Of a DNA stretch of 64,000 nucleotides, positions 1 through 64,000 are shown piece after piece (within the stretch, counting starts at the first letter, position 1; each line of letters begins with the position of its first letter). The translations under genes and the position numbers were made by a program. The notes below the pieces were generated by a model. The model was not told the DNA's origin and made no database searches. It worked only from the letters and a program-made list of their open reading frames with translations. Source of the stretch: Candidatus Poribacteria bacterium (GTDB taxonomy: Bacteria > Poribacteria > WGA-4E > PCPOR2b); NCBI GenBank assembly GCA_965208675.1, contig OZ242351.1:352001-416000 (forward strand). The letters run 5' to 3'.

Positions 1-534
1 AATCTGAAGTTCACCTTGTGCATTAAACAGACCAGCGGCATGGAGCCCTCCCGTTTCAGCAAAAACGGTTTGGGCAGATTTGAGTCTTTCATTGAGATTG
101 TACAAGACAGCCCGTTCTATCTGAAACGATGATTTAATCGGTGGAATTTCTTGCCAAACCGATTCTATAGTCATTTTACCGCACAATCCGCAACTTGCGT
201 TCGCGTGAAAGTTGCGCTGCCAACTAGCCTCCGCGTCAAATACTTTCCCATCAACAAGATGTATATTTATGACGTTCCCCAGATTTGACCCACCCACATC
301 CTCGCAGTATGCCATTGCCCCGATGTCATCGGCAGATTCGACTAGCCCCTCTGTGAATAGGAATCCCGCGCCCAGTTCAAAGTCATGTCCCGGCGTCCGC
401 ATCACGACAATTAAGCTTTGGTTCGCAACGCGAATTTCGAGAGGTTCCTCTACGACCAATTGATCGTTGAACGGAATTGATTGAGAGTTGCGCCAGCGTG
501 TGACTAGTTCCGTTGTCGTCGGTTGTTGGCTCAT
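1..534 (-). CDS. fdhD: formate dehydrogenase accessory sulfurtransferase FdhD (3' end outside window)
   Basis: Manual translation from ATG 534: MSQQPTTT...VVEEPLEIRV...MRTPGHDFELGAGFLFTEG...NASCGLCGK, the typical FdhD motifs. Absent from the ORF track because it runs off the window edge. Confidence 0.9.
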   Translation of the reverse strand, partial: MSQQPTTTELVTRWRNSQSIPFNDQLVVEEPLEIRVANQSLIVVMRTPGHDFELGAGFLFTEGLVESADDIGAMAYCEDVGGSNLGNVINIHLVDGKVFDAEASWQRNFHANASCGLCGKMTIESVWQEIPPIKSSFQIERAVLYNLNERLKSAQTVFAETGGLHAAGLFNAQGELQI

Positions 535-755
535 GAATGGATGATTTTTGGATTGGACAAGTGCCAATTAACGAAACCAGAGCGGTTGATTGACCGCGTT
601 CATTTACACGTATCCGTCTACATCAGAGGACGCATGCGCTATATATGTTGAAAGCGCGGGAGGGGAACCAAAACGCTGTATTCTAGACATACCCGCATAT
701 TCTAGCACATCATTAATTTCCCGTCAACGGCGTATGTTTTCGATATGAAATGGAC

Positions 756-784
756 TTGACAGGCAAATGCTCGCTTCATATAAT
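756..784 (+). promoter_or_regulatory. sigma70-type promoter for lpdA
   Basis: TTGACA (756-761), 17 nt spacer, TATAAT (779-784); perfect consensus. Confidence 0.8.
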
Positions 785-827
785 AACCAATGCGAAGCGA
801 ATTGTATCTTCTCAATGGGAGGGGTGA

Positions 828-2213
828 ATGTCTTCTTACAATGTTGCAATAATTGGCGGCGGCCCTGGAGGTTATGTTGCGGCAATCAAAGCGGCCCAAT
901 TAGGGGCAAAGGTTTGTCTGATTGAGAAGGGAGAGTTAGGCGGCACCTGTTTAAATCGAGGATGCATTCCGACCAAAACATTATTCGCTGTTGCGAATTT
1001 AGCAACGCAGGTGCGGGGCGCTGCTGGATTTGGACTTAATATTCAAAGTGCAGAGGTCGACTATTCGCAAGTATTAGTGCATAAAAGCACCACTGTCAAC
1101 CAGTTGGCGGAAGGCATCTCAAAATTACTGAAAGGCAACGATGTTCATACAATCAATGGAATAGGGACGCTCACCAGCAGGAATACGATCGAAGTGGAAA
1201 AGTCGGACGGAACGCTGATTGAGATTGAAGCAGAGCGAATAATTATCGCTACTGGCTCTGAACCCGCAAATATCCCAGTGTTTGAAATTGATGAACGGCA
1301 AGTATTAACTACAACAGGAGGACTTGAAATCAATGAACTTCCCTCCAGCATAATTATCATTGGCGGCGGCGTATCCGGTTGTGAATTCGCTTCGATTTTT
1401 AACGGACTAGGCTGTAAAGTAACAATTCTTGAGCTGCTGCCGACTATCCTGGCAACCGAAGATAGACAGGTTGTACGACAGCTTCGAGTTTTCATGAAAC
1501 GGAAAGGTATCGAGGTTCATACAGGCGCTAATGTGACGAGCGTGGAAAAATGTGAAACTGGAGTTACGGCAACGATGGAATCGGGAGAGAAGATTAGCGC
1601 GCAAAAAATGCTGGTTTCAATTGGTAGAACGCTCAACTCGGACGGTATCGGATTGGAAGCCGTGGGGATTCGTAAAAGCGCGGAGGGAAAGATAATTGTC
1701 AACGAAAAGATGGAAACAAACGTACCGGGGATCTATGCGGTCGGCGATGTCGCAAGCCGGTATCTTCTGGCACACGTCGCATCGGCGGAAGGCATTGTTG
1801 CAGCACAGAATTGCATGGGTGGGAGAGTTAGGATGGATTACAGTACCGTGCCGTGGTGTGTTTTCACCATACCTGAAATTGCTAGAGTTGGGATGACTGA
1901 AGAAGAGGCAACCGACGAGGGTTATGAAATCAAAATCGGAAGATTTCCTTATGCGGCAAGCGGGAAAGCGTTGGGCATGAGAGAAACAGAGGGATTCGTC
2001 AAAGTCATTTCCGATTCGGAATCCGGCGACATACTCGGCGTACATATACTTGGGGCGAATGCTTCCGATCTAATCCATGAAGCGGTTGTTGCAATTCGTC
2101 TAGGCGCGTCAGTCGCGGATCTCGCTCACACAATTCACGCCCATCCGACCCTCGCCGAAGCTGTTATGGAGTCGGCTGAAGCCGCGTACAATCGTGCAAT
2201 TCACATGTTGTAG
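828..2213 (+). CDS. lpdA: dihydrolipoyl dehydrogenase
   Basis: GGGPGGYVAAI FAD motif, GGTCLNRGCIPTK redox disulfide, HAHPTLAE active site. Confidence 0.95.
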   Translation: MSSYNVAIIGGGPGGYVAAIKAAQLGAKVCLIEKGELGGTCLNRGCIPTKTLFAVANLATQVRGAAGFGLNIQSAEVDYSQVLVHKSTTVNQLAEGISKLLKGNDVHTINGIGTLTSRNTIEVEKSDGTLIEIEAERIIIATGSEPANIPVFEIDERQVLTTTGGLEINELPSSIIIIGGGVSGCEFASIFNGLGCKVTILELLPTILATEDRQVVRQLRVFMKRKGIEVHTGANVTSVEKCETGVTATMESGEKISAQKMLVSIGRTLNSDGIGLEAVGIRKSAEGKIIVNEKMETNVPGIYAVGDVASRYLLAHVASAEGIVAAQNCMGGRVRMDYSTVPWCVFTIPEIARVGMTEEEATDEGYEIKIGRFPYAASGKALGMRETEGFVKVISDSESGDILGVHILGANASDLIHEAVVAIRLGASVADLAHTIHAHPTLAEAVMESAEAAYNRAIHML

Positions 2214-2313
2214 ATGGCGATTTTCAACTCGCCGTAGATAAAACTGATTTAGTTACGTCGCATTCCCAATACATATTGAGATGACAATTTAACATTTTCC
2301 AATTCAAATTACG

Positions 2314-2721
2314 ATGGAAATTGTCAGAGCAGAACTCACCGATGTCGAAATACTCGCTGATTTAAACAGACACCTCATTAAGGACGAACATCACCCAAAT
2401 TCAATGAACATAAATCAGCTTACTCAACGAATGAAAACATGGTTAGAAAACGAATACGTCTGCTATTTAGCGAAAGAGAATGGAATTATTGTAGCGTACT
2501 GCCTTTATAAGGATGAAGGAAAGCATTACTATATGAGGCAACTGTACGTTGACAGAAAACATCGCGGACAAGGAATCGCTACAAGGTTTCTCAATTGGTT
2601 GTACGAGAATATTTGGACGGATAAGAGAGTCAGACTTGACGTATTAGCTCACAACGAAGGTGCAGTAGCATTCTACAAAAGATATGGTTTTAAAATCGGT
2701 GTTTTAAGAATGGAAAAGTGA
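2314..2721 (+). CDS. GNAT family N-acetyltransferase
   Basis: LYVDRKHRGQGIA motif A; N-x-x-A-x-x-FY-x-x-x-GF motif B. Confidence 0.85.
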   Translation: MEIVRAELTDVEILADLNRHLIKDEHHPNSMNINQLTQRMKTWLENEYVCYLAKENGIIVAYCLYKDEGKHYYMRQLYVDRKHRGQGIATRFLNWLYENIWTDKRVRLDVLAHNEGAVAFYKRYGFKIGVLRMEK

Positions 2722-2861
2722 AGCGTAGAAAATCTGAAATTTTGAATTAATTAATCGGCGATTTGCAAATATTTTTAACACTGGGATGAATTAAAACTCT
2801 AACCGGCGGTAATATCGTCATTGGGATTCAATTATCTACAATCGGAAAGGGCCAATAACAA

Positions 2862-3551
2862 TTGAAAAAACAGGCTGTAGTCCTGTTGAGCGGCGGGGTA
2901 GATTCAACGACGACTTTCGCCATTGCTCAATCCCAAGGTTATGAAGTATGGGCTATGAGTTTTCGTTATGGTCAACGGCACGCCCTAGAACTTGAGCGGG
3001 CGCGGCGAATCGCGGCAACGATGAGGGCTAAAAAACACATCATAGTAGATATCGATCTGCGGGCATTTGGCGGTTCCGCATTGACCGATGAGATTGATGT
3101 ACCGAAGCACCGATCGGAAGACGAAATCGGCGCCGGAATTCCCATCACATACGTTCCCGGCAGGAATACGATATTTCTGTCGTTTGCAATGGCGTGGGCA
3201 GAGACATTGGAAATTGATACCATTTTCATTGGCGTGAATGCCCTTGACTACTCGGGATACCCCGATTGCCGGCCGGAATTCATTGACGCTTATCAGCGAA
3301 TGGCAAACATGGCAACAAAGGCTGGCGTTGAGGGCAAAACGGAGTTGAAGATTCTGACACCCTTAATCTCAATGACTAAAGCGGAGATAATTCAAAAGGG
3401 ATCTGAACTGGGTGTTGACTACGGATTAACCCTTAGCTGCTATGAGCCAGATGATTTAGGAAGAGCATGCGGATTGTGCGACAGTTGTTTATTAAGGAAG
3501 AAGGGATTTGCTGAAGCCGGGGTAATCGATGACATTGCCTATCTGTCATAA
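2862..3551 (+). CDS. queC: 7-cyano-7-deazaguanine synthase QueC
   Basis: SGGVDS PP-loop, [17 protein letters not shown]...CGLCDSC zinc motif. Confidence 0.95.
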
Positions 3552-3660
3552 TCCGTCTATGCATGGATACCGGAAAGTTTTTAATTCTTGAGATGGTGCG
3601 CGGGAGTTATCGCTTTTCAAAGTGTTCTTTGACAGGGGCGCGTGTTTCGATTAGCGAACG

Positions 3661-5145
3661 TCAACGAGTGTTACTCTTTTCGATGTACGCTCTCAAATGT
3701 GCAAGCGCACGGCCGCTGTCGATTGCTTCCTTGGTTTGTTCAATTGCTTCCTGCGGGTCGGGGTAAAACCCCAGCAGATAATCCCCAATCGCTGTATTAA
3801 GCAAAATTCGGTCGTACACATGTCCCTTCTGGCCGGATAAAGCAGCTACTCCAACTTCAGCAAACACTTCAGCGCTCACTGATTCCAACCTCGGGTTTTT
3901 TTCGTAATGGAACCCGTATGATGCCGGATTTATGTCCAGTGCAAATACCTGCTTTCCGCCGTCTACGCTTTTATAACCCTGCGTATAATTTATCGCCTTT
4001 CGATCTGCAACAGAGGGCTTGCCAAGGCGCATTGCGTAATGGCTCGTTCCCTCCTCTCCCTTGGTCACCAGTCCAGACTTGAACCCGTGTTCCCACATCA
4101 ACTGGAGTAGGGGTTCCTCGTAACCGGGATGGTAGTAGCCAACAATCATATGGTTTGAGCCCGCGGAATATAACTGTTGGGCTTTTTCGGTAGCCGCCCA
4201 GGGCGGGCGTTTTTTGATGTGCATACGCAATTCACGAATAGCGTATGCTCCGGGCGAATATTCCCTCTGACTAACATAAGCAAACCCCACTTCGGTATCT
4301 TCAATTAAAGTTGCAGCTTTCTCAAGCGGGAGATTTGTACGAGCTCCGAGCGTCTTCAGAATTTTCTCTTCAGTTATCCCGAGTTTCGGGGGCATTTCAT
4401 CTACCCCGTGCAGAATCGACGCTTCTCCAAGTGCGGCGCGCACGGCTGCAATAAACACCGTTGGTTTAAAATACCGCGTGGAACCATCATACGGCTCGCC
4501 AAAATGCGTCAGTGAATTGACAGAGACTTTAAGGACCTGCTCAGGGGCGAAGACGGAATCCATATAACCGCGCACTTCGTCATAGGTTTCACGGTTCATA
4601 CGTTGGCCAATAAGGGCAGCGCCTTTCAATGCCGCTTTTACTTGCCCGTTCAAAATCGCTTCGCCCATTGACCGCGTTTCTTCCGAGGTCAGATGTTCAC
4701 CCCTCAAAATTTTGTCAAGAGATTTTTTGACAATTTCCTCTTGTGGGTTTGCGGCTCGATATCCGAGATCTGGATCCAAGATAAACTTAATATCGGGGGG
4801 CAGGCAGGAATCGAGGTCTGTCTGGAATTGCTCGAACGCTGAGACTTCTGCTTCACTCCACTGAGTTTCCTCTGGAAAGTAGTTTCTGATTGTCATTGCG
4901 GCAAAAAAAGCGCCCATTTGAGCTTCTGAAACCATATGTTCCCAAGAAATCTCCCCCCTTAGCGATTTTAAAATCGTACCAAAAGTCCTTTCGGGCTGGA
5001 TTGAATCCGTCGCACTAATTCCGAGAGGACGAGTCTGGTGAGGCCCGGTGCAAACTCGCGCTTGCGCTTCTAACACGTCCGTATTGGGGCCCGGATATTG
5101 CCTTTGATGCACGTTATCTCTCCGTTCGCTTTTAAAGCGGGGCAA
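3661..5145 (-). CDS. anthranilate phosphoribosyltransferase-like (glycosyl transferase family 3, YbiB-like) protein
   Basis: HFGEPYDG, ILHGVDEMPPKLG, KGEEG and DSGRA motifs resemble TrpD-like/YbiB proteins; extra N-terminal region. Confidence 0.65.
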   Translation of the reverse strand: MPRFKSERRDNVHQRQYPGPNTDVLEAQARVCTGPHQTRPLGISATDSIQPERTFGTILKSLRGEISWEHMVSEAQMGAFFAAMTIRNYFPEETQWSEAEVSAFEQFQTDLDSCLPPDIKFILDPDLGYRAANPQEEIVKKSLDKILRGEHLTSEETRSMGEAILNGQVKAALKGAALIGQRMNRETYDEVRGYMDSVFAPEQVLKVSVNSLTHFGEPYDGSTRYFKPTVFIAAVRAALGEASILHGVDEMPPKLGITEEKILKTLGARTNLPLEKAATLIEDTEVGFAYVSQREYSPGAYAIRELRMHIKKRPPWAATEKAQQLYSAGSNHMIVGYYHPGYEEPLLQLMWEHGFKSGLVTKGEEGTSHYAMRLGKPSVADRKAINYTQGYKSVDGGKQVFALDINPASYGFHYEKNPRLESVSAEVFAEVGVAALSGQKGHVYDRILLNTAIGDYLLGFYPDPQEAIEQTKEAIDSGRALAHLRAYIEKSNTR

Positions 5146-5305
5146 GATGTTCGGTTAACAATACGTGCTGCGTACGAAAATACCCTCGCGGCATTAATGA
5201 TCGGTCAACTACAAATTGGACCGCGTAGGGTCTATGTCAGATTCACCGGGGATTTTAGGTTAATTCGCAGCGGCTATATCGGGTATGAACGCTTAACGAA
5301 ATAAA

Positions 5306-5335
5306 AGCCCTACACCTTCGATCTGGCGTAGGGCT
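5306..5335. terminator. hairpin (GTAGGGC REP-like), possible terminator
   Basis: AGCCCTACACC...GGCGTAGGGCT inverted repeat downstream of the 5366 gene. Confidence 0.4.
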
Positions 5336-5365
5336 AATTATCGAAACGCATAGGAAAACCACAAT

Positions 5366-6358
5366 TTAAAACAAGAGATCGTCGCCTGATTCTGGGGTTT
5401 CCGGAGCAATAATAGCTTGTTTTTTGCCGCCGACTGTCAGATAGAATTGGAAGCCGGGTTCATTCACAAAACCGACATAAAAGGCGGATGTATTGGAGAG
5501 TTGGTAGCGCAATCCGAGGCTGAGCAAGTTTGTGATTGTGACGCCGCTAAGTGGCAATGCCCGAGAAAAGTCGCCTGCCAACCATAAGTCCTCAGAAAAT
5601 GCCAGCTCTCCGCCTAATTGCCAAATCAAAGTGAACGAATCCGTAGTCTTGAGTGACTTGGATGAAAGATATGCCCCCAAGGCGCTGTGTGCGTTTAGGT
5701 ACTCATTGAACTTCTGTGTACCTACCAGATAGGTCTCAACTCCAACAAACGGAAAACTATCGTGAGGGGTACGGTCGAGAAACTCATTGTCCGTATTTAG
5801 TCTATTGTCGGCGGTATACCCAATCTGAATGTTCCCGCCTACCGATAGGCTGGGCAGCCCATCGTGGACCTCAGGCTTGACATTATATTTAAGTCCAATA
5901 AGGGAGTCGAACAGCGCTTGATCGTAGACACGCCTGTTTTCTACCGGGTCGAGCGGCAATGCATCTTTATCCGCATCGTGGATTCGATAAAAATCAGGGA
6001 TAATCTTGCGGACGCCGCCGGTGGCGAAGGTGCCGCCCATGGTAAAATCTAATCTATCGCTGAGACCATAGGTGAATCGTATCGGCGCCAAAAATGTCTC
6101 AATCTCCAGTTCGACAAGATGAAATTCTTCAAAACCTCCAACAACCACGCGTTGTCTGTTTTCAGGCATTCGCCTTTCTTTCTCGAATTGGAAAAGCCCA
6201 AAGTTAGTCGTGTAACCTCCTTTACCAAGCGTATCAGCCGTTTGCATCACGCCAAGTTGGGGTGCTGACGCTTTTCCAACTGTAGGGTTTATGGCTACGG
6301 CGATAACAGTCGAGATTGCCAGAAGCCATCGAACTCGTAGTAACTGAAGAATTTGCAT
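5366..6358 (-). CDS. putative outer-membrane beta-barrel protein
   Basis: AAGGAG before ATG 6358; signal peptide; alternating aromatic/Gly beta-strands. Confidence 0.55.
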   Translation of the reverse strand: MQILQLLRVRWLLAISTVIAVAINPTVGKASAPQLGVMQTADTLGKGGYTTNFGLFQFEKERRMPENRQRVVVGGFEEFHLVELEIETFLAPIRFTYGLSDRLDFTMGGTFATGGVRKIIPDFYRIHDADKDALPLDPVENRRVYDQALFDSLIGLKYNVKPEVHDGLPSLSVGGNIQIGYTADNRLNTDNEFLDRTPHDSFPFVGVETYLVGTQKFNEYLNAHSALGAYLSSKSLKTTDSFTLIWQLGGELAFSEDLWLAGDFSRALPLSGVTITNLLSLGLRYQLSNTSAFYVGFVNEPGFQFYLTVGGKKQAIIAPETPESGDDLLF

Positions 6359-6469
6359 GGATCTCCTTACACTACAAATTTTGAGTATTGCCAACCCTAT
6401 GAGTAGTCCAAGCCCTCATTTCGTCGCAATAGGTGAATTTAATCATGCGAAGTGAAAAATCGGCGGCCG

Positions 6470-7618
6470 TCAATTGAAGGGCACCCGCTCGCTTTCATCT
6501 AAACTGCCATCCGGCCTCGGCGTGTCATCAAACGCCGAAATGAAGTATTTACGCGGAACACGCCGTTGCTCGTCGAGGAGCAGCGGCTCCGATTCGTATG
6601 TGACTTGCGTCTCTTTGGGTTTAAATTTTGCCCGAAAAACCAAATCATCCCCTAAAATCAACGGCCCGCCAACTCTCGTTGTCGCGTAGATATGATAGCC
6701 GGCTAGGTCGCGTTCGGTGTTTCGAGCCCAAGAAAGAGTGACGACATATTTGCCGGTCCAAGGGTCTACCCATCCTACTGCCGTGACGTGCTGTGGTGAA
6801 GCTGGTGGCAACTGCGGAGAAGTGGCATTGAATTTTGTTTCTGCTTCAACACCGAATTGGTCTACAGCGATGACACGATAGACTTTGGTAATCCCGTCTT
6901 GGTCGAAACTTGTATCGAAGAAGTAGATGGGTTCATTTCCAAAGCGCTGGCCTTCAGTAAGTTCGTTAAATGAAATTTCACCAAGCAGTTTAAATTGCGG
7001 CAGGTCTCCAGACGATGAGGTTTTACCGGCAAGCACGCGAAAGGTTTCAAAATCATCCGGGAAGTGATAATCATCCCAAAATAGCTTGACAGTTAAATCA
7101 TCCACTTGATCTCCAATGTGGACAATTGGCCCGGGGGGCGGGACGCTTGGCGTGACGCGCGCATTTGGCCAAATTCGCAGAGGGACATCGTTGGCATCTA
7201 GCAGGTCAGCCGGATCGGGAGTTTCAACACCGTTTTTGTCTACATAGGAAATTCGGTAGACGTAGTAAAGTTGTCTGCCTTGCGTGAGATCAAACGCATC
7301 GTTGACGAGACCTTCATCGATAAAAACCGATGTCGCGGCATCAACCTCCCCAACAAGTTCAAACGGAGAATCGGCGTCGCCGGTAAACCATCGATAAATC
7401 CGATAATTGACAATTCCCTCAACTCCGGTATTCTGCCACGAAACTGTTACTTGTGCATCGCCGGCATGCAGGTCTAGGCCAGGAGGCGAACCTGCGGTGC
7501 GTAAGTTCTCTGGATCGAATCGATTGACGTAATCTCTATCGTTCGTACATCCGTCCAACAACAGTAAAAAACTGAGAATTGCAACAGGGATTAATGATTC
7601 GATACTGAAATGTCTCAT
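6470..7618 (-). CDS. lipoprotein with fibronectin type III-like domains
   Basis: Lipobox-like LLDGC; repeated V-x-W...Y-x-I-Y FN3 patterns. Confidence 0.65.
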   Translation of the reverse strand: MRHFSIESLIPVAILSFLLLLDGCTNDRDYVNRFDPENLRTAGSPPGLDLHAGDAQVTVSWQNTGVEGIVNYRIYRWFTGDADSPFELVGEVDAATSVFIDEGLVNDAFDLTQGRQLYYVYRISYVDKNGVETPDPADLLDANDVPLRIWPNARVTPSVPPPGPIVHIGDQVDDLTVKLFWDDYHFPDDFETFRVLAGKTSSSGDLPQFKLLGEISFNELTEGQRFGNEPIYFFDTSFDQDGITKVYRVIAVDQFGVEAETKFNATSPQLPPASPQHVTAVGWVDPWTGKYVVTLSWARNTERDLAGYHIYATTRVGGPLILGDDLVFRAKFKPKETQVTYESEPLLLDEQRRVPRKYFISAFDDTPRPDGSLDESERVPFN

Positions 7619-7632
7619 GCTGCCATTTCCTC

Positions 7633-8079
7633 TCAGAATCGGTGTTGAAAGAGAATCTTGGCTTCCTGAGTTTCCACGTTGTAGCTCGGCGTTAGTCCGA
7701 TCGTCGGCTCCAAAGTCGCAGATGATTTAGAAAGTAAATTCAGGTTATCGAAGATTGAAATCAAAGCAGCAAACCCGACAAATCCCATCCCTATCCGAGA
7801 CATTAACGCACTAGAATCATGTTTATTTGTATAGTCTGCCCTTTGTTTAGCAATGTCGGCTTGTATTGCTGTATTTAAGTATAAATCAAAGGAATCTTGT
7901 GCAGATTTTCCGACGATGACGCTCCCAAATTTCAATCCCATACCGGAGACAAACAGAGCAGTTGTAAGCACACGCGTACCATCCGCAGCTTGTGAGCTGG
8001 GAATTCGAATTGAAAAATACAACATGCAGCATGCAATGACTAAGACTGCTATCTTCCTAATCCTATGTAGCTTCATCAA
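7633..8079 (-). CDS. hypothetical exported/membrane protein
   Basis: Signal peptide, two hydrophobic segments, C-terminal F; coupled to vanZ. Confidence 0.6.
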   Translation of the reverse strand: MMKLHRIRKIAVLVIACCMLYFSIRIPSSQAADGTRVLTTALFVSGMGLKFGSVIVGKSAQDSFDLYLNTAIQADIAKQRADYTNKHDSSALMSRIGMGFVGFAALISIFDNLNLLSKSSATLEPTIGLTPSYNVETQEAKILFQHRF

Positions 8080-8486
8080 GAATCCTCCACCGATAGACCT
8101 CGCATCTTAAACGATGCTTTTGAAAATCGACACCAGAGGTACATCGAAATCACACCCAAGAACCCGCCTAAGCAGTCGGCGGCCCAATCCAGAATGCTAA
8201 CAACTCTGCCGGGTACAAAAGACTGGTGCCATTCGTCGCTTGCCCCATAAAGGATAACGATTAGGAATGAGAAGAGCCAAGGAGCGCGGCGAAAAATGTT
8301 AAATGAGGCATTCACGAATGCGTGCGCAACCAAAATACCTAGGACAGTGTACTCTAGAACGTGATATAATTTATCGAAGAGATGCCAATCTACATTGGGT
8401 ATATGTGGTTTGGATAGTGAAGAAAAATAAAAAATAAGCGCCATGCAAACTAGAGGCGGCGACCAATATTTTAAAAATCGTAGGAT
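8076..8486 (-). CDS. VanZ family protein (probable ATC start at 8486; first ATG at 8444)
   Basis: DKLYHVLEY, YGASDEWHQSFVPGR, DWAAD motifs; in-frame LRFLKYWSPPLVC upstream of the ATG. Confidence 0.85.
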   Translation of the reverse strand: MLRFLKYWSPPLVCMALIFYFSSLSKPHIPNVDWHLFDKLYHVLEYTVLGILVAHAFVNASFNIFRRAPWLFSFLIVILYGASDEWHQSFVPGRVVSILDWAADCLGGFLGVISMYLWCRFSKASFKMRGLSVEDS

Positions 8487-8703
8487 TTAATCCCCTCCAA
8501 TAAATCGGGTCGCTTTTTTATGCGAACAGCCTAAATGGCAATTATACCTAAAATGATTTTTCCTTGCAACGTTTTTTTCTTTTTGCGTTACGAAAATTCA
8601 CAATCTCTAGAGTGTACTGGCTTTCGAAATTCACATGATTGAATTAGGCAGGTTGAAATTAGTAAAATATGTCGCACGTACAAATTGAAAGTCGGTTTAT
8701 GGT

Positions 8704-9378
8704 ATGGTGGGAGATGTGATGATGCGATTTCGACATTTGTTTTGGTTGAGTCTTTGTGTTGTTGGACTGACTCCCCTTGGCTGCGGTGATAGCTCGGTTT
8801 TAGATATTAGAGAAAATGAAACTCAAGAAACAACTATCCCGCGCGAAAGCGTTTCAATCATGGGAAGGGTATTGCCAGTCGGAATAATGCCGTTAATTAT
8901 TGTGCAGAGAAATGGGATAGACTTCAAGAACACTGTCGCCGACGATGAGGGAAATTTTACTATTCCAAACCTTCCGGTCGGAGAGTACAGTGTTCGCGTG
9001 ATTGCGACCGGCTTCTTTACAGATATATCAATAAACCATTTGCAACTGAAGGCAGGGGAAACGCACGTCGCAGAGCCCGTAACCCTGATTCCGAGATCAG
9101 AGGCGGCGACGTTGCTTGGGCAGGTGGTTGACAAAGCGGACAACACCACTATATCCGACGCCGAGGTTCATGTTGAGTGTTCAACGGGAGTGTGCGCGCT
9201 TTTGAGCGCAACGTCGGATCAGAATGGAAAATTCTCAATAAAAATTTGGTCTGGCTTAAGCTCAATTTTCAATGTGCAGAAACTAGGATATCATATATCG
9301 TCTTTCCAAGTGGAAGCCTTAAAACCCAACGAGAAACGCGATTTAGGCAGAATTGAAATGGAGCGCATAGAACCGTGA
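8704..9378 (+). CDS. lipoprotein with carboxypeptidase regulatory-like domains
   Basis: PLGC lipobox-like; two D-x-x-G-x-F-x-I modules. Confidence 0.7.
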   Translation: MVGDVMMRFRHLFWLSLCVVGLTPLGCGDSSVLDIRENETQETTIPRESVSIMGRVLPVGIMPLIIVQRNGIDFKNTVADDEGNFTIPNLPVGEYSVRVIATGFFTDISINHLQLKAGETHVAEPVTLIPRSEAATLLGQVVDKADNTTISDAEVHVECSTGVCALLSATSDQNGKFSIKIWSGLSSIFNVQKLGYHISSFQVEALKPNEKRDLGRIEMERIEP

Positions 9379-9554
9379 GGTCATTTTAAATCCAACAAAA
9401 AGTTTGCTCGCAGTTAGTGTTTCAAAAATCTGTTGTGTCTAGTTATCCAAAATTCGTTGAGTTCATTTTCGAGGTACAACCAGGCACAAATATTCTGCTG
9501 CTCATAAAGCAACGCGCTTATTTTCTGACCATATCATGTTTAGTCCGTCGCGCG

Positions 9555-9908
9555 CTACTTTCTCCGCCAAATAATGCGGCCTCGAGTCAAATCGTACGGC
9601 GAAAGTTCAACACTAACCTTATCACCCGGTAGAATTCTGATGTAGTTTTTCCTCAACTTTCCAGCGATGTGAGCCAAGATCAAGTGCTTATTGTCCAACT
9701 CGACACGGAACATAGCATTCGGCAGCGTTTCCAAGACGGTACCTTCCACCTGAATTGCATTGTCCTTCGCTTTCACGTCTGACCTAACTGGATCATCAGA
9801 TACGTTGTCGCTCTTGGGCTGCGCATTTCCTTGTTGGTTCTTCCGCTTTTGTTTCTTTTTGAACTGGTATTGTCCAGCACGTCTTTGCGCGGGTTTGCTC
9901 TTTTTCAC
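9555..9908 (-). CDS. infA: translation initiation factor IF-1, possibly N-terminally extended
   Basis: [23 protein letters not shown]...[22 protein letters not shown]; candidate GTG starts at 9908 (AAGGAG) and 9776. Confidence 0.9.
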
Positions 9909-10044
9909 TCGTCTTCGTCTCCTTCTTGGAGGTTGGAAATTAATCAAACACTAATTCGCAAAGCGAAATTGGCACTGTCTGCTGTGCTCAATTGGAGCTC
10001 GCAGGTAGCTGTCTGTACTGCAGCCAATTTCACTCATCTTCTAG

Positions 10045-10848
10045 TCACTCATCTTCTAGACTGAAAATTTTGTTTTTTTCGATTACAAGCTGGCGAAAAC
10101 AGTTAACAGCTTCTTGTAGTTGCGATTCAGCCTCCGCTGCATCAATACCTGTGGAAATGAGATCGACAGGCATGTACTCACTATCAGTACGCCGCAAGGC
10201 AATGTACGCCTTCAGATAAACGCCCGGATGCGTGTTCATCACAACTTGTAACAGTGGCGAAACTTCCGATTCGAACATATTCACATAAACGCGCAATGCC
10301 GCCACTCGCGCGCGATAGCGGTCAGCGATTAGAAGTGCAACGTGGCTGTCAAAGATTGCCTTCATCTCTTCCGGCGGCCCTGGCATCATGAGAATCGTGG
10401 ACTGATCTTTCGTGACGCTGGAGCAAGGTGCCCAACCGACAGGATTCTGAAAGATGTGAGCGGTTTCAGGGACAGTTGCCATTTTTATCATGGCAGGGCT
10501 AACATCGGCACGACTCATCAATTTACGTCTATCCATGAAGCCCGTTAAGGTCGCCTCGTCCACAATCGTCGGTTTTCCGATTATCTTTGCGACAGCCCCG
10601 ACAGTCATGTCATCGGGTGTTGGCCCGAGACCTCCGGTTGTCAAAATAAGGTCGGTTCCTCTGCAAACTGAACTCTCTATTGCATCTATCATCTCATCAA
10701 AATCATCACGAATCATCGTTACTCGGCGTAGTCTACCTCCCAACTCAAGCATTCGTTGTGCCATCCAAAATGCATTTGTATCCTGAATTTGGCCCAAAAT
10801 TAACTCGGTCCCAATCGAAAACAGCTCAATGACAGGTGCCTTTTCCAC
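10045..10848 (-). CDS. CinA-family molybdopterin-binding (MocF-like) protein lacking a PncC domain
   Basis: IGTELILGQIQDTNA, TTGGLGPTPDDMT, PGPPEEM. Confidence 0.8.
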   Translation of the reverse strand: MEKAPVIELFSIGTELILGQIQDTNAFWMAQRMLELGGRLRRVTMIRDDFDEMIDAIESSVCRGTDLILTTGGLGPTPDDMTVGAVAKIIGKPTIVDEATLTGFMDRRKLMSRADVSPAMIKMATVPETAHIFQNPVGWAPCSSVTKDQSTILMMPGPPEEMKAIFDSHVALLIADRYRARVAALRVYVNMFESEVSPLLQVVMNTHPGVYLKAYIALRRTDSEYMPVDLISTGIDAAEAESQLQEAVNCFRQLVIEKNKIFSLEDE

Positions 10849-10960
10849 TTAAACTTCCTCGCGGCCGTGGCCAAGCAACTCGGGTATCGCACTCCAATTG
10901 CAGCTATGCCATTTATACATGGATTCAACTCCCAATCGGTCTGCTTTTCCCAGCATGCCT

Positions 10961-12262
10961 TCATGAATTTAGCAAATTGAAAACTAAGCCGGTTGCCATC
11001 TTTGGGTAAAAATAGGTGGATTTCTGCGGCATCGTTTTGTTGGTTGTTGCGGCTTCATTGACTTGGGAGACTAACGTGGGATTCATCAGCAGCGCGACAC
11101 GTCCTTCGCCGTCCTCGACATAACGGATAGCTTCATGAGTATTCACTGTGTAGCTAACCTGTTTCTGATGGCTAGGGATTGTTGTATCTATTCCAAATCC
11201 TTTATTTATCAAGCGGTCGTGAAGCAGTGTAACATCGAGCAACTTTGAAACTGGTGGTTTTTTTTCTTCGTTGACTCGCGGCACAAGGAGGCGGTAATTT
11301 CCATCGCTAGTATACATGCCAAATGCAGCGCATGTACCGGCAAGCGCATAAAGATTTTCGAGAAGGGCACTCCGGTTTGTGTGCATGGTCACGTCGAACG
11401 ATTCCGGTAACTGCTTAATTGCTTGTGTAATCCGGTCAGCGCTCAATCCGTGGAGTAGCCGGTGGATGGCGAGGACTACCAACCCCGGTGATTCCATTCG
11501 AACCAGGTTCATCATCATATAATTATAACCCTCCTCACCAGTCCATTCTGAAGCTTGCGCGCGAAGTTCATCACGAAAGGCAAGGGCGGTCTCATAGCGA
11601 TGGTGTCCATCGGCAATGACCAACAATTTATCTTCAAACGCCGATTGAATTTCGCGAGTCAAAGCTGCATCATCTAACCGCCACAGTCGGTGGGTGCTTC
11701 CAAAAACCTCCTGTAAATCGATCAGAGGCCGAATTGATGAAGTAAATCGCACTATCGAATTCTCGATTTCTCCTGCTGGATCAGAATACAGGAGGAATAT
11801 TGGACTCAAATTGGCGTGGCACGCGCGCATTAGGTTTAGCCGGTCTGCCTTTGGTGCAGCAAGCGTCTTTTCGTGTGGAAAAACCACTCCCGCCCCAAAA
11901 GGTTGTAATTTTCCAACACCTACCAACGCCCGCCGCGTAAAAGCGTGTCCATCAGGTGTGGTGAACGATTGATCGTAGACGTAGTAGTTCGGCGACGCAT
12001 CTTGTATTAGAACGCGCTCCGAAACCCAATTTCTCAAAGTTGCCGCCGAACGGGTGTATTGATTGTCCGCGTCCGTATTTTTCTCATATGGCTGGCTCAA
12101 AATTAGTCGTACGACATTGTTCGCATGCTGATTTTCCAAAGTAACCCGCTGTTTATCTTTAATGACATCATAAGGCGGGGCAACCATTTGTCTGATACAG
12201 CTAATTTTTTGGGGGTTGTAACGCAACCCGCGAAAAGGTAAAATTTCCACGTTTAATCCCAC
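10961..12262 (-). CDS. DUF1015 family protein
   Basis: APPYDVI, PHEKT, IADGHHRYETAL, MPQKSTYFYPK. Confidence 0.9.
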   Translation of the reverse strand: MGLNVEILPFRGLRYNPQKISCIRQMVAPPYDVIKDKQRVTLENQHANNVVRLILSQPYEKNTDADNQYTRSAATLRNWVSERVLIQDASPNYYVYDQSFTTPDGHAFTRRALVGVGKLQPFGAGVVFPHEKTLAAPKADRLNLMRACHANLSPIFLLYSDPAGEIENSIVRFTSSIRPLIDLQEVFGSTHRLWRLDDAALTREIQSAFEDKLLVIADGHHRYETALAFRDELRAQASEWTGEEGYNYMMMNLVRMESPGLVVLAIHRLLHGLSADRITQAIKQLPESFDVTMHTNRSALLENLYALAGTCAAFGMYTSDGNYRLLVPRVNEEKKPPVSKLLDVTLLHDRLINKGFGIDTTIPSHQKQVSYTVNTHEAIRYVEDGEGRVALLMNPTLVSQVNEAATTNKTMPQKSTYFYPKMATGLVFNLLNS

Positions 12263-13182
12263 AACCTCGTGCTGAAATACCGTTCTCCGAGATCGTTGAA
12301 AATGGTGACAATTGTGCCGTTTCGAATCTGTTTAGCGACTTCGTAAGCGCCCTGCAGATATCCTCCCGAAGATTGCCCGACGAACCAGCCGCGTTTGGCG
12401 AGCCGGCTGCACATTTCATACGCTTGATCGATTGTGACAGGTATCCTGCAATCGATAATGTCTTCATCAAGAATCTCTGGTACAATGTTGCCAGGCTTTC
12501 CCAGCGGTTTTAGGCCTTCGATTCCAGGAAACTCGTCGGGCGCGATGCAACAAATTTGGATTTCTGGGTCGTATTGCTTAAATCGCCTTCCAATGCCCGT
12601 TATAGTCCCACCTGTACCCACTCCGGCAACAAAATGAGTCACTTTTCCGCCGGTCTGCTCCCAAATTTCAATCGCTGTTGTGTCATAATGCCCACGCCAG
12701 TTGTTTTCGTTGCCGTACTGATCCGCCATATAATATTTCTCAGGATTCGCCTCATGGCGGCGAATCGCTTCGTGCAACGCTTCGTCATATCCGTGAATTG
12801 CATCGGTGTAAATGATTTTCGCTCCATGCGCTTGAATTCGCTTTTTCCGCTCCTCACTGGCATTGCTGGGCATTACAAGTTCAACCCGATAACCTAATAT
12901 GCCGCCAATCATGGCATAGGCGATCCCTGCGTTTCCCGATGTGGAATCTAGGATAGTTTTTCCCGGTGTTAATTTTCCCGCTATAACTGCTTCAGTCAAC
13001 ATTCTGAGTACGGGGCGATCCTTAATTGAGCAACCTGGATTATACATCTCGGCTTTCGCATAAATATTGACGCCAGGAAACTCATCGGCAAAAAGATCGA
13101 TTTTTACAAGGGGGGTATTTCCAATTTGTTGGAGGAGTGGATAGCTCGAAAGATTAAAAGAACTAGCGGACCGTCTACTCAT
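12253..13182 (-). CDS. cysM: PLP-dependent cysteine synthase (CysM-like)
   Basis: NPGCSIKDR PLP lysine, TSGNAG, GTGGT, GERYFST. Confidence 0.8.
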   Translation of the reverse strand: MSRRSASSFNLSSYPLLQQIGNTPLVKIDLFADEFPGVNIYAKAEMYNPGCSIKDRPVLRMLTEAVIAGKLTPGKTILDSTSGNAGIAYAMIGGILGYRVELVMPSNASEERKKRIQAHGAKIIYTDAIHGYDEALHEAIRRHEANPEKYYMADQYGNENNWRGHYDTTAIEIWEQTGGKVTHFVAGVGTGGTITGIGRRFKQYDPEIQICCIAPDEFPGIEGLKPLGKPGNIVPEILDEDIIDCRIPVTIDQAYEMCSRLAKRGWFVGQSSGGYLQGAYEVAKQIRNGTIVTIFNDLGERYFSTRLWD

Positions 13183-13337
13183 TTAAAATTATGCATTCCT
13201 TCTTTAGCTGCTCTCCCGGCTGTTTATCGTTAAGGCGAACAGATCAAAAAAATCGGTCAGGCGTCTCAAACAGTAATCAATGAAGTCGCGGAAAGTAAGC
13301 ATCGGCAGGAAATAAATCTGAACTCTCCGTGGAATCA

Positions 13338-14120
13338 TCACTCAAGAGGATTATCAAGCGTTCCTATCAAACTTGCTAGGTAATCGCGATCTCTTTGCAA
13401 GGCTTCTAACTTATCATCCCCATGAACAAACTCAACTTCGAGATAGCCATCATATTCGTGAGAGTTTAAGATTTCAATAACTCTAGCGTAATCCACAACG
13501 CCCTCTGCGATCGGACAACCGTTTCCACTTGCATCAGCGTTTTGGGCATGCACATTGACTATATGAGGCGCGAGTTTTTCCGCGGCGTCGTACGGGTTAT
13601 CTTCATCTGATCCGAAGAAGGGCTGGTAGTAGGTTTTTAGGGCGGGCAATTCTACATTTTCAACAAGTTCAAGGGTGGTAGCGATACTGTCCGTTAAATT
13701 GTTGTTATGCATTTCCAGACCTAGTGTGAGTTGGCGAAATTGCGCCCACTGGGTGAGACTCGTCAATCGGAAATTAATCATGCGTTTGTCTTCAGGGTTG
13801 ATGGTTTTGGAAGGGCCGCCTCCCGACCAAATTCGTACAAGATTGGTGCGCAGCCCCTGCGCGATTTTAAAGGCTTCTTCCAAATGCTGCTGATACCAAG
13901 GCATGAGCGGGTTTACGTAAGAGCCAAGAGCTGAGACTGCTAATCCTTTTCCCAATACCATCTCTCTTACCTTTTGCACGTGTTCCGCATCGTAAGTTGG
14001 CGGCATGTGCGGCTCTTTTCCCCAAATTTCGATGCCATCAAAACCGTAATCCGCCGCAATATTTACAACCTCCTCAAGAGGTTTCTCACGAAAAGCAATT
14101 GTGCACAGACCTAACTTCAT
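13338..14120 (-). CDS. sugar phosphate isomerase/epimerase (xylose isomerase-like TIM barrel)
   Basis: GFDGIEIWG, LEMH, NVH, YDGYLEVEF. Confidence 0.8.
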   Translation of the reverse strand: MKLGLCTIAFREKPLEEVVNIAADYGFDGIEIWGKEPHMPPTYDAEHVQKVREMVLGKGLAVSALGSYVNPLMPWYQQHLEEAFKIAQGLRTNLVRIWSGGGPSKTINPEDKRMINFRLTSLTQWAQFRQLTLGLEMHNNNLTDSIATTLELVENVELPALKTYYQPFFGSDEDNPYDAAEKLAPHIVNVHAQNADASGNGCPIAEGVVDYARVIEILNSHEYDGYLEVEFVHGDDKLEALQRDRDYLASLIGTLDNPLE

Positions 14121-14332
14121 CTCAAACTCGCCTTCCCTATGTTGGTTGTATGTTGGCGCATATCAGTATCCAAAAGCATACCACAAACAGAATTATCTTT
14201 CAACCGAATCTTAGCAAAATTAGCTTCACGGTTTTTCAGATTCCAATAAGTAAACTCGGCATTATTTGAATTTTAAGCAATTTTCAACGTCTCGGCAATT
14301 TTTCTAGTACGGAGTAAGGTTTGTACGGATTT

Positions 14333-15463
14333 TCAAACGCCCGCAGGATAGAAAGTCGCCGTTTGTGTGTTTACAAACTTGGAAGCATTACGTAAAGTAA
14401 TCCCTTGATTCCCGTAGACTGTCCTAAGTTGACCGCAAGCAGCAGTGATATCTTTGCCTTTGCTGAAACGAATTGGCGCGATGTAGCACTTTTTCGAAAC
14501 AATACGGCGAAACTGTTCAATCCGATTAGCCTCTGGGCGGCGAAACTCGGAATCTTCGATTTCGTTGAAGGGGATTATATTCAGCTTACACGGTAAGCGG
14601 CTCATAAGTTTACAGATGCGATGGGCGTCCTCAACCCCATCATTCACGTCTCGAATAAGGACATATTCCAACGTGACGGGGTTTCCAGAAGCCAATGTCC
14701 ACTCCCGCGCGGCGTCGAGCACATCTGCGATTGGGTATCGCGTATTGATCGGCATGAGTCGCATGCGGACTTTATCCGTTGTTGCGTTCAGTGAGAGTGC
14801 TAACTGGCATTTCAACCCTTCTCTGGCAAATTGTCGCATGCGAGGGGCTAGCCCGACGGTTGATACCGTGATTCTCCTCTCCGGTAAACCCAAGCCTTCG
14901 ACACAAGTCATCAGGCGCACTGCATTCACGGTTTGATCGTAGTTTGCAAGCGGTTCTCCCATACCCATGAACACAACATGGGTTACGTCTTTGTCGCCAT
15001 CCAACTCGCGCTGAATGGCGATCACTTGATCCACGATTTCAGCGGATGATAGATTGCGAAAAAAACCCATTTTCCCCGTTGCACAAAAGTCACATGCCAT
15101 TGCACAACCTACCTGCGATGAAACGCAGACAGTCATGCGATTTCCATCAGGCATCAGCACACTTTCGATACGGCTCCCATCTGCAAGTTCAAACAAATAT
15201 TTGACAGCCGAATCCAAATCGGACTCGGCGCGAGCACAAACCCTGATATCGCTGACGCAAGCCGCATCAGACAATTTCCGTCTAAATGATTTGGGCAGAT
15301 TTGTCATCATTTGGAAATTTGTTTCGCGTTGATGGTACAGCCATGACATCAGTTGTTTTGCGCGAAATTTTGGCTCTCCCCACCCTTCAACCAATTCCTC
15401 CAACTCTAAAAGTGACAAACCCTTCAAGTTAACCTTGTCCATGTGTAATTCTGTATGTGTCAT
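14333..15463 (-). CDS. rlmN: dual-specificity 23S rRNA/tRNA methyltransferase RlmN
   Basis: CVSSQVGCAMACDFC radical SAM motif, MGMGEP, AACGQL. Confidence 0.95.
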   Translation of the reverse strand: MTHTELHMDKVNLKGLSLLELEELVEGWGEPKFRAKQLMSWLYHQRETNFQMMTNLPKSFRRKLSDAACVSDIRVCARAESDLDSAVKYLFELADGSRIESVLMPDGNRMTVCVSSQVGCAMACDFCATGKMGFFRNLSSAEIVDQVIAIQRELDGDKDVTHVVFMGMGEPLANYDQTVNAVRLMTCVEGLGLPERRITVSTVGLAPRMRQFAREGLKCQLALSLNATTDKVRMRLMPINTRYPIADVLDAAREWTLASGNPVTLEYVLIRDVNDGVEDAHRICKLMSRLPCKLNIIPFNEIEDSEFRRPEANRIEQFRRIVSKKCYIAPIRFSKGKDITAACGQLRTVYGNQGITLRNASKFVNTQTATFYPAGV

Positions 15464-15470
15464 GCGGTCC

Positions 15471-16916
15471 TCAGCCATCAAGTTTACGCGTCAAAAGTTG
15501 ATTTACCAGTTGCGGATTTGCCTTGCCTTTGGTCGCTTTCATTACTTGACCGACGAGGAAGCCAAGCGCTTTCTTTGTACCGTTTCGGTAATCTTGGACG
15601 GGCCCCGAATGCGCCTCAACTACTTGATTGACAATCGCGTCAATCTCGGATTCGTCAGTAATTTGCGAAAGCCCTTGTTGCTTGACGATTTCTTCTGGTG
15701 ATTTGCCGGTTTTAAAGACATCGATAATCACCTGCTTGGCAATTTTTCCGCTGATAGTTTTATCATTTATCAGCATTATTAATTTACTAAGCTGGACAGG
15801 CGTAATGCTGGAATCCTGTATCTCAATTCTTTCACTGTTTAGCAACCCCGATAGATCGCCGATAATCCAGTTGCTGCTCGCTTTCGGATCGCCGCATAGG
15901 CGCGCAGTCTCATCAAAAAAGTCCGCCATGTGCCGAGTTTCGGTGAGAATGATAGCGTCGGAAGCGGAAATGCCGTATTCTTCCACAAAGCGTTTGCGTC
16001 GATCGAATGGCGACTCCGGTAACAATGATTTGATTTGTTCAATCTCTTCAACGTTTGCCTCAAACGGAACAAGATCTGGCTCGGGGAAATAGCGGTAATC
16101 GTGAGCTTCCTCCTTGCTCCGCATAGGTGACGTCTTGCCAGTATTCAAATCAAACAATAGTGTGTTTTGCTCGACCTGTCCCCCTTCATCAAGGATCGTG
16201 GCTTGCCGTTTTTGTTCGAATTTTAATGCGGTCGTTACATGCTGGAATGAATTCTTATTTTTCAATTCTGTCCGAGTTCCCAATTCTTCGCTGTCAACTA
16301 AACGCAATGAAAGGTTCGCATCGCAGCGGAAGTGTCCTTCTTCCATATTGCAATCGCTAACATCAATGTATTCTAGGATTTCCTTCACGCTGCGCCAATA
16401 GGCGACTGCCTCCTCCGGTGAATTCATATCCGGTTCACTCACAATTTCCAACAACGGAACGCCCGCACGATTAAAATCGACATAGCTTTGGCTGTGAGTC
16501 CCCGTCACGTCCGCGTGAACGAGTTTTGCAGCTTCTTCCTCTAAGTGTATTTGATGAATATGTACGCGATGAATTTTCCCCGAAAATTCAAAATCCACAT
16601 AGCCATTTTTAGCAAGCGGATAGTGCTTCTGTGAAATTTGGTATCCTTTTGGCAAATCCGGATAAAAATAGTTCTTGCGATCAAACTTACAAAAAGTTGC
16701 AATCTCGCAATTCATCGCTAACGCAGCGCGAATTGCAAATGAGATGGCCCTCTCATTTAATACCGGCAGTACCCCGGGCATACCTAAACAGATTGGGCAG
16801 GTTTGCGCGTTTGGGGCGGTTCCAAACATCACTTCACAGTTGCAGAACAGCTTGCTTTTTGTGGACAATTCGGCATGGATCTCCAGACCGATTACGGATT
16901 CATATCTGTTCCCCAT
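15471..16916 (-). CDS. gatB: Asp/Glu-tRNA amidotransferase subunit B
   Basis: IGLEIHAEL, RKNYFYPDLPKGYQISQ, DYRYFPEPDL. Confidence 0.97.
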   Translation of the reverse strand: MGNRYESVIGLEIHAELSTKSKLFCNCEVMFGTAPNAQTCPICLGMPGVLPVLNERAISFAIRAALAMNCEIATFCKFDRKNYFYPDLPKGYQISQKHYPLAKNGYVDFEFSGKIHRVHIHQIHLEEEAAKLVHADVTGTHSQSYVDFNRAGVPLLEIVSEPDMNSPEEAVAYWRSVKEILEYIDVSDCNMEEGHFRCDANLSLRLVDSEELGTRTELKNKNSFQHVTTALKFEQKRQATILDEGGQVEQNTLLFDLNTGKTSPMRSKEEAHDYRYFPEPDLVPFEANVEEIEQIKSLLPESPFDRRKRFVEEYGISASDAIILTETRHMADFFDETARLCGDPKASSNWIIGDLSGLLNSERIEIQDSSITPVQLSKLIMLINDKTISGKIAKQVIIDVFKTGKSPEEIVKQQGLSQITDESEIDAIVNQVVEAHSGPVQDYRNGTKKALGFLVGQVMKATKGKANPQLVNQLLTRKLDG

Positions 16917-17042
16917 GTTTTACTCCAAATCGTGCGAGATGTACCCGCCTAATATAGGTAACTTACTAACCCTTCCTAACTCGTCCTCGGTTTGGTAAAT
17001 AAAAGAATGTGGAAGGTCATAACCTGGTTTCAGGTTTTGAGT

Positions 17043-17483
17043 TCAAGTTGCGGTTTTCTGGTTGAAGTAGACTGGATCGGGTTTAACCCACGTTTCTCCG
17101 CCGTCTTCCCAAACCTCGCGTTTCCAAATGGGTACTATTTGTTTGAGGCGGTCCATCGCGTATTTGCACGCTTCAAATCCGTCTTTGCGGTGCGGTGCGG
17201 CAACGGCTACCGCAACGCTAATTTCACCAATTTTAAGGCGTCCGATACGGTGAATCATAGCCACTCGATCCAATCCCCATTTTTCGAAAATCTCACGAGC
17301 GATTTCAGCCATCTTCATTTCAGCCATTTTCGGATAGGCTTCGTATTCAAGGTAGGAGACTTTGCGTCCGCCAGTATTGTCGCGCACAAAACCCAAAAAT
17401 GGCACAATTGCGCCAGCATTTTCTGCTTTGACCGCATGGATTACGTCAACGGGAGCAATAGGCTGGTTGGTAATTTTAAACAT
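17043..17483 (-). CDS. moaE: molybdopterin synthase catalytic subunit
   Basis: LEYEAYPKMA, HRIGRL, APHR, VPIWKRE. Confidence 0.92.
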   Translation of the reverse strand: MFKITNQPIAPVDVIHAVKAENAGAIVPFLGFVRDNTGGRKVSYLEYEAYPKMAEMKMAEIAREIFEKWGLDRVAMIHRIGRLKIGEISVAVAVAAPHRKDGFEACKYAMDRLKQIVPIWKREVWEDGGETWVKPDPVYFNQKTAT

Positions 17484-17730
17484 GTATCCCTCCCGTAACA
17501 GGTGGAATCAAAGCAACTTCGTCACCGTCCGAAAGTTCGGTCTGTTCCGTAGCATACTCCCAATTTACAGACATCTGCATCACCTCATAATATTCTGGTA
17601 TTTCGGGCCACTCCGCTTCCAGCCGCTTTAGGACATCCATTAATACGGCTCCGTCTGGGAGTTCCATCTCCTCCTCGTCTCGATTGAACATTTCTCGGCA
17701 CACCGCAAAGTATTTGACTTTAACTTTCAT
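17476..17730 (-). CDS. moaD: molybdopterin synthase sulfur carrier (MoaD/ThiS) ending GG-IHV
   Basis: MKVKVKYFA...DGDEVALIPPVTGGIHV; overlaps the moaE start by 8 nt. Confidence 0.88.
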   Translation of the reverse strand: MKVKVKYFAVCREMFNRDEEEMELPDGAVLMDVLKRLEAEWPEIPEYYEVMQMSVNWEYATEQTELSDGDEVALIPPVTGGIHV

Positions 17731-17886
17731 TATTTTCCTCATCCATCGAGCGAATTGCAATCAATATCCGAAATTCAACTCACGCATTCAGCATTTCTTT
17801 CGGTAGATTCGCCAAATGACCAAAACATTATACCTCAAGCCGCATTCTGAATACAAAGCAAAAACCGACCTTAACTCAAATTGCCG

Positions 17887-17915
17887 TTGACATGGATTGA
17901 ACGCTTTGATAGAAT
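17887..17915 (+). promoter_or_regulatory. sigma70-type promoter for pncB
   Basis: TTGACA-17 nt-TAGAAT. Confidence 0.7.
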
Positions 17916-18019
17916 TTATTTCACATCTGTTTCATTTCGTATTACCATGACCGACCAATGAAAGAAACCATTGTACCTGTTCCTGCAATGGGACAGTCCC
18001 ACGATAAATTAGAGATGTT

Positions 18020-19525
18020 TTGAGAGATGCCCCCAATAATCCTTTCATGTCAGAGCAAACGTCTGGAATCCGCTCAATTATGAGAGAACCTCGGTCCGCC
18101 CTCCTCACTGAATCAAATATGGCGTTGTTCCTAGACTACTACGAACTCACTATGGGCAAAGCCAATTTTGAAAGCGAGAACAATTCAATTTGCAGCGAAA
18201 ACTACTTCGTTCGTGCTATCCCGCAGGGTGAGTACCTGATTGCATCAGGCCTGGAACAGGTTATCCACTACATTCTCAATCTCCGGTTTACCGATTCCGA
18301 TTTAAAGTGGTTAAAGGCAAGTAAAGACACGACGGAGATGAGCGGCGAATTTCTCGATTATCTCCGTCACTTCAAATTCGATGGTGATGTCTACGCAGTG
18401 CGTGAAGGAACACCAGTCTTTGCAAACCAGCCGCTAATCAATATTACCGGAAAATCCATTGACGTGCAAATCTTCGAAACTTACCTCCTCAATGTAATGA
18501 ACTTCCAGACGCTGATTGCAACCAAAACAGCGCGAATTGTTCATGCCGCACGCGGTCGAATTTGCTTCGATTTTGGCGCGCGCCGGGCGCACGGGAGAGA
18601 CGCTGGCATTCTGGCGGCTCGATCGGCATTTATCGGCGGGGCATCTGCAACCTCCCTCGTGCTCGCAGGACAGAAATTTAACATCCCTTTCGTTGGAACA
18701 ATGGCACATAAATTCATTCAGGATTTTCCTTCGGAGCTAGAAGCCTTTCGCACCTACGCCCAATCGTTCCCATATAACACCACACTGCTAATCGATACCT
18801 ATGACACTGTTCAGGGGGCAAGGCATGCTTGTATCGTTGGGGCAGAAATGAAGGCGAAAGGACAAAAATTGATGGCGGTTCGGCTAGACAGCGGTGATAC
18901 ACTGAAACTCAGCAAGTCGGTGAGAAAGATTTTCGATGACGCCGGACTAAAAGATGTGCGAATTTTTGCAAGCAATGACCTTGATGAATTTCAGATTGAC
19001 AATCTAGTCCGTAATGACGCGCCAATTGATGGATTTGGCGTCGGTACGCGGCTGGCTACTGGTGCAAATTTTAATCCGCTGACAAATGAAGGCGGTCCGT
19101 CAGCATTGCCTGGTGTTTACAAGCACGTTGAACGAATGGTGGATAATAAGGTCATTCCAACCATGAAATTCAGTGATGATTCGGGTAAATCCACACTTCC
19201 CGGTAGAAAACAGATTCACCGGATTTGCGATTCCCGCGGAAATTATGTGAAGGATGTGGTTAGTCTCTGGGATGAAAACATACAAAAGGTCAAATCTCAA
19301 TCCGAACAATACACGATGCAGCCGTTACTAACGCCAATTGTGCGCGGGGGCGAACTGGTTTACTCATTTCCGGATTTGATAGAGGTGCAAAATCGCGCAA
19401 AGGCCGAACTATTGAAACTACCGGAACCTTACAGAAGGTTGACTGGAGCCGAGAAGTATCCTGTGGTTTTGAGTGCGGGATTGAAAAACTTACACAAGGA
19501 TTTATCCGAATCCAAAATCCGATGA
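18020..19525 (+). CDS. pncB: nicotinate phosphoribosyltransferase
   Basis: DYYELTM, DFGARR, GTMAH, LIDTYD, RLDSGD, ASNDLDE; true start may be ATG 18047 or 18080. Confidence 0.9.
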   Translation: MRDAPNNPFMSEQTSGIRSIMREPRSALLTESNMALFLDYYELTMGKANFESENNSICSENYFVRAIPQGEYLIASGLEQVIHYILNLRFTDSDLKWLKASKDTTEMSGEFLDYLRHFKFDGDVYAVREGTPVFANQPLINITGKSIDVQIFETYLLNVMNFQTLIATKTARIVHAARGRICFDFGARRAHGRDAGILAARSAFIGGASATSLVLAGQKFNIPFVGTMAHKFIQDFPSELEAFRTYAQSFPYNTTLLIDTYDTVQGARHACIVGAEMKAKGQKLMAVRLDSGDTLKLSKSVRKIFDDAGLKDVRIFASNDLDEFQIDNLVRNDAPIDGFGVGTRLATGANFNPLTNEGGPSALPGVYKHVERMVDNKVIPTMKFSDDSGKSTLPGRKQIHRICDSRGNYVKDVVSLWDENIQKVKSQSEQYTMQPLLTPIVRGGELVYSFPDLIEVQNRAKAELLKLPEPYRRLTGAEKYPVVLSAGLKNLHKDLSESKIR

Positions 19526-19616
19526 ATGGCAACAGAAAGAATCATTAAGGTTTCGGATTGAAACAGTGCTATCGTTATAAAATTTTGTTTTGTTGACACG
19601 AAACACGGAGGCTAAC

Positions 19617-20486
19617 ATGAAACTCGGGGTTGTCGGCATGGTGTCCGGAGATTTCAGGGCATTTACATCGGAACAGATGGCGTCAGTAAGGGCGTTGCAA
19701 TTCACGGGGATTGGATTTCATGTTGAGATAGATGGGTTCTTGGACATTACAGACGAAGTGTGCACACAGTTCAACCGGTTTATGGCAGCGGAAAATCTGG
19801 ATTTGGTTCAATTCGGCATTTTATACGAAGAATGCCTTTTTGACCCGGAAGATGGGGTTACGGAGAGGGTCGCGGCGAAGATTAATCGTGGATTGGAGAT
19901 TGGGCGCCAGATTGATGCGCATGTCTGTCTCATCCGCGCCGGTAGTCTTAACCCTGAGGGTCCGTGGACGCCGCATCGGGACAATTACTTGCCAGGAAAC
20001 ATTGAACGCCTGATTGGGACGTTGAAACCGATTGCTCGAAAGGCCGAATTAGAAGGTGTGACCGTCGTGATGGAGACACACACAATCTCGATACTAGATA
20101 CGCCGGAGACATGCAGGAAAGTCGTCGATGCGGTGGGAAGTAAGAATTTGGGGCTTGTTATGGACGCTGTCAACCAATTCCAAACGCATCGACAGGTCTA
20201 CAATAGTGCGGATCGGTTAAACCATATCTTCGATGTGATGGGTAGAGTTGCACCTGTGGCGCACATCAAGGATATCAAAGTAGACCAAGAATTGGTTGTC
20301 CATTTTGATGAAACAGTTCCTGGAGAGGGCGAGTTGGATATTGGATTGATGCTTAGAAGATTTGATGCTTTTTACCCCGAGGGGTATGGACTGATCGAAC
20401 ACTTACCGATGTCGGAAATTCCGCTTGCAGCGCAAAATGTCCGCCGAATCGCTGCTGAGAACGGAGTCAGCATTCACGGGAGGTAA
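19617..20486 (+). CDS. sugar phosphate isomerase/epimerase family protein
   Basis: GGAGG before ATG 19617; ETH, DAVN, HIKD, IEH metal ligands. Confidence 0.8.
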   Translation: MKLGVVGMVSGDFRAFTSEQMASVRALQFTGIGFHVEIDGFLDITDEVCTQFNRFMAAENLDLVQFGILYEECLFDPEDGVTERVAAKINRGLEIGRQIDAHVCLIRAGSLNPEGPWTPHRDNYLPGNIERLIGTLKPIARKAELEGVTVVMETHTISILDTPETCRKVVDAVGSKNLGLVMDAVNQFQTHRQVYNSADRLNHIFDVMGRVAPVAHIKDIKVDQELVVHFDETVPGEGELDIGLMLRRFDAFYPEGYGLIEHLPMSEIPLAAQNVRRIAAENGVSIHGR

Positions 20487-20488
20487 TC

Positions 20489-21235
20489 GTGAAGTTAACG
20501 AACAGAGTTGCTGTGATTACCGGTGGGGCGACCGGTATTGGCGCGGCGACAGCCATCGGTTTTGCCCGTGCTGGCGCACGAGTGGTGGTTGGTGATATTA
20601 ACCTCGAAGATGGCGAAAAGACGGTTGCATCTATCCAATCCGACGGCGGCGCCGCGAGATTCGTTCGTACAGACGTTACGGTAGAATCCGAAATCGCTAA
20701 TTTGGTGAAGACTGCTGATCAAGCATTCGGGCGGCTGGATGTGTTGTTGACGTGCGCCGGTATACTGTGGAACCCCGACATTCGAGTTGATGCATTGGAT
20801 GAAACTGCCTTTGAATCTGTAATCAACGTGAATCTCAAAGGCACATTTCTTGCGGTTAAACACGTTGTACCAGTTATGGAGCGCACTGGCGGCGGCGTTG
20901 TGTTATGTGTTGCCTCCGGCGCAGGCGTTACGGGTGGAAGTTCATCGGTGTCGTACGGCTCCAGCAAAGGTGGAGTGCACGGTCTGGTACTTACAATCAC
21001 CCCACAATTGGCACTGCTGAATATTAGGGTGCACACTGTCTGCCCCGGCGGCATCAAGACCCCCCTGAAACTTAGCCAAATTGTTGCATCTGCTGAGCGG
21101 GCAGGCGAATCCCCGGAAACTGCCGTTGAGGGCGCCCTCCCGTCATTAGGGGAACCGTCCGGTGTTGCACGTGTACTCACCTTTTTAGCGTCTGATGATG
21201 CCTCGTATGTAAGAGGCACAATCTACACGCGATAA
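20489..21235 (+). CDS. SDR family oxidoreductase
   Basis: TGGATGIG and YGSSK motifs. Confidence 0.9.
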   Translation: MKLTNRVAVITGGATGIGAATAIGFARAGARVVVGDINLEDGEKTVASIQSDGGAARFVRTDVTVESEIANLVKTADQAFGRLDVLLTCAGILWNPDIRVDALDETAFESVINVNLKGTFLAVKHVVPVMERTGGGVVLCVASGAGVTGGSSSVSYGSSKGGVHGLVLTITPQLALLNIRVHTVCPGGIKTPLKLSQIVASAERAGESPETAVEGALPSLGEPSGVARVLTFLASDDASYVRGTIYTR

Positions 21236-21499
21236 AAATTCTGTGCCGCATGAAGTTGTTGTAACCCCATTGCTTCCATTCACTGCGCTTCTACTTGCAA
21301 TCTCGAATCGCCTGTACATCCAGCAGGTTATTCCGTTTTAAACCACTGCAGGATAATCCGTAAAAAATTAGGCGAGTAGTTCAAAAGTTGGATTTTATGC
21401 CGCTGGAGTGAAACCGGATTAGTGATTATTCGTATAAGAAGTTAAAGGGAAGAATATACCCGCTGTATTGAAATAAAATCTAAATAGGAGGAATATCTG

Positions 21500-21703
21500 A
21501 TGTTCAACGGTATTGAACTCTTTTTGGGCGTTATTTGCTCACTGATGGGTATTGCCGTAGGGTATGTGTTTCTTGTTACCTTCTTTGCAGGTCTCCAGTT
21601 AATCTCCAAGCATCAGTCAGAGAGCATAGCGAATGAAGATTCTTCATACTTGTTAAACATAGTGGACAGGTTCGCAAAATACATCCGAAAGCAGAAATCA
21701 TAG
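21500..21703 (+). CDS. small single-pass membrane protein
   Basis: Strong AGGAGG RBS; hydrophobic N-terminal half. Confidence 0.6.
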   Translation: MFNGIELFLGVICSLMGIAVGYVFLVTFFAGLQLISKHQSESIANEDSSYLLNIVDRFAKYIRKQKS

Positions 21704-21871
21704 ACGGCTTAATTCCTAATCATTACTATTAAGACTGATTAGAGGCTTGACACTTGCAATAGTCTTTTGATAATATGTGTTGAATAAGATCTCTGGTATC
21801 AGATGGTATGAAGAATAGATTTAGATTGGAGGCGTTGATTCTTCGTTCCCCTTTTTTGCTCGTGATGACGC

Positions 21872-22558
21872 ATGCGTTATAAGCAACTTCATCGGTGGGA
21901 TATCAGCCCAGAGGAGGCTCGCCGCATCCAGAATGAGTTGCGAAATCGGGTCGTTCGCGAAGATAGATTTGGCGACATCCGCTGGGTTGCCGGAGTAGAT
22001 CTCGGTTTTAATCAAGATGTTGCCCGCGCGTCCGTTGTTGTGCTAAACTTTCCAGATCTTCAACCGGTTGATGTCATAATTGCCGAGAGCCAAGTTCAAT
22101 TCCCTTACATCCCGGGACTGTTGTCCTATCGCGAAACCCCTCCGTTGTTAAAAGCCTTTGATCAGTTGAATACAGAACCGGATCTCATCATTGCGGACGG
22201 ACAAGGAATAGCGCATCCGAGACGATTTGGGATAGCATCACATCTTGGAGTAATCTTGGACAAACCGACGATTGGATGTGCAAAATCACGGTTGACCGGA
22301 AAGTACGGTGCGCTGCAAAGCGAAGCGGGATCGGTAGCGTATCTGCATGACAAGGATGAAATCATTGGCGCAGCAGTTCGCACTAGGGCTAACGTCAAGG
22401 AGGTTTACGTTTCGATTGGACATCGAGTCTCCTTGGATTCCGCAATCAACTTGACTTTAGCGTGCTGCCGGAAATTCAGACTGCCGGAAACAACGCGATT
22501 CGCGCATAATGCGGCGTCTGGGAAAATTCGAATTCAGAAAAGAGACTCAACGCCCTAG
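21872..22558 (+). CDS. nfi: endonuclease V
   Basis: FPYIPGLLSYRE, DGQGIAHPRRFGIASHLG, GCAKS, RLPE. Confidence 0.95.
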   Translation: MRYKQLHRWDISPEEARRIQNELRNRVVREDRFGDIRWVAGVDLGFNQDVARASVVVLNFPDLQPVDVIIAESQVQFPYIPGLLSYRETPPLLKAFDQLNTEPDLIIADGQGIAHPRRFGIASHLGVILDKPTIGCAKSRLTGKYGALQSEAGSVAYLHDKDEIIGAAVRTRANVKEVYVSIGHRVSLDSAINLTLACCRKFRLPETTRFAHNAASGKIRIQKRDSTP

Positions 22559-22611
22559 CAAATGCGTTCGTTTAATTATTCTTAGGTGTGTTCAGCGTAT
22601 TGGACAGGTAA

Positions 22612-23787
22612 ATGAACATATTTTCACAGCGTTTGCATCGGTTGCCGCCGTACATGTTTGGCAAACTCAAACAATTGACCCATGAAAGGCGGCAGCAGGG
22701 GGTTGACATCATTGATTTAGGGATGGGCAACCCGAACCAGCCAACACCGCAGCACATCGTAGACAAACTTTGCGAGGCGGCGCAGGAACCGCGTCACCAT
22801 CGCTATTCCTCTTCACGCGGAATATTTAATCTGCGGCGTGAAATCTCATGGCATTATGACCGGCGGTTTGGAGTCCAAATCGACCCGGATCAAGAGGCAA
22901 TTGCGGTGATCGGTACCAAAGAGGGATTTGCCCATCTTGCCTTAGCATTGATAGATGAGGGCGACCTTGCACTAGTTCCCAATCCGACCTTTCCCATCCA
23001 CATTTATAGCATTGTCCTAGCCGGTGGCAGCGTTGTTAGCCTTCCGCTGCGTGAAGAAAACCAGTTTGTGCCGAGTCTTGATGAGATTGCTAGAGACATC
23101 TGGCCGAGACCCAAGGCATTAATCCTGAGTTTTCCACATAATCCTACCGGAGCCGTCGTAGACCTCGCCTTTTTTGAGGAAATCGTTGATTTTGCCAAGA
23201 GGCAAGACATTATCGTAATACACGATCTTGCCTATGCCGACATCGTCTTTGACGGCTATGAAGCGCCGAGTTTTATGCAAGCCAAAGGCGCGAAGGACGT
23301 TGGCGTTGAATTTGTTTCCTTATCGAAATCTTACAATATGGCGGGGTGGCGTTGCGGATTCGCGGTCGGCAATCACGAGATTATTGGCGCATTGGCGAGG
23401 ATAAAGGGGTATTATGATTACGGAATTTTCGCGCCTATTCAAGTCGCGGGAATCATGGCATTGCGAACGCCTATGGATTTTCTCACAGAAAATGCAGAAA
23501 CATACCGCCGCCGGCGCGATGTTTTGGTAGAAGGATTAAACCGAATTGGTTGGAAAATGCAAAAACCGAAGGCTACCATGTTCGTATGGGCGCCGATTCC
23601 TGAACGGTTTCGCCATCTCAGTTCCATGGACTTTGCGATGAAACTCCTTGATGAGGCTGAAGTGTGTGTTTCTCCCGGAGCGGGATTCGGACAGAATGGT
23701 GAAGGGTATGTAAGGATTGCCCTGGTTGAAAATGAAGATCGCATCCGTCAAGCGGTTCGACAGATTCGCCGCAGTTTATTCAAATGA
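22612..23787 (+). CDS. class I/II PLP aminotransferase (AlaC/LL-DAP aminotransferase-like)
   Basis: DLGMGNP, FPHNPT, HDLAY, SLSKSYNMAGWR. Confidence 0.88.
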   Translation: MNIFSQRLHRLPPYMFGKLKQLTHERRQQGVDIIDLGMGNPNQPTPQHIVDKLCEAAQEPRHHRYSSSRGIFNLRREISWHYDRRFGVQIDPDQEAIAVIGTKEGFAHLALALIDEGDLALVPNPTFPIHIYSIVLAGGSVVSLPLREENQFVPSLDEIARDIWPRPKALILSFPHNPTGAVVDLAFFEEIVDFAKRQDIIVIHDLAYADIVFDGYEAPSFMQAKGAKDVGVEFVSLSKSYNMAGWRCGFAVGNHEIIGALARIKGYYDYGIFAPIQVAGIMALRTPMDFLTENAETYRRRRDVLVEGLNRIGWKMQKPKATMFVWAPIPERFRHLSSMDFAMKLLDEAEVCVSPGAGFGQNGEGYVRIALVENEDRIRQAVRQIRRSLFK

Positions 23788-23924
23788 CGCCATAACTGCA
23801 AGTCGGTGTGGGCGTAGGCTTGATAGAGGCATAGCCACAGTAGTAAATCGTTGCGATTTGTCAAGCAAGGCCGTGCGAAGCATTTGGACATGAGATTAAG
23901 TAACCATCGGGATATTAACCCACC

Positions 23925-25007
23925 TCAAAAAAGCCCTGAGATTGAAATCCGCTGCGAATCGCCAAGGTCATGGGCGTTGAAGGCGTAATCCGCAAATAAT
24001 TTCGCTTCCCCCAAAGGAATTTGAAGTCCGGCTCCCGCGGCGAGTTTATCCCCTTCCGCACCAATGCGCAGCGCAATGACGTTGAACATCCAGTATTCCA
24101 CACCGTAACGGAATATCAAATTGCCGCTAGAATCCTCATCGTCCTCAAGGTTCCGGCGGTTTGTTTCCAAATCTGCACCGAATGTCGCCGTGCCGATAAA
24201 AGGGAGCGCGATTTGGTATGAGGTGCCAAACCGCAGTCGCGGATCGCGCGTGAAACTTGGGCGAGTCAATGTGTCCCAACGAATCTGAGTGCCGGTGGCA
24301 TCCACTAGCGTTACGCCATGCCGAAGACCACGGTAAGGACCAAACAAAAAACCGAGATCTATCCCGAAGCCGTTTCCCGTGTTTTCAAAAATCGACTGTC
24401 TAAGCAGCTTTAGATTCGCGCCAAGTGCCACGCGTTGACCGACTTGGCGAGCGTACGAAATTAACACGGCATTGTCTGTATTACTGAACGTGCCTGCGAT
24501 GATTGGGAGATCAATGTATATTTCTCCGGCTTCTTTAATTTTATTGTTGTTCCTGTCGTCAAAATCTCCCAAGATCCCATTTCCGTTTTTGTCGACAAAT
24601 GTGGTGAGTGGGATGTCGTCAACGCCAAGTCGAATCCAACTAATGCCAATTGTCCCGATGTTTTCAAGCTGCTGAACATAATTTACAAAGTTATACTGCA
24701 CCAATCCCTTGTTGAGGAATCTCCCGCCTTCAATACCAAAGGATTCAGAATACATTGCAGAAAATGCGTGTTTTTCGATTTGGGCGAGCCCTGCGGGATT
24801 CCAGTAAGTTGCCGTCGCATCATCGGCGATTGAAACAAACATACTGCCCATCCCCAATGCACGTGCGCCAACGCCATGACTGAGAAACTCCGCCGCATGA
24901 CTTCCCTCCTCCGCCGCATCCACGCTTATGAATGCTATCAGATTCCCGAATAATAGTGCGAACAACAAGTAAACTACGTACTTTTGATAACAAGGTAAGA
25001 TGCGCAT
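23925..25007 (-). CDS. PorV/PorQ-family outer-membrane protein
   Basis: GARALGMG...ADDATATYWNPAGL; terminal DYAF...RISISGLF. Confidence 0.8.
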   Translation of the reverse strand: MRILPCYQKYVVYLLFALLFGNLIAFISVDAAEEGSHAAEFLSHGVGARALGMGSMFVSIADDATATYWNPAGLAQIEKHAFSAMYSESFGIEGGRFLNKGLVQYNFVNYVQQLENIGTIGISWIRLGVDDIPLTTFVDKNGNGILGDFDDRNNNKIKEAGEIYIDLPIIAGTFSNTDNAVLISYARQVGQRVALGANLKLLRQSIFENTGNGFGIDLGFLFGPYRGLRHGVTLVDATGTQIRWDTLTRPSFTRDPRLRFGTSYQIALPFIGTATFGADLETNRRNLEDDEDSSGNLIFRYGVEYWMFNVIALRIGAEGDKLAAGAGLQIPLGEAKLFADYAFNAHDLGDSQRISISGLF

Positions 25008-25154
25008 TAGAATTTTTTTTGCGCCTCCGTCTGGATAATCGGCAATTCAGGTGTGTTTCAATTCTCAATTATAGTTGCCATGGCTTAATTGAATCTTCAT
25101 AAATTAAAATAAGCAGCGATGCCAATTTCGCTCATAGTCCCAAGCTCGCCGCAT

Positions 25155-26660
25155 TCAACTGAGTTTCAGAACGGTATGCCCATACTCAAATGCGCCGGGT
25201 GAAGAGCCGTTGAACACTTTGGCTTCGAGTCCCCAAGCAATTTTGTAAGCGGCAAGAATCGGGACAAGCGAGTTAGAAACGTCACCGTATGAAAGTACCG
25301 CAACGGTTCCACCTCCCCCGCCCGCGGTAATTCTAGCGCCGTATAATCCGCCCGATAGGCCAATTTTTCGCACCGATTGCACAATCTGTTCAATTTGAGG
25401 GGATCCCAGTCCCACTCGCGACCGGTAACTCCAGTTCGAATCGTACATGAGTTTTCCGGCTTGCTTCAAGCACGCTTGAGTTTTTGTGGGAAATTCGTTT
25501 GATTTTTTCAGATGGTCGATAAATTTCTTTACCCGTGCGTGTTCATAAATCGGATGTTCAACGCGGCTTCGAATTCGATAATTCTTTTTAGCATCTACAT
25601 GAGTGAAATTATCCACAGTTTCGCCGTACCGGTTCAGGAAATCTCTACCTTTCATCTCTACAGGCAGGATTTTCCAACCCTTCTCCCGAAATTTCTCCAC
25701 GGTGAGTCTGCATAAATAGTTTTCTCGCAGCTCCTTCAGTTTCAACTCCTTTTGAAGAATTGTCAATCCCATAAACGCCGCCGTTCGTGCATCAATATAC
25801 GCCAAACTTGACGTATTCCGCTTTGCCCCGCTGTGAATGCCAATTAATTTTACATTTGGAGGTAGCGGTACAGATTCGAGAACTTGATCGGGCTGGCATA
25901 GTATCGAAAGAACCTTGTCCCTTCGTCCTGATGCAGCCGAGATTCCAACCGCGATGCTGCGCGGCGTTCCAACAATCTGGTTTTCTACAATCTGTCCAAG
26001 ACGCGCAATTTCGTGGGCGTTGAGATTTAGTCCATACAAATGACTAATTGCGCACAGCATAGCAACTTTAATGGCAGCAGACGCCCCCATCCCAGCGCCG
26101 ACTGGAATGTTACTTCGGACAACCAGGGTAGCACCGTGAGGAAAAGCGTCGACTTTCTTCTCTTTAAGAAGCACAAAAAAGCTGCTGAGAACATATCCTG
26201 CCCACGGTGCATTGGGATTGCGCGCAAAGAGTTGATTTGCCTCAATATAGGATTTGAGCGTTCCATTTGTGTAAAAGTCGTCAAGAGAGATCTGAAAGCT
26301 ACGATAATGATTGGATCTTTCAGTGACATACGTCAGTGACTTCAGTAACCTATCTTTTCTCGCCTGACAACCCGCTACCACAGCAGGTTCAATCGTCGCC
26401 TGAAAAACGTTAGCGCCGCAATAGTCAGCGATGCCCCCCATCACATCGAGTCGTCCCGGTGCTCTAGCGATATAAATTGTCCCCGACTTTTCAAAACCAA
26501 ATTCACCATAAATCTGGTGGTCCTCGTGGCGAAGCATTGATTCAAATTCAAGCACATCATTAGGTTTGTTTCTTGGACCGAAAGTTTGCTCGATTTCGAT
26601 GGGCTTCCTAATCTCCTTCGGATCCGGGTAGACATCCATAAGATACCAGCAACATTTCAA
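25155..26660 (-). CDS. GHMP kinase homolog (galactokinase/L-arabinokinase-like) with degenerate catalytic motifs
   Basis: APGRLDVMGGIADY, PVGAGMGASAA, GARITAGGGGGTV; canonical CG-x-MDQ absent. Confidence 0.8.
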   Translation of the reverse strand: MKCCWYLMDVYPDPKEIRKPIEIEQTFGPRNKPNDVLEFESMLRHEDHQIYGEFGFEKSGTIYIARAPGRLDVMGGIADYCGANVFQATIEPAVVAGCQARKDRLLKSLTYVTERSNHYRSFQISLDDFYTNGTLKSYIEANQLFARNPNAPWAGYVLSSFFVLLKEKKVDAFPHGATLVVRSNIPVGAGMGASAAIKVAMLCAISHLYGLNLNAHEIARLGQIVENQIVGTPRSIAVGISAASGRRDKVLSILCQPDQVLESVPLPPNVKLIGIHSGAKRNTSSLAYIDARTAAFMGLTILQKELKLKELRENYLCRLTVEKFREKGWKILPVEMKGRDFLNRYGETVDNFTHVDAKKNYRIRSRVEHPIYEHARVKKFIDHLKKSNEFPTKTQACLKQAGKLMYDSNWSYRSRVGLGSPQIEQIVQSVRKIGLSGGLYGARITAGGGGGTVAVLSYGDVSNSLVPILAAYKIAWGLEAKVFNGSSPGAFEYGHTVLKLS

Positions 26661-26754
26661 CCACTGTAGTATCGGGAATTGCGATTGGATTAAAATCGAA
26701 AAATCGATCTTTGAAAAGTTCCATTGCAGCGTTCAAAATCCGGTGTGATTCACG

Positions 26755-28359
26755 CTATGGATTTACTACTTTGACAGTTTCACCATCTTTTAGAGAATGC
26801 TGGCCAGCAACAACAACTTGTTCTTCATCGGAGATACCCGTAGCGATTTCAATAATGGGACCTTGGGATAAGCCAAATTCAACCTGCCTTCGTTCACTGA
26901 ATCCGTCATCAACAACAAAGACGCTCCGGACGTTTCTCGCACTATCCTCAATAACCGCGGACCTGGGGATAAGTATTGCGTTATCATGTACTGCAACGGT
27001 AATAGTCACCTTTGCAAACATACCCGGTTTAAGCTTCATCGACGAGTTATCAATTGTAAACTCCACCCGCGCTGATCGGCTGCTCGGTTCAAGTGTTGGG
27101 CTGATGAATGTGACTTTCCCAACCACCGGATCGGAAAGGGCGTCGACCTGAACCCTTCCTTGGCCGTTAGGGTCAAGCTTGTTCAAGTCAGATTCAATTA
27201 CGCTGATTACCGCTTTCACGGTATCCATATCAACAATATCAAAGATTGGCGCGCTCGGTGTAGCCATGCCGCCGAGATCGAGGTAGCGATTCGACACTGT
27301 ACCGGAAATTGGCGCTGAAATTGTCGCATCATCAAGCCGCACATTGGCAAGGTCAAGGGTAGCTTTTGCCCGTATCATTGCGGTTTCTACAGCGATAATC
27401 TCAGCTTCCCAACTTTTTGCGGTTTCTAGTGCTTTTGCGCTCGCAAGTGCGGCTCTTGCCGCTTCAACTTGCGATTCCGCTAGCGCTTTATCCTTCTCCC
27501 ATGTTTTCGTTTCGGCTTGGGCGCGTGCAACCTTGAGCAACGCTTCCGCGCCCTCGACTTGGGCTTCCATCGAACGGATGTCCTCTTCTCGCGCACCATT
27601 TTCGATGAGCCGCATCTGTTCTACGGCGACATCATACTGCGCATTTGCAACATCTAGCTGTGTTTGTGAACTCTCAAAGGACTGTGCACTGATTGCGCCG
27701 GTTTCAAAGAGTCTTTTCATGCGATTGAAATTACTTTTGGCATTTGCCAGGTTAGCGTCCGCTTGGTTGACAGATGCTTGCGCCTGATTTCGATCTTCAT
27801 CACGCGCCCCGCGTTTAATCTTTTCAAGGTTGGCTTGAAGTGAATGTAAACTGGCTTCCGCTTGTTCGGTTTGCGACATGGTGCGCATTTGAGCCAGATC
27901 CAAAACCTGCTGAAGTGAAGTTTCCGCGCCAGCGAGCTGAGCACGTGCTTGAGCAACCTGCGAATCAACCCTTACTTTGGCAAGCTTTTTCGCTTGATCA
28001 TGCGCGGTTTCGGCCGCCTGGTAAGCCGCCTCCGCTTGGCGCAATTGGAGCTTGAGTGTTTCATGTTCAATGATTGCTAAGGTATCTCCTTTTCGCACTC
28101 GGATGCCTTCGTCAACACGCATCACAATAACTTTACCGGCGATTTCGGGAAAAACCGTTACGTTCGAGTTAGCTTCTATAGTTCCGGACAACTTCAACTC
28201 TTGTCGTATTTCGCCACGCCTAGCCTTTATGACCTCAACCGGTTTGGCGGGCGAAGCGGCTACTTCGGTCGGTTTTGTGCGCTGATTGATAACGAATCTT
28301 AGTGTAATTGCCACAAAGAACACCAAAATAACGGTCGCGATAATCATTACTCTTCTCAA
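26755..28359 (-). CDS. efflux RND transporter periplasmic adaptor with a long coiled-coil hairpin
   Basis: N-terminal TM, V-x-EG-x-x-V-x-KGD lipoyl half-motif, APISG, LKPGMFA. Confidence 0.9.
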   Translation of the reverse strand: MRRVMIIATVILVFFVAITLRFVINQRTKPTEVAASPAKPVEVIKARRGEIRQELKLSGTIEANSNVTVFPEIAGKVIVMRVDEGIRVRKGDTLAIIEHETLKLQLRQAEAAYQAAETAHDQAKKLAKVRVDSQVAQARAQLAGAETSLQQVLDLAQMRTMSQTEQAEASLHSLQANLEKIKRGARDEDRNQAQASVNQADANLANAKSNFNRMKRLFETGAISAQSFESSQTQLDVANAQYDVAVEQMRLIENGAREEDIRSMEAQVEGAEALLKVARAQAETKTWEKDKALAESQVEAARAALASAKALETAKSWEAEIIAVETAMIRAKATLDLANVRLDDATISAPISGTVSNRYLDLGGMATPSAPIFDIVDMDTVKAVISVIESDLNKLDPNGQGRVQVDALSDPVVGKVTFISPTLEPSSRSARVEFTIDNSSMKLKPGMFAKVTITVAVHDNAILIPRSAVIEDSARNVRSVFVVDDGFSERRQVEFGLSQGPIIEIATGISDEEQVVVAGQHSLKDGETVKVVNP

Positions 28360-28593
28360 CTTGATATCTCCGTCAATGTAATAATTTAAATTTCACACAG
28401 TGCAACGTTTAATGTCAATTCTTATATTGATCTGTCATCAGAAAACACTACGCCGACGCTTATAATCTTAGCGGCAACAATGGAAAATGGACTTGTTATC
28501 GGGCAATCGTGCCACACGCGGAATTTACCGTTTTAATACAAACACAAATGTGGAATTCACAATGACATTACGATTGTGAGTTGCAACTAACAA

Positions 28594-29982
28594 CTAGCCA
28601 TCCAACTTTTGCCCGGTAGCCTTTTCCAATTTTTTTAACCCAACCACATAATCATACAATGATTGGAGGCGATTGACCTCGGCCTGTGTCAGGGCAAGCT
28701 GAGCGTCGGTGAATTCAACGCTCGTGATTATGCCGTTTTCGTAGCGTAAGTTAGCAATTCGCAAACTTTCCCGCGCCTGCTCAACTGTATTCTTCTGGAC
28801 CTCGATTAATGCTTTCGCTTCAACCAAGTTCAGGTAGGCGGACCTAACCTCAAACTCAATGCCGTCAATCATTTGGTGCTTGCCAAGCTGCGCCTGCCTC
28901 AATGCTGTCTCGGATTCCTGAACCGCGGCTTTGGTCGCAAAGCCATCGAAGATAGGCAAGTTTAGCGAGAAACCGAGATTCCAAATGCGGTTCATCTCCC
29001 TCAATCTCTCATTATCATCCACCTGATAGTTCGCAAAAAAGGAGATATCGGGTCGGCTGCCTGTTTTTGCAACAGCGACACGTTTCTGATTTGCCTGTTC
29101 ATTGAAACCAAATTGATGAATCTCAGGTCGGTGTGTTTTCGCCGTTAGTATTAATGTTTCAAGGTCGAGTTCTACGTTTGGTGCATCGAAATCGCCTTTT
29201 ACGTTTACAATTTCAGTGAGATTAATGTTCAGGATGTTTTTATATGCATTCTTCGCGGTTCTTGCGGTATTTTGTGTGCGTATTAACTGAGACTTTGCGT
29301 TAGCCAGCTGCACCTCTGCGCGCAGGACGTCAAATTTTGTTGCAGCCCCTGAATCGAACAGATTTCGCGCAATTTGAAGCTGTTTCTCCACTAAATCGAC
29401 AGTCTGTTGAGATACCTTTACAAATTCTACGGCAAGTAGAACGCCGTAAAAGGCTTCAGAAACGTCTAATGCAAGTTGATTGTGTGCAGCTTCTAGCTCT
29501 TTTCTCACGCCGAACAAATTCAACTTTGCACTCTGGTAGTTGTAATAGTATCGCCCCCAGGCGAAAATCGGTTGTCTTAAGGCAGCTTCGCCGCGAACAT
29601 TTTGGTGGGCTCCAAACTCCAACTCAAAAACATCTGATGCATCATCGTTTTCTTCAACACCTTGGGATGGCAGGAAATTCCCTGCACCCGGAAGACCAAA
29701 ACCACCTGTCTGAATCACAGATTTAGCAAGATTTGGGGTATAAGTGTAACTACTAGTAATTGCAACGTTTGGCAACAAACCTGCGCGAGCGGCGCGCACC
29801 GACGCCTCGGCGGATTTCACACGCTCCTGAACGGATTGACTTGAAAGATTTGACTGTTTTGCGAGTTCAATACTTTCTTCTAAGGTCAAAGTTTTTGCCG
29901 CATGGACTTGCGAGATGGAGCTGTACATAATCAGCAGAACAATTCCTAAGTTAAGACTCAGTGGGCGTTTTGAAAAATACAT
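28594..29982 (-). CDS. TolC family outer-membrane efflux protein
   Basis: GGAGG before ATG 29982; two OEP repeats (QPIFAWG, LPIFDGF; LFDSG, RYENG). Confidence 0.9.
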   Translation of the reverse strand: MYFSKRPLSLNLGIVLLIMYSSISQVHAAKTLTLEESIELAKQSNLSSQSVQERVKSAEASVRAARAGLLPNVAITSSYTYTPNLAKSVIQTGGFGLPGAGNFLPSQGVEENDDASDVFELEFGAHQNVRGEAALRQPIFAWGRYYYNYQSAKLNLFGVRKELEAAHNQLALDVSEAFYGVLLAVEFVKVSQQTVDLVEKQLQIARNLFDSGAATKFDVLRAEVQLANAKSQLIRTQNTARTAKNAYKNILNINLTEIVNVKGDFDAPNVELDLETLILTAKTHRPEIHQFGFNEQANQKRVAVAKTGSRPDISFFANYQVDDNERLREMNRIWNLGFSLNLPIFDGFATKAAVQESETALRQAQLGKHQMIDGIEFEVRSAYLNLVEAKALIEVQKNTVEQARESLRIANLRYENGIITSVEFTDAQLALTQAEVNRLQSLYDYVVGLKKLEKATGQKLDG

Positions 29983-30587
29983 CCAAATCCTCCGATAAAT
30001 ATGTATCGCATCACGGTAAGTGGCTTCAATTGGATTAGAATTGAGTAACAGGACTATGCCCACGGCTCGCTCTGAAGATTTAATCTCTTTGTTAGATTAC
30101 GGGTTAAAATTGCTGGGTGCACGGTTGAATATGCTCACATTCCTTTCGTGAATCAAACAATACGGAATTCGCTCGCAAGCTGCCGCTAGATAGCGTACAA
30201 TTGATGCGTTTGGTTTCCCAAAACGGTGCCGTCGTGGTAAATCTTGGGGTCGGTTTGAGTTCAGAGGATGCTGTCATGCTGGAGATTATTACAAACGGCT
30301 GTAAGGCGGTGCTCATCGGTCGGACAGAACATAATCCGCCGCCGGTAGGCGCTTTTTCAGATATCAGGTAATTTAACGAACTGCGTTACGCGCACTGCAC
30401 AATCAGTCCATTCGTAGGAATGCACGCCGTCGCGGGTGAGCGAAATCTGGCTTTTCGATAGTGCAATTTCTTAAGCAGGACAACTGCTCATTTATCATCC
30501 TTCCAATTTCGTTTGCATTGTAGGCGCGGCGGGCGAATGTTGGCTCATTAAGGCGTTCCGACGGTAGTGATTCAGGTAAATTCGCAA

Positions 30588-32483
30588 TTAATATTTCAGG
30601 ATTGTTCCCCATTCGCCAACAGCCCAGACCAATCCGTTCTTAGATTCAGTAATATCAGTGAGATTCGTCTTTGTATTGCTCTCTTGGGCAAGCCAAGTTA
30701 CGCCGCCGTCAACTGTGTGCAAGATTGTCCCTTTGTCTCCGACAGCCCATCCCTCCATTTCGTTAATGAAACAGATCCCGTTCAAGTTTTCGCTTGTTGG
30801 CGTAATCTGTTGAGACCAGGTAATACCGCCATCTTTCGTGCCGTATACGGCGCCTTGTGACCCAGCGATCCACGCGGTGTTTGAATTAAGTGCGAAAACC
30901 GACTTTAATTCATCCGGCCCTGCCCTTTGAACAGTCCACGTCTGGCCGCCGTCAACGGTCTTGATTATGGTCCCCGCCGCCCCGACCGCCCAGCCGGAAT
31001 TTGCGTCAACGAAATAGACGCCAAACAGGTTATTGAAGCCGACCGACATGTCCCCGGAGTCCTGACCGATCCATGTGTCGCCGCCATCGTCAGTACGCAT
31101 AATCTTGCCTATTTCCCCAACTCCCCAGCCGTGCGATGAGGTTGAAAAGTGCAAATCATAAAAACCGAGGGCGCCTTTCCATGACATCGAATCCTCGAAC
31201 TGAATTCGCTGCACCGTGCCGTGGCCTTCATCACGCGGATCACTGAAGCCCTCCCAAGTCTCACCGCCGTTGACGGTTTCGATTAGCGTGGCGTTACTGC
31301 CAACAATATAGCCCTTGTTCGCATTCACGAAGCCGATGCCAAATAGCTCAAAGACGTTGTTGCTCGTTTGTTCTTTCCAAAGCGTTCCACCATCTTGAGT
31401 GTGCAATACCGCTCCTCCTAAACCAACAGCCCATCCTAATTTATCATCGAAGAAATGGACTGTGGTGAGGTGGTTATTGCTGGCAACGACTTCCCAAGAT
31501 GCGCCGCCGTCTCGGCTATGGATGATAGTGCCGAATGCGCCGACAGCCCATGCGTCTTGAGGGGTAACGAGTTGGATCGCGTTGATTCGGCTAGGCACAG
31601 GCCTTGGTTCAAGCGGCGTCCACTCCTTGCCGCCATCCGTAGTCCTCAAAATTACGCCAAACTCCGCTGAAGCCAGTCCGTGGTGGGCGTCAATAAAATG
31701 GATTCCCCAAATTGGTTCGGGCATTCCGTTCGAGTGCGGCACGCGGCTTTCCTGTGCCGTCCAAGTGGTTCCACCGTTGTTCGTGTGTACAAGTGCGCCA
31801 TTCCCGCCGGCAGCCCAGCCTTCTTCATCGCCGCGCATAAATATGGCATCAAGCGGTGAAGCTGTCCGGCTATTCTGGGGTTTCCAGGTCTGCCCGGCAT
31901 CCATGGTATGAATGAGAGTACCGCCATCGCCCGCTGCCCATCCCATTTGAGCGTTCGTAAAGTGGATGCCCTTTATAGCGTTATTTGTGCCAGAATTTTG
32001 TCGCGACCAAGTGGTGCCGCCATCCTCGGTATGAATGACAAGTCCTCCATCACCGCCCGCCCAACCGAATTTATCATCAACAAAAGAGACGGCTGACAAC
32101 GCGGCGCGCGTGCCGCTGTTAAGCTTCATCCATGTCGCACCGCCGTCGGTTGTTTTCAGTACGGTGCCGGCGTCACCAACGATCCAACCCGTTTGGGGAT
32201 TGATAAACCGCACTTTGTAGAAATCCACCTTGAAGGGAAGCCGCTGGCTCGGTTGTTTTTCCCACGACGTTCCACCATTAGTCGTATGGAGGATTGTCGA
32301 ATTTGAACCAACAATCCAACCGTGTTGAGAATCAACAAAGTAGATGTCCGTGAACGTAGCTCGCCACTCCGCCGTGCGGACAGATGTCCAACCTTTCTCC
32401 TGTGCCGGGTTATTTGCGGCACATATCAATAGTAACGCTATCATTGATGAAACTACTTGAACACATCGCTTTTTGGTTATCAT
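30588..32483 (-). CDS. YCF48/BNR-repeat beta-propeller protein
   Basis: AAGGAG before ATG 32483; about 14 repeats of F-x-D-x-x-x-GW-x-x-G-x-x-G-x-I-x-x-T-x-DGG-x-TW. Confidence 0.88.
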   Translation of the reverse strand: MITKKRCVQVVSSMIALLLICAANNPAQEKGWTSVRTAEWRATFTDIYFVDSQHGWIVGSNSTILHTTNGGTSWEKQPSQRLPFKVDFYKVRFINPQTGWIVGDAGTVLKTTDGGATWMKLNSGTRAALSAVSFVDDKFGWAGGDGGLVIHTEDGGTTWSRQNSGTNNAIKGIHFTNAQMGWAAGDGGTLIHTMDAGQTWKPQNSRTASPLDAIFMRGDEEGWAAGGNGALVHTNNGGTTWTAQESRVPHSNGMPEPIWGIHFIDAHHGLASAEFGVILRTTDGGKEWTPLEPRPVPSRINAIQLVTPQDAWAVGAFGTIIHSRDGGASWEVVASNNHLTTVHFFDDKLGWAVGLGGAVLHTQDGGTLWKEQTSNNVFELFGIGFVNANKGYIVGSNATLIETVNGGETWEGFSDPRDEGHGTVQRIQFEDSMSWKGALGFYDLHFSTSSHGWGVGEIGKIMRTDDGGDTWIGQDSGDMSVGFNNLFGVYFVDANSGWAVGAAGTIIKTVDGGQTWTVQRAGPDELKSVFALNSNTAWIAGSQGAVYGTKDGGITWSQQITPTSENLNGICFINEMEGWAVGDKGTILHTVDGGVTWLAQESNTKTNLTDITESKNGLVWAVGEWGTILKY

Positions 32484-32545
32484 GTTTGTCTCCTTTAAGA
32501 AGGCAGTAATCATTTTCAAAGTCTTGTCAGTTTTTCCGTTTGCCC

Positions 32546-33046
32546 CTAAATTCCCATTCGCAGGGCTACTGCCGCAAGCAATATTAAAAGCGAGAACACG
32601 CCGATGAGGCTTGACACCACTGTCATCCAATGACGCATCTTTTCAATGTGTTGGGGCAATTCTTCTGTACCCGCTTCGAGAGCATCAACGGCTTGCGAAA
32701 TCCTCGGACCGATAACAAACGAGTGAATCGCCGTTAAAACGATCAAGATAACGAAGAATAGGAGCTTGATGAGGAGCGTGCGCAGGAACACATCCGCCAA
32801 TCCCGCCAAATTCGAGAAACTGAGAAAGATATTAACTAACCCGGAAAACAACAGTACCAGCACACATCCCCACACAATGGGTTCAAACCGCCTGCCAATC
32901 TGCGACAATATCTGGATGCGTTCTACAGGCGTCACTGACCGCTTGAAGTACGGTACTACAACCATCGCCATCATGAGATTACCGCCGATCCAAATTACGG
33001 CGGCAATAATGTGTAACCAGCGAACCAGCAAACCAAATAATTCCAT
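32546..33046 (-). CDS. CopD/DUF4149-like 4-TM membrane protein
   Basis: WLHIIAAVIWIGG, LLIKL...AIHSF. Confidence 0.75.
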   Translation of the reverse strand: MELFGLLVRWLHIIAAVIWIGGNLMMAMVVVPYFKRSVTPVERIQILSQIGRRFEPIVWGCVLVLLFSGLVNIFLSFSNLAGLADVFLRTLLIKLLFFVILIVLTAIHSFVIGPRISQAVDALEAGTEELPQHIEKMRHWMTVVSSLIGVFSLLILLAAVALRMGI

Positions 33047-33375
33047 TGAGCCTCCCGGGTTTAGTGCGTTGATTTAGAGAATTTGCTGCCAAGTAAGCAC
33101 GAGCTGTACGAAAAAAACCGGTATGAGTACCAACGAATAGAATCTGAGAATTACGGTCTCAAAGGTTTTAATGAGAGAATTGGATGTTGGTACCCGCCGC
33201 GCCTTTTTGCGTATGGCTTTCTCTTGACTATCTTTATCGTAGGGACGTATAATCTGTTCAATTGCGCCGTTCCTCATTTTACCAGATTCTTAAAGTTGAT
33301 TCAAGTGAAAGTTCCATACAGGATTTCTATTTCGGAAAAATTCTCGGTTGGCGGCACCACCATTCAGGTTGAGCG

Positions 33376-34395
33376 GTGAGAGATAAAATCCTTATTACAC
33401 AAACAGGGGGTTGGGTTGGCGATATGGTGCTGCTAACTCCGGCTCTGAGAGCGTTAAAACGCGCTTATCCACAATCCCGCATGGATTTGTTGCTGCGCCC
33501 GCTCGTTGCAGAGTTGATGGCGGCGCACCCTTACGTTGATGAAGTAATAGTTGATTCCAAAGAACAACACCGGAGTCGTTTGAAATCGCTCCAGCAGGTG
33601 ACACGTGCTGTTCAGCAGGCTGAATTCGACCTTGCGGTTGTGTTACACCCCACCTCCTTTCGAAACGCATTAATCCCTTTTCTAGCGCGTGTTCCGGTAC
33701 GGATTGGTGCGAACATAAACGGTCGTGGAATTTTGCTGACAAAGACCCGTCCGAATCGGCGAGATTGCCATGAAGTTCACCGTTATCTACAAGTTTTAGA
33801 GTTGCTCGGCATTGATACGAAAGACACGAGTCTGGAGTTCTGGCATACAGATGTGGATCGGCAAGCCGTTCGCCAAATGCTCACTGAAAACGGTATCGCA
33901 CCCAACGAACGTCATATCGGCGTAAACCTAGGCACTACTTGGCAGACTAAGCAGTGGGAGGTCGAGAAATTTGCCGCCGCGTTAACGCAGGTGCAGCGTA
34001 TCATCAATGTACCAATTGTATTAACTGGTCATACGTCCGATACCGCGCTTGGCGAAGCGCTGCAGCGTACGGTTGAGGCGAATATTATCAATCTAATTGG
34101 GGCAACTACTCTCACGCAACTCGGAGCGCTTATCGAAAATTGTAGTCTTTATTTGACCTGCGACAGCGGTCCAATGCACATCGCCGCCGCTGTTGGCACA
34201 CCGACGATTGCCTTGTTCGGCCCAACATGCCCGGCGCGTCATCGTCCTTACGCGGAGGGGCATTGCGTCATTGAGAAACGAGTGCCATGCCGGCCGTGCT
34301 ACAAACCCACATGTAAACTTAAGAAATCTCCGAACCTTTGTATGACAGAAATTAAACCCGAGGAAGTCGTTGAGACCATCATTCAGGCATTTTGA
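33376..34395 (+). CDS. waaF: LPS heptosyltransferase II (GT9)
   Basis: WVGDMVL, KQW, DSGPMHIAAAVGTPTIALFGPT, CRPC. Confidence 0.8.
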   Translation: MRDKILITQTGGWVGDMVLLTPALRALKRAYPQSRMDLLLRPLVAELMAAHPYVDEVIVDSKEQHRSRLKSLQQVTRAVQQAEFDLAVVLHPTSFRNALIPFLARVPVRIGANINGRGILLTKTRPNRRDCHEVHRYLQVLELLGIDTKDTSLEFWHTDVDRQAVRQMLTENGIAPNERHIGVNLGTTWQTKQWEVEKFAAALTQVQRIINVPIVLTGHTSDTALGEALQRTVEANIINLIGATTLTQLGALIENCSLYLTCDSGPMHIAAAVGTPTIALFGPTCPARHRPYAEGHCVIEKRVPCRPCYKPTCKLKKSPNLCMTEIKPEEVVETIIQAF

Positions 34396-34670
34396 TTCGG
34401 CGTTCTTTTGTAAAAAACTTTCCCGGTTTACAACTTTACAAATATAGGATTTACGCATTTGCACGGCGAGATGTTGTGTTTCGATGTTTCATCTCGCATT
34501 GAGGCAAATCATCACTGCACAAGAGTGGTGTAGCGTCTGACCGCGCCCTCTGATAACCGCTGCGTCGGGCAACTAAATTTCGAAGTTCATGAGTCCTAAA
34601 ATTTGTTGAGTTGAATCGCAATCCGACTTGAGCCAGCGTCTTAAATCAGCAAATTGAAGATAAAGGGGAA

Positions 34671-35684
34671 ATGATGAGGACATACCAAGTTGGAGTGATT
34701 GGATGCGGTATAATCGGCGGCCATCATGCGTCAGGACTTGTTGGTCTGCCTAACGCAACGTTAGCGGCTGCGTGCGATGTGATACCGAGCACGTTAAACG
34801 CCTTCAAGGAGCGTTGGAACGATTCATGGCCGAATATTTCCATGTACACAGATCATCGCGAAATGTTGAAGAACGAGGATTTGGACATTGTAACGGTGGC
34901 GACCTCCGATCATTTGCACGCGGATTTAGTGGTGAACGCCGCCAATGCGGGTGTAAAAGGCATTTTTTGCGAGAAGCCGTTGGCGACAAATCTAGCTGAT
35001 GCCGACCGTATGATTGAAGCAGTCGAGCGGAATAATACAATTCTGTCGATTGACCATACACGCAGATGGATGCCGTTATGGCGGTATACCAAAGAAGAAG
35101 TGGTGGGGAAGAATATGATAGGGCGCGTGCAGTGTATCCTCGGTTTTTTAACTGGCGGGCGCGCTATGTTGTTCCGGAACGGAACACATATCATTGACAT
35201 GATCTGTTACTTCGCCGATTCCGCCCCAGAATGGGTTTCGGCTGAACTGGAAACTGGATATGAGGACTACTGGGAATATCGCGGTGATGGCGGGCACGAC
35301 CCGGCGACAGAACCCGCTGCGCACGGGTACATCCACTTCGCCAACGGTGTACGCGGGTTTTACGTTGGCGGTCCCAAAACCACACGCAGAATGCTCCGCC
35401 TTGAGATTATTGGTACGGAGGGTTTTATCTTCATTGAAGATGCCTTCACCGAACCGAGGGCGCAGATTAGAACTAGTGATAAATTTGAAGATATCCAAAT
35501 TCCGGCGTGGGATGTCGTTGGCATCCCTGCCGGTGTCCAAGAACTGATTCGCATCGTCGATGAAGGCGGAGAGCCCGTATCGCCGGGAAGAGCCGGACGC
35601 GAAGCTGTTGAAATCATCCTTGGATTTCTAAATTCCAATCGCCATAACAATGCGAAAGTTAAAATCCCTCTCCCGCGCGACTAA
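34671..35684 (+). CDS. Gfo/Idh/MocA family oxidoreductase
   Basis: GVIGCG, CEKPLA, GTHIID. Confidence 0.9.
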   Translation: MMRTYQVGVIGCGIIGGHHASGLVGLPNATLAAACDVIPSTLNAFKERWNDSWPNISMYTDHREMLKNEDLDIVTVATSDHLHADLVVNAANAGVKGIFCEKPLATNLADADRMIEAVERNNTILSIDHTRRWMPLWRYTKEEVVGKNMIGRVQCILGFLTGGRAMLFRNGTHIIDMICYFADSAPEWVSAELETGYEDYWEYRGDGGHDPATEPAAHGYIHFANGVRGFYVGGPKTTRRMLRLEIIGTEGFIFIEDAFTEPRAQIRTSDKFEDIQIPAWDVVGIPAGVQELIRIVDEGGEPVSPGRAGREAVEIILGFLNSNRHNNAKVKIPLPRD

Positions 35685-35743
35685 TCCACTTAGGACTTAC
35701 ACACTTCAAATTTTAGTTGTACGATTCATTGGGTATAAAAGGG

Positions 35744-37055
35744 TGTGATTACCCCCAAAAACTAGAGAGTTGAATAAGAGATCTTTTCGACTAGAAAAAT
35801 GGTCATCATCTGAGCGAAAATAGGACTCGGAAACGCCAAGAAAAAGAAAGGAGTTTTTCCACCATGTCCCGTAGAATACAGCGTGATGGCCGATTCAAAC
35901 CCCAAGTGGCGCTTGAAGCTATCAAGAATCAGCGGACTATCAGTCAAATTGCCAGTGAATACGGTGTCAATCCGGCACAAGTTAGCCAATGGAAAAAACA
36001 GGTGCTTGAGGAATTACCTCAACTCTTTGCGAAGGGACGTTCAAAAACGGCGTCCGACCACGACGAGCTAGTGTCTGAACTGTATCGCCAGATCGGTCAG
36101 TTGAAGGTAGAACTGGACTGGCTTCAAAAAAAAACGTCGCGCTTCCGTTGAACAGAAGCGGCAGCTTGTTGAACCGGAGTGCCGTTCAGTGTCGATTGTA
36201 AGACAGTGCGAGCTCTTAGGCTTGTCTAGAGCATCGTTCTATTACACTCCTGTAGGGGAGTCTCCACAAAATCTGCTGTACATGCGTCTGTTAGATGAAC
36301 AGTACACCAAGACGCCGTGGTACGGGGTGCCTAAGTTAACGAAATGGCTTCGTCGTCAAGGATATGTTGTCAATCCGAAACGGGTAGCACGGTTAATGCG
36401 GAAGATGGGATTAGTTGCCATCTATCCCAAGCCCAAGATCTCCAGAATGGGCAAACCGTCGAAAGTGTACCCCTATCTGTTGAAAGGATTAAGTATTACC
36501 AGACCGAACCATGTCTGGGCAACTGATATCACCTATATTCGTTTAAGCCATGGCTTTGTTTACCTGGTAGCCGTTATGGATTGGTTTTCCCGCTATGTGT
36601 TGTCATGGGAACTTTCAAACTCCCTCGACGTGTTCTTTTGCCTATCGGCTCTGGAACGGGCGCTTGGTAAAGCGAGTCCATTAATATTCAACAACGACCA
36701 AGGAAGTCAATTTACTTCGGAGGCGTTTACTGCTAGACTTGAAGCCTCTGGCATAGCCATTAGTTGGAACGGTAGGGGCCGCTACTTTGACAACATCTTC
36801 ATTGAACGCCTTTGGCGCAGTGTTAAGTATGAGGAGGTTTACCTCAACGACTATGATTCAATGAACATGGCTCGGCGCCGCTTGAGAGATTATTTCAACT
36901 TTTACAACCGAGAGCGACTTCATCAATCGCTCGATTACTGTACACCTTACGAGGTGTATTTTCACTAACTTCAGGCGTTTAAGTTTGACCAGAATTAGTC
37001 AGGTTTTATTTCTTAAATCTCCTTATTTTCTGTCTAAAGGATGGGGGTAAGTTAT
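35744..37055 (+). mobile_element. IS3 family insertion sequence
   Basis: orfA/orfB pair; imperfect terminal IRs TGATTACCCCCAAAAACTAGA and (reverse complement) AACTTACCCCCATCCTTTAGA; ends approximate. Confidence 0.85.
35864..36968 (+). CDS. IS3 transposase OrfAB (programmed -1 frameshift)
   Basis: OrfA HTH 35864-36151; A9 slippery run 36126-36134; OrfB DDE (WATDITY, NDQGSQF, IERLWRSVKYE). Confidence 0.9.
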
Positions 37056-37059
37056 CTCC

Positions 37060-37548
37060 TTATTTCAAAACGTTTTCAAAGTTTCGGCAGGCGTCCCGAA
37101 ATTGATTGTACGTTTTCATCAATTCGGCGTAATCCATGGCTGCCATTGCTTGTGCTGATTCATAAACAACATCGTTAGTAGAATAAACTGAAAGTAATCG
37201 GTCAGTCTTAGATATAGACTTACTTAGGTCATCAATTACAGTTTTTAGATTAGCAATTACGGATTCAGGTATAACTGATGGTGGGGCTTCTAAGATTTTA
37301 GTCAATTTCGCTTCGAACACACTAAAATCAATGACTAGTGGCTTGAGATAAATGTCCGTATACTTATTAATTTCTCTAATTACTTCCAATATTTCATTAT
37401 GCATTACTGAAATATCCTTTAATCGGTGATCTAAAACTTCACGAACGTATTGCCTTTCATGTTCTAGTTCGCATAGTTTGCTGTGGCAAAGCTTCAAGGA
37501 TATGCCAAACAGTGCCATTAAAACAAACGTAGCTATCCAAATTTCCAT
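37060..37548 (-). CDS. hypothetical protein with N-terminal TM and helical domain
   Basis: GGAGGTG RBS; AT-rich ORF next to the IS3 end. Confidence 0.6.
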   Translation of the reverse strand: MEIWIATFVLMALFGISLKLCHSKLCELEHERQYVREVLDHRLKDISVMHNEILEVIREINKYTDIYLKPLVIDFSVFEAKLTKILEAPPSVIPESVIANLKTVIDDLSKSISKTDRLLSVYSTNDVVYESAQAMAAMDYAELMKTYNQFRDACRNFENVLK

Positions 37549-37891
37549 TTCGCACCTCCAGAATTAAGATGGTGGCGGCGGTAGCACCGAAGCAGGCAAA
37601 CGTGTCGCCCCGTCGGAAATACGCCTTTGTATAACCGATTTCACGATGCCCCTACCGCCGTATGCCAAAAAACCGATCACAAAAAAAGACCGATGCAAAT
37701 TGGTAATCTGCACGGTCATTCGATGTATAGGTGTGCTGAGTCACCTTCAACATCTTGTTGGGTTCGCCCTTCCCCGCCAAAGTAATATATTAACACATGG
37801 CGATATGTTTTGTCAATGAATAAATAACTAAAAGCGATATTCGTTTTATCGCGAAAATTTCTGCGTATCGCTTGACGTTTGCACGTCGCAT

Positions 37892-38190
37892 CAGTTTTTG
37901 TAGGTTGGGTTAAGCGGAGCAAATAAAAGACGCTAAACATGTCAAATGGATATCGGTATTTGAATATGTGCAAACATCTTTAAGATCCAGCGAACCCAAC
38001 GATCAACTGAGCGAATAGCGAAGGCGATAGTTTTTTCTGCTCACGAACCCCGCTCAACACATTATCAAGCATAAAAAGTGATGGGTTACGATACACGTGT
38101 TTCCCCAAGTGCGATGTTTGGTGATCGGAACGGTTATTTGCGGCAGGAATGATTTTGGAATTACCCACTCAACCCAACCTACAAAAACTG
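37892..38190. repeat. REP-doublet (REPIN-like) element bounded by perfect 20-bp inverted repeats
   Basis: CAGTTTTTGTAGGTTGGGTT (37892-37911) and AACCCAACCTACAAAAACTG (38171-38190). Confidence 0.75.
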
Positions 38191-38398
38191 CCGCGCGATA
38201 ATTCACTAACACATCAGATTAGGTCGGTTTTGCTGGCAGCTAAGCCATTTCTAGTGTATAATTTATGAAGGTTAAAATGCAAAAGGCGTATATTTAGGAA
38301 AAGCAACGTTCATGGAATTTAGAAGTACAGAATGCTTGTTTGGTTGAATTCTCTCTCCTAATGATAGTGCGATTGACGGCACAAATGGGTTCATAACC

Positions 38399-40966
38399 AT
38401 GATAACACAGTGCAAATTCTCAGTTCCAATTGTGGCAATTGTATTGATGCTATGGGTTATACCCGCGATTGACGCGCTTGAGCCTGACCCGGCGGTTCAG
38501 GATGCACAGTACGCGTTCTTTGAAGCAAAAATACGTCCGGTTTTAGTGAACACCTGTTTCCAATGTCACGGCGGGGAGCAGACCAACAATGGTCTACGCG
38601 TGGATTCCCGGGAAGCACTGCTTGAAGGCGGCATTTATGGGCCAGCGATAGTGCCGAACGACCCCGATGCGAGTTTGATGATTGAAGCCATACGGCACAA
38701 TGAGACAGCATACGTAACGATGCCGCCCGACGAAAAATTGCCCGACCATGTTGTAAGGGATTTCGAGGCTTGGGTGAAGACGGGCGCAATTTGGCCGCCG
38801 GAAACCGATTGGCAGACTAAAGACACGGTGAAAGCGGACGAACATTGGGCATTTTTGCCGGTAAAAGCAGTTGAACCGCCAACCGATTTCTCGGATTGGT
38901 CTAGCCATCCAATCGATCGGTTCATCAGCATGCAACGGGTGGAACGGGGTTTGAATCCAAATCCGCCGGCGGAAAAGCGTACGCTCATGCGCCGCGTCTA
39001 CTTTGATCTCTTAGGATTACCGCCGACACCGGAAGAAGTGTCCGCATTTTTGGCGGACACGTCGCCGCATGCGTTAGAACGTCTCGTTGAACGCCTGCTT
39101 GCCTCACCGCGGTATGGCGAGCGTTGGGGGCGGCACTGGATGGATGTGGTACGTTACGCCGATACTGCTGGCGACAACGCTGATTACCCTATACCGGAAG
39201 CGCACCTGTACCGTGATTACATCATCGATTCGTTCAACTCGGACAAACCGTACGACCGGTTTATTCAGGAACAGCTAGCCGGTGATATTCTCGCCAACAA
39301 TGCTCCGCCTCAGCAATACGCCGAAAACATAATTGCTACGGGATTCATCGCTTTATCTCGCCGGTTCGGTACCGGACCGCTTCAATTGAAGCATCTGATC
39401 ATTGAAGACACGATTGACACAACGGGGCGCGCATTCTTAGGATTGACAATGCGCTGCGCTCGCTGTCATGACCACAAGTTCGAGCCGATTACCATGCAAG
39501 ATTACTATGCCATGTACGGCATCTTCGACAGCACAACGTATCCCTACCCCGGTTCAGAGTCATTTCAATCTGATCGAAATCCACGTACAAATTTTGTGCC
39601 GCTGCAGCCTCCTGAAGAAGTTCAACCACAAATTGACGCTTACCAAACCGAGTTGAGTCAGCGCCGAAAAGAGATTGAACAACTGGAACATGAAGGCGAG
39701 CTAGCGGAAAAACGAAATTCAATCAAACAACAAATTGAATCATTACGAGAACAGATTAAGACGCTGAAGTCGGATGGAGGAGATACGAAAGACCTTGAAT
39801 CGCAGTTACCAGCGCTGTCAACGCAGCAAAACGAACTCAGGGACAAAATTAACCACCAAAAAGGCGATTTGAAGCGAAAATTACCGCGTTCTGATCTGCC
39901 GGCGGACATGCCTCAAGCTTATGCAGTTAAAGATGGAGAAGCGAAAGATGCGCTAATTCACCGACGCGGCGACCCGGCGCAGTCCGGTCCTGCAATAAGG
40001 CGGGATGTACCGAAATTTCTTAACAACGGTAAGACGCTTGAAATTCCAGAAGGCCAAAGCGGACGCTTGCAACTGGCGCAGTGGCTTACGAACCCGGAGA
40101 ACCCATTGACGGCGCGGGTAATGGTCAATCGAATTTGGCAATACCACTTTGGGAAAGGAATCGTTTCTACCCCGTCGAATTTTGGTCGTAACGGCGCTAC
40201 GCCGACACACCCGCTTTTGATTGATTATTTGGCAACGCGCTTTATCGAAAGCGGTTGGTCGGTAAAGGCGATGCACAGACTGATTCTTTCATCGAAGACC
40301 TACCAACTGGCGAGCAGCGGCAACGTACAAAACGCCGTTGTCGACCCGTCTAACGATTACTATTGGCGATTCGAACGGCGCCGGCTTGACGCAGAAGCCT
40401 TACGCGATGCCGTGATGAACATCAGCGGTTTATTGGATTTAAACCGGCCGGGAGCGCATCCGTTCCCGCCAATAGAAAAATGGTTCTGGTCGCAGCACGT
40501 GCCGTTTCCTTACGATAACGTGACAGGTCGCTTCGTACCAACTCCGTATCCCTCGAACCACCGCACCGTCTATTTGATGACGCAGCGGCTTCAATACCAT
40601 CCGTTTCTCGGACTATTTGACGGACCTGATACGAACACGACTACTGGAGTACGCACAAGTTCTACAATACCCCAGCAATCTCTATATCTCATGAACAATC
40701 CGTGGGCTTACGGGCAAGCCCAAGAATTTAGTAAACGCTTGATTGCGTTTTCACAGGATCCTGTAGAACGCATTGACCGCGCACATTTACTCGCTTATGG
40801 CCGCGACGCAACCACCGAAGAAAAGCAGCTTGCTGAAGCGTATATTAAACGTGTAGTTGAAAACCTTCAAACCAACGAATTCACTCCCGAACAATGGGAG
40901 ATGGAAGCGTGGAATAGTTACGCACAGGTGTTGTTAAGATCCAATGAATTTCTTTACATTGACTAA
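38399..40966 (+). CDS. planctomycete cytochrome c domain protein (PSCyt1, DUF1549, DUF1553)
   Basis: CFQCH and CARCH heme motifs, HWAF, YGERWGRHWMD, NPLTARVMVNRIWQYHFG, NEFLYID. Confidence 0.92.
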   Translation: MITQCKFSVPIVAIVLMLWVIPAIDALEPDPAVQDAQYAFFEAKIRPVLVNTCFQCHGGEQTNNGLRVDSREALLEGGIYGPAIVPNDPDASLMIEAIRHNETAYVTMPPDEKLPDHVVRDFEAWVKTGAIWPPETDWQTKDTVKADEHWAFLPVKAVEPPTDFSDWSSHPIDRFISMQRVERGLNPNPPAEKRTLMRRVYFDLLGLPPTPEEVSAFLADTSPHALERLVERLLASPRYGERWGRHWMDVVRYADTAGDNADYPIPEAHLYRDYIIDSFNSDKPYDRFIQEQLAGDILANNAPPQQYAENIIATGFIALSRRFGTGPLQLKHLIIEDTIDTTGRAFLGLTMRCARCHDHKFEPITMQDYYAMYGIFDSTTYPYPGSESFQSDRNPRTNFVPLQPPEEVQPQIDAYQTELSQRRKEIEQLEHEGELAEKRNSIKQQIESLREQIKTLKSDGGDTKDLESQLPALSTQQNELRDKINHQKGDLKRKLPRSDLPADMPQAYAVKDGEAKDALIHRRGDPAQSGPAIRRDVPKFLNNGKTLEIPEGQSGRLQLAQWLTNPENPLTARVMVNRIWQYHFGKGIVSTPSNFGRNGATPTHPLLIDYLATRFIESGWSVKAMHRLILSSKTYQLASSGNVQNAVVDPSNDYYWRFERRRLDAEALRDAVMNISGLLDLNRPGAHPFPPIEKWFWSQHVPFPYDNVTGRFVPTPYPSNHRTVYLMTQRLQYHPFLGLFDGPDTNTTTGVRTSSTIPQQSLYLMNNPWAYGQAQEFSKRLIAFSQDPVERIDRAHLLAYGRDATTEEKQLAEAYIKRVVENLQTNEFTPEQWEMEAWNSYAQVLLRSNEFLYID

Positions 40967-40991
40967 CTTTAATCGACGCTAGGAGTGAACC

Positions 40992-42371
40992 ATGAGCAAC
41001 CAAAACCAAGTCAACCGTCGCCAATTTTTGAGTTGTGCGTTCGCCGGATGTCTGACAAGTGTGCTTGGTCCCTTTGCAAAATTGTCTCTTGCGGCAGAAC
41101 TCTTTGCAGGACACCCGTTGGCACCCAAATTGACGCATCATCCCGCGAAAGCCAAAAATCTAATCTTCGTGTTTCTAACCGGCGGATTCGCTCATGTCGA
41201 CACTTTTGACTATAAACCGAAGCTGCAGAGCGATCACGGCAAGGAAATTCCGGCCTGGGGCACCCAAAAACCGCTTATGGGATCGCCGTTTGAATTCCAA
41301 CCATACGGTGAGTCAGGGCTGATGATTAGCGAACTGTTCCCACATCTGGGCGGTATGGCAGACGAACTATGCATCATCAAAAGCCTGCACACCGATATCG
41401 TTGAGCATTTTCAAGCTACCCTTGCCATGCACACAGGATCGGCGACCATACCAATGCCTAGTATCGGAGCTTGGCTAAGTTACGGTTTGGGCACGCAAAA
41501 TCAGAACCTGCCGTCATACATGGTTTTGTGCGAAAACATACCCTATGCTGGGTCGCAGGTATGGGATAATCATTTTCTTCCGCCGCTGCATCAAGGTGTG
41601 CGTATACAACCTGGTGATGAGCCGGTTGCAAACCTGAAGTCGAAGTCTCAAGCGGTAACGCTTAAAGAGCTCGAGCACATCATGCTGCGAGACATTAATA
41701 AAATCCACGTCCGTGAGCGTCCTGGAGATTTGGAACTGCTCGCCCGAATGAACGCCAACGACACCGCAGTTGGAATGATGCAAACCGCGCCAATGGTGTT
41801 CGATCTCACCAGAGAGAACGATGCCACATTCGATCTGTATGGGCTGACGCGCGGAGACAACAGTTCATTCGCGTGGCAGTGCCTCGTTGCACGCCGCCTG
41901 GTGGAAAACGGTGTTCGCGTCGTGGAGCTCATCGACACCGGAGCCACTAACAACTGGGATGCGCACGGGAATATGCAAGATCACCGTCCGAAAGCGGAAC
42001 GCGTAGATCGCCCGCTCGCTGCGTTAATCAGGGATTTGAAGGATCGTGGAATGCTCGATGAAACGCTTATCGCTATTTGCACGGAATTCGGACGCACGCC
42101 GTTTTCAAATAATATGGCGGGACGCGAACATCATGCTAGCGCCTTCTCATGTCTGCTCGCGGGTGCCGGCGTCCAGGGCGGGACAACTTACGGCGAAACA
42201 GATGACTACGGCGTTGAGATTGCTTCTCTACCCTGTCACGTCCACGACTACCACGCCACTATCCTGCACCTCATGGGCATTGACCACACAAAATTGACTT
42301 ACCGTTATGCGGGTCGAGATTTCCGCCTAACAGATGTGAGCGGAAATGTCCTCCAAGAAGTTCTGGCATGA
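40992..42371 (+). CDS. DUF1501 domain protein with Tat-like signal
   Basis: NRRQFL, GGFAHVDTFDYKP, WDAH, EFGRTP, HATILHLMG. Confidence 0.92.
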   Translation: MSNQNQVNRRQFLSCAFAGCLTSVLGPFAKLSLAAELFAGHPLAPKLTHHPAKAKNLIFVFLTGGFAHVDTFDYKPKLQSDHGKEIPAWGTQKPLMGSPFEFQPYGESGLMISELFPHLGGMADELCIIKSLHTDIVEHFQATLAMHTGSATIPMPSIGAWLSYGLGTQNQNLPSYMVLCENIPYAGSQVWDNHFLPPLHQGVRIQPGDEPVANLKSKSQAVTLKELEHIMLRDINKIHVRERPGDLELLARMNANDTAVGMMQTAPMVFDLTRENDATFDLYGLTRGDNSSFAWQCLVARRLVENGVRVVELIDTGATNNWDAHGNMQDHRPKAERVDRPLAALIRDLKDRGMLDETLIAICTEFGRTPFSNNMAGREHHASAFSCLLAGAGVQGGTTYGETDDYGVEIASLPCHVHDYHATILHLMGIDHTKLTYRYAGRDFRLTDVSGNVLQEVLA

Positions 42372-42424
42372 TTTCGGGTGTAGTTGGAGTGCCTAAATCG
42401 CCTTCTTACTTTCTGCTGCACTTG

Positions 42425-43825
42425 CTAGGCAAACTGGCGAAAGACGGTATAACTGGCGAGAGCGACCATGATGAGAAAGCATATCCAAAGAATGGAGTCG
42501 GCCTTCCACGTTGGTCTAATATGGCGGTTTACGTGGGTATAGCGCAGGTAGATCGTGCTGCCGGCGACGATTGGCATCATTATTGCCGCAATTGTGCCGC
42601 TTATGGTGAGCATCCAGACAGGGTTTTCAATAAAGAAATAGCACAGCGCCATGATCATGGGGGAAACTACAGCCCAGATTCGCATGACCCGCACACGGCC
42701 TCGATAGTCATCGGGATTAATCACGCCCAATACACCCATCGCGTCAGCAATCATGCGTGTACCCCCTGCTAGTGCTGAAACCACGGTCGAGAACAATACA
42801 AAGAATGCCCCTAGCAGGAATAACCACGCCGCCCATTCACCCAACGTTTGAGTGTACACGTGGGATAAGATGCTGATCGTGTTGAGACCATTCGGTACGG
42901 TTTCCATTTGATGCAACACACCGGCCCCCAACATATAGAAGGGCACTGTCGCACAAGTCAACACTCCCAATGTCAGCAATACATCAGCCTGCATGACCCG
43001 TATCCAGCCGCGTGCGCGGTGTATCCATTCCGGACTATCATCAGTAGGCCCTGTGAAACGTGCATAACCCTTCTCCACGCACCAATACGTATAGGACATT
43101 GACTCACCCGCAGTCACCCCGGTGGCGCCGTATGCTCCCAGCGCAGCAGCCACTGCGTATGCCGGGAACTGAAATTGTAAGCCAGCGCCCACATCGCCCC
43201 ACGTAATCGCATATGGAGTGAATTGCAACATGACAGCGCACGCCAGCGTGAGAAAAGTAAAAGTTGCAACCATAAAGGTCATCAACTTTTCTAGGAAGCG
43301 ATAGGTGCCGCTCAGAATCAAAACCACCGCTAGTGCAGCAAACATTACCGTCCACCATTTCGATGCGAGAAATGGAAACGCCATGTGAACCGCCTGCCCT
43401 ACCCCGCCGTAGACGCCGCCGCCGCCTAAGTGCGCCGGAATTTGCTGGAACATCCACAACCAGATAAACCATGAAATCGTCTTTCGAGGTCCCGGTAGTT
43501 TGCCCGGCAATCGATTAAAGGCGTGCAGCACAGTCTCGCCGGAAGAAACCGTATAACGCCCCAGTTCTGCCTGGACAATACTCTTTCCCCAACTGCTTAC
43601 CAACATCCACCAGAACATCACGAATCCAACGGTTGCGCCGAGTGTCGTTGTCATGATAATCTCACCGGAGCCAACTACGGTGCCTACCAAGATTAACCCC
43701 GGTCCGAGAAACTTCAGCGTATTCCATAACCCGACGGGCGGTTCTCTAGCATCTTCATGATGGCGAGTATAAGGATCTATGTGGAGATTCTGCCTAGATG
43801 GTTTAAGTTCATCATTTTGTGGCAT
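42425..43825 (-). CDS. Nramp-family transporter
   Basis: LGPGLILVGTVVGSGE, about 11 TM segments, YTYWCVEKGYA. Confidence 0.8.
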   Translation of the reverse strand: MPQNDELKPSRQNLHIDPYTRHHEDAREPPVGLWNTLKFLGPGLILVGTVVGSGEIIMTTTLGATVGFVMFWWMLVSSWGKSIVQAELGRYTVSSGETVLHAFNRLPGKLPGPRKTISWFIWLWMFQQIPAHLGGGGVYGGVGQAVHMAFPFLASKWWTVMFAALAVVLILSGTYRFLEKLMTFMVATFTFLTLACAVMLQFTPYAITWGDVGAGLQFQFPAYAVAAALGAYGATGVTAGESMSYTYWCVEKGYARFTGPTDDSPEWIHRARGWIRVMQADVLLTLGVLTCATVPFYMLGAGVLHQMETVPNGLNTISILSHVYTQTLGEWAAWLFLLGAFFVLFSTVVSALAGGTRMIADAMGVLGVINPDDYRGRVRVMRIWAVVSPMIMALCYFFIENPVWMLTISGTIAAIMMPIVAGSTIYLRYTHVNRHIRPTWKADSILWICFLIMVALASYTVFRQFA

Positions 43826-43912
43826 TTGCCAGTACCCCAGTTGGTAAATTCTGTATTTGCCGTCTAGTGGAAAAAACGCATACGCAAAGGTGAGGTTTCA
43901 ATCTTCATAAAC

Positions 43913-46504
43913 TCATCCCATAGACGCCAATTCCAACTGATCCTTCCATAATATTTGCAACATCGCTTTTAATGCTTGGTGCTCTGCTCTCTTCAGTGTC
44001 GGATCGGACTTTGTGAGTAACGCCGCCTCGGATTTTGCAAGCTCAAGCAGTGGGGCATCTCTGATAATATTGGCAATTTTGAAATCCGGAAGTCCGGATT
44101 GCCGTGTCCCAAAAAATTCACCCGGCCCCCGAATTCGCAGGTCTTCCTCTGCAAGCTTAAATCCGTCGTTGGTCAGTGTCATTGCTTTGATGCGGCTCAC
44201 GCTATCTTCACCTTTCGGATTGGCAATGAGGTAGCAGGAGGATTTGTGTTTGCCGCGTCCAACGCGGCCGCGCAACTGATGCAATTGCGCTAAACCGAAC
44301 CGTTCAGCATTTTCAATCACCATTATCGTGGCGTTAGGGCAATCAATTCCGACTTCAATGACTGTTGTTGACACCAAAACATCAATTTGCCGATTCTTCA
44401 GGTGAAACATCACTTCCTGTTTCTCGGCTGATTTCATCCGCCCGTGTAAAAGCCCGACTCGTAGGTGAGGAAAGACGCTGTTTTGGAAGTGTTCCGCCAT
44501 TTCCGTTGCAGCTTTTGTATCTTCAAGTTTTTCTGATTCTTCAACGAGCGGATACACGATGTAAGCCTGCCTCCCGCGCCGAATTTCCGTCTCAATTTGC
44601 GCGTACAGTTGGCTGCGGTTTTTCTCTTTCACCCATTTTGTGGCAATCTCACGCCGCCCAGGCGGCATCTCATCTATCACCGAGACATTTAAGTCGCCAT
44701 AGACTGTTAATGCAAGCGTTCGAGGAATAGGCGTGGCTGTCATAACAAGTACATCAGGAGTATTTCCTTTGTCCCGCAGCGTCGCCCGCTGCATAACGCC
44801 GAAGCGGTGCTGCTCGTCAATGATGACGAGGCCTAGCTGGTGAAATTCAACACCCTCTTGGATTAGGGCGTGCGTCCCAACAACGATGTGCGCTGAACCA
44901 TCCGCGGTGGCAGCGAGGACCGCTTCACGTTCTTTCTTAGGAAGTTCGCTTTTGAGCAACACCACGTTTAAGTTCATGGGTTTGAGTAGTTCGGTTAAGT
45001 TGTATACGTGTTGCTCGGCTAGAATCTCCGTAGGCACCATGATTGTACCTTGGTACCCGCTCTGGATGGCGCACAGCAGCGCTATTACCGCAACGATGGT
45101 CTTACCGGACCCGACATCGCCTTGGAGCAACCGATTCATAGCTTGAGCCATGCTCATGTCGCTTTTGATTTCCGCAATGACCCGTTCTTGTGCATGAGTC
45201 AATTGGAACGGCAGAGAATCGAAAAATTTTCGAATTAGGTCGCCTTCAACTTGGAAAACAATCCCTTTTTCTTTCATCTCCCACCGCCGCTTTTTTAATT
45301 CAAGCCCTACTTCCAGCAGTAAGAATTCTTCAAACACAAGCCGTCGTCGCGCAGCTTTGAGTGATGGTTCCGAGGTCGGAAAGTGGATTTCGCCAATCGC
45401 GGAACGCCGGTCCAACAACCGATGTTTTCGAAGGAGGTCTAACGGGAGAATGTCGGGACACCGCTCTAGGTTTTCATCAAGTACGCTTTTCACCCATTGG
45501 CGGAGCATGCGTTGAGTGACATTAGCCGTTAGCGGGTATTTCGGCACGATTCGACCGGTGTGAATCAGGTCAGCATCCTCATCGTCAAGTATTTCGACTT
45601 CAAAGTCGGTCGTCTGAATCTCATTGTTGCGGCGGGCGAATTTCCCGCTCACGACCACCCGCGTCCCGATTTTCAACTGGTGCTTGAGATAAGTAATTCG
45701 ACGTCCAAAACTCACAAGCATTGCCACTCCCGTTTCATCGTAGACGGCAAATTTGCCGACCGGCTTGGCGCCGCGGCGGCGCGGGGTAAATTGTGTCCGA
45801 TTGACAATTTTCCCTTGAATTGTCTCGTGCCCATCTGCCCGCCCAACATCATAGATTGACCGAAACTGACTCCGATTCAGATAGCCCCTTGGGTAGTATT
45901 GCAATAAATCCCCAACCGTATGAATATCGAGTTCTGATGCGAGTTTCTCCGCACGCCGCGGGCCGATGCCCTTTGAGCACTTAATCGATGTCTGTAGAAA
46001 ATTTAGTGAAGAAGGGTCGGTCGAAGCCGGTGCATCTGAAATCGTGGCTTTTAAAGTAGAGAATTCTGCCTGAATCTCAGCGCTTGCCGCTGGTGAAGAA
46101 ACGTCTGAAATATCAAGAATTGGACCTGGAATTTTGGACGGTTCTTCATCTGCTGATTGGATCAGTGCGGCAGTATGAGGGCTTGATTGCAACAGGGCGG
46201 AATCTTCGGCCGAAGACGTTGCCGCCGGCGTATCGCCCAGCATCTTCTTTATTTGTTGTGTTGCGTTATGGATTACGTCAAGCCGCTCTGTCGGTGACAA
46301 CACCGCATAATCTGCAAACATATTCGCCATCGCGTTTAGCGACTTTTCTTCGGCGGGATTAAGTAACAAGGCGCGGGCCTTTTCCACCCAATTGGACACG
46401 TAGTTTCCGAGACCGTTAACCGCCGCATCGTTCTCGCACCCGTTGCGGACTTCCTGTTGAAATGGGCGGCGAATTGTCCTTAGTATTTCGGAAAGTTCAT
46501 TCAT
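43913..46504 (-). CDS. recG: ATP-dependent DNA helicase RecG with N-terminal extension
   Basis: QGDVGSGKT, DEQHRFG, TATPIPRT, LHQLRGRVGRG, DLRIRGPGE. Confidence 0.96.
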   Translation of the reverse strand: MNELSEILRTIRRPFQQEVRNGCENDAAVNGLGNYVSNWVEKARALLLNPAEEKSLNAMANMFADYAVLSPTERLDVIHNATQQIKKMLGDTPAATSSAEDSALLQSSPHTAALIQSADEEPSKIPGPILDISDVSSPAASAEIQAEFSTLKATISDAPASTDPSSLNFLQTSIKCSKGIGPRRAEKLASELDIHTVGDLLQYYPRGYLNRSQFRSIYDVGRADGHETIQGKIVNRTQFTPRRRGAKPVGKFAVYDETGVAMLVSFGRRITYLKHQLKIGTRVVVSGKFARRNNEIQTTDFEVEILDDEDADLIHTGRIVPKYPLTANVTQRMLRQWVKSVLDENLERCPDILPLDLLRKHRLLDRRSAIGEIHFPTSEPSLKAARRRLVFEEFLLLEVGLELKKRRWEMKEKGIVFQVEGDLIRKFFDSLPFQLTHAQERVIAEIKSDMSMAQAMNRLLQGDVGSGKTIVAVIALLCAIQSGYQGTIMVPTEILAEQHVYNLTELLKPMNLNVVLLKSELPKKEREAVLAATADGSAHIVVGTHALIQEGVEFHQLGLVIIDEQHRFGVMQRATLRDKGNTPDVLVMTATPIPRTLALTVYGDLNVSVIDEMPPGRREIATKWVKEKNRSQLYAQIETEIRRGRQAYIVYPLVEESEKLEDTKAATEMAEHFQNSVFPHLRVGLLHGRMKSAEKQEVMFHLKNRQIDVLVSTTVIEVGIDCPNATIMVIENAERFGLAQLHQLRGRVGRGKHKSSCYLIANPKGEDSVSRIKAMTLTNDGFKLAEEDLRIRGPGEFFGTRQSGLPDFKIANIIRDAPLLELAKSEAALLTKSDPTLKRAEHQALKAMLQILWKDQLELASMG

Positions 46505-46996
46505 ATTGTTTGAATCACAGATCCAAATTTCGACAAATCAATTGGGTGGATCCTACCGGTTAGTTTCATGCATCCCGATTACTAAGCAGACAAGCGGCTG
46601 TCAACATCTACGAATTGTATTGTAAACAACAGTTCGCTTACATTATACACCAATGTACACTCAACTCAAAAAACATAATGCGGTAGAACGAGGGCGAACA
46701 GAGTTTACTTCGCGGTGAAAATCTTACCTTAAGAACTGAAGCGCAGCGATTTTTCAAGTATTTCAAAAATACAGATGATAATTTCTTTCCAATTTTGGAA
46801 AACTATTATATACTATCAATATTTCTTGAAGTACCAAAAAATCTATCGCTTGTTTTTGTGCTTAATTTTAATTAACGCAATGATAACTTGAAGGCTTGAA
46901 TAAATCCAGTCATAGAGCGGGTTTCTCTTGTTTTATCCTAGTTAAATATGGTATAATTACTTAACAAATCTTAACCATATAACTAGGAGGCAAGCG

Positions 46997-47890
46997 ATGA
47001 ATCTGATAAGGATTATGAATCAGTTTACAGATCAGAAATCCTGTATCGAACATCTCGAAGCAATTCGCTGGGGCAAACAACCCTATTGCCCCTATTGCGG
47101 AAGTTTGGACGTGGCTCGCAAGGAAGAAAACGGAAAGATTGGTAGATGGAACTGCCATCTGTGCAAATCCAGTTTCAATGTCCTTGCCAAGACCATGTTC
47201 GCCGGAACACGTGTGCCACTTCAAAAGTGGTTTCTCGCTATTGCACTTGTGGCAAACGCCAAAAAGAGCATATCGAGTTACCAACTGGCACGTGATATAG
47301 GCGTAACTCAGCCTACCGCTTTGTATATGCAACACCGTATCCGTGCTGAGATGGCTCGGAAGTCGTCCCCATTGCTCAAAGGTATCTTGGAAGCTGATGA
47401 GACCTTTATTGGTGGCAAGCCAAGGCGCCGGAAAGACGATGACGGCAATCTGCCGCCGCCCAGCCCACGCGGACGCGGCACAAAGAAAACCAAGGTGCTT
47501 GGCGTTGTAGAGCGCGGGGGTGCTGTTGCTGCAAGAGTCTTGACACATCTGGGCAGTTCTGCTATAATGAAGTTCATTAAGCAGTTTACCAAGCCCAAAG
47601 AATCAACGCTCATGACGGACGAATACAAAGGCTATCTGCCTGTCAAGTCTATCATGGAGCATAAGGTCGTCAAACATGCCGAGCGCAAGTATGTTGATGA
47701 GGACGACCCGTCAATCCACACGAACACCATTGAAGGGTTCTGGAGTTTAATCAAGCGAGCATGGTACGGGACGCATCATCACTATTCAAAGAAAAACGCC
47801 CCGCTATACGTAGCCGAGGCGTGTTACAAGTACAACAACAGAGGCGTGAGGAAATTGTTCGATAAGTTTCTCAGGGGGTGTTTTGCGTAG
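46997..47890 (+). mobile_element. IS1595-family (ISXO2-like) transposase
   Basis: Zn ribbon CPYC...CHLC; EADETFIGG, TDEYKGY, HTNTIEGFWS; AGGAGG RBS. Confidence 0.92.
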
Positions 47891-48107
47891 TAGGCGGCAC
47901 AGGCGGTTGCGGGTGGACATATACACCGTGATATTGGGTCAAGTGATTGATATACGCTTGGGTAAGTGTGTTGAGTTGAGTTCGGATAGCATCTAATTGT
48001 CGATTCGTGTCTTTTTCCATCATGGAGATTTGTGTTGTAATCTTCCACCACATACTTAACATGGTTAAGACCAAAACAGCAGTACAGCATATGATAGTTG
48101 CTTCCAT
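47871..48107 (-). CDS. small TM-anchored coiled-coil protein
   Basis: GGAGGTG RBS; TM helix, heptads, C-terminal LTQAYINHLTQYH; own promoter. Confidence 0.65.
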   Translation of the reverse strand: MEATIICCTAVLVLTMLSMWWKITTQISMMEKDTNRQLDAIRTQLNTLTQAYINHLTQYHGVYVHPQPPVPPTTQNTP

Positions 48108-48240
48108 TGTATTTCACCTCCTAAAAAAAGCCGCCAAACCACATTGTTTGACGGCTTTAGGTATTCGACGATTTGATTACATTGGATAGACAAAAGCAAG
48201 GAGTTTTCTGCCTTGCGATTAGGTGTAACCAAACGCGAGT

Positions 48241-48269
48241 ATTGTATACTATTACATTGCGTTTGTCAA
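48241..48269 (-). promoter_or_regulatory. sigma70-type promoter for the 48107 gene
   Basis: Minus strand TTGACA-17 nt-TACAAT. Confidence 0.7.
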
Positions 48270-48521
48270 ACAACAAAAGTATGGCGACGGGAGCGTAAGT
48301 TCCTAATCAATCGACAACAGTAGTGTGGTTAAATTGTCTCCCACCCCCGTCATAAGAGGGAGGCGAGAACAGGCTGGAGGGGCCAACGGCCATTGGATTA
48401 CTAGGACAATGGACGCGGCCAAATTGCCTGTTCCCCCCATAAGTTTCTCAAGGGGTGTTTTGCGTAAGGGGGGAACACCACAGGAGAACCAGTACGGTTG
48501 AGTGTTGAAATGTGTCAGTGT

Positions 48522-48734
48522 TTATCTATGATTTACAATAGACACTGATCCCAAGAGTTTGCGCTGTTGTTCAGCGGTTACTCGTAACAATGTCGCGGCG
48601 CGGGCACTACCGTTAGCGTCAAATGCACCCGTCCGCACTCTTGCTTCAAAATATGAAGCAAAGGTTTCCAATATTTGGACTTGTGTGTCAAAGTTCAGCA
48701 CGTCGCCAGTGTTATCGGAAATCAACTGTATCAT
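48522..48734 (-). CDS. small hypothetical protein
   Basis: AAAGGAG before ATG 48734 (MIQLISDNTG...). Confidence 0.5.
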   Translation of the reverse strand: MIQLISDNTGDVLNFDTQVQILETFASYFEARVRTGAFDANGSARAATLLRVTAEQQRKLLGSVSIVNHR

Positions 48735-48939
48735 TTCCGCACTCCTTTCTAAGCAGCGCGTACTGGTCATTGTATTTCCTGTGGTGTTCCATAAGGGCAG
48801 TGGGTGTTACCAGCACCCACTGCTAGTTATCCACAACTTTTCCACAATAGGATGAATACATAGGGTACGATGGCTAAAAGCATCATTACTATTGCGGTTT
48901 CAATGCGTTCTCGTATTCTGAACATTTGGAGGTAGTGTC

Positions 48940-49101
48940 GTGAAAAAGGTTAAGAAGTTAATCGGGCGCATAATGTACAGAATGATACAATGGCGACTGA
49001 TTGATTATGTGCCCGATCTACAACGTACTAGTGGTGCGCCACTGGTACGATTAGAGCCCAGCAATGAAGCCAATAAAAAATTGAGTGGTACTCCAATTTA
49101 G
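48940..49101 (+). CDS. possible 53-aa basic peptide
   Basis: GGAGGT before GTG; MKKVKKLIGRIMYRMIQWRL...; below ORF-track cutoff. Confidence 0.35.
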   Translation: MKKVKKLIGRIMYRMIQWRLIDYVPDLQRTSGAPLVRLEPSNEANKKLSGTPI

Positions 49102-49298
49102 AGGACTTTAATATCACCGCGCCCATCTTGATGAACACTGAGTTTAATAACAGGTTCGCCGCTCTTATTGAAGATGTCAATATACGCACCTAAATTATCG
49201 ATCGACACTTCAATTTTAGACCGGTTTGATGGGTGAACAACGGTTAAATGTTCACAAGTAACATGTCGAAATATTTCATCCTTGGGTTGTTTTTGCAT
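49098..49298 (-). CDS. small hypothetical beta-rich protein
   Basis: AGGAGG RBS; overlaps the end of the upstream gene. Confidence 0.55.
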   Translation of the reverse strand: MQKQPKDEIFRHVTCEHLTVVHPSNRSKIEVSIDNLGAYIDIFNKSGEPVIKLSVHQDGRGDIKVL

Positions 49299-49986
49299 TG
49301 TGAACCTCCTTGCAATCGGGACATAGGCGGTATCCTATTGCCATAACTATTCGCACGATGCTTTCGCGTATAGGCAACGTCAAGTATTTACATGATTTAT
49401 CAAGATGGTACTTGTTGCTCGTGGCGCAAGTGTAAACTACCGTAGTCTCAGGAAGGTGCACTAACTCAGCTGGCGCATCTTCCCATGGGTAAGATGTATC
49501 AGCTTCAGCCGTCGTATACCGGTTTGGCTTTACTGGCAGTTCGGTATCGCGTTGCAAGCCGTCCACATGCCACGAGTAAATCAAGCCATTTGGTCGTGTG
49601 AACATCTGTATGACAAGTGGCATAGCATTGCGTTGTTTGGCTTTAGCACGCAACGCATTCGATATTCCGGTTAATGCTCCACTTAATGCTCCACCGCCGG
49701 TACGTGGAGGGGAAGCAGGCCTCGTTGGGATATAAAATCGTTTTTCCCAAACGTAAATACTGCCATCTTGTCCATCAGATGCAGTATACGAATATGCTCC
49801 GTTCACTTGGATATATTCCGATATGTGTGAACCAACCCAAGAGTTCATTGCGTTTTGGCGTTGTTCTGCCATTTTGTGGGCACACCCTAGTCCTACAATT
49901 GATGTTAGCAACAATGCGACGCCTAGACGCTTTGTAATAGCATCCAGGCGTTTGTGATTGAGTTCCGATTGTTCCAATGTTGACAT
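49276..49986 (-). CDS. putative lipoprotein with C-terminal Ada-like zinc-binding motif
   Basis: AAGGAG before ATG 49986; VGLGC lipobox-like; KYHLDKSC...GYRLCPDC. Confidence 0.6.
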   Translation of the reverse strand: MSTLEQSELNHKRLDAITKRLGVALLLTSIVGLGCAHKMAEQRQNAMNSWVGSHISEYIQVNGAYSYTASDGQDGSIYVWEKRFYIPTRPASPPRTGGGALSGALTGISNALRAKAKQRNAMPLVIQMFTRPNGLIYSWHVDGLQRDTELPVKPNRYTTAEADTSYPWEDAPAELVHLPETTVVYTCATSNKYHLDKSCKYLTLPIRESIVRIVMAIGYRLCPDCKEVHNAKTTQG

Positions 49987-50285
49987 TTCATCTCCTTTTA
50001 ATGGGTGGGACAACACTTCAGGCTGATACGGCGTCTGAGATTTGGGTGGCGCCGTATCACTTGCGGGGGGACTAGAGTAACCCCCACCTGAAGTGCTATC
50101 CCATATTAGCATAGGTGCAGACCCCAAGCCTGCACCTATGCTAAATGATCGCCTATAGGAGGCGAAATGTCAAGAATGTTTTAACAGATGTAAGAATTAC
50201 AGTCAAGCCAATAGATCATTAGCGCGTTACCAAATTACACAACTTGGCACGTGTGCCAAGTATATCATTGCCTTAAGGAGATATA

Positions 50286-52943
50286 ATGTTTATGCACAGC
50301 CAGACTAAAACCAGTTTTGTATTTTACATCTTTACGTTGTTCCTATGCCTCAATTCCATTTTCTTACATGACACCGATGCACAAACAGATAATGAGTTAG
50401 CTTCTGACTCCCCTGAATTTGTCTACACTTATGAGAGTATTGATGTCCCCGGTGTAGATTTTTTAGCGTTGACGGCGAGTAGCGACTTTGAGGATTACGC
50501 CGGTTACACACGGAGTGCTGACGGTGATAAAGCAGTCGCCTTTACGCTCATTGACGGTGTTTTTACGACTTTTGATTTCCCCGGTTCGCGGAACACTTAT
50601 TTCTATGCGCTCGGCAATAATGGGATTGCCGCCGGGCACTACCAAGATAGCGATGGTCTGTACCACGGAGTCATCCTAGAAAATGGTGAACTGCGGCGAT
50701 ACGATTTCCCGAACTCTGTTGAAACGGAGATCTATGGGTATAGTGATACGACGGGCGCACTAACAGGTAATTTCACAGCGGCTGACGGCATCCGCCGTGG
50801 GTTCTCTGGTGACGCGATCATTGAGTTCCCCGGTGCCAAGGAAACCTTCGCCGATTTTGTGAGCGGGGGAATCCTTATAGGGAGCTACATAGATGCTGAC
50901 GGGATATATCACGGATATGTACAGGTACAGGATATGTATCAATCTATTGACTTTGAACGCGCAGCCGGTTTGGAGTATGTATTTTTTCACGGTATCAACA
51001 GCGCAGGGGTTTTCGTTGCCCGATCCAAAAGAGGGGATAATCTCCCGCGGACTCAGGTCGGGACATTCCATAAACGACAGGATTTGCAGTTTCCCGGTGC
51101 TGTTATCACAGAAGGGTGGAATATCAATGAGGACAACTCTGTCGTCGGATATTATGAGTCAGAAGATGGGCATCGACGCGGTTTCATCGCAAGACCTGCA
51201 CAAACCGCCGTTGACCTACCAGTCACCTTCACCTATACGTTTGAGAGTATTGACGTTCCGGGTGTAGATTTTTTGGCTCTGACGGCGAGTAGTGACTTTG
51301 AAGATTACGCAGGCTATACGAAAAGTGCTGATGGCGAAAAAGAGGTCGCTTTTACATTCATCGATGGCGTTTTCAACATTTATGATTTCCCAGGTTCACA
51401 GAATACCTATTTCTATGCCCTGGGCAACAACGGAAATGCTGCTGGACACTACGAGGATAGCGATGGGCTGTTCCACGGTGTCATCTTAGAAGATGGCGAG
51501 TTGCGCCAATTCGATTTCCCGGGTGCCGTCCAAACGGAGATTTACGGCATTTCCGATGCGACTGGGGCACTGACGGGTAATTTCACAGATGCTTCGGGCG
51601 TTCGCCGTGGATTTACAGGGGACGAGGTCGTTGAGTTTCCCGGCGCCATAGAAACCTTCGCCGATTTTGTAAGTGGGGAGACTCTTGTGGGCAGTTACAT
51701 AGATGCTGACGGTATATATCACGCATATACATCTATAGATGGCGTGTTTACATCTATAGATTCCCCTATACCCGATTTGGAGTACGGGTTTCTTCATGGT
51801 GTCAACGAGATAGGGGTTTTCGTTGCCCGATCTAAAGGGGTGAATGATATTCCGCGGACTCATGTCGGCACATTCCGTGGACTACAGGAAATGCGGTTTC
51901 CAGGCAGCGTTAGCACGGAGGGGTGGAATATCAATCAAGACAGCTCTGTCGTAGGGTATTATGACTCCGCAGATGGACGTAGACACGGGTTTATCGCCAG
52001 ACTCGACACGAAGGCAGAGAGCGATAATTTTGGCAACGCCTACCACGTCACACTGGAGAAAGGCTTGAACATGATTTCCGTACCGTTGGCGCCGCCAACG
52101 CCGATGAGCGCTAAGTCGCTCGCAGGACTGACAGGAGCGACAACCATCATCACGATCGATGCCGCAAACCAGCGTTTCATCGCGTGGACGCCAAGCGCAC
52201 CCGATGACGGTTTCCCAATTGAAGGCGGTGGCGGATATATCGTCAATGTCCCAGAAACCCGCAACTTCGCTTTCGCCGGAGCGCCGTGGACAAATCAAAC
52301 AGAACCTCCCGCGGCAGCACCTGCCATTTCCGTGGCGCTTGCTCAGGAAGCGTGGGCGTTCGTTGTAAGCGGACACTTGGAAGGAGTTCCATCGCTTGAC
52401 GGCTATCAGGTGTCAGTCCGAAACCTAAGAACAGGCAGCACGATAACCGTGCCGGCGCAGGGGGATTACTTCGCTGCTGCGACCGCCGACTTGTCACGCC
52501 GGAGCGTTGTGCAAGTTGGAGACGTGATTGAAGTGTACGTCATCGGGTCGGGCGGCAATGTTGAATCGCACACTCTCAGCCACAAAGTTACCGCCGATCA
52601 CCTGGCAAACGCAGTTATGTCTGTCAGGCTTGATGCCGTCGGTCAACCGACGATGACCCGGTTATTGCAGAACTACCCGAACCCGTTCAACCCGGAGACG
52701 TGGATTCCCTATCAACTCTCGGAAGACAGTCCTGTTTCGGTATCCATTTATGATACAACTGGAAATTTGGTTCGGACACTTTCGATCGGTTATCAATCCG
52801 CGGGATATTACAATGGTCGGGACCGCGCCGCGTATTGGGATGGAAAGTCCGAGACTGGAGAGCGGGTTGCGAGTGGGGTATACTTCTATCATCTCAATGC
52901 GGGAAGTTTTATCTCGGCGAAACGCATGGTCATCTTGAAGTAG
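50286..52943 (+). CDS. secreted protein with a duplicated 270-aa repeat domain and C-terminal T9SS-like/FlgD Ig sorting domain
   Basis: Signal peptide; YTYESIDVPGVDFLALTASSDFEDYAGY unit twice; LLQNYPNPFNPETWIPYQL...KRMVILK. Confidence 0.85.
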   Translation: MFMHSQTKTSFVFYIFTLFLCLNSIFLHDTDAQTDNELASDSPEFVYTYESIDVPGVDFLALTASSDFEDYAGYTRSADGDKAVAFTLIDGVFTTFDFPGSRNTYFYALGNNGIAAGHYQDSDGLYHGVILENGELRRYDFPNSVETEIYGYSDTTGALTGNFTAADGIRRGFSGDAIIEFPGAKETFADFVSGGILIGSYIDADGIYHGYVQVQDMYQSIDFERAAGLEYVFFHGINSAGVFVARSKRGDNLPRTQVGTFHKRQDLQFPGAVITEGWNINEDNSVVGYYESEDGHRRGFIARPAQTAVDLPVTFTYTFESIDVPGVDFLALTASSDFEDYAGYTKSADGEKEVAFTFIDGVFNIYDFPGSQNTYFYALGNNGNAAGHYEDSDGLFHGVILEDGELRQFDFPGAVQTEIYGISDATGALTGNFTDASGVRRGFTGDEVVEFPGAIETFADFVSGETLVGSYIDADGIYHAYTSIDGVFTSIDSPIPDLEYGFLHGVNEIGVFVARSKGVNDIPRTHVGTFRGLQEMRFPGSVSTEGWNINQDSSVVGYYDSADGRRHGFIARLDTKAESDNFGNAYHVTLEKGLNMISVPLAPPTPMSAKSLAGLTGATTIITIDAANQRFIAWTPSAPDDGFPIEGGGGYIVNVPETRNFAFAGAPWTNQTEPPAAAPAISVALAQEAWAFVVSGHLEGVPSLDGYQVSVRNLRTGSTITVPAQGDYFAAATADLSRRSVVQVGDVIEVYVIGSGGNVESHTLSHKVTADHLANAVMSVRLDAVGQPTMTRLLQNYPNPFNPETWIPYQLSEDSPVSVSIYDTTGNLVRTLSIGYQSAGYYNGRDRAAYWDGKSETGERVASGVYFYHLNAGSFISAKRMVILK
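50421..52010 (+). repeat. intragenic tandem duplication, period 810 nt
   Basis: Units start near 50421 and 51231 with long identical peptide stretches. Confidence 0.85.
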
Positions 52944-53007
52944 TAACCCCATTACCAGCGGCGGAATTCGAGATCGTTTACGCGCATTCAATGGGAGACC
53001 AATTCCT

Positions 53008-54057
53008 ATGCCTGAAATACCCAAACCGATATTGATTCAAAAGGACGAACTTCGTGAATTCGTTGGGACGCTGTATCAGAAGGCTGGCGTACCTCACGAT
53101 CACGCCAAGCTAATGGCAGATTTACAAGTCGAAACCGATTTGCGAGGCGTGTTTTCGCACGGTACACGTGCGGTTCCCGGGTACATCGAGAAGATTCTCG
53201 ATGGCAAAATAAACCCGACGCCGCAGTTCGAAATTGTCAAAGAGGCGCCCAGCACCGCGGTCATTGACGGAGACAATGCATTAGGGCATGTCCCCTCCGC
53301 GAAGGCGATGGAAATGGCCATCGAAAAAGCCAAATCTATGGGAATCGGCGCAGTAGGTGTCTGCAACGCTGGGCACTTCGGCGCCGCAGCGTGTTACGGA
53401 ATGATGGCTGTCCGCGAAAAAATGATCGGCTTTGCCACAACAAGTACAGCGATGCGGAGCGTCGTCGCACCCGGCGGTGCAACGCCCGTAGTCGGCAACG
53501 TGGCGCTCTCCTACGCCTACCCGTCCCGAACCGAACAACCCATGGTACTCGACATGGCGTGCGGCATCTCGGCCTGGAATAGGATTGAAACCATGCGCAT
53601 GTACAATATCCATATCCCGATGGACTGGATGTTGGACATAAATGGGAAACCGACCAACGATCCGAGTAAGGGAGAGATGCTCAAACCTGCTGCAGGTCCA
53701 AAAGGTTACGGTTTGGCGATGGCTATGACCGCCCTCGCGGGCCCTCTAATTGGCGGCATGATGGGCTGTCATAAGGATGCTGGTCCATCTGAACACTTTT
53801 TCATAGCGTTCAACGTCTCTAGTTTCACCGACTACGATGATTTCGTACGTGAAATGGACAGGTCGGTTCGCACGGTGAAAACTTCAAAGACTGTTGACGG
53901 CGTGGACCGGGTTTATCTGCCCGGGGAAATTGAATGGGAAAACTACGAACCGTGGAGCGACCACGGGATTCCGCTCCACAAAGACCACTTGAGCGCGCTA
54001 GCAGAGACCGCCGATAAACTCGGCGTGGATGTGTTTTGGGAGGTGGGCGAGGAATAA
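53008..54057 (+). CDS. Ldh_2 (malate/L-lactate/sulfolactate dehydrogenase) family oxidoreductase
   Basis: DLRGVFSHG, DGDNALG, GHFG, LDMA, PKGYGL, YLPGE. Confidence 0.88.
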   Translation: MPEIPKPILIQKDELREFVGTLYQKAGVPHDHAKLMADLQVETDLRGVFSHGTRAVPGYIEKILDGKINPTPQFEIVKEAPSTAVIDGDNALGHVPSAKAMEMAIEKAKSMGIGAVGVCNAGHFGAAACYGMMAVREKMIGFATTSTAMRSVVAPGGATPVVGNVALSYAYPSRTEQPMVLDMACGISAWNRIETMRMYNIHIPMDWMLDINGKPTNDPSKGEMLKPAAGPKGYGLAMAMTALAGPLIGGMMGCHKDAGPSEHFFIAFNVSSFTDYDDFVREMDRSVRTVKTSKTVDGVDRVYLPGEIEWENYEPWSDHGIPLHKDHLSALAETADKLGVDVFWEVGEE

Positions 54058-54127
54058 CCGCGGCGGCAGTTCGTTGACTTAGACGATACCCTCCCCTTTG
54101 CCAAGAGGGAGTTAAAGGGGGTCGTCT

Positions 54128-54937
54128 TCAAACGCCATCCGACACCGAAGGCACGTTATCTTGACAATAGACGGGCCGGAAGAGCGTGCGTCTTTTGAAC
54201 GGAATTTCGGCAAGGTGTTCCGGATGAGGCTCCCACCCGTGCCACTTATTGCCAATCACGTTGTAGCAGTTGAATATGGCGACCCGATCGCTAGTATCGT
54301 CCTCCCAACGGGCGCCTGTGTGAGTTATAGCCTCGGTAAAGAACAGGACCGACCCTGCCGGGCAAGAATAATCCTCCCACAAGGGGCAATCCCGATTTTC
54401 AGTCGTTTTTGGCGGTGGAAATGCCGCTTTGTGGCTTCCAGTCAAAAACATAGTGCCGCCGCCGCGACTCTTCACTGGGTTCAGTTCCCATACAACTCGC
54501 GTCAAGCCGCTGTGTACCTTGTCCGGATGCATATGATAGGTGTGTGAGTTTCCGCGAAAGTTGTGCATGTCGCGTCCGCCATGAGGTCTAAAGTGGTCTT
54601 GGCCTTTGGCTCGAATCGTCAAAAACGTACCCTCCAAGCGAAAACCGTAGCACTCCTCGTTCGAATGGCCCGACGCGACAAATTCGTTCATAAAGCCCAA
54701 GACAGTTGGGTGATCTGTGAGTCTTTCGAGCGGACCGCCGATGGACGAACGATGGGGCTCTGGAATTGACTCGGGCTCTCTCTGCAGACGGTAACAAAAC
54801 TCCCGCATCTCGACAACCTCATTGTCGTTCAGTACGCCGGGTAGAGCTATCCAGCCCCGTGTGTCGAAGATAAACTTCTGCTCTTCGGTAAACTCAATTG
54901 CCGGCGTTCCAACGGCGTTTGTCGAGGGCATAACCAT
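54128..54937 (-). CDS. phytanoyl-CoA dioxygenase (PhyH) family protein
   Basis: FIFDTRGW, HGG, GSHK, AGSVLFFTEAITH. Confidence 0.8.
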   Translation of the reverse strand: MVMPSTNAVGTPAIEFTEEQKFIFDTRGWIALPGVLNDNEVVEMREFCYRLQREPESIPEPHRSSIGGPLERLTDHPTVLGFMNEFVASGHSNEECYGFRLEGTFLTIRAKGQDHFRPHGGRDMHNFRGNSHTYHMHPDKVHSGLTRVVWELNPVKSRGGGTMFLTGSHKAAFPPPKTTENRDCPLWEDYSCPAGSVLFFTEAITHTGARWEDDTSDRVAIFNCYNVIGNKWHGWEPHPEHLAEIPFKRRTLFRPVYCQDNVPSVSDGV

Positions 54938-55027
54938 AAAAATAACCTTCCATTTATTTGTGTTTCATTGACGAATTACAATTACGGATTAAGGCGCGGA
55001 GCGTTTTTTTGGCTCGCCTACAGCCAA

Positions 55028-55915
55028 TCATACTCCCCACCGCTTCCGCATCTCCTCCATTGGAACGGTTTCGCCCTGCATCCAAGCATAATGCGCAATT
55101 GGGTCCTCTCCGATCCAGCGTTCGTCAACCGGTTCATCCGCGCGTTGGAAGCGCGTGTCAGCGCTAAGACGGTAACGGTTCGTTGTGTTGTCCAGCGATC
55201 CGTGCATCGTGAACATGCCGAAAATCAACACATCTCCCATCTTAAATGAATTCGTTCCCCACCGCCCGCCGTAACGGTCAACCAATTCGATTGGATCGTT
55301 CGAGAACGAACCGGTCACATTGTCACGATCCACGTCCATCTCGCCGTAAGTCTGTTTAATTAAGTCAAAACGGTGGGAACCGATGAGAATCGCCAACGGT
55401 CCCATCTCAAGCGGCAGGTCGCCGATAGGCGACCAGCAGGTTACGACATGTTGAGTTCCGCGTCCCATGTAAACGATGTCGTAGTGTGCACCGGTGAAGC
55501 CGCTCGGCTGTACCACGCGCAGCCATTTATAATCGTAGGTGATGACGGGTGCATCGAAAAAGTTTTCAAAAAAGCTCAAAACTTCAGGGGATTCGACCAG
55601 GTTCAGAAATTCCGGTTGGTGGGTGACGGCGTTATTGCCGCCCATAAACATGCCGCGCTTGCCTTCCGCCGGAATCCCGTCTGATACCGGGTGCGCACCG
55701 TCGAGTTGCTCGTTCTCGTCCAGTTTCCTGAGCAGAAATCGGCGGGTTGCCTTGACCTTTTCTGGGTCGTACAATCCGCGAATTAACAGGTATCCATCAG
55801 CTTTAAATCTAGCATGCAGCTCCTCGCGGTCGCCGAGTACGTCATTTGCTTCTCGCAACCATCGAAGGTACTTCCCGCCCATTTCCATCTTTATTTTGTT
55901 CATGGTGAGAATCAC
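55028..55915 (-). CDS. phytanoyl-CoA dioxygenase (PhyH) family protein
   Basis: HYD, GSH, MHGS, R-x-S-x-D-x-R motifs. Confidence 0.85.
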   Translation of the reverse strand: MILTMNKIKMEMGGKYLRWLREANDVLGDREELHARFKADGYLLIRGLYDPEKVKATRRFLLRKLDENEQLDGAHPVSDGIPAEGKRGMFMGGNNAVTHQPEFLNLVESPEVLSFFENFFDAPVITYDYKWLRVVQPSGFTGAHYDIVYMGRGTQHVVTCWSPIGDLPLEMGPLAILIGSHRFDLIKQTYGEMDVDRDNVTGSFSNDPIELVDRYGGRWGTNSFKMGDVLIFGMFTMHGSLDNTTNRYRLSADTRFQRADEPVDERWIGEDPIAHYAWMQGETVPMEEMRKRWGV

Positions 55916-56071
55916 GTTAAATCTCCGTTTTTCTCCGATCGAAATACGTTAGCCAACCGTCAATCAACCCGAAATCCGCCCGCTCAAAATTTAATGCTCT
56001 GAACACTATAACACGCTGAAATAGTCAATGCCAAGTCATAATTTTCCTCGACAGTTTTATAAACTCCACCA

Positions 56072-56100
56072 TTGACAAAAATTCGAAAATGTATTACTAT
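56072..56100 (+). promoter_or_regulatory. sigma70-type promoter for the 56198 gene
   Basis: TTGACA-17 nt-TACTAT. Confidence 0.65.
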
Positions 56101-56197
56101 TTCTGCTAATCCAAAATCTACGCAAAGCTACCCAAAACGTGCCATACTGGGGGATTGATAAACCCGGGTAGAACAAAGTCGAGAGCGGTGATTTGAG

Positions 56198-56604
56198 ATG
56201 GATTTTTCCGCATGGTCCCCGTCGCACACTATCATAGCGATTTTTGCAGCCGTGGGGTTTATAGGACAGATTGCGGTCTTATTCTACCGTACGGGGCTGC
56301 TGGAAAGGCGCATAGAAAAACAGGGCGAAGACTTGCGGCAGCTAGGCGAGACATTCTTGCACGCGTTAGAACGCCATGAAGATCGGGTGGACAAGCGACT
56401 TACTGAAATCATTTCACAAATGAATCAACAGTTCTCAGATGTCCGAACCGAAATTGGCGTCCTCCGATCGGACATAACCAGGAGATTGGGAACCTCCGAT
56501 CGGAAATGAATCATGAAATTGGCAGCGTTCGCGAGGAACTCAGCAAACTCAATCAAAACCACATCGACCATTTGATACGACACCAGGATGAAGAACCGTC
56601 GTAG
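56198..56604 (+). pseudogene. TM-anchored coiled-coil protein with 1-nt frameshift near 56476 (paralog of 60454-60897)
   Basis: Adding one A at GACATAACCAG restores DINQEIGNLRSEMNHEIGSVREELSKLNQNHIDHLIRH, matching the paralog C-terminus; could be an assembly error. Confidence 0.7.
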
Positions 56605-56826
56605 GCCGGGCTGCGCGGTCAACCAATGTAAGAGTGAGGGCGATATACGATATACTGCACGCGTCATATCCGGACTTTAAAATCCCTCCTAACACAATTA
56701 CAACACACCGTAGAAGCGATCTCCTAATCGTAAAACCCTACCACCGGTCTGTCCTGAAATGCGCATTTTCTTTGGGGGCATGGCATCAGACTACCATGCA
56801 CACGGGTCCTACAACGGGAAGGAATC

Positions 56827-59199
56827 ATGTATAATCAGAGGCATCTCGTTATTGTTAACCTGATAATGGTCGTTATGCTAACGAGTTCCTGCGGCATTGG
56901 GCGAGTTTTTGAACCCCTTGTACTCAATTCTTATGAGTCTCGGGTCCAATCGGTCATTGAGCAGGGCACAGTTGTTCAAAATTACATGAAAAGCCTTGAC
57001 CGTGCGCTTCAGGACGGCGATGAAAGCACTATCGCACTATTGGCGCCCGAAGGCATTCGTTCGTTTCCGCCCTGTGAGGAAGAAATAGAACGCCGGCCTG
57101 ATCTCCCGGGTGTTGAAATTATCCGTTGGAAATCAACGCCGGGAAATGGAGGAGTCAATCCTTGGGTAAACCTAGCAGACCACTGGGGAAGCGGATCAAT
57201 AATATCGAAGAGTTCGTTTAACATGATTCACCTCAATATAATCAGCGGCGACACCTGCGAACCTGAAATCCGCATTAGCATACAGGGCATTGATACCGCG
57301 GGAAGACACCGCCAAGATGTCAGTTATATGCGGCTGAAGGTAGATTTCTCCGGGTACGCCGCAGTCATTCGAGACATCCTAAAATTTACTGCCCATTCGC
57401 TTATACGCACCGGCGATACGCTATTTAAGGACGAAACGGAGAAGCGGGGTCTCGTATTTCAGCCGCCCAACGTTCCGTTTCGGGACGACCTAAAATTTGC
57501 GCCCTTTACCGCCACTGGGGGCGGCGTCGCCGTTGCTGATGTCGATGGGGACGGGTGGGAAGATGTATATCTTATCGGCGGCACACCGCACACGAGTAGA
57601 TTTTATAAGAACATTGGCTACGGATACTTTGAGGACGCAACAGCGAGTTCCGGTCTAGCAAACCCCCAGGATATGGCTATGGCTGCTGCCATTGGCGACG
57701 TGGACCGGGACGCTGATTTGGATATTGTCGTCACGCACGGCTTTGCACCGCCTACGCTCTTTCGCAACCGCGGCGATACGGTGTTTATTCGTGAACCGTT
57801 CCCTTCTCGTGAAGGGCAAAAGGAAGAAGGCGCTACGACGCCCTCGTTCGTTGATGTCGATAACGACGGGGACCTCGATTTGTATATTGCATACTACGGA
57901 CTTGTGTCGGATTACGTGCCGGACACGATTTACATTGGACTCAACGGCGTTCAAGACCGCCTCTACATCAATGATGGCACCGGGCAATTCACGGAAGAGG
58001 CGCAAAGCCGGGGGATAAATGATTCACGATGGACTTTCCAAGGCGCATTTGCAGATTTCGACGAGGATGGCGATGCCGATCTTTATCAGATTAACGATTT
58101 TGGACGCAACACGCTCTATCTTAATGACGGGACCGGGCACTTTGAGGACTGCACCCTCGACTGGGCGGGAACCGAAGCCTTTGGGTTTGGTATGAGCGGT
58201 AGTTGGGGCGATATCAATGCGGACGGCAAGCTCGACTTGTACATCGCGGGCATAGCATCGGGCGTACAGTGGTTCGCAGAACAGACCGATGTCATGCGTT
58301 ATTACCTCCTAAATGCGAAGCGGAGCCGTTACTTGCCGTCCGGGCAAATTGAACTTATTACAGCGGAGCTTGAACCCTATATGATTTCAGCGGAGCATCT
58401 GGGCGATTCCTTGCCCGCAATCCGCCAGCGTTACTTCCAAGGAAATGTATTGCTCCGACGCAACGGCAACGGATTTGATAACATTAGCCAACCGTCCGGT
58501 ACAGAATATGGCGAGTGGGCATGGGGTTCAGGGTTTATAGATTTTCAAAACGACGGATTGGTTGACCTTTACACAACCAACGGGTTTATTACGGGCGAAA
58601 AGAAAGACGATCTGTGAATGCCCTTTTTCGAATCGGCGGTGCGCCGACCTCTCGACTATTATGACGGAGCATTTTATTCCGCCGATTTTGTTCGCTCTAA
58701 TTCTTGGAACGGAATGGAAAGCAATTTCGCATATCTAAACGTTGATGGAAGTAAATTCTTTGAGCTAGGCTTTGCCCTTGGGATTGACAGTACTGCTGAC
58801 GGCCGGAGTTTCATCGCCTTTGACTGCGATGGAGATGGCGACCAAGATCTGCTGGTTGCAAATCGGAACGCACCGGCTCAACTATTTATCAATCACTGGG
58901 CGGACGCTGCGAACAATAATTGGTTGAAAGTTCGTCTCAGCGGCGACAACGATAGAACCGCCGTTGGCGCCGTGGTTAAAGTTCAAACCGGCAGTCGGAA
59001 GCAAGCCCAAACGTTCTCCTTGTGCAATAGCTACCTGTCCTGCTATGCCGGTCCGCTCCTATTTGGAATTGGTTCTGCAACTCGTGTTGATGCGGTAGAT
59101 GTAATTTGGCCGGGCGGTGAATCTAGCCGAATCACCGGGATTAACGCTAACCAATTGATTGAGGTGTGTTTTCCGACCACCGCTCGGACGCACAAATAA
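56827..59199 (+). CDS. FG-GAP/CRTAC1-ASPIC/UnbV lipoprotein, 790 aa if TGA 58615-58617 is read as selenocysteine
   Basis: LTSSC lipobox; multiple D-x-D-x-DG-x-x-D repeats on both sides of the TGA; ORFs 56827-58617 and 58618-59199 abut in frame; C-terminal ASPIC/UnbV pattern (WLKVRL, AVGAVVKV, FGIG, V-x-WP-x-G). Confidence 0.75.
58628..58655 (+). promoter_or_regulatory. candidate bacterial SECIS hairpin
   Basis: TCGGCG-GTG-CGCCGA (58633-58647) plus TCGA/TCGA lower stem; GGT at 21-23 nt after the TGA. Confidence 0.6.
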
Positions 59200-59204
59200 C
59201 GCAA

Positions 59205-59708
59205 ATGAGGAATCATCTTGGGAAGTTAAGCCGGCCGTATCTGCCTTTAGTTCTATCGCTCTCGGTTTTGGCGGGATGCACTAAGGTTCCTCAGAAAATC
59301 GCCGTCGGTGAAATGATCGGCGATATTGATGTTGTTCAACTATCAGGTAAAAGAGAAAAACTTTACTCTCTGTCCAAAAACCGAATCACTTTAGTGGTGT
59401 TCTGGGCAACGTGGTGCCAGCGTTGCCGTGAAGAAGTTCCGGACATCAATGATTTAGCGGCTGCTTACGGAACGTCATTAGCCGTCATTGGAATTTCAGC
59501 GGGCGAGACCCTCCACACCGTCAAAGCCCATTCCGCAGCGCTAGGCATTCGCTACCCGGTGGTTGTTACGGAGTTATCCAACTTGGCTGCACTCGGAATT
59601 GATAGTATTCCGCGGTTGGTGGTTTTAGACTCGAAAGGGAGAATTCAGCGGATTGAAAACGGTGTGAATGCGTCTTTACGGGCACGACTAACGCAACTCG
59701 CAAACTAA
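59205..59708 (+). CDS. TlpA/ResA-family thiol-disulfide oxidoreductase lipoprotein
   Basis: LAGC lipobox; FWATWCQRCREEVP; cis-Pro SIP; starts 5 nt after the upstream stop. Confidence 0.88.
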   Translation: MRNHLGKLSRPYLPLVLSLSVLAGCTKVPQKIAVGEMIGDIDVVQLSGKREKLYSLSKNRITLVVFWATWCQRCREEVPDINDLAAAYGTSLAVIGISAGETLHTVKAHSAALGIRYPVVVTELSNLAALGIDSIPRLVVLDSKGRIQRIENGVNASLRARLTQLAN

Positions 59709-60080
59709 AACGTACCAATTGAAAATTGATCGGGAGGATAGGTAAAATTCACCTTATCTTGTACGCTCCAATCTGAACATACGAATGGCTTGCGCAATAC
59801 TGAGCGCTCCTGAAAATCTGCGCTAAACCCAACCTATCAGAGCTATTACCCCCCCCATCCAAACGGCAAATCCCTAACCGCTATTCGCGGTCGGGCCCGC
59901 AAATATATTTATAACTTTGGCAGTATCCGAAGGTGTCCCCATCAGTGCGGTTGTGTCCCTTATGACACTCACATCCATCGGCAATAATTTTGGTTGATTT
60001 TGTCATCTCAGAATGCTAGGGAATCCTGTCACACACTAGCTTTTCGGCATTTTCGGCGCACCTCTCAATGCGTCGGCGCG

Positions 60081-60110
60081 AAGTGCCCTAAAGTGCCCTT
60101 TTGTGCCCTA
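60081..60110. repeat. three phased 10-bp direct repeats (x-x-GTGCCCT-x)
   Basis: AAGTGCCCTA AAGTGCCCTT TTGTGCCCTA. Confidence 0.6.
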
Positions 60111-60453
60111 AATTCGGATTTTCTCTTTGGGACACTTCTGATGTATCGGTTATCATGTCCAGTTTGGAGTATTGATTTAATGCCGAGGCGCCGGCCGCCA
60201 ATGCTGATTCCTCAAAATTAAATGACTGATTTTTGCGCACGTTCAGGTCACCAAAAAAAAGCGAGGCTGCACCTCTTTCAGCGCCCTCGCCTCGCCAATG
60301 AGAATGTATTCTTTATATTATAAGTGAACCAGTGCCGCCAATTTTGCTCAATTATACACGATGCGAAATGCATGTGTTAAGAGGAAACGCGGTAGTTAAC
60401 CCTTATAGGTTGAGTTGAGCAGGCTCCCTAAACCCAAGTTCTCCTCTTACTCA

Positions 60454-60897
60454 TTACTCATGACTTCTCAGGTGTTCAATGTGGTTCTGGTTAAGGACGC
60501 TGATTTCGTCTCGCACGCCGCTGATTTCGTCTCGCACGCCGTTGATTTCAGCTCGTACATCGCTGATTTCAGCTCGTACATCACTGATTTCGGATTTGAA
60601 TTCAATTCTTAGTTTGCCAATCTCGCTTCGCACGTCGCTAATTTCAGATCGAATTTCGTTTCGCACGTCGCTAATTTCGGAGCGCATTTCGGTGCGTATC
60701 TGAATCATTTCGGTTCTGACTTCATCAATTCGATTCCCTAGGCGTTCTCCTTGCTGCTGGAAATCGTCGTTTTGCTTGTCCATCCGTTTTTCAAGTTGTG
60801 CCGTGCGGTAGAACAAGACGGCAATCTGGCCTATAAAACCCACGACAACAACAATCATAAGGATTGTATGCGATGGTGACCACGTGCCGAAGTCCAT
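60454..60897 (-). CDS. TM-anchored coiled-coil protein with 7/11-residue tandem repeats
   Basis: AGGAGG RBS; MDFGTWSPSHT; (EISDVRx)n encoded by 21- and 33-nt repeats; C-terminal LNQNHIEHLRSHE. Confidence 0.8.
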   Translation of the reverse strand: MDFGTWSPSHTILMIVVVVGFIGQIAVLFYRTAQLEKRMDKQNDDFQQQGERLGNRIDEVRTEMIQIRTEMRSEISDVRNEIRSEISDVRSEIGKLRIEFKSEISDVRAEISDVRAEINGVRDEISGVRDEISVLNQNHIEHLRSHE

Positions 60898-61047
60898 TGA
60901 TTGCGCCTCCTGCCGTACTTTTTTCGCTCAACAAGACATTGGGAATGCGTGTAGAAGCGTATCGATTATCTTAGGGCAATGTGTGCCCGACATGAATTAG
61001 TTTTGCGCGGCCGTTAGCTTCACGATGTTTTCCGTTAAGTTAAATTA

Positions 61048-61076
61048 AGTATATCATAATACTAAACAAAAGTCAA
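61048..61076 (-). promoter_or_regulatory. sigma70-type promoter for the 60897 gene
   Basis: Minus strand TTGACT-17 nt-TATACT. Confidence 0.55.
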
Positions 61077-61290
61077 CATATTGCGATGGAGTGTTGCTTT
61101 TTTAGGTTGGGTTGAGATCGACGGAACGATTAGAAAAGGCATTAGCGAATACATAATGAGTGAGATATCCTTCTTTTATTTCTCACTTTATCAGAACCGC
61201 TCAACCAAAGCCGCAATCCAAAAGAAACCGCAAAATATGAACAACAGATAACCAACTACTGGTTGCTGGCCGTCAACGTAAAATTTTAAG

Positions 61291-61319
61291 TTGACATAAC
61301 ATAAATTTACCTATATAAT
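61291..61319 (+). promoter_or_regulatory. sigma70-type promoter
   Basis: TTGACA-17 nt-TATAAT perfect consensus. Confidence 0.75.
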
Positions 61320-61530
61320 ATTAAGTAATGAGGTGTAAGATAGCCGGTATTCGTTAAAACCAGGTTACTTGCCGTACGGCATTTGCCACTGTTTCTAAGC
61401 TAGCGGTAAATACGAAATTTACGTGGAAAATCCTTCAATCGAAAATGAAGAAATCTTAAAAACACCGATGAATCGAAGGAAGGCCGCTTTGACTATTGAC
61501 GCAGTTGGTTGCAAACGTAGAAGGAAAAAA

Positions 61531-62285
61531 ATGCGCATGAAGATAAAGTTGTTCTGTATTATGTTGGCGGTGTCGTCTAGTTGGGCTTACGCAAAACCTA
61601 AGTTTGAAGATATAAGAGTGTTTGAAACCTCCAGTCGGGGGCAATTTTTGTTATTAATGGAAATGAAAAGGCAATCTTGTCGTCCCCTGCAGGAGTGTTC
61701 GACATTAAGTGTTTACAGCAAGGCATACCTAGAGGTGTCTTTTTTATTGGGGGAAAGAGTATAGTACATATAGAAGAAACATCGTGGAATAAAAGGGAGC
61801 AGGGCTATCCTGCACTTTTTGAAAATGAACGCGTGGTGTTTAAACCATTGGATGTTTTTCCGAAGAACACCATTCAAAACGTCAAGTTACTGCACAATTC
61901 AAGGAGATTTAGTGTTTACGAGAAAAACGCTTCAGTAGTCGTTTTTGACATAGATACTAAGAAAGTTGTAGAGGCCGAAAAGAACACCTCCTCTGGAAAA
62001 TCATTTAGAGATGGGTCAATGACATTTCTGATACTAGATGAAAGTAAAGTACAAATGTACGGAAATCAGGGAAGTGACCCTATAGAATTTTATAGAGACA
62101 AGAATTGCCTAATATTTACGGAGACAACGCCGGTTGGAAGCAAACATGTTTTCATAATTTCAGACAAATATGACCCGAGTGAAATGGGCTTTAAATACAC
62201 CTATGTGAGAAACACTTTAAATATAATCTTCAGCAACGAGTTGATTCGCACAACTTCACATGGAATAGTAAAGGTAGATTATTAG
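61531..62285 (+). pseudogene. AT-rich secreted hypothetical protein split by a frameshift at G5 (61637-61641)
   Basis: Signal peptide MRMKIKLFCIMLAVSSSWAYA in one frame; adding one G joins it to AIFVINGNEKAILSSPAG...VKVDY. Confidence 0.55.
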
Positions 62286-62601
62286 ATAACTAATCTAAGG
62301 AAGGAAACTCAAATGAAGTGCCGGATACAAGGCAACTCGCCGCAATCTAGCGTGAACGAATCCAATACTCCATAACGCGGCATAAATTCACGATTTGAAC
62401 AAAGAGTGCTTATAGTTTGGGATAAGCGAATTACGGCGAATGTACACCAAACGCAATAAGCCGCGCCGAATTCAAAAAGAGCTAATTAAAAATTGCGCTG
62501 CATCGTACACTTAATCATACAATCTGAATTTACGAATCGCATACGAAACACTGTGCGCTTTTAAATATCTCCGCGCAACCCAATCTACAAACTCTACTAA
62601 A

Positions 62602-63024
62602 TCAAAACATGCGTTCACCTGGAAGCGCCGATGCTTGGAGAAGCCAACGCGCCAATAACTCCTCGTCGAAAAGATCGTCCTCGTGGATATGAAAATAGCG
62701 CACCGCCTCATGTTTGGATTCAACGGGCGGCACGGGTTGCAGCGATGCGCCGTTTAGGAAGGTTACCTTGACATACTTCGTGAAGCAATGGAACGAGAGG
62801 AACCAACCTTGCCCTTCGATTCCATAGAACGGAGAGTTCCACCTCACCGCTTTGCGCACTACGGGCACGGTGCGCACAATGAGTGCATCGAGGCTGCGTC
62901 CCACGTCCTGTTTCCATCCCGGCATGGCTGCGATGTACGCCTGGACGGGTGCGTCGCCGTCACCTTTTGGAATTTGCGGGTTGCCGCCTGAGAGAAGTTT
63001 CGGTTCGGATGAGTTTATCATCAT
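62602..63024 (-). CDS. DUF1801 (YdhG-like) protein
   Basis: LLSGGNPQIPKGDGDAPVQAYIAAMPGWK, KAVRWNSPFYG, FTKYVKVTF. Confidence 0.85.
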   Translation of the reverse strand: MMINSSEPKLLSGGNPQIPKGDGDAPVQAYIAAMPGWKQDVGRSLDALIVRTVPVVRKAVRWNSPFYGIEGQGWFLSFHCFTKYVKVTFLNGASLQPVPPVESKHEAVRYFHIHEDDLFDEELLARWLLQASALPGERMF

Positions 63025-63349
63025 TAATATTGTACCATATTACGATCGTTTTGTCATTCGCGCAAAATTTACCGTGGTTATGGGAAAATATTCCAGCGCT
63101 AAGGATGAATTGAGCGCCGAAAATCATCAATTTTACATACTTCCGAATCGTTTGTGCAGGCTGGGTAGCGCAGTTTTATCGGCACTAGTGAAAAAAATGC
63201 ACGGTTGTTATCTGTTGATTGCGTTCAACATGTGATTGCGGGTAGTAAAAGCAACGTTTTTCGGTTTCTCGGACGCTTGAAAAGCGTTGGATTTCGCTAC
63301 ATCGTTCACTTAATGAAACCATCCGGGACAACTCAAATCGCATAAGAAT

Positions 63350-63554
63350 TAGGGCGTGTTGACATTTGGCATCCCGTAGGTTGAATTGGACGGTTAAACG
63401 GCAGTCGCTATCAAGTACAAAGGAATCTTTTGTAACATAATCTGTTAGATTGTGATCCGAGCCCGCAAACTAACAGTTTGCGCTACTTATATCAGATTAT
63501 CCAATGGTGACAATGTTTGCCGAATCAGTAGCCTCAAAATGTCAACAGAACCTA
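63350..63554. mobile_element. MITE-like element with IS5-type terminal inverted repeats
   Basis: TAGGGCGTGTTGACATTT ... AAATGTCAACAGAACCTA (15/18 match); no ORF inside. Confidence 0.6.
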
Positions 63555-63597
63555 GTGCGCGCTTAAAAATAGTTCCGCTCTATCCAACCTACTAGCA

Positions 63598-64000
63598 CTA
63601 CCAACCCCACTCAGTAAAATACGGGAAGATTCTGTAAACATGCTGACCGCGTATCTCGCCGAAGATTGTCCATAAGCTGCCGATAACGTGTTGGCCCAAG
63701 ATTATTCCGATAAAGAACGGTACCATGCGCCGATAAAGCTGAATCCCGCCGAACTTTAGAATTACCCACTTAATCAGCCACGCCGCAAAGACTGAAAACC
63801 AGATTCCGCCCATCATCCAACCGCAAGCCACGGCATAACCGACGGGATGGAATGGGAATGCAAGAAATCGTTGATGCAACAGGCGAAGGACGACAGTGAT
63901 ACCCGCACCCAGCCCAACGTCGCGAAGCATCGGATAGTTCTGATCGCGCGGGTGTTTAATCCAACTGTCCAGCATTCGGAAACCGTTGTCGCCGATATTG
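63598..64000 (-). CDS. C-terminal part of a DUF6785-like multi-TM (OPT-related) protein; 5' end outside window
   Basis: FPFHPVGY, WFSVFAAWLIKWVILKFGG, YRRMVPFFIGIILG. Confidence 0.7.
   Translation of the reverse strand, partial: NIGDNGFRMLDSWIKHPRDQNYPMLRDVGLGAGITVVLRLLHQRFLAFPFHPVGYAVACGWMMGGIWFSVFAAWLIKWVILKFGGIQLYRRMVPFFIGIILGQHVIGSLWTIFGEIRGQHVYRIFPYFTEWGW

Follow-up and report, generated by a model that had tools for sequence, protein, structure and literature searches.

Most characterised selenoproteins carry selenocysteine (Sec) in a UxxC or CxxU motif or a thioredoxin fold, as stated in a 2026 review (PMC13188914) that also gives a model of the bacterial SECIS element (bSECIS): a stem of 4–16 bp, a loop of 3–9 nt with G in the first two loop positions, a distance of 16–37 nt from the UGA and a minimum free energy (MFE) of −7.5 kcal/mol or lower. 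The known selenium-dependent families of the TlpA/redoxin type work outside the cytoplasm and have Sec in place of Cys inside the redoxin motif itself (UGC, UxxC). TlpA/ResA/CcmG-type periplasmic reductases serve dedicated client proteins. CRTAC1 and the ASPIC-UnbV proteins (PF13517, PF01839, PF07593; 9etn) have an FG-GAP propeller followed by an UnbV/ASPIC domain, and we know of no Sec or catalytic residue described in CRTAC1.

The gene analysed here lies at 56827-59199 of the window, the whole stretch of 64,000 nucleotides under study. It is very probably a single exported FG-GAP/ASPIC-UnbV (CRTAC1-like) gene in which UGA597 is decoded as Sec, a reading put forward in the initial annotation and now supported by comparative evidence: the sel set of the genome, a conserved TGA, alternation of Cys with Sec, and a covarying hairpin. 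The gene resembles SelB/bSECIS genes, such as the putative fdhA of the same genome, in a hairpin loop starting with G-G-U or G-U, in the existence of Cys homologues and in a full sel set, and it differs from them in protein fold and family; unlike in most of the characterised selenoproteins described in the review, its predicted Sec lies outside a UxxC/CxxU motif and outside a thioredoxin fold. It shares with the selenium TlpA/redoxin-type families an extracytoplasmic TlpA/redoxin-type module that would work together with selenium. In contrast to those families, the redoxin retains its CxxC, and Sec is placed elsewhere, either upstream by about 280 residues, in the propeller, or on another chain.

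Gene layout and protein family

The features of the locus, all on the forward strand, are as follows.

56827..59199, +, predicted selenoprotein coding sequence, 790 codons plus TAA in one frame
56827..56892, +, leader peptide ending LTSSC (Cys22), a possible lipobox, read by eye
58615..58617, +, UGA codon, predicted U597, where the second helical insert begins, after the invariant Asp595-Leu596, placed by comparison
58628..58655, +, SECIS-like element that fits the bSECIS model, with compensatory change in relatives
58960..59160, +, UnbV/ASPIC domain, residues 712-778, wholly 3' of the UGA (Pfam PF07593, E 1.2e-13)
59205..59708, +, gene for a 167-aa TlpA/ResA-like thioredoxin-fold protein, beginning 5 nt after the stop (Pfam)

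The TGA at 58615-58617 is the sole interruption of the frame. The upstream ORF (56827..58617) encodes 596 aa and, as described initially, the ORF 58618..59199 (193 aa) abuts it in the same frame, opening on the base right after 58617; read-through translation yields the 790 residues first proposed, with U597 at the TGA. When the sequence was read by eye, GGAAGGA was found six bases 5' of the first ATG, while the second ATG, for which the initial annotation saw no convincing Shine–Dalgarno, was preceded only by AAGAAAGA, with no GGAGG-like Shine–Dalgarno. The label "lipoprotein" comes from the LTSSC motif, also read by eye, which is a possible candidate lipobox. Residues 2-21 of the leader were modelled as a helix by AF2, and a hydrophobic segment is present at the N-terminus of every orthologue.

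From its hydrophobic N-terminal leader the protein runs through an alpha/beta N-domain and an FG-GAP beta-propeller, which holds two helical inserts, to an UnbV/ASPIC C-domain. Pfam assigned FG-GAP_3 and FG-GAP followed by UnbV_ASPIC (129.6, 43.5, and 51.2 bits versus gathering cut-offs of 26.9, 22.1, and 23.4), with FG-GAP_3 in five stretches of the joined chain and UnbV_ASPIC at 712-778, after the stop as in the initial annotation. The AF2 model of the joined protein reached a pLDDT of 83.6 and a pTM of 0.89, and its best PDB match by Foldseek was murine CRTAC1 (9etn_A; E 5.5e-22, TMt 0.72, 640 aligned columns); phmmer likewise gave a match to CRTAC1/ASPIC-UnbV proteins (E 1.7e-13). Unlike CRTAC1-like proteins, the subfamily of the window gene adds the N-terminal alpha/beta domain and, at about 480-540 and 597-625, the two helical inserts; the second of these, which begins with the predicted Sec, is extra to the CRTAC1-like fold and was modelled with a pLDDT of only 61-79. 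The extra N-domain and both inserts are missing from 14 paralogues of about 600 aa in the same genome, all 14 of which show a gap at the Sec site when aligned and are thus uninformative on the site residue. Against NCBIfam, P0001, P0124, and P0011 gave no family matches, and the planctomycete forms matched TPR and redoxin models only, below the cut-offs.

The in-frame TGA, its hairpin and the sel genes

The genome carries the machinery that the initial annotation had proposed to look for: selA (E 3.5e-158), a SelB wing domain adjoining selA, tRNA-Sec (anticodon tca), and selD, the last with an in-frame TGA of its own. SelB was also present in G009, G179, G443, G542, and G380. SelA occurs in 171 of the 176 genomes of the phylum, so its presence does not discriminate between them. 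In three more genes of the genome a hairpin comes after an in-frame TGA: a Prx-like gene with a Pfam AhpC-TSA match and two others that we take, from the residues flanking the TGA, to be fdhA and a MoeB-like gene. The putative fdhA (G000 C1:1611772, minus strand) resembles the window gene in that a GC-rich stem follows the UGA within about 20 nt.

Regarding conservation, tabulating the codon in orthologues returned TGA at the same aligned codon in 7 of 7 genes (6/176 genomes of the phylum) at 32-91% identity; a narrower set comprised 6/6 matches in 5 of 61 relatives, with exactly one TGA each. Conservation of the frame is about equal on the two sides of the TGA, with identities after versus before the codon of 89.6 vs 91.7%, 56.0 vs 65.4%, 33.7 vs 35.9%, and 34.2 vs 30.6%. 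In Planctomycetota, 39 of 401 sampled genomes matched the family, 61 of the 69 matches had a single in-frame TGA, and its position was identical in the 31 of 31 loci examined. The same boundary recurs in protein databases. Among 120 homologues listed as protein records only, 14, from metagenomes, had ...DDL as their C-terminus; 11 of 18 short homologues started with MPFF or MSFF, that is, at the codon next to the TGA; and 12 clusters at ≤50% identity, likewise protein records only, terminated at the Sec site.

The alternation of TGA with Cys that had been named as a sign of Sec was found: Cys occupies the site in the four nearest full-length homologues, P0008, P0011, P0014, and P0015 (...HDL[C]LDFAR). 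In a tree built with the Sec-site column masked, the Sec and Cys forms made up one clade (SH-aLRT 98), to which the Asp/Glu forms were sister (support 100). Among 110 loci listed from genome and metagenome contig scans, mostly generic FG-GAP patterns, the subfamily members were L033, L043, and L116, with Ser, Ser, and Ala at the site, respectively. L040, another of these loci, led to the planctomycete Sec forms.

The hairpin was found as first drawn, with TCGGCG at 58633-58638, a GTG loop at 58639-58641, and CGCCGA at 58642-58647, beginning 15 nt after the TGA, and RNAfold also drew the TCGA/TCGA extension as a lower stem (58628-58631 / 58652-58655). With a 6-bp stem, a GUG loop, 21 nt from UGA to loop, and −10.7 kcal/mol, it lies within the bSECIS model as presented in the review. 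The 60-nt fold had an MFE of −15.2 kcal/mol and z = −0.71, with at least equally good folding in 46 of 200 shuffles, so its thermodynamics are not informative. Permissive scanning of the whole genome gave 1111 in-frame TGAs with open flanks, and some G-loop hairpin accompanied 187 of these. Taken alone, the split frame and the hairpin are within chance, and it is the comparative evidence that carries the case.

That evidence includes the stem covariation for which the earlier reading had called: in G001 and G003, compensatory substitution has turned G-C into A-T; pairing is also preserved through U-A to U-G within the window clade and C-G to U-A in G009. In the planctomycete sequences, 168 of 168 stem cells were paired (28 distinct sequences), both sides had changed at two of the six pairs, and the covariation score was matched by 0 of 500 shuffles. 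The complete hairpin was present in 29/29 distinct TGA forms versus 2/7 non-TGA forms. The latter two, the planctomycete relatives L188 (Glu) and L193 (Asp), retain it without a TGA, so that a conserved peptide motif partly accounts for the stem. Synonymous conservation at the hairpin codons showed no excess (0.53 versus a gene mean of 0.51; 224 of 553 windows as high). A search of Rfam at E ≤ 10 gave no matches, which says little since, to our knowledge, Rfam holds no bacterial SECIS family. In the proposed mechanism, the UGA at codon 597 would be read as Sec by the SelA/SelB/SelD/tRNA-Sec system of the organism, directed by the GC-rich hairpin with its G-U apical loop that begins 15 nt 3' of the UGA.

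The CxxC partner and competing readings of the site

The cysteines of FSLCNSYLSC, originally suggested as the resolving pair, are unlikely to play that part and were rejected for want of conservation: the orthologues at 91% and 58% identity both have Gly in place of the first, and the 58% orthologue also has Ala in place of the second. The thioredoxin-fold gene at 59205..59708 appears to be a better candidate and is proposed as the reductant of U597. It bears a lipobox LAGC and a WCQRC motif (Cys71 and Cys74, at 59415-59426), and it matched Thioredoxin_8, AhpC-TSA, and Redoxin above the Pfam cut-offs. The NCBIfam models ResA, DsbE, and TlpA all stayed below their cut-offs (the best, ResA, with 61 bits versus 170); the predicted protein would resemble TlpA/ResA/DsbE in its working, yet it is no named equivalog. 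A CxxC gene is directly downstream in G000, G002, and G138, with other neighbours differing in G138, and both WCQRC and LAGC are invariant across the three partner orthologues. No CxxC gene was found beside the G001, G003, and G009 copies at those loci. Other neighbours were considered as partners: a PhyH-like dioxygenase was rejected, with dozens of genomic copies and a position that varies between genomes, and a desaturase-like membrane protein, encoded alongside the copies of G138 and G001, was not found in G000 and was dropped. The arrangement is like that of the TlpA/ResA/CcmG reductases in placing a membrane-anchored CxxC thioredoxin-fold protein beside, or fused to, one exported client, and unlike it in that the client is a predicted selenoprotein and the partner falls below the cut-offs given above.

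In the planctomycete Sec loci, a fused redoxin domain carries CxxC in 30 of 31 cases, compared with 0 of 96 Asp/Glu-type homologues, in which the motif is mostly WAPPS; L188, a Glu form, retains CxxC. Being taken from related genomes, these counts lack independence. Because an intact CxxC accompanies the Sec forms and is lost in the Asp/Glu forms, we infer, with slightly better than even confidence, a Sec-CxxC redox relay outside the cytoplasm. Sec597 would be the lone redox-active residue on the helical insert of the propeller, and after reaction with its substrate it would be regenerated through selenenylsulfide exchange with the CxxC of the TlpA/ResA-like module. In the window genome this module would be the lipoprotein encoded 5 nt downstream, and in planctomycetes the domain fused to the same chain; the Asp/Glu relatives in which the redoxin domain has no cysteines would be derived forms without a redox role.

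A different function for a genuine Sec, which we regard as unlikely, would be to act as a ligand of a soft metal such as Cu, Zn, Ni, or Hg instead of catalysing redox chemistry, with the Asp/Glu of relatives coordinating Ca or some other hard metal in that position and the TlpA-like partner merely keeping the ligand reduced for metal loading, as TlpA does for copper-site proteins. The site alternates between U, C, D, and E, a pattern of metal ligands in molybdopterin enzymes; Asp595, two residues upstream, is invariant in 110 sequences; the FG-GAP family is described as metal binding; and no second conserved Cys was found in the chain among the aligned homologues. However, loss of Sec/Cys coincides with loss of both redoxin cysteines (the 0/96 versus 30/31 above), and since the two are lost together, thiol/selenol exchange between two partners fits at least as well. 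Moreover, Ser, Ala, or Gly at the site in some relatives argues against a universally needed ligand.

It is very unlikely that the TGA is a true stop, with a 596-aa propeller and a 193-aa ASPIC fragment produced by translational coupling at TGAATG. Although the ATG that follows the TGA in 5 of 5 window-clade sequences would permit re-initiation, and public gene callers predict the halves as separate proteins, the following codon is CTG in both G009 copies and AGC or AGT in all 28 distinct planctomycete sequences. Neither TAA nor TAG, named beforehand as signs of termination, was seen at the site among the 7 phylum and 31 planctomycete genes, though TGA makes up only 34% of the stops of the genome's long ORFs. 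Relatives of the Cys, Asp, and Glu types each consist of one chain, the split would fall within a propeller modelled as one domain, and the second ATG is without a Shine–Dalgarno.

The conserved downstream frame demands read-through of some kind, but reading of the TGA by a near-cognate tRNA (Trp or Cys) or under a variant genetic code is highly improbable, given that TGA serves as an ordinary stop in the genome, that a full Sec system is present, that the aligned residue in homologues is Cys and not Trp or Gly, and that the SECIS-type hairpin goes with the TGA forms. A pseudogene or assembly error, for which nothing speaks beyond the stop itself, is hardly credible: the same TGA recurs in 6 genomes of the phylum, a contig from another study shows no difference across it, a contig of roughly 90% identity from a second further study has no change listed there, and the protein sequences of the two halves stay conserved in relatives as distant as 31-36% identity.

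Place of the family among selenoproteins

Among the 119 prokaryotic selenoprotein families in Table 1 of the review (PMC13188914), there is no FG-GAP, ASPIC, VCBS, or CRTAC1 entry; this comparison covers Table 1, and Table S2 of BSepDB, Table S2 of deep-Sep, and Table S9 of PMC4807772, the last a table of planctomycete selenoprotein candidates, could list the family. Our search of the published literature on selenoproteins and selenocysteine found nothing relevant on FG-GAP, ASPIC/UnbV, VCBS, or CRTAC1 proteins. Judged by its sequence and those of its relatives, the window gene seems to be the founding example of a widespread and seemingly uncatalogued selenoprotein family that appears to work together with a thioredoxin-like partner. 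A broader proposal, which we make tentatively, is that the subfamily is an extracytoplasmic selenoenzyme and the first catalytic handle on the ASPIC/UnbV/CRTAC1-like superfamily, with a lone Sec and a fused or co-encoded CxxC relay, and that it may have switched repeatedly between active (Sec/Cys with CxxC) and dead (Asp/Glu with AxxS) forms.

The prokaryotic selenoproteome would thereby gain a family that departs from the usual pattern of thioredoxin folds and UxxC motifs. It is not a rare family, as the planctomycete genomes and database clusters counted above indicate; the Sec form, of which a single genome often has several copies, is common among Planctomycetota and is also found in a sponge-associated phylum. 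Public gene calls cut these genes in two, which leaves wrong records of how their domains are arranged and how abundant they are. The Sec site is the probable active residue of a superfamily without a known bacterial function. The Sec-CxxC link would provide a reaction scheme that can be tested and a natural partner for assays, and the Asp/Glu relatives with a cysteine-less redoxin domain could serve as natural inactive controls.

In-frame TGA and candidate SECIS element

The initial annotation had proposed a selenoprotein split by an in-frame TGA, and its sequence features were recovered. Two same-frame ORFs abut, one at 56827..58617 (596 aa, TGA 58615-58617) and the other from the next base at 58618..59199 (193 aa), and read-through of the TGA gives a 790-residue protein with selenocysteine (Sec) as residue 597 (U597). 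The window contains the following elements:

55028-55915 (-), PhyH-like dioxygenase, one copy of a type with more than 20 tblastn matches in the genome (G000)
56198-56509 (+), small protein
56827-59199 (+), FG-GAP/ASPIC-UnbV gene with in-frame TGA
58633-58647, hairpin within that gene (TCGGCG, GTG, CGCCGA), with a TCGA/TCGA lower stem on its flanks
59205..59708 (+), TlpA/ResA-like thioredoxin-fold gene
60454-60897 (-), small protein, paralogous to that at 56198-56509

According to Pfam, the joined protein comprises five FG-GAP_3 stretches and a UnbV_ASPIC domain (712-778) located wholly 3' of the TGA. The hairpin, with a 6-bp stem, a 3-nt G-U-G loop, a UGA-to-loop distance of 21 nt and -10.7 kcal/mol, fits the bacterial SECIS model as described in section 5 of PMC13188914. 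Taken alone, the ORF split and the hairpin are poor evidence for Sec because the fold z-score is -0.71 and 187 of the 1111 in-frame TGAs with open flanks in G000 have some hairpin in a permissive scan.

Comparison with related genomes, from which the counts of TGA, Cys and CxxC forms were taken, shows UGA597 as a predicted Sec codon with a bSECIS. Whole-genome searches with stops read through revealed orthologues in 5 of the 61 relatives searched and, across the phylum, in 6 of 176 genomes. When the residue at the site (the position aligned to U597) was tabulated, all seven copies, 91% down to 32% identical to the window protein, proved to have exactly one in-frame stop, and in each it was a TGA at this position; of the long-ORF stops in G000, only 34% are TGA. 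Conservation after the TGA was similar to that before it. Of the 120 best protein-database homologues, 14 stop precisely at ...DDL (564-628 aa, 53-94% identity), and a profile search of 1.84 billion representatives added 12 clusters ending at the site among those listed, both sets being known as proteins alone. Of 18 short homologues, 11 start with MPFF or MSFF, at the residue after the stop, and for three of these the longest contig is as long as that of an N-terminal half. One contig of another study matches 58519-58788 exactly, TGA included, and a third study has a ~90%-identical relative in which no difference is listed at the TGA. This ~90%-identical form shares with the related genome G002 a CTG-to-CTC change before the TGA. 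Contigs with window 58300-58950 or near relatives of it come from two studies besides that of the window, in runs labelled sponge metagenome.

The anticipated stem covariation was observed among five window-clade sequences as a G-C to A-U double change (Ala-to-Thr plus a synonymous Arg change), together with a U-A to U-G change. Two copies in genome G009 form GCGC-GGUC-GCGC and GUGC-GGUC-GCAC with the register shifted by one base, and in 7/7 copies nt 21-23 after the UGA are GGU. No extra synonymous-site conservation was detected over the hairpin in this small window-clade sample.

Planctomycete relatives and residues at the site

A Phycisphaerae MAG, reached via one genome-scan locus, encodes two members fused to TPR and redoxin domains, and in both the site codon is TGA (...DDL[U]SFWWRQVV and ...GDL[U]SFFWRQVV). 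In 401 planctomycete genomes, at least 69 matches were found in at least 39 genomes, counts that are lower bounds with four candidates scored per genome; 60 matches had one TGA, one had two TGAs, one had TGA plus TAA and seven had no stop. The TGA was at the site in 31/31 distinct loci examined. The hairpin, spanning nt 12-28 after the UGA, pairs in 168/168 cells (28 distinct sequences), and both sides vary in two of the six pairs (GU 12, AU 10, CG 3, GC 3; AU 21, GC 7). Its covariation score was reached by 0/500 shuffles, and in slid controls 13-69% of cells were paired. The complete six-pair hairpin was present in 29/29 distinct TGA forms versus only 2/7 non-TGA relatives with the same peptide motif; since these two keep it, the motif codons by themselves favour a stem. 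SelB was present in G009 and in the four planctomycete genomes checked. In planctomycete genome G542, a TGA-type copy (8931-10265) is followed after 2.5 kb by a tandem paralogue (L188, G542:C104:12726-14072) whose Sec-site codon is GAG (Glu). L188 nevertheless retains all 6 bp of the hairpin and the CxxC of its redoxin domain, and looks like a case of recent Sec replacement.

Cys, the substitution expected of a Sec site, is aligned to U597 in each of the four closest full-length homologues. Asp or Glu stands there in about 100 more divergent homologues (1100-1290 aa), which carry fused TPR repeats and a redoxin-like domain, and Ser, Ala or Gly in a small number of relatives. In a quick maximum-likelihood tree (55 rows, site column masked, G000's own paralogues as outgroup), Sec and Cys forms constitute one clade (SH-aLRT 98) with the Asp/Glu forms as sister (100); the deep branching order is provisional because long branches meet, according to the tool's warning. 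G000 itself encodes at least 14 ASPIC/FG-GAP paralogues, each about 600 aa long and lacking the inserts of the window protein.

Sec decoding in the genome

The Sec machinery on which the proposal depended was identified in full in G000 (a single contig of 4.89 Mb): selA with an adjoining selB, tRNA-Sec, and selD, which itself has an in-frame TGA. SelA occurs in 171/176 genomes of the phylum. An in-frame TGA with a hairpin after it was also seen in fdhA-like, Prx-like (UxxC) and MoeB-like genes of G000; only the Prx-like gene was confirmed by Pfam, the other two names being our assumption from the residues that flank the TGA. In the putative fdhA gene the element is a GC-rich stem with a GGUCU cap 18 nt after the UGA, and it shares its design with the hairpin of 56827-59199. 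To judge from its gene content, the organism is a Sec decoder.

Outside the window, five G000 paralogues (C1:904541, in locus L152; 2543498, 2540263, 3422969 and 2541828) have an in-frame TGA within a ...DESC-U-[AG][NS]GK... motif, each with a GC-rich hairpin ~20 nt on (loop GGUC, AGGU or AGUU). The 413-aa read-through product of one had no Pfam match, and they may represent another uncatalogued CU-motif selenoprotein family. An in-frame TGA (...GAPVR-U-AEGIG...) interrupts the gene for a geranylgeranyl-reductase-like FAD oxidoreductase (C1:1150175, minus strand; L153:121-1419; Pfam GGR_cat, E 6.7e-26); 20 nt further on lies a 7-bp hairpin whose loop is GUC.

Fold, thioredoxin-fold partner and predicted role

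The AF2 model, built from a 110-sequence alignment (pLDDT 83.6, pTM 0.89), consists of one propeller, preceded by an alpha/beta domain at the N-terminus and carrying two helical inserts, the closest solved structure being murine CRTAC1. U597 starts helix 597-605, modelled at pLDDT 61-79. A cell-envelope location is predicted from features seen by eye: every orthologue has a hydrophobic leader, and the window protein and its partner have lipobox-like motifs.

The partner, a 167-aa thioredoxin-fold protein with lipobox LAGC and WCQRC, is encoded 5 bases 3' of the stop. Its gene likewise follows the orthologue immediately in G002 and in G138, whose other neighbours differ, and was absent from the inspected neighbourhoods of the G001, G003 and G009 copies. 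Over the C-terminal 311 residues, the window gene shares 76% identity with the copy in G138 (L143, L148), a genome from a different family within the phylum, and only 56-57% with those of same-genus G001 and G003 (L027, L028), which reach 58-59% at full length. Only the selenoprotein and TlpA pair is shared between the G138 and window neighbourhoods, and the likeness suggests possible transfer of a two-gene module or old paralogy. The small proteins bracketing the pair on opposite strands have a common N-terminal membrane segment (MDF..WSPSHTI...) and coiled-coil tails; that at 60454-60897, with a tandem SEISDVR-type repeat, is the only one found in G002.

The fused redoxin domain of the planctomycete Sec forms has CxxC in 30/31 loci, and that of the Asp/Glu forms in 0/96, the aligned motif being AxxS, VxxS and the like. 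No conserved Cys besides the site was found in the window protein's clade. Sec597 would be redox-active and recycled by the CxxC module, and those Asp/Glu forms whose redoxin domain lacks the cysteines would have departed from Sec/CxxC chemistry. The main functional rival is that Sec597 is a metal ligand.

Our literature search for Sec or selenoproteins with FG-GAP/ASPIC/UnbV-type families found nothing relevant, and NCBIfam had no model for the window protein. Among the 119 prokaryotic selenoprotein families catalogued in 2026 (PMC13188914) there is no FG-GAP, ASPIC, VCBS or CRTAC1 entry; the terms are absent from the main texts of deep-Sep, BSepDB and a planctomycete genome paper, whose supplementary tables might list the family. 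As for its extent, the planctomycete TGA forms make the family far larger than the copies in the phylum.
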